Source: a virus | Strand: one strand, 5' to 3' | Virus record (IMG/VR): IMGVR_UViG_3300042906_000531 | Length of the DNA: 40,186 nucleotides | In this document: one piece after another, positions 1 through 40,186 of the stretch | Numbering within the stretch: position 1 is the stretch's first letter | Layout: each line of letters opens with the position of its first letter | Position numbers and translations under genes: made by a program | The notes under the pieces: model-generated | Database searches by the model: none | Seen by the model: the letters and a program-made list of their open reading frames with translations, nothing else | What the model was told of the DNA's origin: nothing

Positions 1-127
1 CACAAACGTGGACATTCAACTCCAACGGTAATGCTTATGCTGATGCTGGTTCGTGGGTTAACTCTTCAGACAGAAACGTCAAAGAGAACATCCAGAACTA
101 CAGTGGTGGACTTCAGAAGATCCTTGC
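1..127. repeat. Left copy of exact 127-nt terminal duplication (identical to 40060..40186)
   Basis: Read directly: nt 1..127 (cacaaacgtggacattcaac...cttcagaagatccttgc) recur exactly at 40060..40186. Unique length is 40,059 bp, divisible by 3, so reading frame is kept across the junction. Confidence 0.97.
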
Positions 128-344
128 TTTGCAACCCGTGAAATTCAATTACATCGGTCAGGCCGATCCTCACTTAGGCTTTATCGCTCAGGATGTTGAG
201 TCAATCATTCCTGAAGTGGTTTCGTCTGTTGACACGCCTAAAGGTCAGCGTCTCGGGCTTGCGATGACTGAGATGATCGCTGTGCTTACTAACGCGGTGA
301 AAGAACTAGAGGCAAGGATTGCGTCGCTAGAGCAAAAGCCGTAG
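1..344 (+). CDS. 3' end of central tail fibre / host-specificity protein (continuation of 36870..40186); C-terminal peptidase S74 intramolecular chaperone domain
   Basis: The frame is open from nt 1 and in phase with the 36870 ORF. The translation ...[54 protein letters not shown]...AVKELEARIASLEQKP fits the S-D-x-x-x-K ... GFIAQ-[DE]-V ... P signature of self-cleaving tail-spike chaperone domains. Stop TAG at 342..344. The ORF-track entry 129..344 is only the part after an internal TTG. Confidence 0.88.
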   Translation, partial: QTWTFNSNGNAYADAGSWVNSSDRNVKENIQNYSGGLQKILALQPVKFNYIGQADPHLGFIAQDVESIIPEVVSSVDTPKGQRLGLAMTEMIAVLTNAVKELEARIASLEQKP

Positions 345-420
345 AATCAAGAAAAGACAAGACAGCCATCGTTCTGCTGGGAGTGCCTAGCGAACGTCAA
401 TCTTACCGAGCGAGGGAAAA

Positions 421-903
421 TTGGCTATCTTCAACAAGAATACGTTGACACAGGTCAGCGGGTTCAACAATCAGATTATTGCCGGTGAGCTGGTTTATAA
501 CCAGAAAACTTACTGGAATCTTACGCTCAATAATGAATCGGGTTCGCCATTCAACCTAACCGGCGCGACCATCACAAGTCAGATCATCCGTAGGCAACTC
601 TCAAACGTCAGAGACTCGAGATACGGCCTGACATTCGACATTTCCGATTACACGCCAGCTCCCACTCCAGTAAATCTCACGATCACGAATCAGAATCTCT
701 CTGGTGGATCGTTTACTCTCGTCATAGATGAGGCTGCGTGGTCGGTTCTTTCAACAGACACAGAACTGGACATTAACGCTAACAACCCTGTCGGTTTTTC
801 TGGGAACATCACGATAGCGATCCCTGCTAGCGGATCTACGCCTGCTCAAGACCTGATTGTCTTTTTATTGTTCCTCGTCAGATCTAACGGGGTGACAAAT
901 TGA
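421..903 (+). CDS. Hypothetical tail-fibre-module protein (160 aa)
   Basis: TTG start a few nt after AGGGA. The stop overlaps the start of the next gene (TTGA). No family recognised; role inferred from position only. Confidence 0.6.
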
Positions 904-2879
904 GCGACGTCAACCTAACCATCACTGGCGGCACACAGGTAACACTGATTGTCGATCAGGGCGTTATCGGCCCGACCGGCCCTGCGGGTGCGGGGACAGA
1001 CATTCCTGTCTCTAATGCTGGCACACAGATCACATCAGGACTTACGTCTCTTAACATCACGGGCCCCGGTGCTACAGCTACAGCAGTTGGTGGTGATGTC
1101 ACAGTCACGATTATTGGCGGTGGAGCTACAGGCCCGACCGGTGCTCAAGGCCCCACAGGCAGTCAAGGACCCACGGGTCAGCCCGGTCCTACCGGTGCTG
1201 CTTCTACAGTCCCCGGACCTACGGGCAGTCAGGGACCGACTGGAAACACCGGGCCAACAGGCCCCGCATCAACTGTGCCCGGCCCGACCGGCAGTCAAGG
1301 CCCCACTGGAAGTCAGGGACCAACCGGTGAGGCGGGCCCAACTGGCAGTCAAGGAAGTATTGGCCCAACGGGAAGCCCCGGAGCCACTGGGAGTGTTGGC
1401 CCTACGGGCCCCACAGGGCCTGCGGGGGGTGGCGGAAGTGCTATCTCGGTATCAGATGAAGGCACTCTTCTTACTTCTAGCGTTACATCTTTTAACTTCA
1501 CAGGTTCTGGTGTTACGGCGACCGCTGCGGGCGATGCGGTTACTGTAAACGTCTCTGCGGGTGTCGGCCCGACGGGCCCGACCGGGGCGGGAGGAGCCCT
1601 CGGTTATTGGGGTTCTTTCTACTCCGATACAACACAGACGATTGCATCTACAACCACCGCTTACGCGATCACGCTTAATAACACTGATCCTAATAGCTCT
1701 GGTGTAAGTATCGTCTCCGGCTCAAGGCTGACGTTTGCTTATGCGGGTGTTTACAACATCCAGTTTTCCGCGCAGATTGATAGAACGTCTGGATCTGGGA
1801 CGGACACTGTAGAGATCTGGTTTGCAAAGAATGGCGCAAACATTTCCGAATCGTCGACGAAAGTAACGATCACTGGAAGTGCGGCGCAAGCAAAAGAAGT
1901 AGCGGCGTGGAACTACATGCTTCAGGTCGCGGCTAACGATTATGTTGAGCTGTACTGGCAAGCAACAAATGTAAATATTGCACTCTTAGCCGAGCCGGGA
2001 CAAATTAACCCTGTACGTCCTGCTGTGCCATCAGTCATTCTGACGGCTCAACAAGTGATGTTTACGCAGCTCGGCCCGACCGGTGCGACGGGCGCTCAAG
2101 GCGCACAGGGCATTCAGGGAGTGACCGGCCCAACCGGAAGTCAGGGAAATATCGGCCCCACCGGAGTGCAGGGCCCCACCGGCGCACAAGGCCCGACGGG
2201 TGTGGCTGGCCCGACTGGCAGTCAGGGACCCACGGGAGAAGTCGGCCCAACCGGGGCGCAGGGAAATATTGGACCGACAGGTAGTCAGGGAGCGACCGGC
2301 CCGCAAGGCGAGATAGGCCCAACCGGAAGTCAGGGCCCGACTGGCGCTCAGGGCAATACGGGCCCCACTGGTGCTCAGGGCGATATTGGACCCACCGGAA
2401 GTCCCGGCCCGACCGGCAGTCAAGGACCCACCGGCGTACAGGGACCTACTGGAGCACAGGGCCCTACTGGCAGTCAAGGCCCGACCGGGGAAATTGGCCC
2501 CACGGGTGTACAGGGCCCCACGGGCGCGGCTTCTACAGTACCGGGACCTACGGGGGCCACGGGCCCGACAGGCCCCTCTGGTACAGGCACCAATATCTCG
2601 GTCTCAGACGATGGCACCCTACTAACGTCTGGCGTTACGTCTTTTGACTTTGTTGGGGCTGGCGTAACGGCAACCGCAGTAGGAACGGCAGTCACGGTAA
2701 CGATCAGCGGAGGTGGTGGAGGCGGTTCATCGGTCATTCTTGAGAACCAGCGCACGATCTCAAGCAATTACACAATTACAGACGGGTATAACGGATTAAG
2801 CGTAGGTCCTGTTACGGTTAATACAAGCGTCGGCGTAACGGTAGGTACCGGCGAGCGCTGGGTTGTTATGAATTTCTAA
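900..2879 (+). CDS. Collagen-like tail fibre protein with central globular (possibly C1q/BclA-like) domain
   Basis: 659 aa. Two long Gly-X-Y blocks ([12 protein letters not shown]...) flank a non-collagen segment ([13 protein letters not shown]...[10 protein letters not shown]...[10 protein letters not shown]). There are three copies of a ~37-aa unit (ISVSD.GTLLTS.VTSF.F.G.GVTATA.G.AVTV), starting near 1002, 1443 and 2595. Confidence 0.9.
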
Positions 2880-2890
2880 AGGAAAGTGTC

Positions 2891-3331
2891 ATGTCCTCAT
2901 TTGTCGTTCAAGGTAACTCTAGCGGTACTGGCGCTCACACCATTCAGTCGTCGGCAACCAATAGCTCCATCACACAAACCCTGCCTACGGTTGCAAGCAC
3001 TACACTGGGTTATCTGAATGCGCCGTTAGATAGTAAGACGGCCAACTATCCGATAGTGGATGGCGATCAGGGCAAGACCATTTATCTTGCTTCTGGCTCT
3101 GGTGTGACGTTCACGATCCCTGCGAATGCTTCTGTAGCGTTTGAGAATGGAACGGTACTGACGTTCATTAACATGAGTTCTAGCAGCCTGTCGATTGCAA
3201 TCACGAGCGACACGATGTATCAAGCAGGGACGGGCAGTACAGGCACAAGGACGCTGGCTCAGTACGGGATTGCAACAGCGATCAAGATGACATCAACAAC
3301 GTGGCTGATCTCTGGCAACGGGTTGACCTAA
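2891..3331 (+). CDS. Hypothetical tail-fibre-associated protein (146 aa)
   Basis: ATG preceded by AAGGAAAG. Ser/Thr-rich, beta-type sequence. Packed between the collagen fibre and the LamG protein, and its stop is 1 nt before the next start. Confidence 0.7.
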   Translation: MSSFVVQGNSSGTGAHTIQSSATNSSITQTLPTVASTTLGYLNAPLDSKTANYPIVDGDQGKTIYLASGSGVTFTIPANASVAFENGTVLTFINMSSSSLSIAITSDTMYQAGTGSTGTRTLAQYGIATAIKMTSTTWLISGNGLT

Positions 3332-3332
3332 C

Positions 3333-5429
3333 ATGACCGGCATTCTCAACGCCCTGATTGCGGGTGTATCTGGCGCAGTCAAAGACACCTACTTCAACCT
3401 TGTCTCTCTGCTGCTCCCCGGCAACGGCACCAACGGCGCTACCAACAATTCCTTCGTTGATTCCAGCACGGCAAACGGCGGCACTGGATGGCCTATCACC
3501 CGCAACGGTGACACTACGCAGGGAACCTTTAGCCCCTTCTCACAGACGGGGTGGGGGAATTATTTTGATGGGACGGATGATTATCTAAGTGTTGCAGATA
3601 CGGCTGCATTGGATTTCGGATCAGGTAATTTCACGATTGAGACGTGGATTTACATGACTGGTGGTAGCGGTGCCACTAGGATGATATTTGGGAAGTGGGT
3701 ATCTAACGTAGGTATCGAATTGTATGTCAGTACCGCTAATAAACTTGAGGTTTATATCAATGCAGGTGTAGGTGCAACATCCACGGGAACGCTTGCATTG
3801 AATCGGTGGCATCACGTTGCGCTTGTTCGCTCTGGCACGGGTTCAAATCAAACAAAGTTATATATCGACGGCTCAGAAGATGGTAGTGGAACCGCTGGAT
3901 CAAGCGTAGATAACGCCGCAGCATTAAATATTGGTACATCAAACGCAGGCTCAAATGACTTCACGGGTTACATGTCGAATTACCGTGTTGTTAAAGGTAT
4001 TGCTGTTTACACCGGAAACTTCACTGTACCAACCAGTCCATTAGCGGCAACTCAAGCGGCAGGGACAAATATCTCGGCAATTACAGGCACAGAAACATCG
4101 TTATTGACATGCCAATCCAATCGTTGCAAAGACAGTAGTTCAACACCGCTAACCGTCACACCATCAGGCAACGTAGCAGTCACACCCTTCTCTCCCTTCG
4201 CACCAACGTCCTCCTACAGTGCTGCCGCAGTGGGTGGTAGCGGGTACTTTGATGGGAGTGGGGATTATTTGACGATTGCCAATCAAACGGCATTGCAGTT
4301 GTCTGGTGATTTTACGATTGATGGCTGGATTTATGGTGATAATTCAGGAAACAATACTGGATCGTCAATTATTGGCGATTACTTTAGAAATAATGCGGAG
4401 GCAACAAGCCAGTACCAAATTGCGTGGAATGAAACTGGTAAAGCCATAACCTTTTATCTAAAAACGTCCGGCGGTTCTATTTCTTTATCAACAAGTAACG
4501 GAACGGCACCACCGTTTAGTTGGAACCATTTTGCATTAGTACGAAGCGGATCAACGATTAGGCTGTACTGCAATGGCGTTGGCACATCAACGGTAAATGA
4601 CTCAACTCAGCTTAACTCTGGTTTTGGGACATGGATTGGCGTTGATGCAAACAATACAAGCGAAATTTTTGGTGGTTACATTGCTAATTTAAGGGTTGTT
4701 AAGGGAACTGCTATATATGACCCATCGCAATCAACTTTAACGGTTCCAACCGCATTAACGACAGCAGTCTCAGGAACCTCCCTCCTCCTCAACTTCACCA
4801 ACGCTGGTGTCGTCGATGCCACTGCGAAGAACGTGCTGGAGACAGAGGGCAATGCACAGATCAGCACTGCACAGAGCAAGTGGGGTGGTGGGAGTATTTA
4901 TTTTGCAAGCGCATCAAACAGCAATCTACTAGGTAATACCCCATCAAATTGGACATTTCTGCACGATGGATCAACATGGACTGTTGAGTTTTGGTTGTAT
5001 CCAACTAATGTATCAAGTTTTCAAGGGCTTATTGCTACTAATGGAGCTGGATCGACCAATATAGGCCTTAGTTTTGCAATAAATGCCGGAGCAATAAGCA
5101 TATCGTTTACCAGAGGTGTTTCTGGTAGTTCTGCATCATTTACTTCAAGTGCTGTGTTAAACGCCAATCAATGGAACTATGTCGGCGTAACATTTACTGG
5201 CTCAACAAAAACATGCGCTTTTTTCATTAACGGCGCATCAGCGGGTTCATCGTCTAACACTGGATTTGCCTACTCATCTTCTACTTCAACGTATCCGCCT
5301 TATATAGGTCAAACAGGTGATCCATCATATCCTTACTACTTTAATGGATACATTGATGACCTTCGCATAACACGAGGTGTAGCAAGAACCATCACTGCAA
5401 ACCCAACCGCACCCTTCCCAGTCCAGTGA
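3333..5429 (+). CDS. Triple LamG / concanavalin-A-like lectin domain protein (putative receptor-binding tail protein)
   Basis: 698 aa with three repeats of the Laminin_G_3-type pattern: GNFTIETWIY...WHHVALVRSG...KLYIDG; GDFTIDGWIY...WNHFALVRSGSTIRLYCNG; TWTVEFWLY...WNYVGVTFTGSTKTCAFFINGA. Confidence 0.8.
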   Translation: MTGILNALIAGVSGAVKDTYFNLVSLLLPGNGTNGATNNSFVDSSTANGGTGWPITRNGDTTQGTFSPFSQTGWGNYFDGTDDYLSVADTAALDFGSGNFTIETWIYMTGGSGATRMIFGKWVSNVGIELYVSTANKLEVYINAGVGATSTGTLALNRWHHVALVRSGTGSNQTKLYIDGSEDGSGTAGSSVDNAAALNIGTSNAGSNDFTGYMSNYRVVKGIAVYTGNFTVPTSPLAATQAAGTNISAITGTETSLLTCQSNRCKDSSSTPLTVTPSGNVAVTPFSPFAPTSSYSAAAVGGSGYFDGSGDYLTIANQTALQLSGDFTIDGWIYGDNSGNNTGSSIIGDYFRNNAEATSQYQIAWNETGKAITFYLKTSGGSISLSTSNGTAPPFSWNHFALVRSGSTIRLYCNGVGTSTVNDSTQLNSGFGTWIGVDANNTSEIFGGYIANLRVVKGTAIYDPSQSTLTVPTALTTAVSGTSLLLNFTNAGVVDATAKNVLETEGNAQISTAQSKWGGGSIYFASASNSNLLGNTPSNWTFLHDGSTWTVEFWLYPTNVSSFQGLIATNGAGSTNIGLSFAINAGAISISFTRGVSGSSASFTSSAVLNANQWNYVGVTFTGSTKTCAFFINGASAGSSSNTGFAYSSSTSTYPPYIGQTGDPSYPYYFNGYIDDLRITRGVARTITANPTAPFPVQ

Positions 5430-5437
5430 GGTAACAC

Positions 5438-5728
5438 ATGCTCTACAGCAAACTAGGATCAATACCAAAGCCTGAGACAGATGGCACTGAAGGCTGGATC
5501 GAAGTCCCTGATGCACCAGAATGTCCAGAGGGCAAGGAAGTGGTGTGGTGGGGTAGTGAGTGGGTCATCCGTGATCCAAAGCCACAAGACAGAGCAGGCT
5601 ATCAGTGGAATTGGAATCACGGCGATAAAGCGTGGGTGGAGTGCGCTTATCCGGTGACTGCTGTAGAGACGGTTGAGACGATTGTTGCTAGCATGACTGC
5701 TGACAGTTTGGGAGCAGACTCTATATAA
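5438..5728 (+). CDS. Hypothetical protein (96 aa), last gene of the fibre module
   Basis: ATG 8 nt after the upstream stop, preceded by GAGG. Trp-rich, acidic. No family recognised, and a fibre-assembly role is only a positional guess. Confidence 0.6.
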   Translation: MLYSKLGSIPKPETDGTEGWIEVPDAPECPEGKEVVWWGSEWVIRDPKPQDRAGYQWNWNHGDKAWVECAYPVTAVETVETIVASMTADSLGADSI

Positions 5729-5792
5729 TGACGAAAGCCCGTGGTGCTACCAACACACACGAGCCTTCTAACCAAAAACGAGGACATTCGTT

Positions 5793-6305
5793 ATGGCTGC
5801 AAAGATTCTACCAATAGAAACGCTGCAAAGGTTGTTTCGCTACGATCCAGAGTCAGGAAATATTTACTGGATCGTAGTAGGTAAAGGAAAGACAAAAAAG
5901 AAGCCTGCTGGCACCGTGGTTCAGGCTGGCTATATAGGCATTCTTATTGACGGCAAGCGATACTATGCACATAGGATAGCGTGGGCTTTACATCACGGCA
6001 GGCATCCAGAGCTTCATCTAGATCACATTAACGGCATCAAGACTGACAATCGCATTGCCAATCTTAGAGAAGCTAACGATATGCAGAATGCTAGGAACTC
6101 AAAAAAGCCCGTCAACAATACTAGCGGTTACACCGGCGTGTCATACTGTAAGTTAACAAATAAATGGCGGGTTTTAATTAAAGTCAATAGAAAGTCAATT
6201 TCTTTTGGACGGCACGCATGTATTGAAGATGCTGTTAAAGCAAGAAAAGAGGCTGAGATAAGATACTTTGGCGAATGGAGAAAACAAGATGAAAATATGC
6301 GTTAA
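5793..6305 (+). CDS. HNH homing endonuclease with AP2 DNA-binding domain
   Basis: YAHRIAWALHHGRHPELHLDHINGIKTDNRIANLREA (HNH_3-type motif), followed by SGYTGVSY...KWRVLIKVNRKSISFGRH...AVKARKEAEIRYFGE (AP2-type). GAGGA lies upstream of the ATG. Confidence 0.9.
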   Translation: MAAKILPIETLQRLFRYDPESGNIYWIVVGKGKTKKKPAGTVVQAGYIGILIDGKRYYAHRIAWALHHGRHPELHLDHINGIKTDNRIANLREANDMQNARNSKKPVNNTSGYTGVSYCKLTNKWRVLIKVNRKSISFGRHACIEDAVKARKEAEIRYFGEWRKQDENMR

Positions 6306-7350
6306 CGCAATATCAAAAAACGAAGCTCAGTTTGTAAAGCGTTTTTACGAGTCGGCCAAAAATGCCGACTTAATCATTCTTGCTGACACAGGCTCAACAG
6401 ATGGAACCGCTGATCTTGCTAGAGAGTGCGGTATTACTGTTTACGACATCTCAATCATCCCGTGGCGTTTTGACCTAGCAAGAAACGCTGCTCTAGCTTT
6501 AGTGCCTGCCGACGTTGATGTAATCGTCTCTCTTGATCTTGATGAGGTTCTTGAGCCCGGATGGCGCGAGGAAATAGAAAGAGTCTGGACTCCAGAGACT
6601 ACAAGACTTAGATATAAATTCGACTGGGGTCAAGGCATTTGCTTTTACTACGAAAAGATCTTCGCAAAGAAGGGCTACAGGTTCCACCATAGTATTCACG
6701 AATACCCTAGACCCGATCTCCGCATCAAAGAAGTCTATGCCCAAACAGACATGCTTCTTGTTTCTCATCATCCCGATCCTACTAAGTCACGAGGGCAGTA
6801 TCTAGACCTGCTCAGGATGGCCGTTAAAGAGGATCCTAGGTGCCCTAGAAACGCTTTCTACTTCGCCCGTGAGCTTACCTTCTATCATCTCTGGGATGAG
6901 GCTATAGACGCTCTCAAGACGTATCTGAACATGCCAGAAGCAACGTGGCCGAACGAACGATGTTATGCAATGAGACTGTTAGGCAAGGCCTATGACCACA
7001 AACTCAACGGTTGGGAAGCTCTGAAGTGGTTTCGGATGTCCATAGCCGAAGCTCCGGGAACTCGAGAGCCGTGGGTGGACGCTGCGATGTCCTACTACAC
7101 GAAGTCGATGTGGCGAGAGTGTTATCACGCAGCGACGATGGCTTTAGAGATCAAGAACAAAGAGCTTGTCTATACTTGTGACCCCGAGGTCTGGGGATTC
7201 AAGCCACATGACTTAGCAGCGATTTCTGCTTACAATTTAGGCTACACAGACGAAGCCATACGACACGGAGCCGAGGCAGTCAGACTGTCTCCTAATGATG
7301 AACGGCTGATTAGGAATCTCGACTACTATGGAAAGTCAAAATCTGATTAA
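6289..7350 (+). CDS. Family-2-like glycosyltransferase fused to TPR-like C-terminal region
   Basis: The start is taken at ATG 6289 (MKICVNAISKNE...), with GGAG about 8 nt upstream. ...LADTGSTDGT...PWRFDLARNAAL...VSLDLDEVL (DxD) fits the GT-A/GT2 N-terminal pattern. The C-terminal half is helical and TPR-like. It overlaps the HNH gene by 17 nt. Confidence 0.72.
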   Translation: MKICVNAISKNEAQFVKRFYESAKNADLIILADTGSTDGTADLARECGITVYDISIIPWRFDLARNAALALVPADVDVIVSLDLDEVLEPGWREEIERVWTPETTRLRYKFDWGQGICFYYEKIFAKKGYRFHHSIHEYPRPDLRIKEVYAQTDMLLVSHHPDPTKSRGQYLDLLRMAVKEDPRCPRNAFYFARELTFYHLWDEAIDALKTYLNMPEATWPNERCYAMRLLGKAYDHKLNGWEALKWFRMSIAEAPGTREPWVDAAMSYYTKSMWRECYHAATMALEIKNKELVYTCDPEVWGFKPHDLAAISAYNLGYTDEAIRHGAEAVRLSPNDERLIRNLDYYGKSKSD

Positions 7351-7561
7351 CGGCCTCTTCGGTGTTTTATGTGCCGTAGCCGGTTGGTTCTTCCGTGTTC
7401 TGTGGGAAGCCCAGAAAGATCTGCAAAAGGATCTAGGTGAACTAGAGAAGGGTCTACCCCATACTTATGTATTAAAGTCTGATTATCAGCAAGACATTAC
7501 CGAGATCAAGATCATGTTAAGCAGGATCTTTGACAAGCTCGATGCCAAAGTTGATAAATGA
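7328..7561 (+). CDS. Small membrane protein with N-terminal TM helix and coiled-coil tail (holin/antiholin or i-spanin-like; unresolved)
   Basis: 77 aa. LINGLFGVLCAVAGWFFRVLW is the TM segment, followed by a charged helical tail ending DKLDAKVDK. ATGA overlap with the endolysin start. Confidence 0.7.
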   Translation: MESQNLINGLFGVLCAVAGWFFRVLWEAQKDLQKDLGELEKGLPHTYVLKSDYQQDITEIKIMLSRIFDKLDAKVDK

Positions 7562-8052
7562 GTTTTGAAGCGGCCTTCAATAAGATGATCGAGGACGAAG
7601 GTGGATACGTCCTGCATAAGATTGATGGCGACACCGGCGGATTAACCTACGCGGGCATTGCGAGAAACAAGAACCCGCACTGGCCGGGATGGGGCTTTAT
7701 CGACAGAGAAGAAACTCCACCGACTCAGATGGTCAGGGACTTCTACAAGTCTGAGTTCTGGGATCGCGTACAGGGCGACCAACTCAATCCTGTCATCGCT
7801 TCCTCTATTTTTAACTTCGCAGTTAACGCGGGTGTTTCTGTGGCTTCTAAACTTGCCCAGATATGCGTTAAAACGGCCCCAGACGGCGTTATCGGGGCTA
7901 AGACCATACAAGCACTCAACCAGATGAACGAAGAGCTTTTTGTGGCTTCCTATGCGCTTGCAAAGATCGCTAGATATAGAGACATCGTGATGAGAGATAG
8001 GTCACAGATCAAGTTTCTTTTAGGCTGGCTTAACCGAGCACTGAAGCTGTGA
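7558..8052 (+). CDS. Endolysin, glycoside hydrolase family 108 lysozyme with PG-binding C-terminal part
   Basis: The N-terminus FNKMIEDEGGYVLHKIDGDTGGLTYAGIAR matches the GH108 EGGY...D.GG.T..GI motif. The gene sits in the lysis cassette. Confidence 0.88.
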   Translation: MSFEAAFNKMIEDEGGYVLHKIDGDTGGLTYAGIARNKNPHWPGWGFIDREETPPTQMVRDFYKSEFWDRVQGDQLNPVIASSIFNFAVNAGVSVASKLAQICVKTAPDGVIGAKTIQALNQMNEELFVASYALAKIARYRDIVMRDRSQIKFLLGWLNRALKL

Positions 8053-8462
8053 ACATCCTAGGTATTTCATCTGTTGTTGAGTCCGTCGGTAAGGTTATCG
8101 GCGACCTTCACACATCCGACAAAGAGCGGATGGAGCTGGAGTTAGAGTCCAAAAGAATAGATCAGGCTATCGACCTCGGCCAAATGGAAGTCAATAAGGT
8201 CGAGGCTGCGAATCAGAATCTCTTTGTAGCCGGATGGCGACCTGCTATCGGTTGGGTTGGTGCAGGCGCGATGTTTTATCAGTTTCTTTTCTACCCTCTT
8301 CTCGTTTGGGCGTGGGTCTGGCTGCAAGCTGAAGGATATGTTCCCAGAGAAGTAAAGCCTCCTCCTATGTTGGACACTGATGCTCTCTGGGTTATTTTGA
8401 GCGGGATGTTGGGGATTGCTGGAATGCGCTCTTTTGAAAAGAGTCGCGGTGTAGCTCGGTAA
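8049..8462 (+). CDS. Holin, 3-TM 'GTA-type' holin family
   Basis: GTG start overlapping the endolysin stop. The N-terminal charged helix, then NLFVAGWRPAIGWVGAGAMFYQFLFYPLLVWAW... and the ...GMRSFEKSRG end resemble the 3TM holin family described from gene transfer agents. Confidence 0.78.
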   Translation: MNILGISSVVESVGKVIGDLHTSDKERMELELESKRIDQAIDLGQMEVNKVEAANQNLFVAGWRPAIGWVGAGAMFYQFLFYPLLVWAWVWLQAEGYVPREVKPPPMLDTDALWVILSGMLGIAGMRSFEKSRGVAR

Positions 8463-8787
8463 GTTTCCTCTTCACCATCTCCCCAACTTCGTCCCCGTGA
8501 TGTTTTGCGATCTTTTCTATCAGCGGTAACCGAGCCGCACGAGGCTTCGACAAAAGCCAGTGAGCCCAGTCCGCAACGACATACGGCATAGCAGCCTCAT
8601 AAGCCTGCGCAATCTCCGATCGATCACTGGACTTCACCGCTTTGATGATCTCCAGCCAGTGCCCACGCTCTAAAAGCTCGGTGCTTTTCAATGGTGTCGG
8701 GGCACTCTGTTGAAGGAGGTCTCCAGCCGTGTTCTCGCCAGATCTCTTCGACAGGTCTGAAGGTTCGTGGGGATCGTTGGCTTTCAA
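8392..8787 (-). CDS. Hypothetical protein (131 aa), distal gene of leftward operon
   Basis: The helical central part looks protein-like (LLERGHWLEIIKAVKSSDRSEIAQAYEAAMPYVVADWAHWLL). The 3' end overlaps the holin 3' end convergently by 71 nt. The start is ambiguous (see the competing ATGA-coupled ORF 8624..8806). Confidence 0.5.
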   Translation of the reverse strand: MKANDPHEPSDLSKRSGENTAGDLLQQSAPTPLKSTELLERGHWLEIIKAVKSSDRSEIAQAYEAAMPYVVADWAHWLLSKPRAARLPLIEKIAKHHGDEVGEMVKRKLTELHRDSFQKSAFQQSPTSRSK

Positions 8788-8802
8788 TCAGTTCCTTCCA
8801 GT

Positions 8803-9387
8803 TCATAGTCGCTCCATTAAATTATCCACTTCGTTCAGAAAATTAACAACGTCCGTTTCAAGACTTTTAATATCCTCATCAGACGGCTCAAAACGCACCA
8901 CAAAGAGCTGTAGTCTCTCGGGCAGTCTAGGATCAAAGGAAACGAAATCGACCCATCTACGGCCCGTACAAGCCATCTGTGCGAGCATTTGATTCTTGTA
9001 GGTTGTAGGTACTTCGCCCGAAGTTAGATAGCTTATGTGCGTCGAAGTTTTGGGGCACTTTATTTCGATGAGCCCGTCACCAACCAAACCATCAGGCGAT
9101 GCTGCAAAGTTATGGATCGTCGGATGATCCACAATAGCAACCTGCTCCACCCACCTTTCGGTTCGTATTTGATACGCAGCTCGTGCAAGTGGCTCATTAA
9201 GAGTTCCCCACTCCATATAAGAGTTCGTAAATGTCTCGGCTACCGTTCCTGTGAGTCGTTCCGCGATGATGTCGGAAATGTAATTCGCCCTTGTAGCCGT
9301 ACCTTTTTTAGCTCGCGCATCTGAGACACGGGAAGCTGTCACCTTCCCTAGTCTTGCAAGCCTCCACTCCTCTGTGCCTTGCTCCAT
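8803..9387 (-). CDS. YqaJ-type (lambda Exo-like) recombination exonuclease
   Basis: [23 protein letters not shown]...EWGTLNEPLARAAY...GLIEIKCPKTSTHISYL is typical of YqaJ viral recombinase-domain exonucleases. Confidence 0.88.
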   Translation of the reverse strand: MEQGTEEWRLARLGKVTASRVSDARAKKGTATRANYISDIIAERLTGTVAETFTNSYMEWGTLNEPLARAAYQIRTERWVEQVAIVDHPTIHNFAASPDGLVGDGLIEIKCPKTSTHISYLTSGEVPTTYKNQMLAQMACTGRRWVDFVSFDPRLPERLQLFVVRFEPSDEDIKSLETDVVNFLNEVDNLMERL

Positions 9388-9743
9388 CAGAATGCGGGCT
9401 CTTCAGACTTATTTTTTTGCCCGAGCATTTGCATGATGTCCGCAACGATCTCAGTCGTATACCTGTCAATACCTTGTTTGTCTGTCCACTTCCGAGTCTG
9501 TAAACGTCCCTCGATGTAGATGGGCTTACCCTTATCAATGTACTTCTCGATGATCTCTGCCAGCTTCCCGTAGGCGACAACACGATGCCATTCAGTTTCT
9601 TCTACGGTCTCGCCCTGTTTGTTCTTCCTACGGTTTGTGGTTGCCAGACTTAAAGTCGCTACGGCTGAACCTGATTCTGTGTAACGGCACTCAGGGTCTT
9701 TGCCGACATTACCGATCAACATAACTTTATTTAGTGATGACAT
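9387..9743 (-). CDS. ssb: Single-stranded DNA-binding protein
   Basis: [33 protein letters not shown]...[14 protein letters not shown]...[11 protein letters not shown] is an OB-fold SSB signature, with the acidic C-terminal tip EEPAF. Confidence 0.92.
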
Positions 9744-10020
9744 CTAAGATTCCTCGTTCAAATAACAATCCAATCGTCTTTCTGTGTGCTTCTTCCCATG
9801 CTTGTCTTTTCTCTTCTTTGCCTGCACCTCCTTGATCTATTTGCATGTGACACCGATAACATAAAGCCGCGACCCTAAAGTCATGTGCCTTGATACCCGT
9901 TCCTTTACCGTCTTTCTGTTGATTAGAGTGAGCCGCGACAACTGTTCCATCCTCGACACCACAAAGACCACAGGGGAGTTCTCTGCAAGCCTCAAGTAGT
10001 TTCTTAGATCTCCAGTTCAT
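9727..10020 (-). CDS. DUF1364 / YbcO-like zinc-binding putative nuclease
   Basis: [23 protein letters not shown]...[25 protein letters not shown] parallels the E. coli YbcO pattern (C..C...AH...G.G.K..D....C..CH..ID). Confidence 0.65.
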
Positions 10021-10340
10021 TGTGTGTTCCTGATGTCGGCTCTCATGTTTGCTTGTTCAGACCTCCAGATCTCGATTCTTGCCTGCGCTGCAATCAGATC
10101 CCAACGTAACTTCTCCTCGATCTCGACCGCTTGTTTTAAGCCCTGCAAAAGCTCCAGATACTCCGGGTGAGCATAAGCATCCCTTTCCTGAGCACCTAAA
10201 GCGTTCTCAAGACTAGCCTTCATGAGAATGGCCTTCTTAGACTTCCTAAACTCCTCGAGATAAACGCGTTGGGCTTTGGCATCGGCGAATTGACGAGCAT
10301 GTTTAAGGATGTAATCAACGGCTTTGTGCGGGTCTTTCAT
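10017..10340 (-). CDS. Hypothetical coiled-coil protein (107 aa)
   Basis: The start is taken at ATG 10340 (MKDPHK...), which forms an ATGA overlap with the upstream gene stop. The longer ORF-track start at 10376 would overlap the upstream gene by 40 nt. Confidence 0.6.
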   Translation of the reverse strand: MKDPHKAVDYILKHARQFADAKAQRVYLEEFRKSKKAILMKASLENALGAQERDAYAHPEYLELLQGLKQAVEIEEKLRWDLIAAQARIEIWRSEQANMRADIRNTQ

Positions 10341-10750
10341 ACGGCTATGAATTGATGAATAGGAATATGAACACAAGGAACAACATCATCGGGATCTCCT
10401 CTGTCTGTGCGGCCACCGGGCTTGATTGTGTAGCCGGGTCGAAACGTCCAATACTTCATTGTGTCTGACCACTGGACAACTAAGAGCGCAAGTCGCTGGG
10501 AGGCGTTTTGTATGTTGATGCCAGCCTCAAACTTTGCGAAATCCAACATATAGGTGTTGTAGTCGGTGGACTTACAAGTTCTCGTTTTGACTTCGATCCA
10601 TCTCACGAGCTGACCGTTTTGATAAGCAGCGAAGTCCATTTGGTAGAACTTAGGAAGCCTGTAGATGTCGTAGTGAAAATGATCGGCAAATGCTTGTGCG
10701 ACGGCTAGCTCTCGCTTCCGATCAAGTTCTGTTTCGTAAACAGGTCTCAC
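10337..10750 (-). CDS. Putative PD-(D/E)XK-fold nuclease-like protein (137 aa)
   Basis: ...QMDFAAYQNGQLVRWIEVKTRT... fits a D...(E)VK restriction-endonuclease-like core. Translationally coupled on both sides within the recombination module. The function is an inference. Confidence 0.5.
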   Translation of the reverse strand: MRPVYETELDRKRELAVAQAFADHFHYDIYRLPKFYQMDFAAYQNGQLVRWIEVKTRTCKSTDYNTYMLDFAKFEAGINIQNASQRLALLVVQWSDTMKYWTFRPGYTIKPGGRTDRGDPDDVVPCVHIPIHQFIAV

Positions 10751-11343
10751 AGTCCTAACTCCTTCTTACGTTTGTCTTTAGCTGCTTCGATTTGTTTTAC
10801 AAGGTCAGGTGACTTTTTGTGCTTAACAAAAACCTCCTCATAAACCTTCCTAAGATTGTCTTTGTTAGAGCTACCAATCTTCTCAAGATCCTTGTCGAAG
10901 TTTGATTCAGACACTACTTCGTGAGTCTGATTCTCGCTGTCGTTATCACCCTCTGTGGGAATGCAAAAAGCCTGCATAAGAGCGTACTTATAAGCAGCTG
11001 ACATTGCTTTGTTAGTTGCCTTATCACCGGAGTCCATAGCCTCGCCAATCGTCGATATAACGTGGCTAGAGCCATCTTCGCCGGAGACTAAAGCGAACTC
11101 CATTGAGACCGTGACATAGAACAAAGCAGTGCCAGATTTATTGACGCGCTCGACAACCTGTCGGTCTGTAACGCGAGGAAGGATGCACAGTTTATGCTCC
11201 GCAAGGATCGGAGCCATTGCGTTATAGACATCGTCAATACCGCGGAACTGGTATCTCTGCGCTTCGTTGGTCCTCTGTTTGGCAATCCCTGCTTTGGAGA
11301 TCGCACTCATCACTTTGCTTATTGCTTCGTAAACTTTCTGCAT
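10747..11343 (-). CDS. erf: Erf-family single-strand annealing protein
   Basis: AISKAGIAKQRTNEAQRYQFRGIDDVYNAMAPILAEHKL...MEFALVSGEDGSSH...GDKATNKAMSAAYKYALMQAFCIPT is typical of the ERF superfamily. Confidence 0.88.
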   Translation of the reverse strand: MQKVYEAISKVMSAISKAGIAKQRTNEAQRYQFRGIDDVYNAMAPILAEHKLCILPRVTDRQVVERVNKSGTALFYVTVSMEFALVSGEDGSSHVISTIGEAMDSGDKATNKAMSAAYKYALMQAFCIPTEGDNDSENQTHEVVSESNFDKDLEKIGSSNKDNLRKVYEEVFVKHKKSPDLVKQIEAAKDKRKKELGL

Positions 11344-11509
11344 ATCGTTTTATCCTGTAAAAACGTTCTATCTTATGAAGAGGAACATCATCGTCCCAAA
11401 CAAAATCCCAAATACTATCGCTGTCAGCCAGTCTTTCAGCAAGCTCATCCTCTTCTCTTTCTCTGTCGTGTTCATATAGCATCCTGTCAAAGTAATAATC
11501 TTCGTTCAT
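11234..11509 (-). CDS. Small acidic hypothetical protein, first gene of leftward operon
   Basis: ATG 11509 is preceded by GAGGTGGAAT. The N-terminal half is very acidic (DREREEDELAERLADSD). The 3' end overlaps the erf start by 110 nt, so the C-terminal extent is doubtful. Confidence 0.5.
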   Translation of the reverse strand: MNEDYYFDRMLYEHDREREEDELAERLADSDSIWDFVWDDDVPLHKIERFYRIKRYAESLRSNKQSDECDLQSRDCQTEDQRSAEIPVPRY

Positions 11510-11586
11510 ATTCCACCTCGTTTCACGACTATATACGCCCTAAAACACAACGCTACAGCCAGCAGACGAAAGGTAGGTTTTACACG
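11510..11586. promoter_or_regulatory. Divergent intergenic region between leftward and rightward early operons (presumed early promoters)
   Basis: This is the only gap between the two divergently transcribed early gene blocks. It contains TATATA, but I could not place a convincing -35/-10 pair. Confidence 0.3.
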
Positions 11587-11901
11587 ATGAGCGGCAAATC
11601 ACCAATGCAACGAAGCCTAGAGAAACTAAGGCAAGAAGGCTATGTCTGTCAGATCGTCGAGAAGTGGAACCCACATGCTCGCATCAGGCAAGACCTCTTC
11701 GGGATCGGCGACATCCTAGCTATCAGGGACACTGAGACGCTGCTGGTGCAGACAACCTCCAGAGGGAATGTCAACGCAAGGATCAGGAAGATTAAGGAAT
11801 CGGAGCATCTGCCAGCGATCCTTAAGGCAGGGTGGAAGATCGAGGTTCACGGATGGGGCAAGTTAAAAGCCGGGTGGACTTGCAAGGTGTTTGAATTCTG
11901 A
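11587..11901 (+). CDS. Small nuclease-like protein (104 aa; possible PD-(D/E)XK / resolvase-like)
   Basis: MSGKSPMQRSLEKLRQEGYVCQIVEKWNPHARIRQDLFGIGDILAIRDTETLLVQTTS... shows an E...D...D/Q.T arrangement reminiscent of small restriction-fold nucleases. The start is the first ATG after the divergent gap (weak AAAGG upstream). Confidence 0.55.
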   Translation: MSGKSPMQRSLEKLRQEGYVCQIVEKWNPHARIRQDLFGIGDILAIRDTETLLVQTTSRGNVNARIRKIKESEHLPAILKAGWKIEVHGWGKLKAGWTCKVFEF

Positions 11902-12013
11902 TTTAGACTGATACAGTTGTAATCGCAAGGGATACCCCGACGGGGGGAAAAGCGGACTCATCACCCGCCTGCCCTTTGCTCCTTCAGTGATGACTACCTT
12001 GATGGAGGTTCGC

Positions 12014-12452
12014 GTGGCGAAGTCTTATCGTAGCCAATATCTCGACCCGAGATGGCAAAAAAAGCGTTTGCAAGCACTTGAGTTTTATGGATTCTCTTGC
12101 ATTTTGTGCGGAGAAGATGAAAAAACTCTTCATGTTCACCATAAGCAATACATTCCTAACAAGGACGTTTGGGATTACAGCATTTGCCAGCTTGATGTTC
12201 TCTGCGCGGAATGCCACTTACAAAGTCATGATGAACTAGAATTTTTGAATGAAGTCATCGGTTTGATCCCTACATTAAAAGTTCATCGGTATGAATTGGC
12301 TTGCTTAATAGCTGGATATTGCGGTATCAATATTGATGAAAAACTTGATAGCCCGCTTAACAAATTAACTTATCAAATAGGCCAATTAGCCGAGCAGCAA
12401 AAAGTAATCAGCCGAAAGTTCTATTACGAACAAATCAAGGAGGCTGATAAAA

Positions 12453-12463
<11 letters not shown>
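12014..12463 (+). CDS. HNH-motif / zinc-finger protein
   Basis: YLDPRWQKKRLQALEFYGFSCILCGEDEKTLHVHHKQY...LCAECHLQSH (CxxC...HH...CxxCH). GTG 12014 lies 5 nt after GGAGG; the ORF-track start at 11987 has no RBS. Confidence 0.65.
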
Positions 12464-13063
<600 letters not shown>

Positions 13064-13064
<1 letters not shown>

Positions 13065-13351
13065 TGAAAGGCCACGACTTCGTCAACAACCTACAGCTTG
13101 CAGGCAAACCACCCAAAGCTGTTTTTATCGACTTTGTTGGAAAGCCAGACGATGATCCGGACTACCCCGTTGTTGTCGTTGAGCCTAAAGACCGAGACTT
13201 TCGATGGGCCAGAGGATTACGGGTGCATGTCAATGGAGGAGATCCCGATCAAGTCCACTCCATCTTGCAAGCTCTAAAAATATGTGCGCCCGCCCGCGTG
13301 ATAGCTAACTACGCCCCCGGTCTTTACTGGGATTCGGAGGTGGACGCATGA
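13064..13351 (+). CDS. Hypothetical protein (95 aa)
   Basis: TAATG coupling to the upstream gene and a 4-nt overlap with the helicase gene. No family recognised. Confidence 0.7.
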
Positions 13352-14265
13352 TTCTCGAGAACCTCGACTACAAAGCGTGGTACGAGCAGATGGAAGCATC
13401 TGTGAAAGTCAGGCCTGCTCAAGATTGTATGGACGACCTCATTGAGGAGATGAGGAATCCGTCGGAAGAGCCGAACATTGTCATGCCGTTTGCAAAACTC
13501 GAAGACAAGTTCACCTACCGCTTAGGTGAGGTCACTGTGCTTGCAGGCCAAAACGGATCTGGCAAAAGCCTTCTCGCGGGACAGATCGCTCTGCACCTGA
13601 TCCATCAAAACCAAAAGGTGGTGATCGCTTCTTTCGAAATGAAGCCGGTTAGGACACTCAAGCGGATGGTGCGTCAGTGGTCGCGGATGTCATTTCCTAC
13701 CTTACAGGCTCACGAGAAGTTCAAGGAATGGGTCAAAGACCGACTATGGTTTTACGATGTACAGGGAACTGTAAGCCCACCTCAAGTTCTAGGAGTCGGT
13801 GTTTACTGCAAGACGATGCTCGGTTGCCAGCATTACTTCATTGATTCCTTAATGAAGTGCGTTCGCGGCGAGGACGATTACAACGCACAGAAGAACTTTA
13901 CAGACGAGCTGTGCGGCCTTGCGAGAGATCAGAATATTCACATTCATTTGGTTCACCATATCAGGAAACAAAGCGATGACAACAAAACACCCTCTAAAAA
14001 CGATCTAAAGGGCTCTGGGAGCGTCGCAGATCAAGTGGACAACGTAATCCTCATGCACAGAAACAAATCGAAGGAGCGTGATTTTGAGGCCAATGGTGTA
14101 GTAGACCATTCCATCCCTGATGCCTTCCTGTCTTTCGAGAAACAACGTAACGGTGAATGGGAGGGAGTGGCGAAACTTTGGTTCGACAGACAGAGCCAGC
14201 AGTACGTTCAGGAAGTTGGGGGATTGCCTACCGATTATCAGCCCAAATCAGCCGACCATCGGTAA
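13348..14265 (+). CDS. DnaB-like replicative helicase (RecA-type C-terminal domain only)
   Basis: Walker A is VLAGQNGSGKSLLAGQ. It is followed by HIHLVHHIRKQSDDNKTPSKNDLKGSGSVADQVDNVILMHRN, typical of the DnaB_C fold. GGAGGTGG RBS. Confidence 0.85.
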   Translation: MILENLDYKAWYEQMEASVKVRPAQDCMDDLIEEMRNPSEEPNIVMPFAKLEDKFTYRLGEVTVLAGQNGSGKSLLAGQIALHLIHQNQKVVIASFEMKPVRTLKRMVRQWSRMSFPTLQAHEKFKEWVKDRLWFYDVQGTVSPPQVLGVGVYCKTMLGCQHYFIDSLMKCVRGEDDYNAQKNFTDELCGLARDQNIHIHLVHHIRKQSDDNKTPSKNDLKGSGSVADQVDNVILMHRNKSKERDFEANGVVDHSIPDAFLSFEKQRNGEWEGVAKLWFDRQSQQYVQEVGGLPTDYQPKSADHR

Positions 14266-14317
14266 ACGCTTTGCGGGAAAAAGCAGGCTTACGACAATGT
14301 AATTTTACGGAGGCGAT

Positions 14318-14455
14318 ATGAATGAACCAACGAAAAAGCTAGCAAAACATCCTAACTGGCCGTTTCAGCAGACGTTAGTAAAAGGCAAGTGGGTTAAGAA
14401 AAAGAAAGTCACGAAGCGCGACATTTTGAAAACCATTGAGGAGGCTTTGTTTTGA
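14318..14455 (+). CDS. Small basic protein (45 aa), not in the ORF track
   Basis: ATG 14318 lies 5 nt after GGAGG. Translation is MNEPTKKLAKHPNWPFQQTLVKGKWVKKKKVTKRDILKTIEEALF. The stop TGA 14453..14455 overlaps the TTG start of the methyltransferase. Confidence 0.55.
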   Translation: MNEPTKKLAKHPNWPFQQTLVKGKWVKKKKVTKRDILKTIEEALF

Positions 14456-15135
14456 ATGAGTTGGCTCTTTTCGCGGGCGCTGGTGGAGGCTTGCTTGCCT
14501 CGCAACTTATCGGGTTTAGGACAATATGCGCTGTTGAGTTGGATGAGTACCGCAGATGCGTTCTCGTCCAGCGACAAAATGATAAACACCTTAGACCCCC
14601 GTTTCCGATATGGGATGACATTTGTACCTTTGACGGCAGACCGTGGAGAGGCCTTGTTGACATCATCACTGGAGGCTTTCCTTGTCAGGCATACAGCACG
14701 GCAGCATCAGGGAAAAATAACGCCGACGATCTTTGGCCGGAAATGCGTCGAGTCGTGGCAGATGTCGCTCCCTCATACGTCTTTGCCGAAAACGTCAGCC
14801 GAGTTGCAATTGACGCGGCAGCAGACGACCTTGAGCAGATGGGTTACAAAACCAAAGCAATTTCCCTTAGCGCGAAAGACGTGGGTGCTGACCACGTTCG
14901 GGAGCGATATTGGCTTCTTGCATACGCCAACAACAAAAGCGAATTACTGCGCCGATTCAATGCAGAAATGGCCTTCATGTGTTGCGTGGAAAAAAACGTT
15001 TGGGAAAGTAACGCCGGAAGCGAGCGAATATCTGATGGGATGGCCTACCGGATGGAGCAACTTGAAGCCATTGGAAATGGACAAGTTCCAGCAGTGGCAG
15101 CAACAGCATTTAATTTATTAAAGGAGAAGATATGA
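14452..15135 (+). CDS. DNA (cytosine-5) methyltransferase, short phage type
   Basis: Motifs: LFAGAGG (I), GGFPCQAYS (IV), ENV (VI), HVRERYWLLA (VIII) and RISDGMAYRMEQLEAIGNGQVPAVA (X). TTG start 6 nt after GAGGAGG. Confidence 0.88.
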   Translation: MNELALFAGAGGGLLASQLIGFRTICAVELDEYRRCVLVQRQNDKHLRPPFPIWDDICTFDGRPWRGLVDIITGGFPCQAYSTAASGKNNADDLWPEMRRVVADVAPSYVFAENVSRVAIDAAADDLEQMGYKTKAISLSAKDVGADHVRERYWLLAYANNKSELLRRFNAEMAFMCCVEKNVWESNAGSERISDGMAYRMEQLEAIGNGQVPAVAATAFNLLKEKI

Positions 15136-15473
15136 ATTACACAGAATTAGTCACTGCACTTGCAAAGCCCGGATGCGACATCCTCGACGATCTCAGCCCG
15201 GATCAAGCCTTTGTTTTGCACATGTCCATCGGAGTCTCTGGGGAGTCTGGGGAACTGTTAGACGCAATCAAGAAGTGGGCGATCTACCAAAAACCCTTAG
15301 ACATCGACAACGTGATTGAGGAGTTGGGCGACATTGAGTTTTACCTTGAGGGCATACGACAAAAGCTCGGCCTTAACCGAAACAGAATTCTTGAGCACAA
15401 CATTGAGAAATTGAGAAGGCGCTACGGCACGAAATACACGAACGAAGCAGCACAAAGGAGAGCTGATAAATGA
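15132..15473 (+). CDS. MazG-like nucleotide pyrophosphohydrolase
   Basis: GVSGESGELLDAIKKW (ExxE) and IEELGDIEFYL (ExxD) are typical of the MazG all-alpha NTP-PPase fold. AAGGAG RBS. Confidence 0.8.
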   Translation: MNYTELVTALAKPGCDILDDLSPDQAFVLHMSIGVSGESGELLDAIKKWAIYQKPLDIDNVIEELGDIEFYLEGIRQKLGLNRNRILEHNIEKLRRRYGTKYTNEAAQRRADK

Positions 15474-15808
15474 GTCTTACAAGACTTCAGAAGCAGGCAA
15501 AGATTGATCGTGGATTAGCCTGTCTAAAGTACATGCAAAAGCGAATCAACCCGGTGACAGTGAAAGAGCTGGCCGAGAAGATGAAGATAAGTCCGAAGTT
15601 GATCCAAAACGCGTTGATTCCTTTGTTAGCTGAGGGCAAGATCACAAGAAGGCTGCTTTCACATCAGTCATCGGTTGCTAAAAAGATTGGCAGGGCATAC
15701 GGTTATAACGCAGTCGAAATCAAGTTACAAAACAGAAACAAACCTTTCCTATGGAATAACCCTTTTGGAATTCAACATGAAAAAACAAGAACCGAAACAA
15801 GAGCGTGA
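15470..15808 (+). CDS. Putative winged-helix DNA-binding protein (112 aa)
   Basis: VTVKELAEKMKISPKLIQNALIPLLAEGKITRR looks like a wHTH. ATGA coupling to the upstream gene. Confidence 0.55.
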   Translation: MSLTRLQKQAKIDRGLACLKYMQKRINPVTVKELAEKMKISPKLIQNALIPLLAEGKITRRLLSHQSSVAKKIGRAYGYNAVEIKLQNRNKPFLWNNPFGIQHEKTRTETRA

Positions 15809-15962
15809 TTGGGTCAAGGTGTATCTTTTCGAGAAGATCACTATTGTTCCCCATTACGTCAAAAAGAACGTGTTTGTGCTTCCCGGTGGGCGTGAGATCG
15901 ACGAAGAAACATTAGTGGACGCTGGCGCATTTCAAGCAGCGACATATCTATGGCCGAGATAA
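15777..15962 (+). CDS. Hypothetical protein (61 aa)
   Basis: The start is taken at ATG 15777 (MKKQEPKQ...). It overlaps the neighbouring genes at both ends. Confidence 0.5.
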   Translation: MKKQEPKQERDWVKVYLFEKITIVPHYVKKNVFVLPGGREIDEETLVDAGAFQAATYLWPR

Positions 15963-16318
15963 CCTGCAAAACCCATCCAGATGCACCGCATGGCTTTGAC
16001 CGCAACGCTTCACACAACGCTGATCGGTATGTGTGCGAGTGCGAGAACTGGGAACCAAAGCCTGTAGCTCATGTTTATCGAATTGAAACAAACGGCAGGC
16101 CTTGTGTGGCATGGGATGACGCAAGTGAAATTAAGGTCGGCGCAAAACTTTACGCTGCGTCTGGTCAATGGGTCGGGCTTACCAGCGATGACATTCACGA
16201 TGCGTTTTGTCACGCTGAATACGATGCCAATCAGGATTGGAACGATGACCCGGAAGGCTGGTGCAAAGCGTTTGCAAGTTATTTAGAAGCCAAATTAAAG
16301 GAGAAGAACGGTGGATAA
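15950..16318 (+). CDS. Hypothetical protein (122 aa); C-terminus paralogous to that of 17676..18164
   Basis: Ends ...WVGLTSDDIHDAF...YLEAKLKEKNGG, compared with ...WVGLTDEEVMVAAY...FIEAKLKEKNT in the other gene. Confidence 0.7.
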   Translation: MAEITCKTHPDAPHGFDRNASHNADRYVCECENWEPKPVAHVYRIETNGRPCVAWDDASEIKVGAKLYAASGQWVGLTSDDIHDAFCHAEYDANQDWNDDPEGWCKAFASYLEAKLKEKNGG

Positions 16319-16532
16319 AGACGACATTATCAAGATGGCGAAAGAGGCTGGAATTAAACAGGCAATTGAAACTCCACATCTACTGATGGTGCATGAACTT
16401 GAACGCTTCGCCGCACTTGTTGCAGCACATGAGCGTGAGGCGTGTGCGAAGCTGGCAGAGGAGCCTTATGAGTTCACCAGCGAAGAAGCCCACAGAATCG
16501 CATCCGCCATCAGAGCAAGGGGTGAGCAATGA
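16311..16532 (+). CDS. Hypothetical protein (73 aa); paralog of 18161..18412
   Basis: GTG start. DDIIKMAKEA...ELERFAALVAAHEREACAK...AIRARGEQ is shared with the second copy. Confidence 0.75.
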   Translation: MDKDDIIKMAKEAGIKQAIETPHLLMVHELERFAALVAAHEREACAKLAEEPYEFTSEEAHRIASAIRARGEQ

Positions 16533-16762
16533 CACGGGGGGCAGGCATGAAGTGCTGTGACGTTTGCGGCAAAAACACCGACCGCCTCGCTGACCTGCTG
16601 GAGACGCACCAGACGCCTGACATCAAGGAGGTCTGCTACGACTGCGAGAAGGTTTTGAACAAGCACAAGGCTAAGCTCCAATACGTGACCGCGAACCTGC
16701 TGCTGGACTGGTTCAAGCGTTTTATGGAAGAGCGCAAAGCGCAAGCGAAGGGGAAAATATGA
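16529..16762 (+). CDS. Hypothetical Cys-containing protein (77 aa)
   Basis: ATGA coupling. CCDVCG...CYDCEK suggests a possible zinc ribbon. Confidence 0.65.
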   Translation: MTRGAGMKCCDVCGKNTDRLADLLETHQTPDIKEVCYDCEKVLNKHKAKLQYVTANLLLDWFKRFMEERKAQAKGKI

Positions 16763-17040
16763 ACAAGTGGATGCAAAGAGCAATTCAGCAAGGAACGCCA
16801 GAGTTCAAGGCGTACGCTGCGTATGTCACCGAAGCTATGCCAGAAGTGACCCTACCTGTGTTGCGAGATATGTTCAAACACAACGCCAGCATTCGTGAAT
16901 ACAAGGCGCACCACAACGCCCTACGCGCCGCGCTTGCGGAGCGTGAGCCGCAATTAAAGCAACGCGATGGAGGGCGCACCCTCTGTGGTCACTGCGCCGC
17001 GACTGGTGAACCGATCAAACGCGCACACGGCATCAAGTAA
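16759..17040 (+). CDS. Hypothetical protein (93 aa)
   Basis: Coupled start. Contains NALRAALAEREP, encoded by a 35-nt island repeated at 17787..17821. Confidence 0.65.
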   Translation: MNKWMQRAIQQGTPEFKAYAAYVTEAMPEVTLPVLRDMFKHNASIREYKAHHNALRAALAEREPQLKQRDGGRTLCGHCAATGEPIKRAHGIK

Positions 17041-17065
17041 TTTTTAACCAAAGGAGAAAATTGAA

Positions 17066-17380
17066 ATGAGCAACACAATCAACATCAACGGAATCGACTA
17101 CATCCCCGCAGCAGATGCTGTACCCCGCATCACCGGCAACCGCGCCGTGGTGGTCGTGGATCGAGGCTGGATTTTTGCAGGTGATGTCACCCGTCAGAAC
17201 GGCCGCATCCGCCTCGACCGCGCGGTGCATGTATTCCGGTGGGAATCCATCGGGTTCGATGGCGTAATTGCAACCCCCAAGAGCAGCAGAGTGACGCTCA
17301 AGCCTATGCCCAACGGCGTGGACTTGCCCGAGGGCGCAGAGATTTTCTGCGTACCGGTTAACGACCAGTGGGGTCTGTGA
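17066..17380 (+). CDS. Hypothetical protein (104 aa)
   Basis: AAGGAG RBS 8 nt upstream of the ATG. No family recognised. Confidence 0.75.
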   Translation: MSNTININGIDYIPAADAVPRITGNRAVVVVDRGWIFAGDVTRQNGRIRLDRAVHVFRWESIGFDGVIATPKSSRVTLKPMPNGVDLPEGAEIFCVPVNDQWGL

Positions 17381-17679
17381 TGTTCCGGCTTATCGGCAAC
17401 GGCAACGGCAACGGCTACGGCTACGGCTACGGCTGCGGCAACGGCTGCGGCTACGGCGACGGCGACGGCTACGGCGACGGCAACGGCTGCGGCTACGGCG
17501 ACGGCGACGGCAACGGCTACGGCAACGGCAACGGCTACGGCAACGGCTACGGCTGCGGCTACGGCAACGGCTACGGCAACGGCTACGGCAACGGCAACGG
17601 CTACGGCTACGGCGACGGCGACGGCACTGTTAGCGGCAATCCTCGCAGGGTGCGCGGCATCAAGCAGGAGGAAGTATGA
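17380..17679 (+). CDS. Gly-X dipeptide-repeat protein (99 aa; X = Asn/Tyr/Asp/Cys)
   Basis: ATG 17380 overlaps the upstream stop (TGATG) and its own stop overlaps the next start (ATGA). Translation is MFRLI-(GN/GY/GD/GC)x~38-GTVSGNPRRVRGIKQEEV. Confidence 0.7.
   Translation: MFRLIGNGNGNGYGYGYGCGNGCGYGDGDGYGDGNGCGYGDGDGNGYGNGNGYGNGYGCGYGNGYGNGYGNGNGYGYGDGDGTVSGNPRRVRGIKQEEV
17395..17625. repeat. Imperfect hexanucleotide tandem array (GGC-NAC/TGC), about 38.5 units
   Basis: Read directly. Every odd codon is GGC, and every even codon is AAC, TAC, GAC or TGC. Confidence 0.97.
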
Positions 17680-18164
17680 GCAGAGAAGTGATGCAGCAGG
17701 CGCTTGAGGCGTTGGAGACATATCTAACGATGGACACGGTAGAGGAATCGCATCTGCTTGAAGTAGACATTGCGCCAAAAGCCATCAACGCCCTACGCGC
17801 CGCGCTTGCGGAGCCTGAGCCACGCAATCAGTGCGGTGAAACCTGTGAGCGAGCAAAGCTATGTGCAATCTGTACTCGTGGGCTTGAGGAGCCTAAGCAA
17901 AACACTGTGACCTGCGTCTGCGGTGCTGTGTGGGACGGTGAGCAGATGGTTCATGCACCACGAAAGCGTGAATGGGTTGGGCTGACGGATGAGGAAGTGA
18001 TGGTTGCTGCGTATCAGGCTGGGTTTGACATCCACGAAGATTACGACAACGAGGATGACCCAGAAAAATTGTACTGGTGGTCAGCCGATGGCGAAGCGTC
18101 TAACGACTCTTTGTTAAAGCTGCGTGATTTTATTGAAGCCAAATTAAAGGAAAAGAACACATGA
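17676..18164 (+). CDS. Hypothetical Cys-rich protein (162 aa); C-terminus paralogous to 15950..16318
   Basis: CGETCERAKLCAICTRG...CVCG. Also contains the shared INALRAALAEPEP and FIEAKLKEKN segments. Confidence 0.7.
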   Translation: MSREVMQQALEALETYLTMDTVEESHLLEVDIAPKAINALRAALAEPEPRNQCGETCERAKLCAICTRGLEEPKQNTVTCVCGAVWDGEQMVHAPRKREWVGLTDEEVMVAAYQAGFDIHEDYDNEDDPEKLYWWSADGEASNDSLLKLRDFIEAKLKEKNT

Positions 18165-18412
18165 CACGAGACGACATTATCAAGATGGCGAAGGAGGCTA
18201 AATTGCCGTACGAGTACGACACCGGGCGCGTGTTGTATCTGAAAGAACTTGAACGCTTCGCTGCACTTGTTGCAGCACATGAAAGAGAGGCGTGTGCGAA
18301 GGTGTGTGATGAGAAAGTGGACGCTGAATATGCGACAGGGAAGGTTGACCATAATGAAATGGCGTGGACGCAAGCATGTGCAATAGCCATCAGAGCAAGG
18401 GGTGAGCAATGA
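18161..18412 (+). CDS. Hypothetical protein (83 aa); paralog of 16311..16532
   Basis: MTRDDIIKMAKEA...ELERFAALVAAHEREACAK...AIAIRARGEQ. ATGA coupling at both ends. Confidence 0.75.
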   Translation: MTRDDIIKMAKEAKLPYEYDTGRVLYLKELERFAALVAAHEREACAKVCDEKVDAEYATGKVDHNEMAWTQACAIAIRARGEQ

Positions 18413-18720
18413 ACGGCGCTGAAATCCAGAGAATGGCGCATAACCTCGGACTTGTTCACCACACGGATCAAGTCAAATGGTTAGTCCGTCAGATCCTAAA
18501 AAAACACAAACCGCTGACCAAAACCGAGAAGATTTACCTTGCTCACCTTACGCAGCCTTATTCGCTCATCGAGCTATCAAAGCACTTCGGCTGCACCACT
18601 GAAGGCGCAAGGAAGCACCTAAAAGCACTGATGGCAAAAGGTCTTGTCGACAGGGAAACTCGATACAAATGGAGAGAAGGTAGACACGGAGCGTGGGCGT
18701 GGTACTACTTCAAAAAATGA
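18409..18720 (+). CDS. Putative winged-helix (MarR-like) DNA-binding protein (103 aa)
   Basis: YSLIELSKHFGCTTEGARKHLKALMAKGLVDRE is wHTH-like. Confidence 0.55.
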   Translation: MNGAEIQRMAHNLGLVHHTDQVKWLVRQILKKHKPLTKTEKIYLAHLTQPYSLIELSKHFGCTTEGARKHLKALMAKGLVDRETRYKWREGRHGAWAWYYFKK

Positions 18721-18899
18721 AAGACTACACCGCAGGGCATACGGTCTGGATGACACCCAAAGACAAGAAACCACCGCTCGGATCTAAGATGCTTTTACTG
18801 AACCCCGGTGGAGTCTGCGTTATCGGTCATTGGTCAGAGTGGGCGGTAGCGTGGGCTCCGTTGCCTAAAGTACCTGAGCACATAAAGGCGATGTTATGA
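18717..18899 (+). CDS. Hypothetical protein (60 aa)
   Basis: The start is taken at ATG 18717 (ATGA overlap with the upstream stop). Confidence 0.55.
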   Translation: MKDYTAGHTVWMTPKDKKPPLGSKMLLLNPGGVCVIGHWSEWAVAWAPLPKVPEHIKAML

Positions 18900-19171
18900 A
18901 CGACCCAATAAACCCAAAGCATTACAAGTCTCATCCATCAGGCATAGAAGTGATTGAGATTACCGAGCACATGAATTTCTGCTTAGGCAATGCAGTGAAG
19001 TACATCCTACGAGCAGGCTTGAAATCTCAAGATGCAACCGAGGATCTCAAGAAAGCAGTCTGGTACATCAACCGAGAAATCGAAAGGATTAACAATGGAT
19101 CTCAAAAAAGCAGCAAGGCAAGCGTATGTGAACAGTCTGACTCAGGATCTCACGGACTGGGACAGAATTGA
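18896..19171 (+). CDS. DUF3310-family phage protein
   Basis: INPKHYKSHPSGIEVIEITEHMNFCLGNAVKYILRAGLKSQDATEDLKKAVWYINREIERI matches the P.HY...E.I...F..GNA.KY..R...K...EDL.KA.WY pattern. Confidence 0.8.
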   Translation: MNDPINPKHYKSHPSGIEVIEITEHMNFCLGNAVKYILRAGLKSQDATEDLKKAVWYINREIERINNGSQKSSKASVCEQSDSGSHGLGQN

Positions 19172-19280
19172 GCTTCAGTTGGAAGAGCTAGAAGAAATAT
19201 CTGCCGAGCTTGAAGAAAAAAGTAAGGCCCTACTAAAGTCTATAGAAGCATTCAAAAAGGATCTTGATTCCAAATCCTGA
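19095..19280 (+). CDS. Small coiled-coil protein (61 aa)
   Basis: ATG 19095 lies after AAGGA. MDLKKAARQAYVNSLTQDLTDWDRIELQLEELEEISAELEEKSKALLKSIEAFKKDLDSKS. Overlaps the 3' end of the DUF3310 ORF by 77 nt. Confidence 0.5.
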   Translation: MDLKKAARQAYVNSLTQDLTDWDRIELQLEELEEISAELEEKSKALLKSIEAFKKDLDSKS

Positions 19281-19318
19281 CAGACTTACAATGAATTTGG
19301 ACTCCTCCCCTGTTGGTT

Positions 19319-19345
19319 AGCCCTCGCAATGAGGGCTTTTTTTTA
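19319..19345 (+). terminator. Rho-independent terminator closing the rightward early operon
   Basis: AGCCCTC-gcaat-GAGGGCT, followed by T8. Confidence 0.85.
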
Positions 19346-19354
19346 GGTCTCGAC

Positions 19355-19756
19355 ATGAAAAAGCATTTTCTGGAAGCACTGCGATCAGAGAAGCCCGCTA
19401 AGTCCCCGGGCGAGTTCATTATGTGCTTGCTTCACGGTGTCACTAACGCACACATCCTGCACCTACAGTCGAAGTCGTATGCCGAGCACAAGGCTCTAGG
19501 ACATTTCTACGATGACCTCGGTGATCTAGTAGATTCAGTGGTCGAGCAGTATCAAGGTCTGGAAGCTAAGATCCTTAACTACCCTGTCGAGTATCGAGCA
19601 CCAGAACAAACAGCGATAGCCGAGCTAGAGTACATGCTGGAATACGTTAGGGTTTACCGAAGCTCGATGGGTGATGACTCAGCCATCCAGAACAGTGTGG
19701 ACGAGATCGTTGCGCTCATGCAGTCAACACTCTACAAACTCAGATTCCTTAAGTAA
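19355..19756 (+). CDS. Ferritin/Dps-like four-helix-bundle protein (family assignment tentative)
   Basis: MKKHFLEAL...NAHILHLQSKSYAEHKALGHFYDDLGDLVDSVVEQYQG resembles Dps-like phage proteins. It is the first ATG after the terminator. Confidence 0.6.
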   Translation: MKKHFLEALRSEKPAKSPGEFIMCLLHGVTNAHILHLQSKSYAEHKALGHFYDDLGDLVDSVVEQYQGLEAKILNYPVEYRAPEQTAIAELEYMLEYVRVYRSSMGDDSAIQNSVDEIVALMQSTLYKLRFLK

Positions 19757-20142
19757 TGCCGAGAACCCCAAAGCAAACAACATGTCGAGAACTCGGTTGT
19801 AATAATCCAAAGGTCAACAACTCTACATTTTGCAGCCAACACGGCGGTGCCAACAGCGAGGACCGCAAGACATTCAACAGGATGTACAACTCTAAGCAGT
19901 GGAAGCAATTCAGACAGATTCAGCTATCTAAACACCCGATCTGCGCTAGGTGTCAAAGTCTAGGAAAGATCGCACCAGCCCATCATGTAGACCACATATT
20001 CCCGCACAGGATGGACAGAGAAAAGTGGATGGGCAACAAATTCCAAAGCCTCTGTCATGAGTGCCACTCTATCAAGACAGGCTTAGAGAGAAAGGGCGAG
20101 ATACACGATTATATGGAGCAAAAGGTCTACGAGCTAACGTAA
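19756..20142 (+). CDS. HNH endonuclease, terminase-associated (HK97 gp74-like)
   Basis: HPICARCQSLGKIAPAHHVDHIFPH...FQSLCHECHSIKTGLERKG. Sits in the usual end-of-genome position upstream of the terminase genes. Confidence 0.85.
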   Translation: MPRTPKQTTCRELGCNNPKVNNSTFCSQHGGANSEDRKTFNRMYNSKQWKQFRQIQLSKHPICARCQSLGKIAPAHHVDHIFPHRMDREKWMGNKFQSLCHECHSIKTGLERKGEIHDYMEQKVYELT

Positions 20143-20268
20143 TTTTTTTTCTGTCGCGCCAAAAAAAATCGGGACCGGCAGCTGCCCAAATTCCGAAACC
20201 AATTTCAAAACAAAATCGCCAGAATTTTTTTTCAAAAATTTTTTTTAAGCAGCTGGGGTTTGACTTGA

Positions 20269-20333
20269 AACGGACAGACGGTCGATTTACGGTGATGGAA
20301 GGAGCCAGCGGCAGCCAGACACCGACGGACGGC
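20269..20333. repeat. Left cluster of short direct-repeat motifs shared with 20421..20433 and 22623..22814
   Basis: AACGGACAGACGG is at 20269..20281 and again at 20421..20433. ACGGTCGATT is at 20278..20287. CCGACGGACGGC is at 20322..20333. Confidence 0.9.
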
Positions 20334-20493
20334 AGCCGACGCCGCTAGTCGGGGGACCGACGGCGGAACGGTGAGCGATCGGCGGTTTTTGGGCGTTGAA
20401 AAGCATAAACGGCACCATAGAACGGACAGACGGCGGTTTTCAGGCCTACCCGGAAAACAACGGGCAAGCCCCCCAAAAAGACGACAAAAGCCC

Positions 20494-20715
20494 CTAGACC
20501 GGGGGATCAGATGCGAGCGCATAGGCGAGGGCCTGAGCTTCAGTCTGAAAAACCGCGACGGCAGGCACGGGCTCGCCCTCAATAATCCATTGCGCGACCC
20601 ATTGCCCGCGAGTATTGACGTATAGGCGAACTGCGCCCTCAATCCGATTGATAAGCATAAAAACCCCACAAAAAAGCACAGCAAGCCCGCTAAGGAAAAC
20701 CCAAAGCAAGCGCAC
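20494..20715 (-). CDS. Possible small membrane-anchored protein (73 aa from GTG, or 54 aa from internal ATG)
   Basis: The hydrophobic N-terminus LLWVFLSGLAVLFCGVFMLI is followed by a plausible soluble segment. RBS evidence is poor. Confidence 0.3.
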   Translation of the reverse strand: MRLLWVFLSGLAVLFCGVFMLINRIEGAVRLYVNTRGQWVAQWIIEGEPVPAVAVFQTEAQALAYALASDPPV

Positions 20716-20738
20716 GCCTTCGGTTAGCCCGAAAGCAC

Positions 20739-20765
20739 AAAAGCCCCTAGCCCTACGGCTAAGGG
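20739..20765 (-). terminator. Hairpin with downstream U-rich tract on the minus strand (third stacked terminator-like element)
   Basis: Minus strand: CCC-U-UAGCC-GUAG-GGCUA-GGG, then GCUUUUGUGCUUU. An 8-bp stem with one bulge. Confidence 0.4.
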
Positions 20766-20767
20766 TG

Positions 20768-20788
20768 AAAAAAAAGCCCCTAAGGGCT
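20768..20788 (-). terminator. Rho-independent terminator (minus strand)
   Basis: Minus strand: AGCCC-UUAG-GGGCU, followed by U7. Confidence 0.7.
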
Positions 20789-20793
20789 AAAAG

Positions 20794-21027
20794 TTACTTG
20801 ATAGACCAGCCAAAAGAACCCGCAAGCCCTTTAGATCTAAGCAAGTCTGATTGAGCATAAGTACAAGGCCTGAGCACAAAAGACTGCAAGCCGGTTTTCC
20901 TATTTGAACAACAGAAAACTGCGATCAGCTTGCGCGGTTTTTTCTGATCAGCCATTGTGTGAAAGCCCACAGCATTTGCAGGCAGGGTTTTGAAAACGCT
21001 CTCAAGGCGCATTCGGATTACATTCAT
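20794..21027 (-). CDS. Doubtful ORF (77 aa) between two minus-strand terminators
   Basis: GGAG lies 8 nt upstream of the ATG, but the composition (R/K/C-rich) is not convincing. It could instead be an untranslated transcript. Confidence 0.25.
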   Translation of the reverse strand: MNVIRMRLESVFKTLPANAVGFHTMADQKKPRKLIAVFCCSNRKTGLQSFVLRPCTYAQSDLLRSKGLAGSFGWSIK

Positions 21028-21044
21028 GATGAAAACTCCAAAGC

Positions 21045-21066
21045 AAAAAAAAAGCCCCGAAGGGCT
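21045..21066 (-). terminator. Rho-independent terminator (minus strand) after gene 21072..21242
   Basis: Minus strand: AGCCC-UUCG-GGGCU, followed by U8. It begins 5 nt after the stop codon. Confidence 0.8.
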
Positions 21067-21071
21067 AGCAA

Positions 21072-21242
21072 TCAGTAAATCGCAAGCTCGTCGGGCTTTG
21101 CTGGTATTTGATCTTTTAGATCGGCGTATGACAAGTAGCCCGCATCAATAGCCATTAGATCCAGTGCTTCGGATTCGCACGATGCGACATAAGACCCCAG
21201 ATTTTGCCCGCTGATAGTATTTACAATAGTAAAAATTTTCAT
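21072..21242 (-). CDS. Small hypothetical protein (56 aa)
   Basis: The start is taken at ATG 21242, preceded by GAGGATCAT. MKIFTIVNTISGQNLGSYVASCESEALDLMAIDAGYLSYADLKDQIPAKPDELAIY. The longer ORF-track start at 21314 lacks an RBS. Confidence 0.65.
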   Translation of the reverse strand: MKIFTIVNTISGQNLGSYVASCESEALDLMAIDAGYLSYADLKDQIPAKPDELAIY

Positions 21243-21329
21243 ATGATCCTCATAAGTTGAAAAACAAAGCGCAGGCAAAGCCCACACCAAAAACAAAAGC
21301 AATGGTCCAATCAAAAAGCTTTTTCACGG

Positions 21330-21482
21330 TTAGCCCCCCATGAGAATTTTCTTCAAAAAAGGAATTGCATAGCCCGTGAGATTAGATAATTCTCTTAAGG
21401 TCATATTGGGATTAGCATCGTATATGCGCTTGATATCGTCGAAAGTTAAACCTGAAATGCTTTTTTTGAGGGTGTAAGCCAT
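21330..21482 (-). CDS. Small HTH-like protein (50 aa), not in the ORF track
   Basis: ATG 21482 lies 8 nt after AAGGAG. MAYTLKKSISGLTFDDIKRIYDANPNMTLRELSNLTGYAIPFLKKILMGG. MTLRELSNLTGYAIPFLKKIL looks like a helix-turn-helix. Confidence 0.6.
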   Translation of the reverse strand: MAYTLKKSISGLTFDDIKRIYDANPNMTLRELSNLTGYAIPFLKKILMGG

Positions 21483-21516
21483 AATTAATGCTCCTTTTAG
21501 GTTTTGGGGTTAGGAT

Positions 21517-22233
21517 CTAGGCGTAATGAGCGGCAGCTTTGCCGTGGGCGAGAATAGCAATCGATACCGATTCAGGCTTAAGGGCCCCATCACATGCGGC
21601 GCAAGTTATGCACTGCCTTTTATTGCCACCCTCGTTGGATGCCGGGCAATAGATTTCCCTATCAAGCTTAGGTGCGGCATTGATAGGGATAACGCGGAAA
21701 GTACGCCATCCCATTGAACGGGCAATGTCTCGGTCTTCGATGGAATCGGCCGATGCCATACAAAGCTCACGATGCGCTTGCGCGAAAGCTTGCTTCCATT
21801 GATGCGAATAACCGGTCCAGTCTAAAGCTTCGGACAATAATTCAATCCAGACATCGTGCGGAATCATTGCTGGATCGCCATAAGCCCCTAACCGGACCTT
21901 TCGGCCGGATAAAAGCTTTACAGCAAGCTCCAAATTGTCCGAATAATCGGGATATGACCCACGAAGAAAAGCTTTGTAAATTGCGCTAACTGACTTGCCC
22001 ACATCAACGTAACAAGTGCGTTTTTGCCCAGCGCTTCCACGATGTACACAATCACCGCATATGCTTACATCGTCGGCCGTCTTAATTGCTTCCATCGGAT
22101 GCATATCTGATCGGATAATGTAAGTCTGAACCATATCCCCAGTTTTTACATTTTTGGACCGAAGAACGGCGATCCCGACGATAGGCGCATTGTCCACAGG
22201 TGAAAACCCACGATAAAAAATAAAGCCCCTCAT
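21517..22233 (-). CDS. Cys-rich protein of unknown function (238 aa)
   Basis: Contains 8 Cys, including ICGDCVH and RQCITCAACDG. Conserved-looking blocks are RLGAYGDPAMIP, WTGYSHQW and GWRTFRV. Stop and start are tightly packed with the neighbouring genes. Confidence 0.8.
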   Translation of the reverse strand: MRGFIFYRGFSPVDNAPIVGIAVLRSKNVKTGDMVQTYIIRSDMHPMEAIKTADDVSICGDCVHRGSAGQKRTCYVDVGKSVSAIYKAFLRGSYPDYSDNLELAVKLLSGRKVRLGAYGDPAMIPHDVWIELLSEALDWTGYSHQWKQAFAQAHRELCMASADSIEDRDIARSMGWRTFRVIPINAAPKLDREIYCPASNEGGNKRQCITCAACDGALKPESVSIAILAHGKAAAHYA

Positions 22234-22235
22234 GA

Positions 22236-22517
22236 TTAAGCCCCCGCCTTGTGCTTAATCCATTTTTGGGCTTGCTGGTGTTTAACCCTAAGCTCTAAAG
22301 CGACTGCTATTAGATCGGCATGCTTTAAAAGTAACTCGGCAAAATCGCTTGCTATTGGATCGCTGTTAGTAGCAAAGCGATCAGCGAATAGGTCATATAT
22401 ATCCATTGCTATAGCAGGGCTTCCGCGATCTAAATCAAGCCCAACAAAAAGCTCGTGATCTATCACGGCATTTAGCACCACCTCTGTGGCGAATACAGTC
22501 TTTTCAATTACGTTCAT
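22236..22517 (-). CDS. Acidic hypothetical protein (93 aa), first gene of the minus-strand cassette
   Basis: ATG preceded by AAGGAAAAG. Stops 2 nt before the next gene. Confidence 0.7.
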   Translation of the reverse strand: MNVIEKTVFATEVVLNAVIDHELFVGLDLDRGSPAIAMDIYDLFADRFATNSDPIASDFAELLLKHADLIAVALELRVKHQQAQKWIKHKAGA

Positions 22518-22622
22518 TTGGCTTTTCCTTTTAGTGCATCGGAATTGATGCGTAGGGCGATCCTAGCCCCATTTCAGGCCATACCGATCGCCATCCCCCA
22601 TTTATTTAATCGCTAGCCGATG

Positions 22623-22814
22623 GACGGTCGATTACCGCACCATTAACGGCACCAGAACCCCCCAAAACCCCCAAAAACTGATGCGCCACTGGCACAGTCA
22701 GCGCTAACCCATTGATTTTCAACGATAACCGGCCATTTCCGTTATAGCTTGCGACAATCGGCGGTATTTCGGGGTATCAACGGCCTCAACGGTCGATTTG
22801 GGCCGACGGACGGC
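22623..22814. repeat. Right cluster of the short direct-repeat motifs
   Basis: ACGGTCGATT is at 22624..22633 and 22789..22798. CCGACGGACGGC is at 22803..22814. All are in the same orientation as the left cluster. Confidence 0.9.
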
Positions 22815-22966
22815 GAAAATGACTTAAAAATTGTAGCGGTCAGGGAAGGGCAAGCGCGCGCTCGACTTTCTGTAATACTTATGTATAAGGGGGGCCGACC
22901 AAAAATAGGGAATTCCCCTTGCGTAGCCACGCAAAAAGACGCACATTAGACGCAAAGGAGAGAACT

Positions 22967-23440
22967 ATGGTTGCGAAAATTCCAGTTGAGGTGCATAGGA
23001 TTCACGGAACGAAGGCTAATAAGCCGGGGGTTTTTCTGCCGGAAGAGATCAAGCAGAGGATTCCGTTTGCTGAGTGGGCGAACAACCCGGAGTCGTTCAC
23101 GAGGGAAAAGTTTGTTAAGGAAACGGCGGAGTATTTGTTTAGCGTGTACGGGATAGGATCGGATCAGGACAGGCATACGCTCATGATGCTTGCTGATCAG
23201 TTACAGCTTTACATAGAGGCTCGAGCTGCGATCGCAAAGTACCCGCTGATTGTGGAAACAAATGCTGGCAAGACCTTTGCGCCCAATCCTTACGTCAGCC
23301 TTGCAAACAAGGCTATGGACAATGCCATTAAACTTATGTCTGAGTTAGGGCTGACACCAAAGTCTAGGTTGGCAGCTAATAAGCTCGACGACAACACGAA
23401 AATAAACGACTTCCTGAAAGGGCCTAAGTTCGGAACATGA
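22967..23440 (+). CDS. terS: Terminase small subunit (P27-family-like)
   Basis: ATG 22967 lies 6 nt after AGGAG. ...AEYLFSVYGIGSDQDRHTLMMLADQLQLYIEARAAI...TFAPNPYVSLANKAMDNAIKLMSELGLTPKSRL is typical of P27-type TerS. ATGA-coupled to TerL. Confidence 0.8.
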   Translation: MVAKIPVEVHRIHGTKANKPGVFLPEEIKQRIPFAEWANNPESFTREKFVKETAEYLFSVYGIGSDQDRHTLMMLADQLQLYIEARAAIAKYPLIVETNAGKTFAPNPYVSLANKAMDNAIKLMSELGLTPKSRLAANKLDDNTKINDFLKGPKFGT

Positions 23441-25095
23441 AATTAGAAGATGGTATTGAGTACGCAGTTCGCGTAGCAAAGGGCGATATTAACGCCTGCA
23501 GGAACGTAAGGTTAGCCTGTCAGCGATTCCTGAATCATTTAGAGAACAAGGACTGGGAATGGGTTTTTGATCCGGGCCCTGTCAATCACTTTTTACAGTT
23601 CACGGCGCTATGCAAGCACGTTAAGGGACAGTGGGCAGGCCAGTCAGTCAAGCTAGAGCCTTTCCAGATCTTGATTGTCTGCGCCATCTACGGATTTAGA
23701 AGTAAGAAGGACAGGCAAAAGCGGATGGTGCAGGACGTTATTGTCTACATCCCGAGGAAGGCAGGAAAGTCCACCCTGACAGCGCTTATTGCCTTATACG
23801 AGCTGGGATTCGGCGAGGCCGGTGCTGAAGTTTACACACTAGCGACTAATCGAGATCAGGCCTCAATTGTGTTCACGACTTCTAAGGGCTTCATCGAGAC
23901 AATGCCTAAAGAGCTGTCCAGTATGTTTGTCACTGGAAAGTTTACGATCACGAAGTCGAAAGACAGCCAGAGCATGATGAAAGCTCTCTCCAGAGACACT
24001 AAAAAGACCGGAGACGGGCTCAACCCGTCTTGTACGATTGTTGACGAGGCAAGCCAGATCGTGGACAGGAATGCGATTGAGGTTTTGCATTCAGGGATGG
24101 TATCTCGCCTTAACCCTCTACGGCTATACATCACGACCGCTTCTTTTACCCGCGACACAAAGTTCTTCGAGGACTTTCAGGTGATGGAGCACATCCTCCA
24201 TCAGGACGTACCTGATAACCCGCGGTGGTTTGGGCTTCTTTACTCGCTGGATGCTGGAGACGACTGGAGAGACGAGACGGTATGGGCTAAGGCTAACCCG
24301 ATGCACAATATCTCGGTATCACACGATGCGATCGTTGCAAGATGCGAAGAGGCGAAGATTAAGCCTGCTGCACTTAATGAATTCCTCTGTAAGACACTTA
24401 ATGTTTATGTGTCAGCCGAAACTGCGTGGGTCGATAGGACACACTGGGATGAGTCTGTAGGCGTTACAGGCAGAGATCCTGAGTCGGTATTTATTGGTTT
24501 TGACCTAGCGGCAACGCGAGATTTGAACGCTGTTTGTACGCTTAAGAGATATTCCGAGGACGATTACGAAGCAGAATGGAAGTTTTTTCTGCCTGAAGAT
24601 GGTTTTGATTTACTGCCAACCCACTACAAAGATATTTTCCGGCAGGCTATTAATTCGGGGATTTTGCACATCACTGAAGGTAATGTGATGGACGACCGAG
24701 AGATTTCGGCGTATATTGTCAAGCAAAGTCAAAAATACGATGTAAAAGAAGTCGGATATGACGCTTATAATGCCGCTGCAATAGTGGCAAGACTATACGA
24801 AGCTGGCCTGCCAGTCAAAAAAGTCGGTCAAGGAATGGCGGTGCTTTCTAACCCGTCAAAACATGTCGAGCGACTTATCTTAGGCCACAAAATCAAACAC
24901 GATGGCAACCCATTTCTAGGACATCAACTGGGCAATTGCGAAGTGTTTACAGACGTTCAAGGAAACATTAAGGTCAAGAAAGCCGGTGTGGATAAACACG
25001 CTAAGGTTGACGGCATAATTGCCTTGATTATTGCGATGCACTGCAGTCTGGACAACCCGATGCCTAATGAATCGTACGGATTCAGAGTCTTTTAG
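23437..25095 (+). CDS. terL: Terminase large subunit (Terminase_1 / HK97-like)
   Basis: 552 aa. The Walker A-like segment is YIPRKAGKSTLTALIALYEL, and the nuclease part has a D-rich C-terminal end (KVDGIIALIIAM). Confidence 0.9.
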   Translation: MKLEDGIEYAVRVAKGDINACRNVRLACQRFLNHLENKDWEWVFDPGPVNHFLQFTALCKHVKGQWAGQSVKLEPFQILIVCAIYGFRSKKDRQKRMVQDVIVYIPRKAGKSTLTALIALYELGFGEAGAEVYTLATNRDQASIVFTTSKGFIETMPKELSSMFVTGKFTITKSKDSQSMMKALSRDTKKTGDGLNPSCTIVDEASQIVDRNAIEVLHSGMVSRLNPLRLYITTASFTRDTKFFEDFQVMEHILHQDVPDNPRWFGLLYSLDAGDDWRDETVWAKANPMHNISVSHDAIVARCEEAKIKPAALNEFLCKTLNVYVSAETAWVDRTHWDESVGVTGRDPESVFIGFDLAATRDLNAVCTLKRYSEDDYEAEWKFFLPEDGFDLLPTHYKDIFRQAINSGILHITEGNVMDDREISAYIVKQSQKYDVKEVGYDAYNAAAIVARLYEAGLPVKKVGQGMAVLSNPSKHVERLILGHKIKHDGNPFLGHQLGNCEVFTDVQGNIKVKKAGVDKHAKVDGIIALIIAMHCSLDNPMPNESYGFRVF

Positions 25096-25103
25096 GGGTA
25101 AAA

Positions 25104-26501
25104 ATGGGCTTATTCGACGTATTCAAGCGTAAAACAGACAAAAAAGAGTCGAATTCGCTCTTTGGCAACACTGTTTTAGGCAATAACGTCATGCTCCGTG
25201 GCAAGGGGCAGGGCTACGGTTCTAACCAATTACTTTACGTTACGACCTCTGCTGTTAACGAAGCAGGTCGAACTGTCGATATAACGACACTTGCTAGAAA
25301 CTCGACTGTAATGGCTTGTGTGGGGGCAAAAGCACGTTCTCTTGCTCAACTGCCCGTCAAAATCATGTCTAAACAGGCTGATGGCACGTTTGTAGACACA
25401 CAGACAGACCCTAGCGTTCCTGAGCGTGAAAAGAGCCGAGCAGCAAGCGTTCTTAACCTTCTTGCGAATCCTAACAACTTCCAGAGTCAGTACGAGTTTT
25501 GGTATCAGTTCACGATGTGGCATGAGCTGGCCGGTGAGACTTTCGTATTACTCTGGAGGAAAGACGCACAGGAACCGACGCAGATTCCGCTTGAGATGTA
25601 CGTCTTAGACTCGACGCTAATCGTGCCGAGGATCTCAGAGACGCGTTATCCCTTCTACACGCTTACAAGTTCAAGTTACGGCTTTAATAAAGACGAGCCG
25701 CTCAAATACTTTCAGGTGATGCACACGAAGAGCGAGCCGTGGCAAGGCTCCAGTTCGTTCAACCGCTTACAAGCCGTCGAGTTGGTCTCCTTAGATCAGG
25801 ACATCGACCTTTACTCCAACTTCATCATGCTTAACGGTGCAAAACCCTCTGGTTTATTCCGTACTGAGCAAGTTATCCCCGATTCAAAGTTCAAAGAGAT
25901 TGCCAGCAGGTTAAAAGAAGCGTGGACCAACATGCTTAACAGCCAGCCCTCGGATCAGAGCAAGCCGGGGCAGTCTATGCTGTTGGATCAGGGCATGACC
26001 TACGAAGCCATCAAGCCTCTCACGTTGCAGGATGTGGATGCTAGAGAGCTTAAGAAACAAACAATGACGCGTATCTGTGGATTGTTTGGTGTACCTCCCG
26101 CGATGATCGGAGTCGGCGAGTCTAAGTACAACAACACCCAGACGATGCTAGATGAGTTCTACAAATCAACGATGATGCCGTTCATTACGAACGTTGAGCA
26201 ACGGTTAAAATTGTCGCTACTAAAAGGCTATCCGAATTTACACGTTCAGTTTCAGACACAAGACTTCCTGAAGGGCGCTCCGCTGGATCAAATGAATTAT
26301 GTCGTTGCAGGAGTTAAGAATGGGATTCTTACGCAGAATGAGGCCCGCGAATATTTGGGACTTAACTCTCTCGATGGTGCTGATGATCTGTTGCTTGCCG
26401 CTGGTGGCGATAGCGCTATCCCCGGTAGCTCTCCGCAAGACACTGGCGGTGGTGGAAACCTTAAAGTGGTGGGTAAAACAGGCAGAGCCGGAAATGCTTA
26501 A
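25104..26501 (+). CDS. Portal protein (HK97 family)
   Basis: 465 aa, immediately after TerL and before the prohead protease. The Gly-rich C-terminal tail and overall pattern are consistent with Phage_portal. Confidence 0.85.
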   Translation: MGLFDVFKRKTDKKESNSLFGNTVLGNNVMLRGKGQGYGSNQLLYVTTSAVNEAGRTVDITTLARNSTVMACVGAKARSLAQLPVKIMSKQADGTFVDTQTDPSVPEREKSRAASVLNLLANPNNFQSQYEFWYQFTMWHELAGETFVLLWRKDAQEPTQIPLEMYVLDSTLIVPRISETRYPFYTLTSSSYGFNKDEPLKYFQVMHTKSEPWQGSSSFNRLQAVELVSLDQDIDLYSNFIMLNGAKPSGLFRTEQVIPDSKFKEIASRLKEAWTNMLNSQPSDQSKPGQSMLLDQGMTYEAIKPLTLQDVDARELKKQTMTRICGLFGVPPAMIGVGESKYNNTQTMLDEFYKSTMMPFITNVEQRLKLSLLKGYPNLHVQFQTQDFLKGAPLDQMNYVVAGVKNGILTQNEAREYLGLNSLDGADDLLLAAGGDSAIPGSSPQDTGGGGNLKVVGKTGRAGNA

Positions 26502-26590
26502 GGAACTGTTAGAGAAACTCAAGGCGGCGGCAGATAAGAGGAAGCCAAAGCCTAAGTTAGTGGATGGAATGGTTAAAAAGGAACCGATCA

Positions 26591-27352
26591 ATGGCTAAGC
26601 AAATCACCTTTTTCTACGAGGCTAAGGTCGAATTAGGCCGTAAAGCTGATGAGGCTTCAGGACCCACGGGTGAAATCGAAGCCACTCTTACGACGTGGGG
26701 CGCAAGAGAAGGCGCTGACGGTCGTCGGTTCTTTTATACGCCAGAGGCTTTTGAGGCGTGGCACGAGATGTGGATGGATGAAGGAAGGCCACTTCCGATG
26801 TACTTCCAGCACTCTTCCGACATGATGCCTGTCGGTGAATGGTCAAAGTTCGACATTACCGAAGAAGGCATGACCGGCACAGGAAAGATCTTCCTGAACA
26901 CCACTGCTGGCTCCGATCTGTACACCATCATGAAGGAAAGCCCGCGGATGGTTGGCGGCGTTTCTGTGGGTGCTTACGCAGATGAGTATCAAATGGTGGA
27001 TGAGAATGGCGATCCTACAGGTAAGGACGATGGTTTCTTTCAGATCGTCAAAGGTGGCCTAGCCGAGGTTTCTATCGTGATGCAGCCTAATAATCCAAAG
27101 GCTGAGATCAGCAAACTTGAATACTGGATGGACAACAAGCCCAATCCGAGAGTGATCGAGAAGGCCCTGCGTGATGCTGGACTTTCAAGAAAGGATGCCA
27201 CCGCTGCATCCGCATTGCTAAAACAGATTATTGAACAACGTGATGTTGAATCTGTTAAGCAACCCGCTAACCCGAGTGATTCGGACGCAGCGGTGAAACT
27301 GCTAGAGGCGCTCGAATACCGCGAGCTGCTGAAAGCAATCGCAACCCGTTAG
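26591..27352 (+). CDS. Prohead serine protease (HK97 / S78 family)
   Basis: The start is taken at ATG 26591 (MAKQITFF). ...MYFQHSSDMMPVGEW...VGGVSVGAYA...GGLAEVSIVMQPNNPKAEI fits the prohead protease pattern. Confidence 0.82.
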   Translation: MAKQITFFYEAKVELGRKADEASGPTGEIEATLTTWGAREGADGRRFFYTPEAFEAWHEMWMDEGRPLPMYFQHSSDMMPVGEWSKFDITEEGMTGTGKIFLNTTAGSDLYTIMKESPRMVGGVSVGAYADEYQMVDENGDPTGKDDGFFQIVKGGLAEVSIVMQPNNPKAEISKLEYWMDNKPNPRVIEKALRDAGLSRKDATAASALLKQIIEQRDVESVKQPANPSDSDAAVKLLEALEYRELLKAIATR

Positions 27353-27363
27353 GAGATTTCAAA

Positions 27364-28713
27364 ATGTTGGAAAAAGTCATTGAAAAACTGGATGCAATCG
27401 AAGCATCTAGCGCTGCCAAATTGGCAGAAACCGCTCAGGCCGTCGAAGTAAAAGTTGCTGAGGCTGTCGAGGCTCTTAAAACCGAAACCGAAGCAAAGAT
27501 TGCCGCTTTAGAGGCAAAAGTTGCCGCCCCTTCAATCATCCGTCCTATTCACAAGACCGTCCGTGGCGAAGCAAATCGTCGCTTTAAAGACGTTCTTAAG
27601 GAGTACATGAAGGCCGGTAACAACATCGAGCGCGAAGTCAAGATCTTTGAATCTGTCGACCAGTGCGAAGCGTACATTAAGGAAGCCTCGGCTCTTACGG
27701 CTTCGGGTTACGACGTTGGTGGCCGTACCGCTTACGATCCTGTGTTCGCTGCAAAGCGTCTCGGAAATCCGTTGATGGATCTGTCGCGCATCGTTGCAAC
27801 TGACGGTTCCGCATATCAATTTAGAGTGAAGCAGGGCAACGCGGGCGCACAGTGGGGCTATACTGTGCAAAATAATGGAACGCCTACGACTGAATCTACA
27901 AGCATTTGGCAGGTGATCCTTAAGGACTTGAACGCTCAGTTCCCCATCCGTACCGCGGCACTTGATGACATCGACGGCCTCGAGGCTAACGTCGTTGACG
28001 ATATGCTGATGGAGTTCCAGCAGGCAATGGCAACCTCGATGATCCAGAACAACGATCAGTCGGGCACCGGAACCTCGGTAACGACGGGTGGCGCTGATGG
28101 TCTGCGCGGCTTAGATCAGTACGCTGGCGCTAATGCAACTTACACGGGCGGCTCTTGCTCGACAGCTGCTTTCGGTACGTCGGGAACTGCAACCACCAAC
28201 GGTCTGCACTCGCTTGCTACCTATGACCAGTTGACGACAAACGCCAACACGGTTGCGGCAAATAATGTGAACTACAAAGATGTAGTGAACTTTATTTATA
28301 GCCTGCCCCAGCAATATTGGACTCCCAGTGCAGCGTTCATGATCAACCCGATTCTGCTTCAAGGCATTCGCGGGTTAGTCGATCTGCAAGGCCGTCCGAT
28401 CTATGTTGACGGTGTTTCGCGCACCGATGGCATTGTTGGTGAATTGCTCGGCTTCAAGGTTGCAGTTAACAAGTATGTCGACAATCCTAGCCAGCCCACC
28501 ACCGGCGCAGCAGGGACTACGTCCTACTATCCGATGTACTTTGCGGATTGGCAGCAGTTCCACACCATCGTCATGCGTCTCTCAATGGTTCTCAGGAGAT
28601 ACGACCAGACAGTTCCGGGATCTATAACATTCTATGGCGAGACTCGTGCAGCCACTTCGGTGCGCGATCCTAATGCCGGTGTGCGTTATCGCTCGACTGG
28701 TACGGCTGCTTGA
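27364..28713 (+). CDS. Major capsid protein paralog 1 (HK97 fold) with N-terminal coiled-coil delta/scaffold domain
   Basis: 449 aa with an AGGAG RBS. The N-terminal ~90 aa are Ala/Glu/Lys-rich coiled coil. The remainder aligns with the downstream paralog (IWQ..., PIRTAALDDIDGLEANVVDDMLMEF, GLRGLDQYAG, ...TSVRDPNAGVRY). Confidence 0.85.
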   Translation: MLEKVIEKLDAIEASSAAKLAETAQAVEVKVAEAVEALKTETEAKIAALEAKVAAPSIIRPIHKTVRGEANRRFKDVLKEYMKAGNNIEREVKIFESVDQCEAYIKEASALTASGYDVGGRTAYDPVFAAKRLGNPLMDLSRIVATDGSAYQFRVKQGNAGAQWGYTVQNNGTPTTESTSIWQVILKDLNAQFPIRTAALDDIDGLEANVVDDMLMEFQQAMATSMIQNNDQSGTGTSVTTGGADGLRGLDQYAGANATYTGGSCSTAAFGTSGTATTNGLHSLATYDQLTTNANTVAANNVNYKDVVNFIYSLPQQYWTPSAAFMINPILLQGIRGLVDLQGRPIYVDGVSRTDGIVGELLGFKVAVNKYVDNPSQPTTGAAGTTSYYPMYFADWQQFHTIVMRLSMVLRRYDQTVPGSITFYGETRAATSVRDPNAGVRYRSTGTAA

Positions 28714-28717
28714 TAAA

Positions 28718-28744
28718 AGAGGGCGAAAGCCCTCTCCCTTTTGG
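28718..28744 (+). terminator. Hairpin with weak U-tract between the two capsid paralogs (possible attenuator)
   Basis: AGAGGGC-GAAA-GCCCTCT, followed by CCCTTTTGG. It starts 5 nt after the paralog 1 stop. Confidence 0.5.
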
Positions 28745-28751
28745 AGAGATT

Positions 28752-29777
28752 ATGAAACAGGTTATTTTGGAAGGCTTGAAAAAGGCTCTCCACGAGGGCA
28801 AAAGCACTGTCAACCTCGCGGAAGCCTCAGCCCTAACCGGCTCAGGCAGCGGGGTTGGTGGTCGCGTTTATAACGAGGATGTGTTTGCATCGCTTCGTTA
28901 CTGGAACCCATTTCGGGTTTATGCAAATCAGACAATGACGGCAGACTCGGACATTCAGTTTGTTGTCAAAACAGGTAACGCTGCTAACTCCACAAACCCG
29001 TGGGGCTACACGGTTAACGCCAACTCAGGCTCACCCAATATCGCCACCAGTATTTGGCAGCTTCCGATGCGTGTTATTTCCGCTCAGATGCCAATTCGTG
29101 CAGCGGCGATGGATGACATCAATGGATTGGATGCGGCTCTTGTTGAAGATCTTGCGATGGAATTCAGCCAGATCGAAGCCGCGTCGATGGCAATCAATAA
29201 CGATCAGGCAGGATCTACAACGACCTCCACAGGCGCTACAAACGGCCTTAGAGGCTTGAAGATGTACGCTGGTACTGCTGGATCATCCGCTGCTTACGGA
29301 ACGTCAGGAACGGCCATTACAGCGGGCATTCACACACTTAACACGGTTGGCTTTACGCATACAAATCTTGAGTGGGAAACGCTTGTAGACGTTGCTAATG
29401 CCCTTCCCGGTCAGTTTTGGAGAATGCCGGGAACTGCGTGGATGATGCACCCGACAGCGATTCAGATTCTCAGAGAGTATGCACACTCTGGTAATTCCTA
29501 CGCACTTGTAGAAGTCGGCGAGAAGGACGAAGGTCCTGCTATAAACATTATGGGATGGCCGGTGATTGCGAATCCTTACTTAGACGCTCCCGCTGCCGGT
29601 GCTTCTCCAATCTATCTTGCAAACTGGCCTCGGTTTATGTGGATCGTCGATCACTCGGAGATGACGCTTCAGAGAATGGAGCAGACCCAGCCGGGAACGA
29701 TTACGATCTATGCTGAGAAGCGGATGGTCTCGACCGTTCGTGATGTAACTGCTGGCGTTCGTTTGATCGGAACCTAA
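28752..29777 (+). CDS. Major capsid protein paralog 2 (HK97 fold), lacking the delta domain
   Basis: ATG 28752 lies 5 nt after GGAG. 341 aa, aligning with paralog 1 from the point where the paralog 1 coiled coil ends (IWQLP..., PIRAAAMDDINGLDAALVEDLAMEF, GLRGLKMYAG, ...STVRDVTAGVRL). Confidence 0.8.
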   Translation: MKQVILEGLKKALHEGKSTVNLAEASALTGSGSGVGGRVYNEDVFASLRYWNPFRVYANQTMTADSDIQFVVKTGNAANSTNPWGYTVNANSGSPNIATSIWQLPMRVISAQMPIRAAAMDDINGLDAALVEDLAMEFSQIEAASMAINNDQAGSTTTSTGATNGLRGLKMYAGTAGSSAAYGTSGTAITAGIHTLNTVGFTHTNLEWETLVDVANALPGQFWRMPGTAWMMHPTAIQILREYAHSGNSYALVEVGEKDEGPAINIMGWPVIANPYLDAPAAGASPIYLANWPRFMWIVDHSEMTLQRMEQTQPGTITIYAEKRMVSTVRDVTAGVRLIGT

Positions 29778-29778
29778 G

Positions 29779-30423
29779 ATGCCATCCCAACTGCAAGGTA
29801 ACTTCGGAGCGGGTTCTCGCAACCCGTTCAACTACTCGAAGGTCATTCAGAGCACCCGTGATCCGGTGACTCAATGGCTGACGTTTGAGGAAATCACCAA
29901 CCAGTTGAATTTGTTTCAGGATGAATCGCAGGACGATTACCTAAGTCAGTTAGAACTCGCTACACGGATGGCGATTGAGGACTACTTAGGCACCCCGATC
30001 TTCAATGTGACGTATCAGGCCTCTTACATGATCTCAGGGCTTATGGCTGCACCTGTAAGCCTTGATCTACCTGAGGTCTCGCAGAATGGCGTGACAATCA
30101 ATTGGGTGAAGTATTACACCGACCTTAATCCGCCGACACTCACGACGATTACAAGCTCAAATTATTACTACGATCCCACCGGGAACAAAGTGGTTCTGTT
30201 CGAGGTTCCCAACAACATCAACACTTACATGACTGCGCCGATGCTTTGTCAGTACACCTTACAGGGCTCTGTAATCGGTCAGTATCCCGTTGTTAAGCAA
30301 GCGGGTCTCATGTTGTTGACGCATTTTTACAATCATCGCTCTGCAATGTCATCCGAGCCTATAAAGCAGATTCCGTGGGCAGTCGATCAGCTTCTTAGAC
30401 CCTACAAGCCGTTGGTGATGTAA
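29779..30423 (+). CDS. Head-tail connector (gp6-like N-terminal region) protein
   Basis: LTFEEITNQLNLFQDESQDDYLSQLELATRMAIEDYLGTPI resembles the gp6/QLT-type connector motif. It sits directly after the capsid genes. Confidence 0.5.
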   Translation: MPSQLQGNFGAGSRNPFNYSKVIQSTRDPVTQWLTFEEITNQLNLFQDESQDDYLSQLELATRMAIEDYLGTPIFNVTYQASYMISGLMAAPVSLDLPEVSQNGVTINWVKYYTDLNPPTLTTITSSNYYYDPTGNKVVLFEVPNNINTYMTAPMLCQYTLQGSVIGQYPVVKQAGLMLLTHFYNHRSAMSSEPIKQIPWAVDQLLRPYKPLVM

Positions 30424-30764
30424 TGGTCTTACGCGTCGATGAGATAAGTATCAACAATCTGTCGTTTACGGTCACTAATTTGGGTGAACAAACGACGGTA
30501 GAGACGCTGTGGTTCAAGACGCGAGCAAAAACTAAGTCGGTTCACAATCGGATTCGCACGTTAGAAAAGTTCAGGCAGTACGACAACATGATGGACTTCA
30601 TCGTGAACTACACGCCCAACATGAGAACGATCTCGGATAATCAGGAAGATTACTCGATTACATTCCGAGGTAACAGCTGGCGAATCGCAGAGGTATTTGA
30701 GCACGATGACAGACAATGGGTTTCGCTGATGTGTTATCGAAACGAACCTAGCGTGGCAGTCTGA
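30423..30764 (+). CDS. Head closure / head-tail adaptor protein
   Basis: 113 aa with TAATG coupling. ...ITFRGNSWRIAEVFEHDDRQWVSLMCYR resembles head-tail joining proteins. Confidence 0.5.
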   Translation: MVLRVDEISINNLSFTVTNLGEQTTVETLWFKTRAKTKSVHNRIRTLEKFRQYDNMMDFIVNYTPNMRTISDNQEDYSITFRGNSWRIAEVFEHDDRQWVSLMCYRNEPSVAV

Positions 30765-30765
30765 T

Positions 30766-31170
30766 ATGGGGCAAAATAGCGCGGTTGTTTATGCTCAAGC
30801 GATACAAGCCCAACTGGTCACGGTTTGTACGCCGACACCGGTTTATGCAGTGTTCAACCGTAACTTTGCAAACGAACCGACTTTTGTAACGTGGCAGCTC
30901 AGAGATGTTCATCAGCCGGTTTACACAGGACCACAGTCGGTTAAGGGTATAGATAGACCGGTTTGTCAGATTACGGTGTTTGCTCAGTTGATGGCAAATT
31001 GTTTCAGTAAGGCGCAGCAGATTGTGGATGCCTTACACGGGTATCAAGGCACTTTTGGTGGTCTCTTTTTTGTGTCGAAGGTCGATGTTGACTGGCTCTT
31101 CAACACATACGATAACGATAGCAAATTACATCAAATATTTCTTGATTGCACTTTAGACATCCCTGCGTGA
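30766..31170 (+). CDS. Neck / tail-completion protein (DUF3168-like, tentative)
   Basis: Assigned from size and position only. Confidence 0.4.
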   Translation: MGQNSAVVYAQAIQAQLVTVCTPTPVYAVFNRNFANEPTFVTWQLRDVHQPVYTGPQSVKGIDRPVCQITVFAQLMANCFSKAQQIVDALHGYQGTFGGLFFVSKVDVDWLFNTYDNDSKLHQIFLDCTLDIPA

Positions 31171-31178
31171 GGTGAAAA

Positions 31179-31673
31179 ATGGCTCTTCCTAATAAAGTTT
31201 TACCCGGCTTTAGCGCCTCGCTCTATTGCCAACCGACTGCAACTCCAACCCCTATAACCCCTGACAATCTTGATGACTACGCAACAATTTCTGCGTTAGC
31301 CGTCTCTGGCAACCTTGTTCCCGTAGAAGCGATCCCCGCTTTTGGACAAGACGATGCGGTTGCTAACTTCTCGGTTGCTGGCTCGCGTCAGTCAGACAAG
31401 ATTCCCGTTCAGTCTGCACCTACAAGCATGACTTGCGTGGCGGCGTGGAATCCTGCAAATACAGTCATTGGTTTGTTGCGCGATGATGCCTACAACGGCA
31501 CGATTGATCGCACCTTCATCATCAAAGCCACTGACGGCACAAACAGCGTTTACTACGCTTTCAACGGCCGCGTAAGTCAGTGGACAACTGATCCAGCTCC
31601 GGGCGCTGAAACGCAAGTTACATTCACCATTCATCCGAGAGGCAATCAATATGGCTGGTCATACACGCCTTAA
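31179..31673 (+). CDS. Putative major tail tube protein
   Basis: 164 aa with a GAGGTG RBS. Beta-rich sequence, and the only tube-sized candidate in the module. Positional inference. Confidence 0.5.
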   Translation: MALPNKVLPGFSASLYCQPTATPTPITPDNLDDYATISALAVSGNLVPVEAIPAFGQDDAVANFSVAGSRQSDKIPVQSAPTSMTCVAAWNPANTVIGLLRDDAYNGTIDRTFIIKATDGTNSVYYAFNGRVSQWTTDPAPGAETQVTFTIHPRGNQYGWSYTP

Positions 31674-31688
31674 TCCGCCTTATAAGCG

Positions 31689-31940
31689 GTGGCTTCCTCC
31701 TTACAGAAAGCCAAAGTAATGCAGAGAGCAAGCGACGATTTGCTGAGTTATCTCATCACGCAGGCCCAAACCGGTGCTAAGAACTGGTTTGGGTACCCGC
31801 AACAGCGCCTCATCAACATTGCTCTATGTCATCAGATCGCAGCGAATCATGCTGACTGCATGACACCTGATGAAGTTGTTGACTACGTCCTAAAGCTCAA
31901 CGATCACATCTTTAAGCGGATTGTGACCAATGGAGTTTGA
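31689..31940 (+). CDS. Hypothetical protein (83 aa from GTG; alternative ATG at 31719)
   Basis: Open frame filling the gap, with no clear RBS. Confidence 0.45.
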   Translation: MASSLQKAKVMQRASDDLLSYLITQAQTGAKNWFGYPQQRLINIALCHQIAANHADCMTPDEVVDYVLKLNDHIFKRIVTNGV

Positions 31941-32400
31941 GGTCAAGGGTCTTAAAGAGTTTGAGAGTGTGCTGCTTGAGCTACAGCAAGAGTTTGGCTC
32001 GACCGCGGCAAAAAGATCACTGGTGCCTGCACTTAGGAAAGCCGTTGTACCTGCTAAGGATGTCATAAAAGCAAGTGCTCCTATGGACACCGGCAGGCTA
32101 AAGACAACCGTCAGAGTAGGCGCGAAAGTAGCTTCTGGTAAAGACAAGAAGAGGAAGTATCTCAACGAGAATACGCTAGCTTTTGGCTATGTGGATGTTG
32201 GTGTCAAGTATTACGATGAGAAGGGCGACTACAGGCCTGCCACAGAAGCCTTAGAGTACGGCACAGCACAGCAGCCTGCTAGACCGTTTATAAAACGAGG
32301 TTTCCAATCAGCTATACCTAATATGCTGGAGATCTTAAGATCGGACTTAGGCACACACTTAAATAACTGGGCAAATAAACACAGGGCAAAACGAAAATGA
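31930..32400 (+). CDS. HK97 gp10-family head-tail component
   Basis: MEFEVKGLKEFESVLLEL...PMDTGRLKTTVRVG...EALEYGTAQQPARPFIKRGF fits the HK97 gp10-like pattern (..TG.L..S... EfGT...pa.PF). Confidence 0.75.
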   Translation: MEFEVKGLKEFESVLLELQQEFGSTAAKRSLVPALRKAVVPAKDVIKASAPMDTGRLKTTVRVGAKVASGKDKKRKYLNENTLAFGYVDVGVKYYDEKGDYRPATEALEYGTAQQPARPFIKRGFQSAIPNMLEILRSDLGTHLNNWANKHRAKRK

Positions 32401-32858
32401 AACTACAAGAAAGACTAGGCGCATTCCAGCGTCAAAAATACAAGACAATCAACTTTGCAAATCAAGAGCTTCAGGTTTATGTACCAACTCGTAACGAGAT
32501 GAAAAACCTGATGGACAAGCTCCGCAAGCCAACTCCAGAACTTATAGAGGCCGAATATCAGGACCTTATTAAGTCGCTGTGGGAGTTCGCTTCGCCTACA
32601 GACGACGGCATTGAAGTCAAAGATGACGATGTTGTCGTTAACGGCTCTAGCATGAAGAATGCGGCGCGTTACAAGTCAATCATGAAGATGCGCGAGATCG
32701 CAATGATCTCACTGGTTGGATTCAAAGAAGGCGACGATTTGTTTGCGCTTTCTTACGAGGACATCTCCGATACATTGTCCGAGGTCGAGATCAAAGAACT
32801 TGTGAAATCTATCGAGTCTGTGGTTAACCCGGACTACGAGGAAACGAAAAAAAACTAA
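32397..32858 (+). CDS. Tail assembly chaperone (gpG-like, zero-frame product)
   Basis: Acidic 153-aa protein directly upstream of the tape measure gene. It ends 1 codon after an in-frame A_AAA_AAC heptamer. Confidence 0.8.
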   Translation: MKLQERLGAFQRQKYKTINFANQELQVYVPTRNEMKNLMDKLRKPTPELIEAEYQDLIKSLWEFASPTDDGIEVKDDDVVVNGSSMKNAARYKSIMKMREIAMISLVGFKEGDDLFALSYEDISDTLSEVEIKELVKSIESVVNPDYEETKKN

Positions 32859-33223
32859 CGGGGTCGCTATATCTGCAAATCAGGGCGGCGGCCATATTCA
32901 ACGGTCAAAGTCCTGAAGTCTTTGATAGCCTTGATGTAGCGACCATTCGAGCGTTAGAATTGATGTATCGAGATGGGATGATTGGTGCTAGACACAATCT
33001 AATACTTTCGTCTCATCTGATGTCGGTTGTTTATAACTTTGCGTCATCGTGGGCCAAAGGCGGCAAGACGATGAAACCGCAAGAGTTCTTCCCTCATATG
33101 GAGGCGTATTTTGTACCTCCAAAAGAAATGACAAGACAAGAGCGCGACTTTGTGGCTTTTACTTCGCTGCCCGGATTTAAGGCGGAGTATCTTGAAATAC
33201 TAGGAGGGAAGCGTGGCAGGTAA
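32397..33223 (+). CDS. Tail assembly chaperone G-T fusion product (via -1 frameshift at 32849..32855)
   Basis: The -1 frame reads KKLTGSLYLQIRAAAIFNGQSPEVFDSLDVATIRALELMYRDGM...GGKRGR without a stop. ORF-track entry 32960..33223 is the 3' part of this frame (phase 2 versus phase 0 for G). Confidence 0.7.
32849..32855 (+). promoter_or_regulatory. -1 programmed ribosomal frameshift slippery heptamer A_AAA_AAC
   Basis: Zero-frame codons are acg aaa aaa aac taa. The -1 frame is open from here to 33223. Confidence 0.75.
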
Positions 33224-35117
33224 GATGATTGCTGGCCTTCAGGTCGGCCTAGCGCTAGACAGCGCAGAGTTTAAAAAGGGTGCCGACGAGGCCAAAAAGA
33301 AAGCTCAAGAGCTTGCCGGTACGTTTGAGTCTACAAGCGCTCAAACCAAAAATTATTCCTCCGCTCTCAATGACGCGGCGAATGCCAAAAAGAACTTTCA
33401 ATACAACCTGAGGAACATCGGTTATCAGGTTCAGGATTTCTCTACGCAGGTTGCCGCGGGAACTTCTGCTGCACAAGCCCTTACCCAACAGTTACCGCAA
33501 CTGCTTAGTGGATTCGGCACGATGGGTGTGGTGCTGGGCGCTCTTGCTGCTGTCGGGATTCCGCTTGTTACTGCTGGCATTACGAAACTCATAGGCGACA
33601 TTAAGGGCTTAGACGATGCTACAAAAGGTGCGACGGATGCGGCGACTCAGTTTATTGAGGCCAATAACAAAGCCGCTTTATCGCTAAGTGAAATAGCCGA
33701 GAGTTACCACAAAGAAGCTGGCCCTGCTCTTATGGAGCTTTATGACCAGCTGTTGCAGATCTCAAAGTTAAAGCTAACAAACGAGATCAAGGAATTTGCT
33801 AAAGCAGTACAAAACGAATACGCGCCGATGTGGAAGTTGGCGCTGCCCGAGATCTTCAATTTGTTTAGGGATTCTCCAGTTGAGAAGCTAGCAAAAGATC
33901 TGGGCATTTCAGAGCAAGAAGCCACCAGACTGTTCTCCACCCTACGGAAGTTTGAGCAAGGTCAGGCAACGTTTGAGGAGCTTCGTGACGCTGTTATTGG
34001 GCTAAAGAATGCAAGCGGTGAAGCCACGAAAGAAGGACTGAAGTTAAGAGAACAGCTTCTTAGAGTCATTACGGCCAATCAAGAAGCGGCAGATGCCAAA
34101 ACAGATAGCCTAAAAAAAGCAGAGAAAGAGTCGGAAAAGGCTGCCAAATCAGAAGCGGATCGTGCCAAAGCCTACATAGAAAGTTTAGACGCGCAAATCA
34201 GAAAGCTCAGAGAAGGCGAGGATGCTGCGCTAAGGTTTGAAGCTGCTAAGTACGGCGGTGAAGCGTCTAAAAAAGCAGAGACCTTGATAGGGCTACAGGC
34301 TGGAAAAAGAGTCGCCGAGGATGTGACTAAGCCTAACTTTCTTGATGCGTTTCTTCCTACTAAGGAACAAATGCAGACTATTTTTGATGAGCTAAAAGGC
34401 TTTGTAAAAGAGGAGTCAAAAGACTTTGCTCTTAGTTTTCAGGCACCTGCTGGAGATACGCCATCAAAACTAATGGGTGAAAGCTGGGAGTCGCTTGTAC
34501 AAGCCGCAGAGAAAATTAAGCAAACAATAGATCCCTTAAGAGCTTTAGAGAAGGAAGTCGAGACGTTAGACAAGTTATTTTATTCGGGCCTCTTAAATCA
34601 AAAAGAGTATTTGAAGGCAGTGGATCTTGCGTTTGAAAACTTTACTAAAAAACACGATCCGCTTAAAGAACTACTAGAAGATCTAAGAGATGGCTTTAAG
34701 AGCTTAGGCGCAGAAATTGTCGATGCCTTTATGAAAGGAAGCTCGGCCGCTCAGGCGTTTAAGAATATTGCCCAAAGTCTGTTCCAGCGATTCGCTACCA
34801 AAGCACTCAATCGCTTTATTGATGCAATGATTCCCGGCGGCTCATCGTTCGCAGGACTGTTTAGAGCAGAAGGTGGCCCTGTAGCAAGTGGCCGTCCTTA
34901 TATCGTTGGAGAACAAGGCCCCGAGTTATTTGTACCTAAAGCAAGCGGAACCATCGTGCCTAACGGCGGATTCTCTGGCGGCGGGACTGTCGTCAACTAC
35001 AACATACAAGCGATCGACGTAAAGTCTTTTGAGGATCGGATTATGGGCAGCAACCGAGCGGTATGGGCAGCTAATGCCTACGCTCAGAAATCACTCTCAC
35101 CGAGAGGCAGAGCATGA
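33213..35117 (+). CDS. Tail tape measure protein
   Basis: 634 aa. GTG 6 nt after GGAGGG. Long helical, coiled-coil-rich sequence with hydrophobic Gly-rich segments, in the canonical position after G/G-T. Confidence 0.88.
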   Translation: MAGKMIAGLQVGLALDSAEFKKGADEAKKKAQELAGTFESTSAQTKNYSSALNDAANAKKNFQYNLRNIGYQVQDFSTQVAAGTSAAQALTQQLPQLLSGFGTMGVVLGALAAVGIPLVTAGITKLIGDIKGLDDATKGATDAATQFIEANNKAALSLSEIAESYHKEAGPALMELYDQLLQISKLKLTNEIKEFAKAVQNEYAPMWKLALPEIFNLFRDSPVEKLAKDLGISEQEATRLFSTLRKFEQGQATFEELRDAVIGLKNASGEATKEGLKLREQLLRVITANQEAADAKTDSLKKAEKESEKAAKSEADRAKAYIESLDAQIRKLREGEDAALRFEAAKYGGEASKKAETLIGLQAGKRVAEDVTKPNFLDAFLPTKEQMQTIFDELKGFVKEESKDFALSFQAPAGDTPSKLMGESWESLVQAAEKIKQTIDPLRALEKEVETLDKLFYSGLLNQKEYLKAVDLAFENFTKKHDPLKELLEDLRDGFKSLGAEIVDAFMKGSSAAQAFKNIAQSLFQRFATKALNRFIDAMIPGGSSFAGLFRAEGGPVASGRPYIVGEQGPELFVPKASGTIVPNGGFSGGGTVVNYNIQAIDVKSFEDRIMGSNRAVWAANAYAQKSLSPRGRA

Positions 35118-35761
35118 GCTTCCAAACCATCTTAAACATCTCCCAATACATCACGGTTAATAACCGTCGAATGGTTGGTCAGCAATACTCACGCTCCGGG
35201 CAAGTCAGGACAGCGCAGTATGTAACTTCGGTTCCGTGGGTGTTCACGGTTCGCCCTCATTCTTATCTTTACTATCCGCAGGTCAGAGACGTTATCCAGA
35301 CGATTGACAATTTAGATAGACAGACTGCGGCGACAATCACATTTAACACTACGAATCTTCAGTGGTTCACAGAGTACAAGGGCGGTCTTACGTCTGGACA
35401 GGCTGCTGCCCTTACCCTTGCAAGCGTTCCTGCGCCTAACGCTACAACGATTTCTGTCGGCAATCTTCCCGCTGTCTCAGCGTCTACCGTCGTCTTTGCT
35501 GCTGGCGACTTCCTCCAGATAGGAAACTATCCCTACAAGGTCACTACAGAGGTGCTGAGAGGCTCAGGATCGACCGTTAGCGTCACGTTACATCGTCCGG
35601 TGATAGGAACACCCTCTACGGGCACATTAACGGCTGTAGGGGCTTCCTGCACGTTCTCTGTGGTTGCGGAGTCTTGTCCTATTTACACGTTAAACCCGAT
35701 GACTAACGGCGCTTTCGTAGAGTGGAATTCAGACTTTGTCTTTAGGGAGAACGTCCAGTGA
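35114..35761 (+). CDS. Distal tail / tail-tip protein (215 aa)
   Basis: ATGA coupling to the tape measure gene. Positional inference. Confidence 0.55.
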   Translation: MSFQTILNISQYITVNNRRMVGQQYSRSGQVRTAQYVTSVPWVFTVRPHSYLYYPQVRDVIQTIDNLDRQTAATITFNTTNLQWFTEYKGGLTSGQAAALTLASVPAPNATTISVGNLPAVSASTVVFAAGDFLQIGNYPYKVTTEVLRGSGSTVSVTLHRPVIGTPSTGTLTAVGASCTFSVVAESCPIYTLNPMTNGAFVEWNSDFVFRENVQ

Positions 35762-36432
35762 GTACGCCAATGACAGCGCTAAATAGCGCAAGCATTACTC
35801 ACGGTGAATTTGTAAAACTTACGACATCAACAACAACTTACGCATTTTGTAACGCTGCTGCTCCTATTACGGTTAGCGGCACGACGTTCTCAAATCTGGG
35901 AAGTCTTTTGTCTGTCGGTGCAGTTAATCGAGAAATTAAGGCCACATCAATTGATATGGTGATCGGTCTTGTAGGCATCGACCCGACAAACGTATCATTG
36001 GTCTTAGGATCAAACATCAAGGGTTCGACTGTCGAGATCTGGCGAGGATTCTTCGACTCCAACTACCAGATCATCACAAGCCCTAGCACACAATTCTTCA
36101 AGCGTTATCAGGGGATTGTTTCCAACATCAGCCTGACTGAGGACTGGAACGAGCAACTAAGAAGCAGAACGGTTACAGCGTCGATCTCTTGCGCTTCTTT
36201 CAGGGCCATTCTGGAAAACAGAATTGCAGGCATTCGCACGAACGTAAATAGCTGGCAACAACAATACTCGGGCGATACAAGCATGAGTCGAGTCGCGGCG
36301 ATTGCTGGACAGTATTTTGACTTTGGTGCTCCACCGCAGTCTGGATCTCAATCAGCACCGGGATCGGATGTGGTTGTTGGTGTAGAGACGGATATTCAAC
36401 GCAAATTAGATACGGACCTTACCTCACGATGA
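35758..36432 (+). CDS. Tail-tip (hub) protein (224 aa)
   Basis: GTGA coupling. Sits between the distal tail protein and the host-specificity protein, in a gpL / GTA g13-equivalent position. Confidence 0.55.
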   Translation: MSTPMTALNSASITHGEFVKLTTSTTTYAFCNAAAPITVSGTTFSNLGSLLSVGAVNREIKATSIDMVIGLVGIDPTNVSLVLGSNIKGSTVEIWRGFFDSNYQIITSPSTQFFKRYQGIVSNISLTEDWNEQLRSRTVTASISCASFRAILENRIAGIRTNVNSWQQQYSGDTSMSRVAAIAGQYFDFGAPPQSGSQSAPGSDVVVGVETDIQRKLDTDLTSR

Positions 36433-36866
36433 GATACGCGACAAAATACGATCTGCCTCACTTCATTGAGATGATGAAGGCCTACGCAAAAGAAGCCAAT
36501 ATCAAGGCGCTACAAGAAAATCAGAACATAGATCAGGTTAAAAATCTATTCGATCAAATGATTAACGGTCGAGGATTTGTTCTTGTTGATGACAATCTTC
36601 GCGGGTTTCTAGCGGCTTATGTTGGCAGGAACTTTTGGAATCGCCACATAAGAGAGCTTCACGAGGTGGCGTGGTGGGTCATGCCAGAGTACAGAAATAC
36701 AAGTATCGGCGGGAGATTGTGGTTAAGGTTTAATCAACTCGCTCAATACATGCTGGATCAAAAACGTGTGGACATTGTGTGTACGAGTCTTATGCCATCT
36801 AGCCCGGAAATAGACTATACGAAATATAAGTTCAAGCCCTTGCAAGCGACCTTCTTTCGAGAGTAG
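36429..36866 (+). CDS. GNAT-like acetyltransferase-fold protein embedded in the tail-tip module
   Basis: ELHEVAWWVMPEYRNTSIGGRLWLRFNQLAQYM fits GNAT motif A (V.P.yR..giG..L). ATGA coupling upstream. Confidence 0.5.
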   Translation: MRYATKYDLPHFIEMMKAYAKEANIKALQENQNIDQVKNLFDQMINGRGFVLVDDNLRGFLAAYVGRNFWNRHIRELHEVAWWVMPEYRNTSIGGRLWLRFNQLAQYMLDQKRVDIVCTSLMPSSPEIDYTKYKFKPLQATFFRE

Positions 36867-36869
36867 ATC

Positions 36870-39800
36870 ATGCCAGCATCAATTGTCTTAAGCGCAGTTT
36901 ATGGATCAATGGCCGCTGCCGGAGCTGCATTAGGATCTATTGGTCTTGCAGCTGCGACCTTTGCAATCAACTTTGCGGTTTCCTTTGTCGTTACTCGAGC
37001 TTTTGGTAACAAGCCATCGCAGGCTCAGGATATGGGCGCTAGGCAGCAAATGCCTCCTGCTAACAGTAATTCCATCCCTGTCGTTTATGGCAGCGCGTGG
37101 CTAGGCGGAACCTTTGTCGATGCGGTGCTGACGACCGATCAAAAGACGATGTATTACGTCATAGCCATAAGTTCTATATCGTCGGATGCGTCTGCAACCT
37201 TTACTTATGACACGCAAAAGTTTTACTACGGTGATCGCTTAATCACGTTTGATAATGTAGATCAGACTAAAGTAGTATCCCTGACCGATGGTGCAAGTAA
37301 TGTCGATGACAAGATCTCGGGCAATCTGTACATCAGTCTTTACACATCTACGAATGCTGGCGTTATTACCCCTGTAAACGGAACCGCGCCTAATGTAACA
37401 ATGGGCGGATCTGAGATTCCCGCATCTCTTCGCTGGCCTGCATCTGGCCGTCAGATGAACGGATTAGCGTTTGCAATCGTTAAGCTGAATTACAACGCTG
37501 ACGCAGGCACGACAGGCCTACAACCCATAACGTTTTACTGCACACACCTTCCTAAAGGCGGATCTGTTTGTAAGCCCGGAGATGCGTGGTACGACTACAT
37601 GACAGACGAGCGTTACGGCGCAGGCATGACTGGTCTCGTGGATTCTGCAAGCGCGACAGCTCTTAACACTTACTCGGATCAGACCATTACCTATACGCCT
37701 TCTGGAGGCGGATCGGCCACACAAGCCCGATACAGAATTAACGGTGTCATAGACACGGGAAGGCCGGTACTAGATAACGTTGAGAAGATGTTGGAGTGCT
37801 CCGATAGTTGGATGGCTTACAACGCCGCTTCTGGACTTTGGTCGATCATTATCAACAAGGCCGATAGTTCTACATTCTCGTTCAACGATTCAAACTTGAT
37901 CGGTGAGATCAGAGTCTCTGCAATCGACATCAATCAGCAGATCAATCAGATACAAATTGAGTTCCCATCTAAAGACAATCGGGATCAGCCCGATATGGTA
38001 TTTCTTGAGACACCTGCGGGCCTAAGGTATCCCAACGAACCTGATAACAGACAAACCACCAGCCTAGATTTTTGCAACAACTCTGTGCAAGCCCAGTATC
38101 TCGGTAATAGAAGGCTAGAGCAGGCACGAGAAGATCTCATCGTCACCATTACCTCGACATATCCGGGCATACAAGTCGATGCTGGTGATGTGGTTGACAT
38201 TACAAACGCAGACTACGGATGGACAAACAAGCTCTTCCGGGTCATGAAGGTATCCGAGGCTACGGTAGATGACGGGAACTTAGGAGCCACATTAGAACTA
38301 TCTGAATACAACGCTGACGTTTATGACGACTCAAGTATTACAGCATTCGCTCCTGCGCCTAACTCTAGCCTGCCGTCTCCGACTTACTTCTCGAGCCTAA
38401 ATGCTCCGGTCTTAGGCGATCTTGCACCTTCTGCTGCACCTCCGACATTCTCTGCCACTTGCACGATGCCAACTGTAGGCCGAGTCACTACCGTCACATT
38501 GTTCTACACGAGTTCTGCGACTCCTTCTGCAACAGACTGGAAAGTCATCAGCTCTCAAATCCTGAGCAACGGATCGACGTTTGCAAACTTAAGTACCGTT
38601 AAGTTTGAGAATCTGCAAATAGCTGGTGGAACGTGGTACTTTGCTTTTTCTGTTTCCAACGAGTCAGCTAAGAGCGCACTGTCGGCTACGAGTGCAGCAT
38701 TTGTGTGGTCGCCTACAGGAATGGCGGGACCTACGGGGCCTACAGGCAGTCAGGGGCCAACGGGAGATCAGGGCCCTACAGGAAGTCAGGGACCGACCGG
38801 AAGTTCTGGCCCGACAGGCGGATCTGGGCTCATAGGTATTGCCTTTATTAACGCTTATCTTGTTCAGTCACAAACCGCATCCACACCTTCTTTCTCGACA
38901 CCGACATCTGGCTCTGCGGTTCCTGCTGGATGGTCGTCTACGGTTCCCGGCATTTCTATCGGTCAGGTGCTTTGGTATCTACAGGGAAGATACAACGCCA
39001 ACGCAGTGACCGTAGATGGAGTGCCTGCTAATTCAACAGCGTGGACAGGGCCTATAGCTGCCTCTGTGTTTCAGAGCATCCTTTCTGACAACTATAACGG
39101 CCCCATTCCTCCGACATCTTCCAGTTATGGAACGGCTGGTTGGTATCTCGATAAGACCTCTGGTGGCCTATATGCGTCTGCTGCGTATCTCAGAGGAGAG
39201 ATTGCTTCTGGTACTGGATCAGACCGTATCACGATCAACAACTCCAACAATCTTGAGATTCAGGGCTACACGACTTACGGTGGAACGACTCCGTGGTTCT
39301 CGATGGGTGTATCTGGTTACGACACAAAGATCCTGAGTGTCAATGCTGTTAACTACCCTTATGCGGATTGTGCGGTTCAGTTCTTAGGCGGTGCCTCTGG
39401 TCAATTTACACTCAAGGTTCCCAATGGCGCAGGCTCTCCGTTAGTTAAGGGCGCTTACTTCAGTGCATTTGCAGCCGAGGCGCTTGTCGTTGAAAGAACA
39501 TCTTCCCTAACAAACGGAAACGGCTCTACGTTTTCTAATGCCAATGGTTATGCAATCAGGGTTTTGACTGGCGGCATCGCTTCTAATGTTTATTACTTCC
39601 CGAATACCTCAGCAGGCTTCACGCAGATCCAAAACATCCCCAACAACACGACGACCTTTTTGAGAGGCGACGGTTCGTGGGCTTCAGGCATTGCCGGACC
39701 TACGGGGCCGACGGGCCCGCAAGGTATACAAGGCGATCAGGGGATACAAGGAAATCCCGGACCTACTGGCCCGCAGGGTGCTACTGGCCCAGCATCAACG

Positions 39801-40186
39801 GTTCCCGGCCCGACAGGCCCGCAGGGTCCTACCGGCGCAGCGTCTACCGTTCCGGGGCCAACAGGCCCGCAGGGAGCTACAGGTCCGACGGGAGCTACGC
39901 CTTCGCTGCCTGATCCGTGGACAAACTCAATTGCTCTTGCTTCCGGTAAGACGGCCTCACTGAGAGGAACATCCTTTGCAGACAACTCGTGGGTCTTTAC
40001 GAACAGCACCGGTTCCTATGCAACTGGAGCTAACATCGTTCTTTACACGAGCAGTGCCTCACAAACGTGGACATTCAACTCCAACGGTAATGCTTATGCT
40101 GATGCTGGTTCGTGGGTTAACTCTTCAGACAGAAACGTCAAAGAGAACATCCAGAACTACAGTGGTGGACTTCAGAAGATCCTTGC
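36870..40186 (+). CDS. Central tail fibre / host-specificity protein (gpJ / GTA g15-like), 5' part; continues at 1..344 (1177 aa total)
   Basis: ATG 36870. The frame has no stop to the window end, which is why it is missing from the ORF track. The hydrophobic Gly/Ala N-terminus is [45 protein letters not shown] is typical of the Phage-tail_3 host-specificity domain. Collagen-like GPTG blocks lie near 38719..38832 and 39691..39900. Confidence 0.88.
40060..40186. repeat. Right copy of exact 127-nt terminal duplication
   Basis: Identical to nt 1..127. Confidence 0.97.

Follow-up and report, generated by a model that had tools for sequence, protein, structure and literature searches.

The DNA (cytosine-5) methyltransferase M.EcoHK31I of E. 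coli HK31 (Lee, Kam & Shaw 1995) is described as having a beta polypeptide that carries motif IX and is encoded in a different frame that lies wholly within the alpha gene, with both chains needed for activity. In the same descriptions, the N-terminal part of this beta polypeptide is dispensable, 42 residues can be removed, and internal Met codons can start (PMC2836561, PMC3404938). M.AquI of Agmenellum quadruplicatum (Karreman & de Waard 1990) is outlined as a natural heterodimeric C5-methyltransferase that is split in the variable region. Its subunits are reported to divide the motifs in sequence, with motifs I–VIII together with a portion of the variable region in the first, and the rest, comprising part of the target-recognition domain (TRD) and motifs IX–X, in beta (PMC3404938). 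Fragment complementation of M.HhaI, M.BspRI and M.SssI has shown that the C5-methyltransferase fold assembles from separate chains (PMC3404938, PMC2836561).

The locus described here lies in a viral stretch of 40,186 nt with a GC content of 49% (IMG/VR record IMGVR_UViG_3300042906_000531; hereafter, the window). We consider it likely that a single stretch of 684 nt here specifies, in overlapping frames, both chains of a two-subunit DNA (cytosine-5) methyltransferase. The two ORFs, termed alpha (frame A) and beta (frame A+1), are open end to end, with starts 4 nt apart and an overlap of 663 nt on one strand that covers approximately 100% of both (Table 1). The predicted N-terminal peptides are (M)NELALFAGAGGGLLASQLIGFR for alpha and (M)SWLFSR for beta. 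An initial annotation had reported two full-length open frames, had placed motifs in each of them, and had pointed out that EYLMGWPTGWS and QLEAIGNGQVP share one base, the end of the former and the start of the latter. Both frames were confirmed by the ORF listing, all of the motif coordinates were verified, and the shared base was found at 15058. Beta had also been called the longest same-strand alternative-frame ORF outside the low-complexity collagen and Gly-X regions; its 663-nt open overlap of two frames was indeed the longest on one strand of the window, the runner-up being 597 nt long and located inside the ORF at 888–2876. The surroundings of the locus are those of a replication module, with a primase/helicase on one side and a MazG-like gene on the other.

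Table 1. Positions of the two overlapping ORFs and of the features within and around them, numbered along the window.
Feature	Position	Strand	Remarks
Alpha ORF (frame A)	14452–15135	+	TTG start, 227 aa (ORF listing); putative catalytic subunit
Beta ORF (frame A+1)	14456–15121	+	ATG start, 221 aa (ORF listing)
Upstream 45-aa ORF	14318–14455	+	In the beta frame; its TGA (14453–14455) overlaps the alpha TTG and abuts the beta ATG
Shine-Dalgarno AGGAGG	14439–14444	+	7 nt 5' of the alpha start, 11 nt 5' of the beta start
Alpha motif I, FAGAGG	14470–14487	+	AdoMet binding; invariant in homologues
Alpha motif IV, GGFPCQ	14671–14688	+	Catalytic Cys78; invariant in homologues
Alpha motif VI, ENV	14788–14796	+	Invariant or nearly so in homologues
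Alpha motif VIII, RERYW	14899–14913	+	Invariant or nearly so in homologues
Alpha QLEAIGNGQVP	15058–15090	+	Motif X, GNGQVP, at 15073–15090
Beta leader, residues 2–148	14459–14898	+	Kept open; amino acids nearly unconstrained; predicted disordered
Alpha linker, residues 155–194	14914–15033	+	Kept open, weakly constrained; overlaps the beta core
Beta core, residues 149–221	14900–15118	+	HTPTTKANY, KWPS, motif IX-like segment, PLEMDKFQQW tail; probably folded
Beta HTPTTKANY	14921–14947	+	Frame +1
Beta motif IX-like segment, VTPEASEYLMGWPTGWS	15008–15058	+	Contains EYLMGWPTGWS (15026–15058)
Doubly constrained stretch	15034–15097	+	Alpha DGMAYRMEQLEAIGNGQVP over beta LMGWPTGWSNLKPLEMDKFQQW

The alpha product matched PF00145 over residues 4–164 only (E = 4e-23) and phrog_363 over residues 1–224 (E = 1.5e-51), the latter match reaching motif X. 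The PF00145 and TIGR00675 alignments ended at approximately residues 164–172, short of that motif. The C5-methyltransferase motifs I, IV (PCQ), VI, VIII (RxR) and X were all present in alpha. No motif IX or TRD was found between motifs VIII and X, where there are only ~45 weakly constrained residues. The AF2 model resembled M.HaeIII and M.HhaI in a Foldseek comparison over approximately 170–180 of 327 columns, with a pLDDT below 50 at residues 162–195 (the linker). As modelled, alpha is a methyltransferase-like fold that corresponds to about half of M.HaeIII/M.HhaI and is without motif IX.

Family searches with each translation separately had been suggested at the outset; frame A gave the PF00145 match above, and no Pfam or NCBIfam family was identified for the beta products of the window and five relatives. 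Beta itself had no individually significant match to PF00145, and searches of PDB sequences with a beta profile and with a single-frame IX–X profile returned nothing meaningful. In the AF2 model of beta, the pLDDT was below 50 at residues 1–132 and 76–79 at residues 161–190, and only residues ~161–200 were confident. Foldseek gave no matches with this model, as expected at a pLDDT of 48. The core of beta follows the pattern HTPTTKANY...KWPS...(V/L)xPxxxE(Y/W)LMGWPxGW...PLEMDKFQxW, and its C-terminus matches two small stand-alone PHROG families of unknown function (phrog_26627 and phrog_35493). The sole hhalign match placed VTPEASEYLMGWPTGWS on motif IX of M.HhaI, at residues 273–291 (KLHPRECARVMGYPDSYKV), and was weak (E = 0.096); the tail PLEMDKFQxW had no counterpart in M.HhaI. 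Hand-made chimeras, in which the beta core was set between the N- and C-terminal parts of alpha, were also searched, and their Pfam PF00145 match was not extended to motifs IX–X.

Five relatives (P0123, P0124, P0125, L094 and L096) carry ...EWLMGWPIGWT...RLKAIGNGQVP on one polypeptide, as foreshadowed by the initial annotation, which had pointed to LMG[FW]PxGW strings ahead of GNG.VP. A profile of beta motif IX joined to alpha motif X retrieves single-frame IX–X proteins, and one of these relatives (P0125) aligned weakly to PF00145 positions 278–317 (E = 0.007). We regard LMGWPxGW as motif IX-like on the basis of its position and the single-frame relatives, together with these weak matches to M.HhaI and PF00145. 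In a further relative (P0468/L097), alpha with motifs IV–VIII and X is followed by the beta core in the same frame, with no overlap; the +1 frame of this alpha has ~13 stops, and the alpha frame of the second copy has decayed. This relative is a single 1.66-kb Logan contig in which alpha is frameshifted near motif I, and no further unpacked relatives were found in IMG/VR.

The core of beta thus has in-frame homologues both in the C-termini of single-frame methyltransferases and in a non-overlapping fusion, and beta does not qualify as a de novo overprinted gene. An overprinted second gene, one of the explanations offered initially, is the closest of these in form; the part that fails is the origin, as the conserved part of beta is a displaced piece of a methyltransferase, comprising, as judged by homology, probably motif IX and a probable recognition module. 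The proposal that both products are methyltransferase-related is upheld by the PF00145 match of alpha and by the homology of the beta core to the motif IX region of the single-frame relatives.

To place the two frames in the context of homologues, ~70 loci with GC contents of 39–64% were sampled through alpha (frame A) only. The +1 frame, the openness of which in homologues had been raised as a check, formed an ORF that begins with an ATG at codon 2 and spans the rest of the gene in ~68 of the 70 loci; the +2 frame had ~14 stops on average. The +1 frame contained 0.77 stops per gene, relative to 5.0 expected from synonymous-codon shuffles of frame A, which retain its protein and codon usage. 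In the IMG/VR copy of the window gene (L013, 99% identical), none of 200 shuffles reached the observed +1 ORF length. Over the leader region (~150 codons), one +1-frame stop was observed and 136.8 were expected, and in the ~50 codons whose conservation is confined to frame +1, no frame A stops were observed and 94.5 were expected. The naive probability of ~2–3e-5 first given for the open +1 frame agrees with (61/64)^221 = 2.5e-5.

Selection changes frame along the gene. Codons 1–150, which hold alpha motifs I–VIII, are selected in frame A; codons 152–200, which hold HTPTTKANY...LMGWPxGW of beta, in frame +1; and codons 201–220, which hold GNGQVP of alpha and PLEMDKFQxW of beta, in both. The diversity at frame A codon positions 1/2/3 was 0.31/0.24/0.54 at codons 3–148, 0.52/0.33/0.38 at codons 152–200, where position 1 was the most variable, and 0.28/0.21/0.41 at codons 201–220. 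Similarly, an OLGenie-like selection proxy was 0.86 for frame +1 and 0.40 for frame A in the leader region, 0.80 for frame A and 0.51 for frame +1 in the linker region, and ~0.4–0.46 for both frames at codons 201–220. The same frame-switch trend was observed in a longer subfamily. The Val codon of alpha motif X was GTG in 48 of 48 sequences (background 21%) and its Pro codon was CCA in 75% (background 30%). The initial annotation had asked whether variation at the synonymous sites of frame A was suppressed; within motif X, such sites are fixed in the form that the F..W residues of beta require. The evidence bearing on the expression of both chains is evolutionary.

In the homologues, the Shine-Dalgarno sequence mostly ends 4–5 nt 5' of the alpha start and 8–9 nt 5' of the beta ATG. 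The two starts keep the arrangement NTG-A-ATG-A, also in loci where alpha carries N-terminal extensions. In 46 of 65 homologous loci, one or the other TGA of a conserved nonamer, NTGAATGAG, is the stop of an upstream ORF that is at least 40 codons long. The 5' start of beta may not be universal, given that the +1 ORF of two loci (L009 and L011) begins only near motif IV.

A tblastn search with beta gave full-length, single-piece matches in 19 phage records, from phages of Ralstonia, Pseudomonas, Klebsiella, Salmonella, Vibrio and Microcystis (a cyanophage); the family's range takes in proteobacterial phages and one cyanophage. A GC-rich, actinophage-like-looking locus (L094) has a related +1-frame ORF. 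The beta profile search retrieved 2225 called proteins, and the beta core was matched by 2174 clusters at 50% identity (E ≤ 1e-3); at least 7997 alpha-like proteins were found (at least ~8000 clusters at 90% identity). The overlap of the frames reaches ~900 nt in relatives, and in L096 and L098/P0464 the TRD, motif IX and motif X are all in the beta frame. Intermediates in the family include motif X in either the alpha or the beta frame, a frame-changing HNH insertion, a tandem duplication and a resolved in-frame fusion. Two candidates for a stand-alone beta-core gene were rejected, one (P0368/L100) being a recent tandem duplication and the other (P0373/L099) a contig-edge truncation. PGAP calls alpha only, and some phage records label beta as 'hypothetical protein' or 'methyltransferase'; across thousands of phage genomes with the conserved layout, the second frame hardly ever receives an annotation. 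Nothing of relevance turned up in the literature, which was searched for this phage family and for frameshifting in methyltransferase genes.

In the proposed two-subunit enzyme, alpha would be the catalytic core, with motifs I–VIII, a little-constrained spacer of ~45 residues and the motif X helix. Beta would initiate at ATG 14456, behind the Shine-Dalgarno sequence of alpha and right after the stop of the upstream ORF. Its ~150-residue leader would need only to stay open, and its ~70-residue core would supply motif IX, with the DNA-recognition module probably also part of it. By analogy with M.EcoHK31I, alpha and beta would associate into the active enzyme, with beta needed for activity and specificity. 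The role is presumably that of an orphan phage methyltransferase that shields the genome from host restriction. An oddity for the two-subunit model is that a module of 70 residues is made by way of a 150-residue non-conserved leader.

Chance or composition, like an indel artefact of sequencing or assembly, can be set aside with near certainty. GC-rich DNA does carry long alternative-frame ORFs, and the window is at 49% GC; however, the arrangement is retained in loci of 39–64% GC, and the beta-like and alpha-like proteins counted above come from independent assemblies. The shuffles and the conservation across homologues exclude chance, which the initial annotation had listed. Compositional bias is ruled out by the shuffles and by L097, whose homologous alpha has a stop-filled +1 frame, and sequencing indels are ruled out by conservation. 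An indel-scrambled ancestor, also listed initially, would by itself leave the active upkeep of both frames unexplained. A variant of the two-subunit enzyme in which translation of beta begins at an internal codon is unlikely, though the likeliest of the alternatives. Only the C-terminal ~70–120 residues would then be made, and the upstream openness and ATG 14456 would be a relic or have another use. The nearly unconstrained leader (proxy 0.86), its predicted disorder and the late +1 ORF starts near motif IV in L009 and L011 fit such a start, as does M.EcoHK31I, the beta of which is shorter than alpha, tolerates the loss of 42 N-terminal residues and has usable internal Met starts. Against it, stops in the leader are strongly avoided (1 versus 136.8 expected), a relic would have decayed over such divergence, and the ATG 4 nt past the alpha start is kept in essentially all loci, including those that are N-terminally extended.

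We regard it as very improbable that the locus produces a recoded single chain, read in frame A through motif VIII, shifted +1 for PTP...LMGWPxGW and shifted -1 at ~15058 into motif X. The order of selection (A, +1, A) fits this model, as does the way the two motifs abut exactly at 15058, and the resulting chimeras resemble canonical C5-methyltransferases. However, both frames are open exactly where the model has no need of them, and double frameshifting is disfavoured because this openness is found where only one frame is under selection. The isoforms by a -1 slip that were put forward initially are disfavoured by the same stop counts (1 versus 136.8 in frame +1; 0 versus 94.5 in frame A), and inspection by eye of 14914–14925 and 15050–15062 revealed no X_XXY_YYZ heptamer, zero-frame stop or homopolymer. 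Furthermore, the beta ATG is conserved, the selected tail PLEMDKFQxW extends past the supposed -1 site, the beta core of L097 stands after motif X and not between VIII and X, and two efficient programmed shifts in a single gene would be unprecedented. Just as improbable is a beta that is a real second protein outside the methyltransferase, such as a regulator, an anti-defence factor or a DNA-binding accessory. Such a function could account for beta being without a Pfam or NCBIfam family, for a conserved tail that is unmatched in M.HhaI, and for the stand-alone families phrog_26627 and phrog_35493 of unknown function that match its C-terminus. It does not account for an alpha without motif IX and a recognition domain alongside a beta with a motif IX-like string, for the position of that string next to motif X in single-frame relatives, for the fusion of beta to alpha in P0468, or for the strict alpha-beta association over thousands of genes.

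With a two-subunit methyltransferase as the preferred reading, a wider one is advanced tentatively and with somewhat less than even confidence: end-to-end dual coding could be the rule in a very large family of C5-methyltransferases from phages and prophages, of which M.EcoHK31I would be one sampled member. Two starts 4 nt apart would yield the two subunits, perhaps fed by termination-reinitiation at NTGAATGAG, and the DNA-recognition determinants would lie in the unannotated +1 frame. If this is true, the relatives show motif X, motif IX and the TRD hopping between frames, and an overlap that can be resolved by duplication; the family intermediates would allow the origin and resolution of the overlap to be studied. 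The overlap, conserved over thousands of genomes, would rank among the longest and best-supported dual-coding regions of bacterial viruses, and its rationale could be that two subunits of one enzyme are automatically co-inherited and co-expressed. As there is no Pfam or NCBIfam model for beta, thousands of beta subunits would be missing or mislabelled, and the prediction of specificity from alpha alone is probably wrong. Minimal heterodimeric C5-methyltransferases may also serve as scaffolds for targeted methylation, a use to which M.EcoHK31I has already been put.

Compared by description, the window locus resembles M.EcoHK31I in being a putative two-polypeptide C5-methyltransferase with the small-subunit ORF inside the large-subunit gene, on the same strand and in the other frame. 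The large subunit has motifs I–VIII and also X but is without IX in both. It differs in that its second ORF extends over all of the gene, the two starts lying 4 nt from each other behind one Shine-Dalgarno sequence, and in that the window gene is a putative orphan phage enzyme and not a restriction-modification partner. The alpha of M.EcoHK31I is ~309 aa long. The alpha of the window is much shorter (227 aa) and has a ~45-residue spacer where M.EcoHK31I alpha is said to hold the TRD; since this spacer consists of only ~45 unconstrained residues, the recognition module is probably in beta. The relatives with the TRD, IX and X in the beta frame (L096 and L098/P0464) match M.AquI in content, whereas motif X of the window stays in alpha, and end-to-end overlapping frames do not feature in the description of M.AquI in PMC3404938. 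The splits of M.HhaI, M.BspRI and M.SssI are artificial, and their coding frames do not overlap. Same-strand overlaps in phages include phiX174 B within A and E within D, and lambda Rz1 within Rz, and the locus shares with these an ORF embedded out of frame and nucleotides that are constrained in two frames at once. The proteins of those pairs are unrelated, and the embedded one is usually de novo; the two frames of the locus, in contrast, appear to encode complementary parts of one ancestral enzyme.

Two overlapping open reading frames were present on one strand of the window, with their registers offset by one nucleotide: frame A, encoding alpha, and frame A+1, encoding beta. Alpha matched PF00145 (E = 4e-23) over residues 4-164 only, corresponding to profile positions 4-167 of 324, and its residues 1-224 were covered by a match to phrog_363; the frame A product is a predicted C5-methyltransferase. 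The frame +1 translation had no Pfam or NCBIfam matches. The initial annotation had reported both frames as open, and its motif coordinates were all exact on recheck; the last base of EYLMGWPTGWS (+1, 15026-15058) is indeed the first base of QLEAIGNGQVP (frame A, 15058-15090). Its observation was confirmed, and its interpretation was supported in part. By naive stop density, the 221-codon open frame has a probability of 2.5e-5, reproducing the earlier estimate of approximately 2-3e-5. The overlap (663 nt) is the longest double-open stretch of the window. The second-longest on the same strand lies in 888-2876 (alternative frame 949-1545, 199 codons) and is probably the low-complexity or collagen-like region noted in the initial annotation. 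An IMG/VR copy of the locus is 99% identical (L013; IMGVR_UViG_3300044626_000330), and, of the isolated phages, only Ralstonia phage phiRSP matched at the DNA level (74% identity, 5' half of the gene).

Coordinates of the methyltransferase frames, start signals and neighbouring genes in the window
Feature	Position	Strand	Details
DnaB-like primase/helicase	13348-14265		phrog_5482, phrog_239; neighbour of the methyltransferase gene
Upstream 45-aa ORF	14318-14455	+	TGA stop 14453-14455, overlaps alpha TTG, abuts beta ATG
Shine-Dalgarno AGGAGG	14439-14444	+	7 nt upstream of alpha start, 11 nt of beta start
Start nonamer	14452-14460		TTGAATGAG
Frame A ORF (alpha)	14452..15135	+	TTG start, 227 aa
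Frame A+1 ORF (beta)	14456..15121	+	ATG start, 221 aa
MazG-like pyrophosphatase	15132-15473		phrog_229; neighbour of the methyltransferase gene

A tblastn search of 50,697 phage records with beta as the query returned full-length, single-piece matches (30-53% identity) in Ralstonia, Pseudomonas, Klebsiella, Salmonella and Vibrio phages and in uncultured Caudoviricetes; a match in a Microcystis phage was split into two pieces. The matches sit in frame +1 of annotated methyltransferase genes, and in Ralstonia phage Gerry the frame +1 ORF is itself annotated, as a 'hypothetical protein'. To avoid circularity, homologues were also sampled via alpha alone (80 IMG/VR loci, 70 usable). The +1 frame, found open in the window by the initial annotation, was open in these homologues from an ATG at alpha codon 2 in approximately 68 of the 70 usable loci (39-64% GC). 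These ORFs stop a few codons from the end of alpha and always terminate in ...GWTDLKPLEMDKFQxWxxxH; the +2 frame carries approximately 14 stops on average. When alpha synonymous codons were permuted, keeping protein and codon usage, 5.0 stops were predicted in the +1 frame versus an observed mean of 0.77, mostly beta's own terminator. The two-frame state is conserved and not accidental. A beta profile search matched 2225 called proteins, the best 120 of which had no Pfam domain and, where named, were 'hypothetical protein'. Beta residues 150-221 matched 2174 clusters at 50% identity, and alpha matched at least 7997 proteins at E<=1e-10. RefSeq annotation covers alpha alone; in PHROGs, the +1-frame proteins fall into phrog_1008 ('DNA methyltransferase') and two families of unknown function.

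Thirty-five window-like homologues were aligned by codon; over codons 3-148 their nucleotide diversity was 0.31/0.24/0.54 at positions 1/2/3 of frame A, the classic frame A signature. Over codons 152-200 it was 0.52/0.33/0.38, with position 1, the wobble position of frame +1, being the most variable (position 3 minus position 1 of -0.14, 95% CI -0.19 to -0.08); codons 201-220 were mixed (0.28/0.21/0.41). The dN/dS-like proxies from an OLGenie-style partition were 0.40 for frame A and 0.86 for frame +1 over codons 3-148, 0.80 and 0.51 over codons 152-200, and 0.40 and 0.46 over codons 201-220. A longer subfamily followed the same trend: substitutions were divided among frame A positions 1/2/3 as 29/15/57% as far as motif VIII and as 39/31/30% across the variable region. 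In alpha, constraint falls on motifs I-VIII and motif X; in beta, it falls on the last ~70 residues (the beta core); approximately 20 codons are under constraint in both frames at once. In this doubly constrained stretch, at motif X, alpha synonymous sites, whose variation the initial annotation had singled out as informative, are fixed to suit beta. The PxVA Val codon is GTG in 48/48 (background 21%), yielding beta Trp; the QVP Val codon is GTT in 63% (background 38%), yielding beta Phe; and the QVP Pro codon is CCA in 75% (background 30%).

As only ~45 weakly constrained residues separate motifs VIII and X, alpha is without motif IX or a real recognition domain. The beta core has the consensus HTPTTKANYxAxSMQKWPS...FGxxxPxxxE(W/Y)LMGWPxGW(T/S)DLxPLEMDKFQxW. 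A profile joining the beta IX-like string to alpha motif X (A3) recovered short proteins carrying both in one frame: P0123 (MNPAWVEWLMGWPIGWT...RVKRLTALGNGQVP), the similar P0124 and P0122, and P0125 (...FVEWMMGFPAGWTEDMTRAQALKALGNAVVP). This bears out the likeness, noted in the initial annotation, of LMG[FW]PxGW to strings preceding GNG.VP. P0125 matched PF00145 weakly (E=0.007) in the IX-X region (profile positions 278-317 of 324), and the DNA of its locus, L094, encodes an entire methyltransferase, motifs I to X, in a single frame. The single hhalign match of A3 to M.HhaI (sequence identical to PDB 10mh_A) placed beta KVTPEASEYLMGWPTGWSL on residues 273-291 (KLHPRECARVMGYPDSYKV; motif IX), again weakly (E=0.096). 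Each of these is weak alone; jointly with positional logic, they support LMGWPxGW as a putative motif IX. In longer relatives, (W/L/F)PTPxAxD units recur along frame +1 where frame A looks like filler, which suggests that the recognition module also resides in beta.

In the AF2 model of alpha, the spacer (residues 162-195) had pLDDT <50, and the remainder matched M.HaeIII and M.HhaI by Foldseek (E=7e-7, probability 1.0), with only about 170-180 of 327 columns aligned. The partial match, missing motif IX and short spacer point to alpha being a catalytic domain without a recognition domain. For beta, pLDDT was <50 over residues 1-132 and 76-79 over residues 161-190, with helices predicted at 173-181, 187-194 and 208-218. 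Model confidence agrees with the selection map in both chains.

The nonamer NTG-A-ATG-AG at the gene start is nearly universal among homologues. The alpha start codon is ATG in 46 loci, with TTG and GTG used in 11 loci each; that of beta, 4 nt further 3', is ATG throughout. The homologue Shine-Dalgarno mostly ends 4-5 nt before the alpha start, that is, 8-9 nt before the beta start. Where alpha has an N-terminal extension, as in L069 (MNELYIQRRDGEG-LRELALFAG) and L062, the arrangement is kept at the new start, which argues that it is selected for beta initiation and not for motif I. The nonamer holds one TGA in each of the two other frames, the second of which (aTGAg) closes the third frame in the window, and in 46/65 loci one or other of these TGAs is the stop codon of an upstream ORF at least 40 codons long. 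This suggests translational coupling into both starts, which termination-reinitiation would feed. The immediate neighbours examined included no restriction endonuclease, and the methyltransferase therefore looks orphan, within a replication/nucleotide-metabolism module.

The preferred explanation, which we consider likely, is that the two fully overlapping frames encode the subunits of a heterodimeric C5-methyltransferase. Alpha would supply catalysis and motif X, and the beta C-terminal core would supply motif IX and probably target recognition; we infer that beta is expressed and interacts with alpha. A beta function unrelated to methyltransferase appears very improbable. Chance as the cause of the two open frames is scarcely credible, given the approximately 68/70 loci keeping the +1 ORF and the 0.77 stops against 5.0 from shuffles.

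Double programmed frameshifting would give a single product by shifts from A to +1 to A, and is also very improbable. Over 53 loci, frame +1 had 1 stop versus 136.8 expected from codon 2 to motif VIII, and frame A had 0 versus 94.5 expected from motif VIII to GNGQ (synonymous shuffles of frame +1). Both open stretches are superfluous for a shift product but would be required for two full-length translation products, and this is the main evidence separating the two models, in favour of the latter. That beta is made by internal initiation seems unlikely: in two Stenotrophomonas phages (L009, L011) the +1 ORF begins only near motif IV, but alpha-extended loci retain the beta ATG arrangement at the new start. 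The late start in those two phages is also consistent with a dispensable beta leader, the ~150 residues before the core.

Several natural variants depart from the two-frame arrangement of the window. In L096 and L098 (P0464), alpha ends after motif VIII, and the PTP module and motifs IX and X all lie in the +1 frame, which is open as far back as the gene start in L098 and the contig edge in L096. In L098 (JGI 3300023548 contig, about 241-1308), motifs IX and X are separated by an insertion whose third frame contains an HNH endonuclease motif (HHINHDPRDNRPENIKILCQECHKNTH); 3' of the insertion, motif X is in the beta frame, and alpha ends early. A homing endonuclease may have inserted here and re-phased the gene. 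At L097 (P0468; 46% GC; Logan SRR17509919 contig, 628-1533), alpha has motifs IV-VIII, a spacer and RLKAVGNAQSP, followed in one frame, without overlap, by the beta core (GYVHTPTTMANYTAPSMMKHSCC...AEYLMGLPMG..PLPMKQELFTKW), with ~13 stops in alpha's +1 frame; in a second copy the alpha frame is decayed (YWVCAYPNNYG*LH...). The fused core and the decay of each copy's unneeded frame therefore indicate an overlap resolved by duplication and subfunctionalisation, in a Rosetta-stone case consisting of one 1.66-kb Logan contig whose alpha frameshift near motif I could reflect a pseudogene or assembly error.

In L100 (NCBI GCA_003975325.1, RXFL01000006.1, 814-1797), a recent tandem duplication covers the 3' part of the gene and the start of the next; GDHIRERHW...LALA*GVSMNTRRTAIWLGSLF is present twice, in different frames, yielding a 98-aa ORF that has an AAGGAG-ATG of its own and ends in the beta core. 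L094 (Logan SRR20363634 contig, 834-2713) is GC-rich and actinophage-like in appearance. Its 556-aa ORF has an N-terminal C5-methyltransferase-like domain (DLFAGLEG, SPPCEGFT, ENP), then LLPTPT repeats and WPRWGSMHDG, and overlaps in frame +1 the complete single-frame methyltransferase, of which the gene caller called the last 70 aa only. In L091 (IMGVR_UViG_2767802241_000002), an indel fuses the alpha frame to the beta C-terminus (...WVEWLMGWPIGWTDLKPLAMGKFQKWQEAHLKY*) and motif X is gone from the joined product; the alternatives are a natural fusion or mutant and an error of assembly.

A literature search found no paper on this phage methyltransferase family or its second frame. In M.EcoHK31I, as described in PMC2836561 and PMC3404938, alpha carries motifs I-VIII, the target-recognition domain (TRD) and motif X, while beta carries motif IX and is encoded wholly inside the alpha gene in another frame; activity needs both chains, and the N-terminal 42 residues of beta are dispensable. 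M.AquI, as described in PMC3404938, is split in the variable region, its beta having half of the TRD with motifs IX and X; L096 and L098 are like it in motif content, but with overlapping frames. Compared by description, the architecture of the window gene agrees with that of M.EcoHK31I on each testable point, with the motif IX of beta as a putative one. The differences lie in its essentially complete overlap, with starts 4 nt apart, in an alpha without a real TRD, in being an orphan phage enzyme between primase/helicase and MazG-like genes, and in belonging to a family of thousands.

Follow-up and report, generated by a model that had tools for sequence, protein, structure and literature searches.

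The Gly-X dipeptide-repeat open reading frame (ORF) described here (gene B) is very probably a genuine protein-coding gene that belongs to a two-gene module together with the small gene directly upstream of it (gene A), and it is neither a chance product nor an artefact. The gene lies in a 40,186-nucleotide viral sequence (IMG/VR record IMGVR_UViG_3300042906_000531), the whole of which is referred to below as the window. Widely distributed in tailed phages with proteobacterial and actinobacterial hosts, the module is found among early/replication genes. The best explanation that we can offer, and to which we give slightly less than even weight, is that the B gene of this A-B module encodes a disordered multivalent scaffold that works with A in replication.

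The Gly-X gene and its product

The ORF, its array, its product, and the TGATG start and ATGA stop overlaps with the flanking genes had been reported in a preliminary description of the sequence, and all were confirmed (Table 1). The array comprises 77 codons, in which 39 GGC codons alternate with 38 X codons (TAC, 14; AAC, 13; GAC, 7; TGC, 4), with Tyr, Asn, or Asp at 34 of the 38 X positions and Cys at 4 of the 38. Translation of gene B gives a 99-aa product, MFRLI-(G-[NYDC])38-G-TVSGNPRRVRGIKQEEV. Tandem Repeats Finder placed the repeat at 17394 to 17625 (period, 6; copies, 38.7; score, 296) as the top-scoring repeat of the window, and only one such array was found in the tandem-repeat scan of the window. 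The codon choice in the array is far more uniform than that in the rest of the phage's genes, where GGC accounts for 39% of Gly codons and NAC accounts for 47 to 58% of Tyr, Asn, and Asp codons; judged from the phage's own codon use, and with the repeat itself set aside, this uniformity has a P value of ~2e-26.

Table 1. Coordinates of the A-B module and adjoining features in the window
Feature	Position	Strand	Description
Gene A	17066-17380	+	104 aa; predicted small all-beta protein, obligate partner of B
Coupling junction	17370-17382	+	GGGG (invariant Trp-Gly codons of A, Shine-Dalgarno-like), then TGATG; A stop and B start share one base
Gene B	17380-17679	+	99-aa Gly-X dipeptide-repeat protein
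B start ATG	17380-17382	+	Overlaps TGA (17378-17380) of ORF 17066-17380
Leader M-F-R-L-I-G	17380-17397	+	Leu (CTT) where the family consensus has Pro
(GGC-NAC/TGC) array	17395-17625	+	Hypervariable via 6-nt unit slippage and shuffling
Tail T-V-S-G-N-P-R-R-V-R-G-I-K-Q-E-E-V	17626-17676	+	Preceded by G; fits family consensus
ATGA overlap	17676-17679	+	B stop with start of next gene (17676-18164)
B stop TGA	17677-17679	+	Overlaps ATG (17676-17678) of ORF 17676-18164
First plus-strand terminator-like site	19319-19337	+	

The AF2 model of B has a pLDDT of 33 throughout and shows no fold, and the protein is predicted from this model to be disordered. Neither a signal peptide nor a double-glycine leader was found in the sequence of the product. 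Searches of B against PHROGs, Pfam, NCBIfam, and PADLOC yielded only subthreshold compositional matches with no confident family, and Gly-X motif strings were absent from the literature searched, as were DUF6948 and DUF7666 (two domain families that are met below). These results agree with the initial statement that no characterized phage protein resembles this one.

No promoter-like or terminator-like site was found on the plus strand from 15800 to 19263. This result, together with the ATGA overlap with the following gene, places B inside a long rightward early/replication operon. Across the 44 ORFs of the window, the functions assigned by Pfam are phage structural, lysis, recombination, and replication functions only.

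Linkage of B to gene A

For all 92 A genes, which are distributed over 91 loci, B was adjacent or the contig end was reached. Gene A is the sole gene common to all 91 loci, and no other neighboring gene was present in more than 20 of them. The preliminary description had suggested searching phages for Gly-X arrays; among 73 evaluable, independently sampled arrays found by a DNA-pattern search, an A-like gene was located directly upstream in 60 and directly downstream in 5 (65 of 73 adjacent in total). The place of B in a conserved two-gene module had been missed in that description.

The linkage extends to divergent A branches and to other B architectures, which include DUF6948 combined with an array and a C-terminal domain, and a DUF7666-array gene that precedes an A-like gene. 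Elsewhere, in-frame fusions join arrays to globular domains, and arrays also form internal linkers between such domains; a Pfam scan of these fused globular domains returned nothing. The array has been kept beside A-like genes in A lineages with identities down to ~25%, in phages with hosts of different phyla. Because the divergent branches have no basic tail and have different leaders, the only universal feature is an array beside an A-like gene. Tandem extra copies of B were observed at L023 (three) and L044 (two). From gene order across these phages, A and B appear to constitute a self-contained two-gene module.

The stop codon of A and the start codon of B overlap as T(G/A)ATG in 77 of the 92 loci and as ATGA or GTGA in 8 more (total, 85/92). 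The overlap is always preceded by TGGGG, and the junction in the window reads TGGGGTCTGTGATG; W102 and G103 of A are invariant. This arrangement suggests that B is translated by coupling to the termination of A. The earlier reading of B as a translationally coupled coding ORF is thus well supported by the upstream overlap in 85 of the 92 loci, by leader and tail amino acids that are kept despite synonymous change, and by a repeat register that survives codon switches.

Composition and selection in the B family

The B family was defined from ~90 loci, and its composition was determined from 68 distinct complete homologues of 61 to 164 aa. Gly makes up 40%, Tyr 18.5%, Asn 9.7%, and Asp 8.9% of these proteins, for a combined 77%. 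The leader consensus M-x(0-4)-F-[KR]-P-[IV]-G is present in 56 of the 68 homologues and is encoded by 26 distinct nucleotide versions, with synonymous variation at each codon. Leu occupies the Pro position in the window and at L045, and the near-identical locus L001 has CCT (Pro). The tail consensus, G-T-[VA]-S-x-N-x-R-x-R-R-K, is basic, and its Thr, Val, and Ser codons vary synonymously, with Ser drawn from both codon boxes. The last 12 residues of B have a median net charge of +3 (at least +2 in 74% of homologues), despite which the median net charge of the family is -4. Window B displays the traits of the family, including an adjacent A gene on the same strand, an overlap after TGGGG, the leader (with Leu for Pro), a Y/N/D array, and G-T-V-S with a basic tail.

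Within the arrays, the Gly-X pattern is kept even where the Gly codon has switched, to GGG at 42 of 43 positions in L064, to GGA at 19 of 41 in L037, and to GGT at 16 of 53 in L044. Arrays contain no stop codons and draw on a restricted set of X residues. Among these residues, His was counted only 24 times versus 1165 for Tyr, 541 for Asn, and 490 for Asp, although its codon CAC is also an NAC codon, and His is thus avoided. The persistence of the Gly-X register and of the Y>N>D composition through codon switches, the avoidance of His, the synonymous variation of leader and tail codons, and the in-frame fusions to globular domains point to selection acting on the B protein. The order of X residues is near random, with equal numbers of Y->D/N and D/N->Y transitions, and no directional or periodic motif was found in the array. 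The conserved features of B are a short leader, a strictly alternating array in which Gly is paired with Tyr>Asn>Asp, and, in most cases, a basic tail, with X order and length being free.

Codon use is uniform as well. NNC codons account for 92% of array codons (80 loci), and the GGC/NAC rigidity is independent of genome GC, being found in two genomes of 39% GC (a myovirus and a prophage-like contig) and in an actinobacterial phage. Rigid, GC-independent use of GGC/NNC is not predicted by a purely protein-level role, and it counts against the explanation that we favor.

Array turnover among close relatives

A metagenome assembly (L002) is 99.5% identical to the window over 4.6 kb, and both L002 and L001 carry the same gene as the window, with arrays that differ by one 6-nt unit and point changes. 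Compared with L001, the window array has ~13 substitutions and a 6-nt indel, versus 1 change in ~850 nt of flank, and the changes consist only of codon position 1 substitutions and unit indels. In addition, two independent +6-nt alleles occur among 11 isolates of Rheinheimera phage Barba. The in-frame slippage in 6-nt steps that had been anticipated from the repeat is therefore seen in relatives. The possibility that the array is an assembly artefact of collapsed repeats, which had also been raised, is excluded by the presence of the same gene in two independent metagenome assemblies (L002 and L001) and of homologous arrays in finished genomes of cultured phages.

Slippage-driven length change is a property shared with simple-sequence contingency loci, and here it is observed between near-identical genomes. 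Since a 6-nt unit keeps the frame, slippage alters the length and composition of B and, unlike in contingency loci, does not provide an on/off switch. A diversity-generating retroelement was considered and rejected, as the window has a single array and no reverse-transcriptase family among its Pfam matches. A near-identity search for the 3.5-kb region among GenBank phages returned no relative, and tblastn of the phage collection with the repeat protein of phage PMBT5 gave no match, as such a query is masked by the low-complexity filter. Assemblies break at these repeats, and the family is therefore probably undercounted.

Gene A and the DUF6948 superfamily

Homologues of gene A comprise 2,841 clusters, 274 IMG/VR loci, and 253 clusters at 50% identity. 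In its AF2 model, A is all-beta, at low confidence (pLDDT 64). A Foldseek search of this model against the PDB gave nothing significant; Sm/LSm-like barrels were at the top (best E, 0.38) and are a lead only. A sequence-profile search against the PDB found no relative, the matches in BFVD were uncharacterized homologues only, and no family in PHROGs, Pfam, NCBIfam, or PADLOC matched A.

Window A had no match to the Pfam DUF6948 model (PF22253) at an E value of <0.1, and divergent A proteins reached 18.8 bits (E, 0.0018), which is below the Pfam gathering threshold of 27 bits. Direct comparison of A with DUF6948 in hhalign gave an E value of 1.5e-4 with a probability of 52%, and an iterative profile gave scores of 49.5 and 27.7 bits for two DUF6948 proteins, the higher one for a protein with a Pfam annotation. 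Both groups are small (85 to 105 aa), are found in phages or prophages, and share the core ...VVV..G.[FI].G...NG..L..A...[FY]RW..G..... Moreover, true DUF6948 genes, like A, lie directly upstream of Gly-X array genes and overlap them. Although the Pfam model fails to reach window A, A thus belongs to the DUF6948 superfamily as a divergent member. The link gives A a family name, not an explanation, because neither a function nor a structure is known for DUF6948. Tandem A-A fusions exist among the architectures of A homologues; none of the best 150 A representatives is an A-B fusion protein.

Cultured phages and expression

A/B pairs are present in three cultured phages, namely, Rheinheimera phage Barba (gp018/gp017), Rhodobacter phage RcapNL (gp47/gp46), and Eggerthella phage PMBT5 (gp37/gp38). 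They are unannotated or misannotated, with GenBank labels that include "adsorption protein" (PMBT5 gp38) and "lamprin." The corresponding phage-host pairs in culture are Barba18A with Rheinheimera BAL341, RcapNL with Rhodobacter capsulatus SB1003, and PMBT5 with Eggerthella lenta.

Transcripts of both Barba18A genes, gp018 and gp017, are most abundant at the first time point, within the replication/nucleotide-metabolism cluster (PMC9305737, Table S2). Counts for gp017 are ~8-fold below those for gp018, in a table that is not length normalized and with repeats that map poorly. At the transcript level, the module is transcribed early in the one homologue measured. The Barba genomics paper contains no discussion of gp017/gp018. 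In PMBT5, ORF38 is flanked by the SSB and DnaD-like genes, and its product is missing from the six proteins that mass spectrometry detected in virions (PMC9394477); the same paper makes no mention of an adsorption function for gp38.

A multivalent scaffold as the preferred explanation

It is plausible, if tentative, that B is a disordered multivalent partner of A. B would be an intrinsically disordered "sticker-spacer" polypeptide, with Tyr as the sticker, Gly as the spacer, an acidic body, and a basic tail. A would probably work as a dimer or oligomer, in favor of which the tandem A-A fusions may be counted, and it could dock on the B leader or on the repeats themselves. Together, A and B would build a higher-order assembly (a condensate, gel, or fiber) or a multivalent trap during the replication phase, with a valency set by the length of the array.

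A more specific version of this proposal, which we consider unlikely, is that the pair is a hitherto unrecognized two-component phase-separating or gel-forming system of tailed phages, with A as a small beta-barrel "reader," B as the multivalent scaffold, and a valency tuned by slippage. In such a system, an early-infection compartment or trap would serve to concentrate the replication machinery of the phage or to sequester a host (defense) factor, and the hypervariability of the array would reflect an arms race or the tuning of material state. In a more unusual variant, the codon set read by G34/Q34 tRNAs would itself be part of the function.

The composition of B is of the kind found in prion-like and phase-separating proteins, being biased, predicted to be disordered, and independent of residue order. 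Prion-like (FUS-type) domains and the Gly-rich linker of SSB resemble B in being rich in Tyr, Gly, and Asn, disordered, dependent on composition over order, and associated with nucleic acid metabolism; B differs from prion-like domains in having no Gln/Ser richness, in its perfect two-residue period, and in being a stand-alone protein that has its own partner gene. Among phage replication proteins, Erf and SSB are examples for which prion-like domains have been reported (PMC5694896).

Keratin-associated proteins (PF11759), sulfur globule proteins (PF17228), and plant glycine-rich proteins share with B a low complexity dominated by Gly and Tyr. These are extracellular or structural, nonhomologous proteins with no strict dipeptide register, whereas B has an exact register and abundant Asn and Asp and is encoded by an early phage gene. 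Silk fibroin, (Gly-Ala/Ser/Tyr)n, has a strict Gly-X pattern and, like B, is encoded by slippage-prone hexanucleotide repeats with biased codons; in a Gly-X beta-strand, all Gly residues lie on one face and all X residues lie on the other. In contrast to B, silk is huge, secreted, and eukaryotic, with mostly Ala or Ser at X. B has no confident fold in the AF2 model, which gives no support for beta-sheet crystallites.

Alternative explanations

An alternative that we consider improbable is that A alone is functional and B is a tolerated, selfishly expanding microsatellite in a short dispensable peptide gene. The very fast turnover in length and sequence, the absence of any constraint on order, and a codon homogeneity typical of concerted evolution are consistent with such a history. 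However, the array has been retained beside A-like genes down to ~25% identity and across host phyla, the X set is restricted, with His avoided and no stops, and lengths are bounded at 61 to 164 aa. Extra copies of B exist (three at L023 and two at L044), and the leader and tail are under purifying selection.

It is even less probable that B is a RiPP-type precursor in which Y-G-D or Y-G-N triplets are cross-linked (as triceptide-like aromatic(i)-to-Asn/Asp(i+2) cyclophanes) or otherwise enzyme modified to yield a bioactive or structural peptide. The GrrA/OscA1 triceptide precursors (TIGR04260) do resemble B as short bacterial peptides with glycine-rich repeats and aromatic-X-Asn/Asp triplets. 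One Gly-X array protein (P0007) scored 23.4 bits against this cyclophane RiPP family, and aromatic-X-Asn/Asp motifs, Tyr-x-Asp among them, are the substrates of triceptide maturases (PMC11002830). The short conserved leader could also serve as a recognition sequence, although it has only 5 to 10 residues. The P0007 score is, however, under the TIGR04260 cutoff of 31, and window B has no match at all. No radical-SAM/SPASM, YcaO, or lanthipeptide enzyme was found by Pfam among the 44 ORFs of the window, and the sole conserved neighbor of B is the 100-aa gene A. B therefore differs from GrrA/OscA1 in having no maturase in the window or module, and it differs further in its phage early operon context and in its lack of a directional motif, Y-G-N and Y-G-D being no commoner than the reverse order. 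The use of arrays as internal linkers between globular domains also argues against a precursor role.

A similarly low probability applies to the idea that the nucleic acid is the functional unit, with (GGCNAC)n acting as iterons, an origin-associated repeat, a recombination hotspot, or a structured RNA and the ORF being tolerated. The origin of phage lambda inside gene O provides a precedent, and both the extreme codon uniformity (P, ~2e-26), kept in 39% GC genomes and in an actinobacterial phage, and the location of the element in replication modules are in its favor. Against it, the frame, start coupling, leader, and tail are kept at the amino acid level with synonymous change, arrays built on GGG, GGA, or GGT exist, and His (CAC) is avoided. 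The regularly spaced GG tract pointed out in the preliminary description is indeed present, but no structural consequence of it is predicted. No stable RNA or DNA fold was predicted, the array having less structure than its shuffled versions (z = +2.0 and +8.2), and it has no predicted G-quadruplex and no Rfam match. The 6-bp period also misfits the helical phasing of iterons.

We regard a role at the level of translation as very unlikely. Here, the ~77 codons read by G34/Q34 tRNAs (Gly-GCC, Tyr, Asn, and Asp) would make the array a sensor, sponge, or timer for tRNAs or queuosine state, or an anticodon-nuclease probe, with coupled downstream translation as the readout. Tyr, Asn, and Asp are three of the four queuosine-decoded amino acids, and the tRNAs cleaved by colicin E5-type enzymes are exactly those for Tyr, His, Asn, and Asp. 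The share of NNC codons, 92% over 80 loci irrespective of genome GC, the irrelevance of residue order, and the ATGA coupling of window B to the next gene would all fit. On the other hand, His, the fourth queuosine-decoded amino acid, is avoided, and the NNC bias is trivial if all units descend from GGC-NAC via changes at positions 1 and 2. Downstream coupling is not general, as an intergenic gap follows both Barba gp017 and RcapNL gp46. Other proteins have arrays joined to folded domains, and no tRNA or queuosine genes were found in the window.

Finally, we find it hardly credible that B is a virion or adsorption structural protein, or else a Gly-rich antimicrobial peptide or microcin that is secreted: a structural role has no direct support other than the GenBank labels ("adsorption protein" and "lamprin"), the weak compositional matches to keratin-associated, sulfur-globule, and TrAA12 profiles are all under curated cutoffs, the gene lies in an early/replication operon far from structural genes and is expressed early, not late, the PMBT5 protein is absent from the virion proteins detected by mass spectrometry, and the microcin and antimicrobial-peptide comparison made in the preliminary description is unsupported because the window has no export, immunity, or maturase genes and the product has no signal peptide or double-glycine leader.

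Implications for tailed phages

The A-B pair is a conserved, early-transcribed, and previously undescribed gene pair, with hosts that include Alpha-, Beta-, and Gammaproteobacteria as well as a gut actinobacterium and with a distribution over thousands of phage genomes. Few low-complexity proteins known from viruses of any kind are as extreme as its B component. Should the codon set itself matter, the array would represent a new type of device acting at the level of translation. If B assembles with A, as in the scaffold explanation that we prefer, the pair would offer a minimal and genetically tractable bacterial sticker-spacer scaffold that has a dedicated partner and a valency adjusted by slippage.

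A self-contained two-gene module

Gene A, which encodes 104 aa, is essentially always adjoined by gene B, which encodes the Gly-X repeat (X being the residue that alternates with Gly). We confirmed 274 relatives of A in IMG/VR, and its homologs in a large protein collection form 2,841 clusters, all unnamed (253 clusters at 50% identity). Linkage was surveyed in the best 80 of the 274 IMG/VR loci plus 11 bacterial-genome loci; these 91 loci and the window gave 92 A genes (locus L059 has two), with B directly 3' of A in 81 by automated count. The remaining 11 comprise contig ends with the leader already visible, lower-Gly variants missed by the filter, and two cases with B upstream. Because A is the only gene common to all 91 loci, the next commonest neighbor occurring in 20, the A-B pair stands as a self-contained module amid mosaic neighborhoods. 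At the A/B junction, 77 of the 92 have T(G/A)ATG and a further 8 have ATGA or GTGA, preceded by a GGGG from A's invariant Trp-Gly codons. In a reverse test, an exact DNA-pattern scan of IMG/VR for GGC-NAC arrays (at least 120 contigs), the 73 array ORFs with enough flank among the matches listed had an A-like gene directly upstream in 60, directly downstream in 5, and in neither position in 8; the 65 with an adjoining A-like gene agree with the A-anchored linkage. In the array-anchored IMG/VR loci (L164 to L283, among the matches listed), 36 of 128 array ORFs lay within 100 nt of the locus end, which suggests that Gly-X repeats are prone to interrupt metagenome assembly; if so, the family is undercounted and often truncated.

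At 40 kb, the window looks like a complete, circularly permuted genome of siphovirus type; no close relative was found among GenBank phages. It has genes for portal, TerL, capsid, collagen-like and lectin-like fiber proteins, holin, and lysin, as well as ERF/YqaJ/SSB, a DnaB-like helicase, MazG, DUF3310, a Dps-like protein, and HNH. B belongs to a rightward early/replication operon, inside which there is neither a promoter-like nor a terminator-like site. The collagen-like ORFs (Tandem Repeats Finder periods 18, 27, 36, 48, and 54; Pfam Collagen, 8e-33) and a Laminin_G_3/ConA-like lectin domain elsewhere (3e-61) are probably tail fibers. An int-alpA RNA (Rfam RF02996; 44.1 bits versus a gathering score of 35.8) separates leftward ERF/SSB/YqaJ genes from the replication operon, and a diverged duplicate two-gene cassette (75% nucleotide identity over 179 nt) brackets the A-B segment.

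Coordinates of features in the window and in compared loci
Sequence	Feature	Coordinates	Strand	Remark
Window	Gene A	17066-17380	+	ORF directly 5' of B; TGA shares one base with ATG of B
Window	Gene B	17380-17679	+	ORF, 99 codons
Window	Gly-X array	17395-17625		
Window	Next ORF	17676-18164	+	ATG overlapped by TGA of B
Window	Segment shared with L001	16995-18068		
Window	Duplicated cassette	15950-16532; 17676-18412	+	
Window	Cassette copies compared	16311-16532; 18161-18412	+	53% identity over 81 aa
Window	Cassette copies compared	15950-16318; 17676-18164	+	36% identity over C-terminal 63 aa
Window	Collagen-like G-X-Y repeat ORFs	900-2879; about 38700-40000	+	
Window	int-alpA RNA	11925-11993	+	
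Window	Replication-initiator-like ORF	12453-13064		
Window	(AG)17 dinucleotide run	12758-12792		Inside replication-initiator-like ORF
L163	PMBT5 gp38	2788-3114		
L288	B of MW202613	2049-2363		
L023	Tandem Gly-X copies	3483-4294		
L044	Tandem Gly-X copies	4334-4819		
L165	Tandem Gly-X copies	2328-3445		
L210, L243, L257	Tandem Gly-X copies			

The array and its variation

In the window array, 39 GGC codons alternate with 38 X codons (14 TAC, 13 AAC, 7 GAC, and 4 TGC; Tandem Repeats Finder period 6, 38.7 copies, score 296). Codon uniformity alone has a P value of ~2e-26, because the phage's other genes use these codons far less uniformly (GGC for 39% of Gly; NAC for 47 to 58% of Tyr, Asn, and Asp). 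The preliminary description, made without database searches, was accurate in all details: codon counting shows the alternation that it reported to be exact, and its start overlap with the upstream gene and stop overlap with the downstream gene are both present. An assembly artifact, which it had listed as a possible refutation, is ruled out, since independent metagenome assemblies (L001 and L002) carry the same gene.

The segment shared with L001 (98.2% identity) has been recently exchanged. It differs by about 13 substitutions, nearly all in the first position of X codons, and one 6-nt indel in the 231-nt array versus one change in ~850 nt of flank. L002, 99.5% identical to the window over 4.6 kb, has one more GGCAAC unit and one Tyr-to-Ser change. 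The 11 cultured Barba isolates compared have four array alleles between them; two of these alleles each gained a GGCTAC unit independently and at a different site, and the 1,496 nt of flank show 0 mismatches. The L001 indel, the extra L002 unit, and both Barba insertions bear out the predicted in-frame slippage in 6-nt steps. A selfish microsatellite tolerated by the phage is an unlikely account of the array.

Selection on the protein

The Gly-X pattern is kept despite other Gly codons (GGG in 42 of 43 in L064, GGA in 19 of 41 in L037, and GGT in 16 of 53 in L044), and TAT, AAT, and GAT also serve as X codons. His is 20 to 50 times rarer in arrays than Tyr, Asn, or Asp, though CAC is a NAC codon. 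The leader and tail of B conserve amino acids with freely synonymous codons (all four Pro, three Ile, and both Ser boxes), and selection on B acts at the protein level. The order of X residues is near random (Y to D, 254 versus D to Y, 250; Y to N, 281 versus N to Y, 278), and no higher period was found along the array; it is composition and register that are conserved, not a motif. This order without directionality, together with the absence of a detectable maturase in the window, argues against B being a RiPP precursor, which we consider very unlikely despite a subthreshold TIGR04260 match and Y-G-D/N motifs that fit triceptide chemistry.

That the array acts as a nucleic-acid element is likewise very improbable; its self-complementarity falls below that of shuffles (RNA z, +2.0; DNA z, +8.2), with no predicted G-quadruplex and no Rfam match. 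Across 80 loci, GGC makes up 92% of Gly codons, and C is the last base in 92% of X codons. PMBT5 gp38 has GGC in 44 of 46 and TAC in 21 of 21, and the same GGC/NNC bias recurs in a 39% GC prophage-like contig and in Barba gp017 (array, 68% GC; surrounding locus, 39% GC). Concerted evolution explains the homogeneity of one array (e.g., all GGG in L064 or a 36-nt block repeat in L037) but not the prevalence of the GGC-NAC unit across backgrounds. To read B, with such codons, as a G34/Q34-tRNA decoding device seems highly improbable.

Architecture of B and A

The A-coupled B family comprises 68 distinct complete proteins (61 to 164 aa, median 91) composed of a leader M-x(0-4)-F-[KR]-P-[IV]-G, the array, and a tail G-T-[VA]-S-x-N-x-R-x-R-R-K. 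They contain 40% G, 18.5% Y, 9.7% N, and 8.9% D, with a median net charge of -4 (tail, +3); AF2 gives B a pLDDT of 33 along its whole length. In other B branches the leader differs and the tail is missing. The Gly-X gene is present in tandem in some phages, as two to four copies that each have a leader and tail of their own. Elsewhere, Gly-X arrays lie C-terminal to a 'D..AGAC.DGV' domain or to DUF7666, N-terminal to several unannotated domains, or as internal linkers; a Pfam scan of the array-fused domains found none known to Pfam. A recurrent C-terminal domain of ~150 to 170 aa without a Pfam match, 'IDGV.T.I...AHGET..EA...YDWHHRLTGSC..GR..FA.DHG', follows arrays in L186, L190, L200, L205, and L263, in array protein P0072, and in L216, where the order is DUF7666, array, and this domain.

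A has no family match in Pfam, PHROG, NCBIfam, or PADLOC. A divergent A branch (...RGW..G...NA..[IV]R.WGTTKGLGEL...), likewise 5' of Gly-X genes, matches Pfam DUF6948 weakly (E value, 0.0018), and the array proteins P0072 and P0009, found by protein similarity, each have an overlapping upstream gene annotated DUF6948 by Pfam. Because hhalign aligns A with one of these genes (E value, 1.5e-4) and an iterated profile scores the two at 49.5 and 27.7 bits, A is a divergent DUF6948-superfamily protein. PDB profile and literature searches returned no function, structure, or publication for DUF6948. The AF2 model of A is all-beta with five long strands (pLDDT only 64); Foldseek found nothing significant in the PDB, the weak matches being Sm/LSm barrels (best E value, 0.38), and BFVD matches were uncharacterized homologs only. 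Among the best 150 representatives there were tandem A-A fusions but no A-B fusions; P0197 and P0199 carry two A domains in a single polypeptide. Because such A-A fusions exist, there is a hint that A may act as a dimer or oligomer.

Cultured phages and expression

The module occurs in Eggerthella phage PMBT5 (A-like gp37, B gp38), 115 Rheinheimera Barba isolates (gp018 and gp017), Rhodobacter phage RcapNL (gp47 and gp46, the latter just right of a CI-like repressor), and the Manatee Spring phage (MW202613). The GenBank labels of B in PMBT5 ('adsorption protein') and MW202613 ('lamprin') are evidently misannotations via low-complexity similarity. PMBT5 ORF37/38 lie between SSB and a DnaD-like initiator; they are not among the six proteins detected by virion mass spectrometry, and the paper does not discuss them (PMC9394477). 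A virion protein or bacteriocin is an extremely improbable identity for B. During Barba18A infection, gp018 and gp017 transcripts peak at the first time point, 12.5 to 16 min (log-cpm, 13.0 and 10.1; PMC9305737 Table S2), in a cluster whose roles, according to the authors, are mainly in replication and nucleotide metabolism (PMC9305737). These data show transcription only, and they place the Barba B homolog among early transcripts.

A possible multivalent assembly

B is a coding gene, coupled to A, early, unconstrained in residue order, predicted to be disordered, and variable by slippage. Small beta-barrel readers of low-complexity tails include SH3, Tudor, and Sm domains, and SSB has a Gly-rich linker; A may be likened to the former and B to the latter. 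Tentatively, and with somewhat less than even confidence, we propose that B is a multivalent polypeptide, with Tyr as sticker, Gly as spacer, and a valency set by the length of its array, and that in the replication phase it would join oligomeric A in a higher-order assembly or trap. Gly/Tyr-rich disordered proteins are already a known kind, but we found no prior description of a strict Gly-(Y/N/D) array with rigid hexanucleotide coding and a dedicated DUF6948-like partner. The combination is conserved in phages of several bacterial phyla, and three culturable systems make the A-B module directly testable.

Follow-up and report, generated by a model that had tools for sequence, protein, structure and literature searches.

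An optional, modular leftward gene cassette beside cos in a phage with an HK97-type packaging module, and its associated flanking motif

Why should 2,827 bp separate the HNH endonuclease gene from terS in this virus (IMGVR_UViG_3300042906_000531), when the same gap measures only 136-213 bp in seven relatives? The whole stretch of DNA analysed here (the window; 40,186 nt) carries in this interval a minus-strand gene block and a set of exact short repeats, both of which are present where a sequence-only reading had placed them. That reading regarded the block as an insertion, perhaps a mobile moron, that had split the packaging locus and possibly also a set of terminase binding sites. We sought to establish what the block contains, whether it is optional, and what its flanking repeats are likely to do (Table 1).

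Comparison with relatives reveals that the block is present in some phages and absent from others. In genomes whose TerL proteins are 93-94% (L101, L107, L108 and L115) or 88-89% (L158 and L167) identical to that of the window, the HNH gene is followed by approximately 55 bp and then by cos. Because these close relatives lack everything else, the segment from 20115 to 22814 can be designated as accessory. Homology between the window and cassette-less relatives ends at 20111-20114, inside the 3' end of the HNH gene, and resumes at 22815-22844. Eight relatives carry the cassette, seven further relatives hold a different insert of 1.2-1.8 kb in the same interval, and in L118-type relatives the stretch from cos to terS, across cos from the cassette position, encodes a ParB-N6/N4 methylase. 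The proposal of an insertion is therefore well founded, since HNH, cos and terS are contiguous in close relatives; the cassette is indeed encoded on the opposite strand and closed by predicted terminators of its own, and 'mobile moron' is a fair description of it.

Table 1. Coordinates of the cassette, its flanks and the neighbouring packaging genes in the window.
Feature	Position (nt)	Strand	Remarks
HNH endonuclease gene, terminase-associated	19756-20142	+	Pfam HNH, phrog_144; final ~30 nt within variable segment
Accessory segment, whole	20115-22814		All cassette genes and both motif arrays; missing in close relatives
A/T-rich element CCAGAATTTTTTTTCAAAAATTTTTTTTAAGCAGCTGGGG, left flank	20219-20258		95% identical in L004 lineage (whole flank 56%)
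Left motif array	20271-20446	+	Sites 20271-20294 (strong), 20373-20396 (weak), 20423-20446 (strong)
54-aa acidic protein	20494-20658	-	ATG start supported by L004 homologue
Three stacked terminator-like hairpins	20713-20739, 20744-20765, 20775-20788	-	Predicted, consensus scan; 20775-20788 is a module joint
77-aa ORF, doubtful as gene	20794-21027	-	GGAG upstream; no family match
Terminator-like hairpin AGCCCTTCGGGGCT plus T run	21053-21066	-	Predicted; ends 238/50/56 module; module joint
56-aa acidic protein, variable cargo	21072-21242	-	ATG start, GAGGA ribosome-binding site
50-aa basic protein, variable cargo	21330-21482	-	AAGGAG ribosome-binding site
238-aa DUF7227-like protein, main cargo	21517-22233	-	phrog_2554; seven invariant Cys
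93-aa protein, first gene of leftward unit	22236-22517	-	Narrow distribution: three homologue clusters only
Non-coding leader, cos to first leftward gene	22518-22850	-	333 bp; no credible ORF
Right motif array	22617-22805	+	Sites 22617-22640 (strong), 22752-22775 (weak), 22782-22805 (strong)
cos-proximal upstream element GAAAATGACTTAAAAA...GGGAAGGG	22815-22850		Common to cassette-less relatives
cos cohesive end CAAGCGCGCG	22851-22860		Putative 10-nt 3' overhang; from contig ends
terS	22967-23440	+	157 aa (as in L009 gene call); Pfam Terminase_4; RBS AAGGAGAG upstream
terL	23437-25095	+	Pfam TerL_ATPase, TerL_nuclease

The position of cos is given by contig ends from many samples. In five samples (L005 and L010-L013), the right-end contigs all stop at 22850, as does an IMG/VR record with an identical end (L016), and one 39.5-kb contig stops at 22864. 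Among 80 contigs anchored on TerL, 31 start at the equivalent of 22861 (CTCGACTTTCTG and variants). These ends leave a 10-nt gap between them, and the absence of the same 10 nt from both sides fits the trimming of 3' overhangs, from which we infer the polarity of the cohesive end. The cos site of HK97 likewise has a 10-nt 3' overhang (PMC11331095). Sequence next to the cut is 88% identical to L004 over 22803-22850. Together, the HNH gene, a Terminase_4-type TerS, TerL and a defined cut constitute a cos packaging module of the HK97 type. The cut lies 106 bp before the terS start codon, which is the ATG at 22967 rather than the TTG at 22919. Thus cos had not been parted from terS by 2.8 kb, as was first supposed; HNH alone is displaced.

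Cassette content varies in a modular fashion. In backgrounds that are at least 95% identical, the content takes at least three forms (variants A, B and C), with breakpoints at 20788, 21065, 21507/8 and 22230/1. The joints of these swaps coincide with near-identical terminator hairpins: homology between the window and L009 breaks at 20788 and that with L100 at 21065, and the 22-mers at 20768-20789 and 21046-21067 (repeat family D2) are 95% identical. All three variants (A, B and C) retain the 93-aa gene, in place of which the L004 lineage has unrelated 97-aa and 92-aa genes; the description of the 93-aa product as acidic holds only mildly (pI 5.15). The 56-aa gene is replaced in L009-type and L100-type relatives, and the 77-aa ORF is found in variants A and C (94-98% identity in L100 and L176) and not in B. 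In the L100 variant, a beta-clamp-like protein takes the place of the 238-aa gene, such that the further accessory cargo at this locus, this protein and the ParB-N6/N4 methylase, is DNA-related. The 50-aa ORF is absent from variants B and C. Its helix-turn-helix assignment had been made by eye, and Pfam, PHROG and PDB yield nothing for this ORF; its candidacy as the cassette regulator is excluded because it is missing from variants that retain the motifs. The 54-aa gene is the sole cassette gene present in every cassette-bearing relative (72-94% identity by tblastn in L004, L005, L009, L020, L100, L174 and L176), and no other cassette protein invariably accompanies the motif. The 54-aa protein has neither a family match nor a recognisable DNA-binding domain. 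None of the six cassette ORFs matches a PADLOC profile (E <= 1).

The main cargo does belong to a family that can be named, even though none had been recognised at the outset. The 238-aa protein matches phrog_2554, itself lacking an annotated function, over residues 3-236 (E = 4.9e-73), and its C-terminal 50 residues alone match Pfam DUF7227 (PF23872) with 20 bits (E = 5.6e-4), which falls short of the 27-bit gathering threshold. The same weak DUF7227 match is exhibited by 38 of 38 aligned relatives, and on sequence grounds we place the family as a related sister group of Pfam DUF7227. Comprising 3,474 clusters at 50% identity, it is a large, unstudied family of cysteine-rich phage proteins. 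Residues C59, C62, C74, C196, C208, C211, C214 and H230 are invariant. An AF2 model of the protein has a pLDDT of 96, and this confident model matches no PDB structure; PADLOC, NCBIfam and PDB likewise return no match for the protein. A first model aligned with DUF7227 proteins in BFVD (E = 1e-6 to 4e-4) and faintly with Gp37/Gp68 (DUF5131; E = 0.02) and GP88 (E = 0.12). DUF7227 is the nearest of these families, DUF5131 and GP88 are more distant look-alikes, and all three lack a known function. The protein is probably a metal or Fe-S enzyme, although this remains a prediction and the metal binding is putative.

Radical SAM enzymes were considered as relatives of this protein and rejected, since the cysteine pattern is C59-X2-C62-X11-C74 instead of CX3CX2C, no Pfam Radical_SAM match exists, and Foldseek matches to radical SAM proteins have E values of 0.2-0.7. 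What resemblance there is lies in the topology and in a GDP motif that follows a strand.

Members of this family lie close to genome termini and face inward in many unrelated phages. At 42 of 59 IMG/VR loci, a divergent ORF of 420-620 aa is located no more than 3.2 kb upstream of the homologue. When 47 upstream ORFs were tested (these 42 and five on the + strand), 36 matched phrog_2, a TerL family, and the set spans several distinct families of TerL. Among the matches listed, all homologues in Mycobacterium and Gordonia phages are minus-strand genes whose distance from the right end is 0.85-3.6 kb. The homologue is the rightmost gene of Bongo and the fifth gene in the leftward right arm of Che12, where stoperator-like repeats adjoin. 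In cluster A phages, Pleft at the right end drives early transcription of this arm (PMC5712189). In Caulobacter phage S2B, 1.2 kb separates the homologue from the right terminal repeat, and the T7-like phages S2B and jiawei both carry the gene at the right end. The right end of T7 enters the cell last, and therefore a 'first in' position is not universal for the family.

The flanking repeats are exact and all reside on the + strand: ACGGTCGATT occurs three times (20278, 22624 and 22789), CCGACGGACGGC twice (20322 and 22803) and AACGGACAGACGG twice (20269 and 20421). They are parts of an asymmetric site of approximately 20 bp with the core CGGTCGATT (CGG(T/C)(C/G)G(A)TTT in the left array), present three times per flank and on the + strand in six of six cases. 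The earlier conclusion that these copies are not due to chance stands, whereas the statistic offered for it is naive, since roughly 40-60 different 10-mers with at least three copies are expected by chance in 40 kb. We uphold the conclusion because all copies fall on one strand within 0.7 kb of non-coding DNA, because scanning the 40-kb window with a position-weight matrix reveals no comparable site outside the flanks, and because the L004/L020 lineage, whose flanks are only ~56-59% identical, retains sites on both of them. One or two exact copies are located at the left-array equivalent in L004 and L020, and the weak right-hand site has a perfect copy in L004. The motif associates with the cassette: three or four exact copies, all on the + strand, are present in eight of eight cassette-bearing intervals, compared with none of 14 intervals without it. 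A right array can also exist alone, because L151 retains two degenerate copies between the HNH stop codon and cos without any cassette gene.

Could these arrays instead be recognition sites for TerS or HNH that the arrival of the cassette duplicated or split? The right-array sites share one orientation and precede the cut by 60-230 bp, and in SPP1 and lambda, terminase or accessory sites are found on both sides of the cut. However, sites of this kind should co-vary with TerS next to the cut, as for cosB-type recognition, and they do not. No exact copy is found in the seven cassette-less relatives with a 136-213 bp gap, four of which have TerS proteins 85-89% identical and an unchanged cos, whereas a cassette-bearing lineage with a TerS only 66% identical has the motif. 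Moreover, homology with cassette-less relatives begins just ~35 bp upstream of the cut, half of the motif sites are 2.4-2.6 kb away from cos, and the TerS site of HK97 resides downstream of its cut, at +15 to +29 (PMC11331095). This possibility, also raised by the sequence-only reading, is thus very unlikely, and the motifs are cassette sites rather than split terminase sites. We give even less credence to an iteron-type replication origin in the left or both flanks. Three same-orientation sites do adjoin a strongly conserved A/T-rich 40-mer, as in direct repeats beside an unwinding element, and tandem arrays occur between terS and the gene at many other DUF7227 loci. However, origins are not expected to be optional, and relatives in which the proteins of the downstream DUF5856 and HNH genes are up to 91-94% and 77-80% identical lack the whole region; the replication initiator and helicase genes are also 6-8 kb away.

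Two other arrangements merit somewhat more attention, although each is improbable. The arrays might be recombination sites of a mobile cassette, at which direct-repeat exchange excises or captures the block in the manner of integron attC sites or T4-type shuffling repeats. Direct-orientation repeats on both flanks, their perfect co-occurrence with the cassette, and the resemblance of L151 to a post-deletion state are consistent with such exchange, and cluster A mycobacteriophages lose right-end DNA when stoperators in the same orientation recombine (PMC5712189). However, no recombinase is present in or beside the cassette, the observed joints are terminator hairpins and gene boundaries rather than motifs, the left boundary with cassette-less relatives is inside the HNH gene rather than at a motif, and no collinear duplication between the two flanks is seen. 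Just as doubtful is a lysogenic-conversion moron, expressed from the prophage to benefit the host (for example by superinfection exclusion or defence) and not early in lytic growth. It would accord with the layout typical of morons (opposite strand, own terminators, relatives without the cassette), with DUF7227-like genes in integrated prophages of many phyla, and with homologues in S2B and jiawei that lie in the arm carrying the integrase. Against it, the listed ORFs of at least 300 aa in the window read as tail, glycosyltransferase, helicase and head or packaging proteins (six checked by family), and because no other ORF of this size is listed, no integrase is evident. PADLOC matches are likewise absent, and the equivalent arm in cluster A is early lytic and repressed in lysogens (PMC5712189).

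We therefore favour, with moderate confidence, an optional, modular, moron-type cassette at the right genome end that is transcribed leftward and early, carries a cysteine-rich protein that is probably a metal or Fe-S enzyme, uses the motif as an operator or roadblock, and serves an accessory takeover or anti-defence function. The cassette occupies the final 2.7 kb of the virion chromosome, abutting cos, and would be transcribed inward from the genome end, beginning in the leader beside cos. This leader has an equal length in the L005 lineage (~335 bp). Neither a sigma-70-like site on its minus strand (a consensus that may not be that of the host) nor a structured RNA signal was found within it, and the cassette promoter must sit there. 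Lambda-like cos phages inject first the end that was packaged last; if this order, carried over from lambda, applies here, then the cassette would be the first DNA to enter, and its expression would probably be early. It could thus be expressed at once on entry as a host-takeover or anti-defence function. The near-identical predicted terminators subdivide the cassette and double as joints for module exchange between close relatives. The motif is a putative asymmetric protein-binding site belonging to the cassette, and its arrays may act as an operator or roadblock that controls the cassette or insulates it from convergent late transcription. As a side effect, the arrays would be direct repeats across which the cassette may be lost.

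This arrangement parallels several known systems in part. Morons, reportedly described in lambdoid and HK97-like phages by Juhala et al. in 2000 and by Hendrix and colleagues, are similar in that extra genes with a separate transcription unit and their own (here predicted) terminator lie between genes adjacent in relatives, and in that content varies among near-identical phages. Unlike morons, the cassette holds several genes in an internally modular arrangement at the extreme end of the chromosome, its G+C content (0.41-0.51, versus about 0.46-0.50 around it) is not clearly deviant from that of its neighbours, no sigma-70-like promoter was found for it, and no integrase is evident. The Pleft region and stoperators of cluster A phages such as L5 and D29 also combine a leftward unit from the right genome end with asymmetric sites in uniform orientation, between which recombination deletes DNA (PMC5712189), and Che12 links the two systems by carrying both a 238-aa homologue and stoperator-like repeats in its right arm. 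However, L5 has ~24 sites genome-wide, compared with six here, restricted to two flanks by the position-weight scan; the sequence motif is unrelated, and no repressor gene was identified. Repeated promoter/stem-loop cassettes are said by Arbiol et al. (2010) to shuffle genes in T4-type phages. Near-identical short regulatory sequences mark module-exchange joints here also, although they are terminator hairpins rather than early-promoter stem-loops, and in a different phage group. Finally, T7 gene 0.3 (Ocr) and the T5 pre-early region exemplify early genes that enter first. As there, small accessory genes would be placed at the first-entering end and read along the direction of entry, provided that the predicted order and timing are correct; yet no sequence or structural similarity exists, and the main cargo is enzyme-like rather than a DNA mimic.

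A bolder interpretation, which we consider fairly unlikely, is that the DUF7227-like proteins represent a new class of metal or Fe-S enzyme that phages of many lineages place at the first-entering end, and that travels in this phage group in a self-contained unit that some factor loops, silences or insulates via the arrays. If so, then this enzyme would act on DNA or on host defence in the first moments of infection. The arrays, 2.3 kb apart, would be bound by a factor for which the 54-aa protein, a constant companion of the arrays, is a candidate, and such binding would permit the gain and loss of the unit.

cos was mapped by aligning the window with metagenomic contigs of close relatives. 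Contigs representing the right end, drawn from five samples and two lineages (loci L005 and L010-L013 of our comparison set), all terminate exactly at 22850 (...GGAAGGG), as does the IMG/VR record L016; one 39.5-kb contig terminates at 22864. Among 80 contigs recovered through their TerL genes, 31 start at window position 22861, with CTCGACTTTCTG or a closely similar sequence. Neither left-end nor right-end contigs contain the intervening 10 nt, CAAGCGCGCG (22851-22860), as expected from trimming of a 3ʹ overhang during library preparation, and HK97 cos is known to have a 10-nt 3ʹ overhang (PMC11331095). This puts cos 106 bp ahead of the terS start codon (ATG, 22967), and therefore cos and terS are still adjacent and HNH alone has been displaced, which overturns the sequence-only reading that the cassette separates cos from terS. 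The cassette makes up the right-hand terminus of the virion chromosome, and its genes are read inward from this terminus. A possible pseudo-cos in its left flank bears a resemblance too weak for scoring.

The four minus-strand ORFs read from the sequence (93, 238, 50 and 56 aa) are all present with ribosome binding site (RBS) support, and two further small ORFs and several terminator-like hairpins accompany them (see table). Searches of the cassette proteins against NCBIfam, PADLOC and PDB sequences gave no useful match, a DNA search of GenBank phages found no similarity, no promoter is recognisable for the cassette, and the search for a host found no bacterial genome carrying a relative more than 56% identical.

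Coordinates of features in the window and, where a locus is named, in that locus
Feature	Position	Strand	Remarks
93-aa ORF	22236-22517	-	RBS support
238-aa ORF	21517-22233	-	RBS support
50-aa ORF	21330-21482	-	RBS support
56-aa ORF	21072-21242	-	RBS support
77-aa ORF, doubtful	20794-21027	-	extra small ORF
54-aa ORF	20494-20658	-	extra small ORF
Terminator-like hairpins	21053-21066, 20775-20788	-	predicted; at swap joints
Terminator-like hairpins	20744-20765, 20713-20739	-	predicted
Strong sites	20271, 20423, 22617, 22782	+
Weak sites	20373, 22752	+	22752 copy perfect in L004
A/T-rich 40-mer	20219-20258		beside left array; 95% identical in L004
int-alpA RNA motif (Rfam RF02996)	11925-11993	+	44 bits; gathering score 35.8
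CGGCTA tandem repeat	17394-17625		38.7 copies
Putative 103-aa ORF	17368-17679	+	Gly/Tyr/Asn/Asp-rich
beta-1,4-glycosyltransferase gene	6268-7350	+	phrog_13126, E = 1e-98
beta-clamp-like gene (224 aa)	L100 3749-4423	-	variant C
ParB_N-N6/N4 methyltransferase gene	L118 30-1214		between cos and terS
Degenerate motif copies (two)	L151 5335-5440		between HNH stop and cos
Spacer repeat arrays	L033 5536-5884, L044 4966-5104, L071 3855-3967, L092 5220-5422, L093 4782-5156, others		terS to DUF7227-gene spacer
14-nt repeat, seven copies	L179 2688-4620		Mycobacterium phage Bongo

Comparison of loci containing both HNH and terS establishes that the block is optional, in keeping with its earlier description as an insertion. 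Seven loci have an HNH-terS gap of 136-213 bp and no cassette, seven hold a different insert of 1.2-1.8 kb in this interval, and eight carry the cassette; in the relative L101, the HNH stop codon is followed by ~55 bp and then by cos. Homology to cassette-less relatives stops at 20111-20114, within the final HNH codons, and restarts at 22815-22844, ~35 bp short of the cut, and therefore both repeat-bearing flanks are part of the accessory segment.

The contents of the segment are themselves exchangeable, with three variants occurring in backgrounds at least 95% identical. Variant A is the arrangement of the window. In variant B (L009, L016 and L017), 20789-21507 is replaced by one gene of ~103-112 aa, whereas in variant C (L100 and L176, phages that are elsewhere 95-99% identical) the 238-, 50- and 56-aa genes (21066-22230) are replaced by genes of 89 and 224 aa, the latter encoding a beta-clamp-like protein (Pfam DNA_pol3_beta_2, the DNA polymerase III beta clamp central domain). 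The swap joints fall at gene boundaries and at two of the terminator hairpins, which sit within 22-mers mutually 95% identical. A distant lineage (L004, L005, L020 and L174), with coding DNA 68-77% identical, retains both flanks together with the 238-aa and 54-aa genes, but here the 93-aa gene gives way to unrelated ones. Contigs from another branch of this phage group, represented by L118, start at cos ~1.1 kb further from terL and bear a methyltransferase gene between cos and terS, an arrangement seen in about 20 similar loci (e.g. L119, L123 and L136-L138); accessory genes are therefore accepted on both sides of cos. These exchanges bear on two roles proposed for individual genes. A pairing of the 93-aa and 238-aa proteins is rejected, in that the former has just three homologue clusters, loses its position to unrelated genes in the L004 lineage and is retained in variant C without its presumed partner. 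The 50-aa ORF is rejected as a regulator acting on the flanking motifs because variants B and C lack it and still have the motifs.

The three short motifs noticed in the flanks occur exactly where the sequence-only reading placed them, all on the + strand. The statistic then offered for their non-randomness did not stand (chance alone should give about 40-60 different 10-mers with at least three copies in 40 kb), although the signal itself does, by virtue of its confinement, its single orientation and its conservation across lineages. The copies are restricted to 0.7 kb of non-coding DNA, and no comparable site exists elsewhere in the window. The motifs are pieces of one asymmetric site of ~20 bp, with the two-lineage 24-bp consensus GACAGACGGTCGATTTCAGGG. 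In the L004/L020 lineage, the right flank has three copies and the left flank one or two, even though the flanks are overall just 56-59% identical. Exact CGGTCGATT is present in three or four copies, never inverted, in all eight cassette-bearing intervals and in none of 14 others. Two degenerate copies in L151, a locus from which the cassette genes are absent, look like either a deletion remnant or a precursor or pre-insertion state.

Several explanations for these arrays were weighed. The proposal that they are terminase binding sites is refuted by their distribution: L101-type relatives, whose TerS proteins are 85-89% identical, have no copies, whereas L020, with a TerS only 66% identical, has four. 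Moreover, HK97 TerS has its site downstream of the cut, at +15 to +29 (PMC11331095). The sites are therefore the cassette's own rather than part of the packaging signal. Chi-like end-protection sites would be compatible with the uniform orientation, but the conserved site is ~20 bp long and cassette-less relatives do without it. Inspection by eye for a -35 element of leftward promoters found no correctly spaced -10 element. The two flanks are not a single collinear duplication, since they share short matches only, in scrambled order, and their best local alignment is barely above that of shuffled sequences. Structured RNA was also sought in the flanks, with no Rfam match and folding z-scores of -1.2, -0.8 and +0.4. 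The nearest known analogue of the arrays is the 'stoperators' of cluster A mycobacteriophages, same-orientation repressor sites that cluster at the right-end early promoter and between which recombination causes DNA deletion (PMC5712189).

The main cargo, the 238-aa protein, matches phrog_2554 (E = 5e-73) and, below threshold, Pfam DUF7227. Its family is almost entirely phage-borne; it forms 3,474 clusters at the 50% identity level, and a word-indexed search gives 1,960 matches. In 116 diverse members, invariant residues include C59, C62, C74, C196, C208, C211, C214 and H230, and a GDP motif after a strand is nearly invariant. An AlphaFold model built from this alignment (pLDDT 96, pTM 0.92) and an earlier, weaker model found no significant relative when compared with the PDB by Foldseek (best for the pLDDT-96 model, E = 0.02, TM 0.24). 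The only matches of the weaker model were viral DUF7227 proteins, with faint ones to Gp37/Gp68, GP88 and radical SAM proteins. Membership of the radical SAM group is not supported. A Pfam scan of N-terminally extended homologues revealed no fused domain, and a literature search returned no paper mentioning DUF7227 or DUF5131. The protein is plausibly a metal or Fe-S enzyme.

The common feature of this family is a terminus-adjacent position, facing inward, which recurs in siphoviruses, podoviruses and actinophages. An opposite-strand ORF of 420-620 aa lies no more than 3.2 kb upstream in 42 of the 59 IMG/VR loci with sufficient upstream sequence, and 36 of the 47 upstream ORFs tested (these 42 plus five on the + strand) match the TerL family phrog_2, the upstream TerL ORFs spanning several distinct TerL families. 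In every Mycobacterium and Gordonia phage listed, the gene is on the - strand, at a distance of 0.85-3.6 kb from the right end. In Bongo, where its product is gp153, no gene lies further right; in Che12, where its product is gp97, it comes fifth in the leftward right arm. In Caulobacter phage S2B, the homologue is 1.2 kb from the right terminal repeat. In alphaproteobacterial prophages, the gene comes after a TerL-like gene on the same strand, as expected if it were the first gene past a T7-like genome terminus. Many unrelated phages bearing DUF7227 also have, between terS and this gene, a spacer with arrays of 4-10 short repeats, direct or tandem; these arrays may mark genome termini or control regions. 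Downstream of the Bongo gene, ACACACGGAGAAGG is repeated in or beside the gaps separating successive small genes and resembles a recurring signal for translation or transcription.

Other features were observed elsewhere in the window. The int-alpA RNA motif is in the region of divergent early control and immediately precedes a 158-aa ORF without a family match. The CGGCTA hexamer array, within the early region, is spanned by the putative 103-aa ORF and, on the opposite strand, by a putative (Ala-Val)n ORF. Across 36900-40186 and 1-2879, no ORF of at least 90 aa is listed at 36.9-39.7 kb, and collagen-like repeats of 18, 27 and 54 nt are found at both window ends. Together these suggest that one long tail-fibre ORF crosses the boundary, in which case the window would be a full contig of ~40.2 kb closed into a circle. 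The glycosyltransferase gene (category moron/host takeover), located between the tail genes and the endolysin gene, is a second accessory gene of this genome.

The finding stands, and in sharper definition than the sequence alone allowed. The comparisons show a modular unit that is optional, is bounded by terminators, lies on the opposite strand at the right cos end and carries conserved site arrays of its own. By type, it is an accessory cassette of the moron kind whose sites form a stoperator-like set. In lambda, the right end is packaged last and enters the cell first. If the same holds here, the cassette would be the first DNA in the cell and would be read in the direction of entry, and its cargo could act at once in host takeover or anti-defence. 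A DNA-directed role would fit both the beta-clamp-like protein of variant C and the ParB-methylase gene beyond cos. The arrays would most simply be operators or roadblocks that control the unit and might shield it from convergent rightward transcription leaving HNH, with recombination across them a by-product. The first candidate for the array-binding factor is the 54-aa protein, because no other cassette gene is found together with the arrays in every case. No DNA-binding domain is recognisable in this protein.

With empty, half-empty and three differently filled states found across near-identical genomes, the locus illustrates clearly, in nature, how accessory genes can be gained and exchanged at the chromosome end of cos phages while packaging is undisturbed. 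The more interesting parts are the factor that binds the arrays and the DUF7227-like family with its terminal position. The broader value of the finding lies in this family, which is very large, has seven invariant cysteines and a confidently predicted structure, and lacks a solved relative. Its positional rule yields a concrete, testable hypothesis of immediate-early action, for which isolates are on hand, among them mycobacteriophages Che12 and Bongo and Caulobacter phage S2B.
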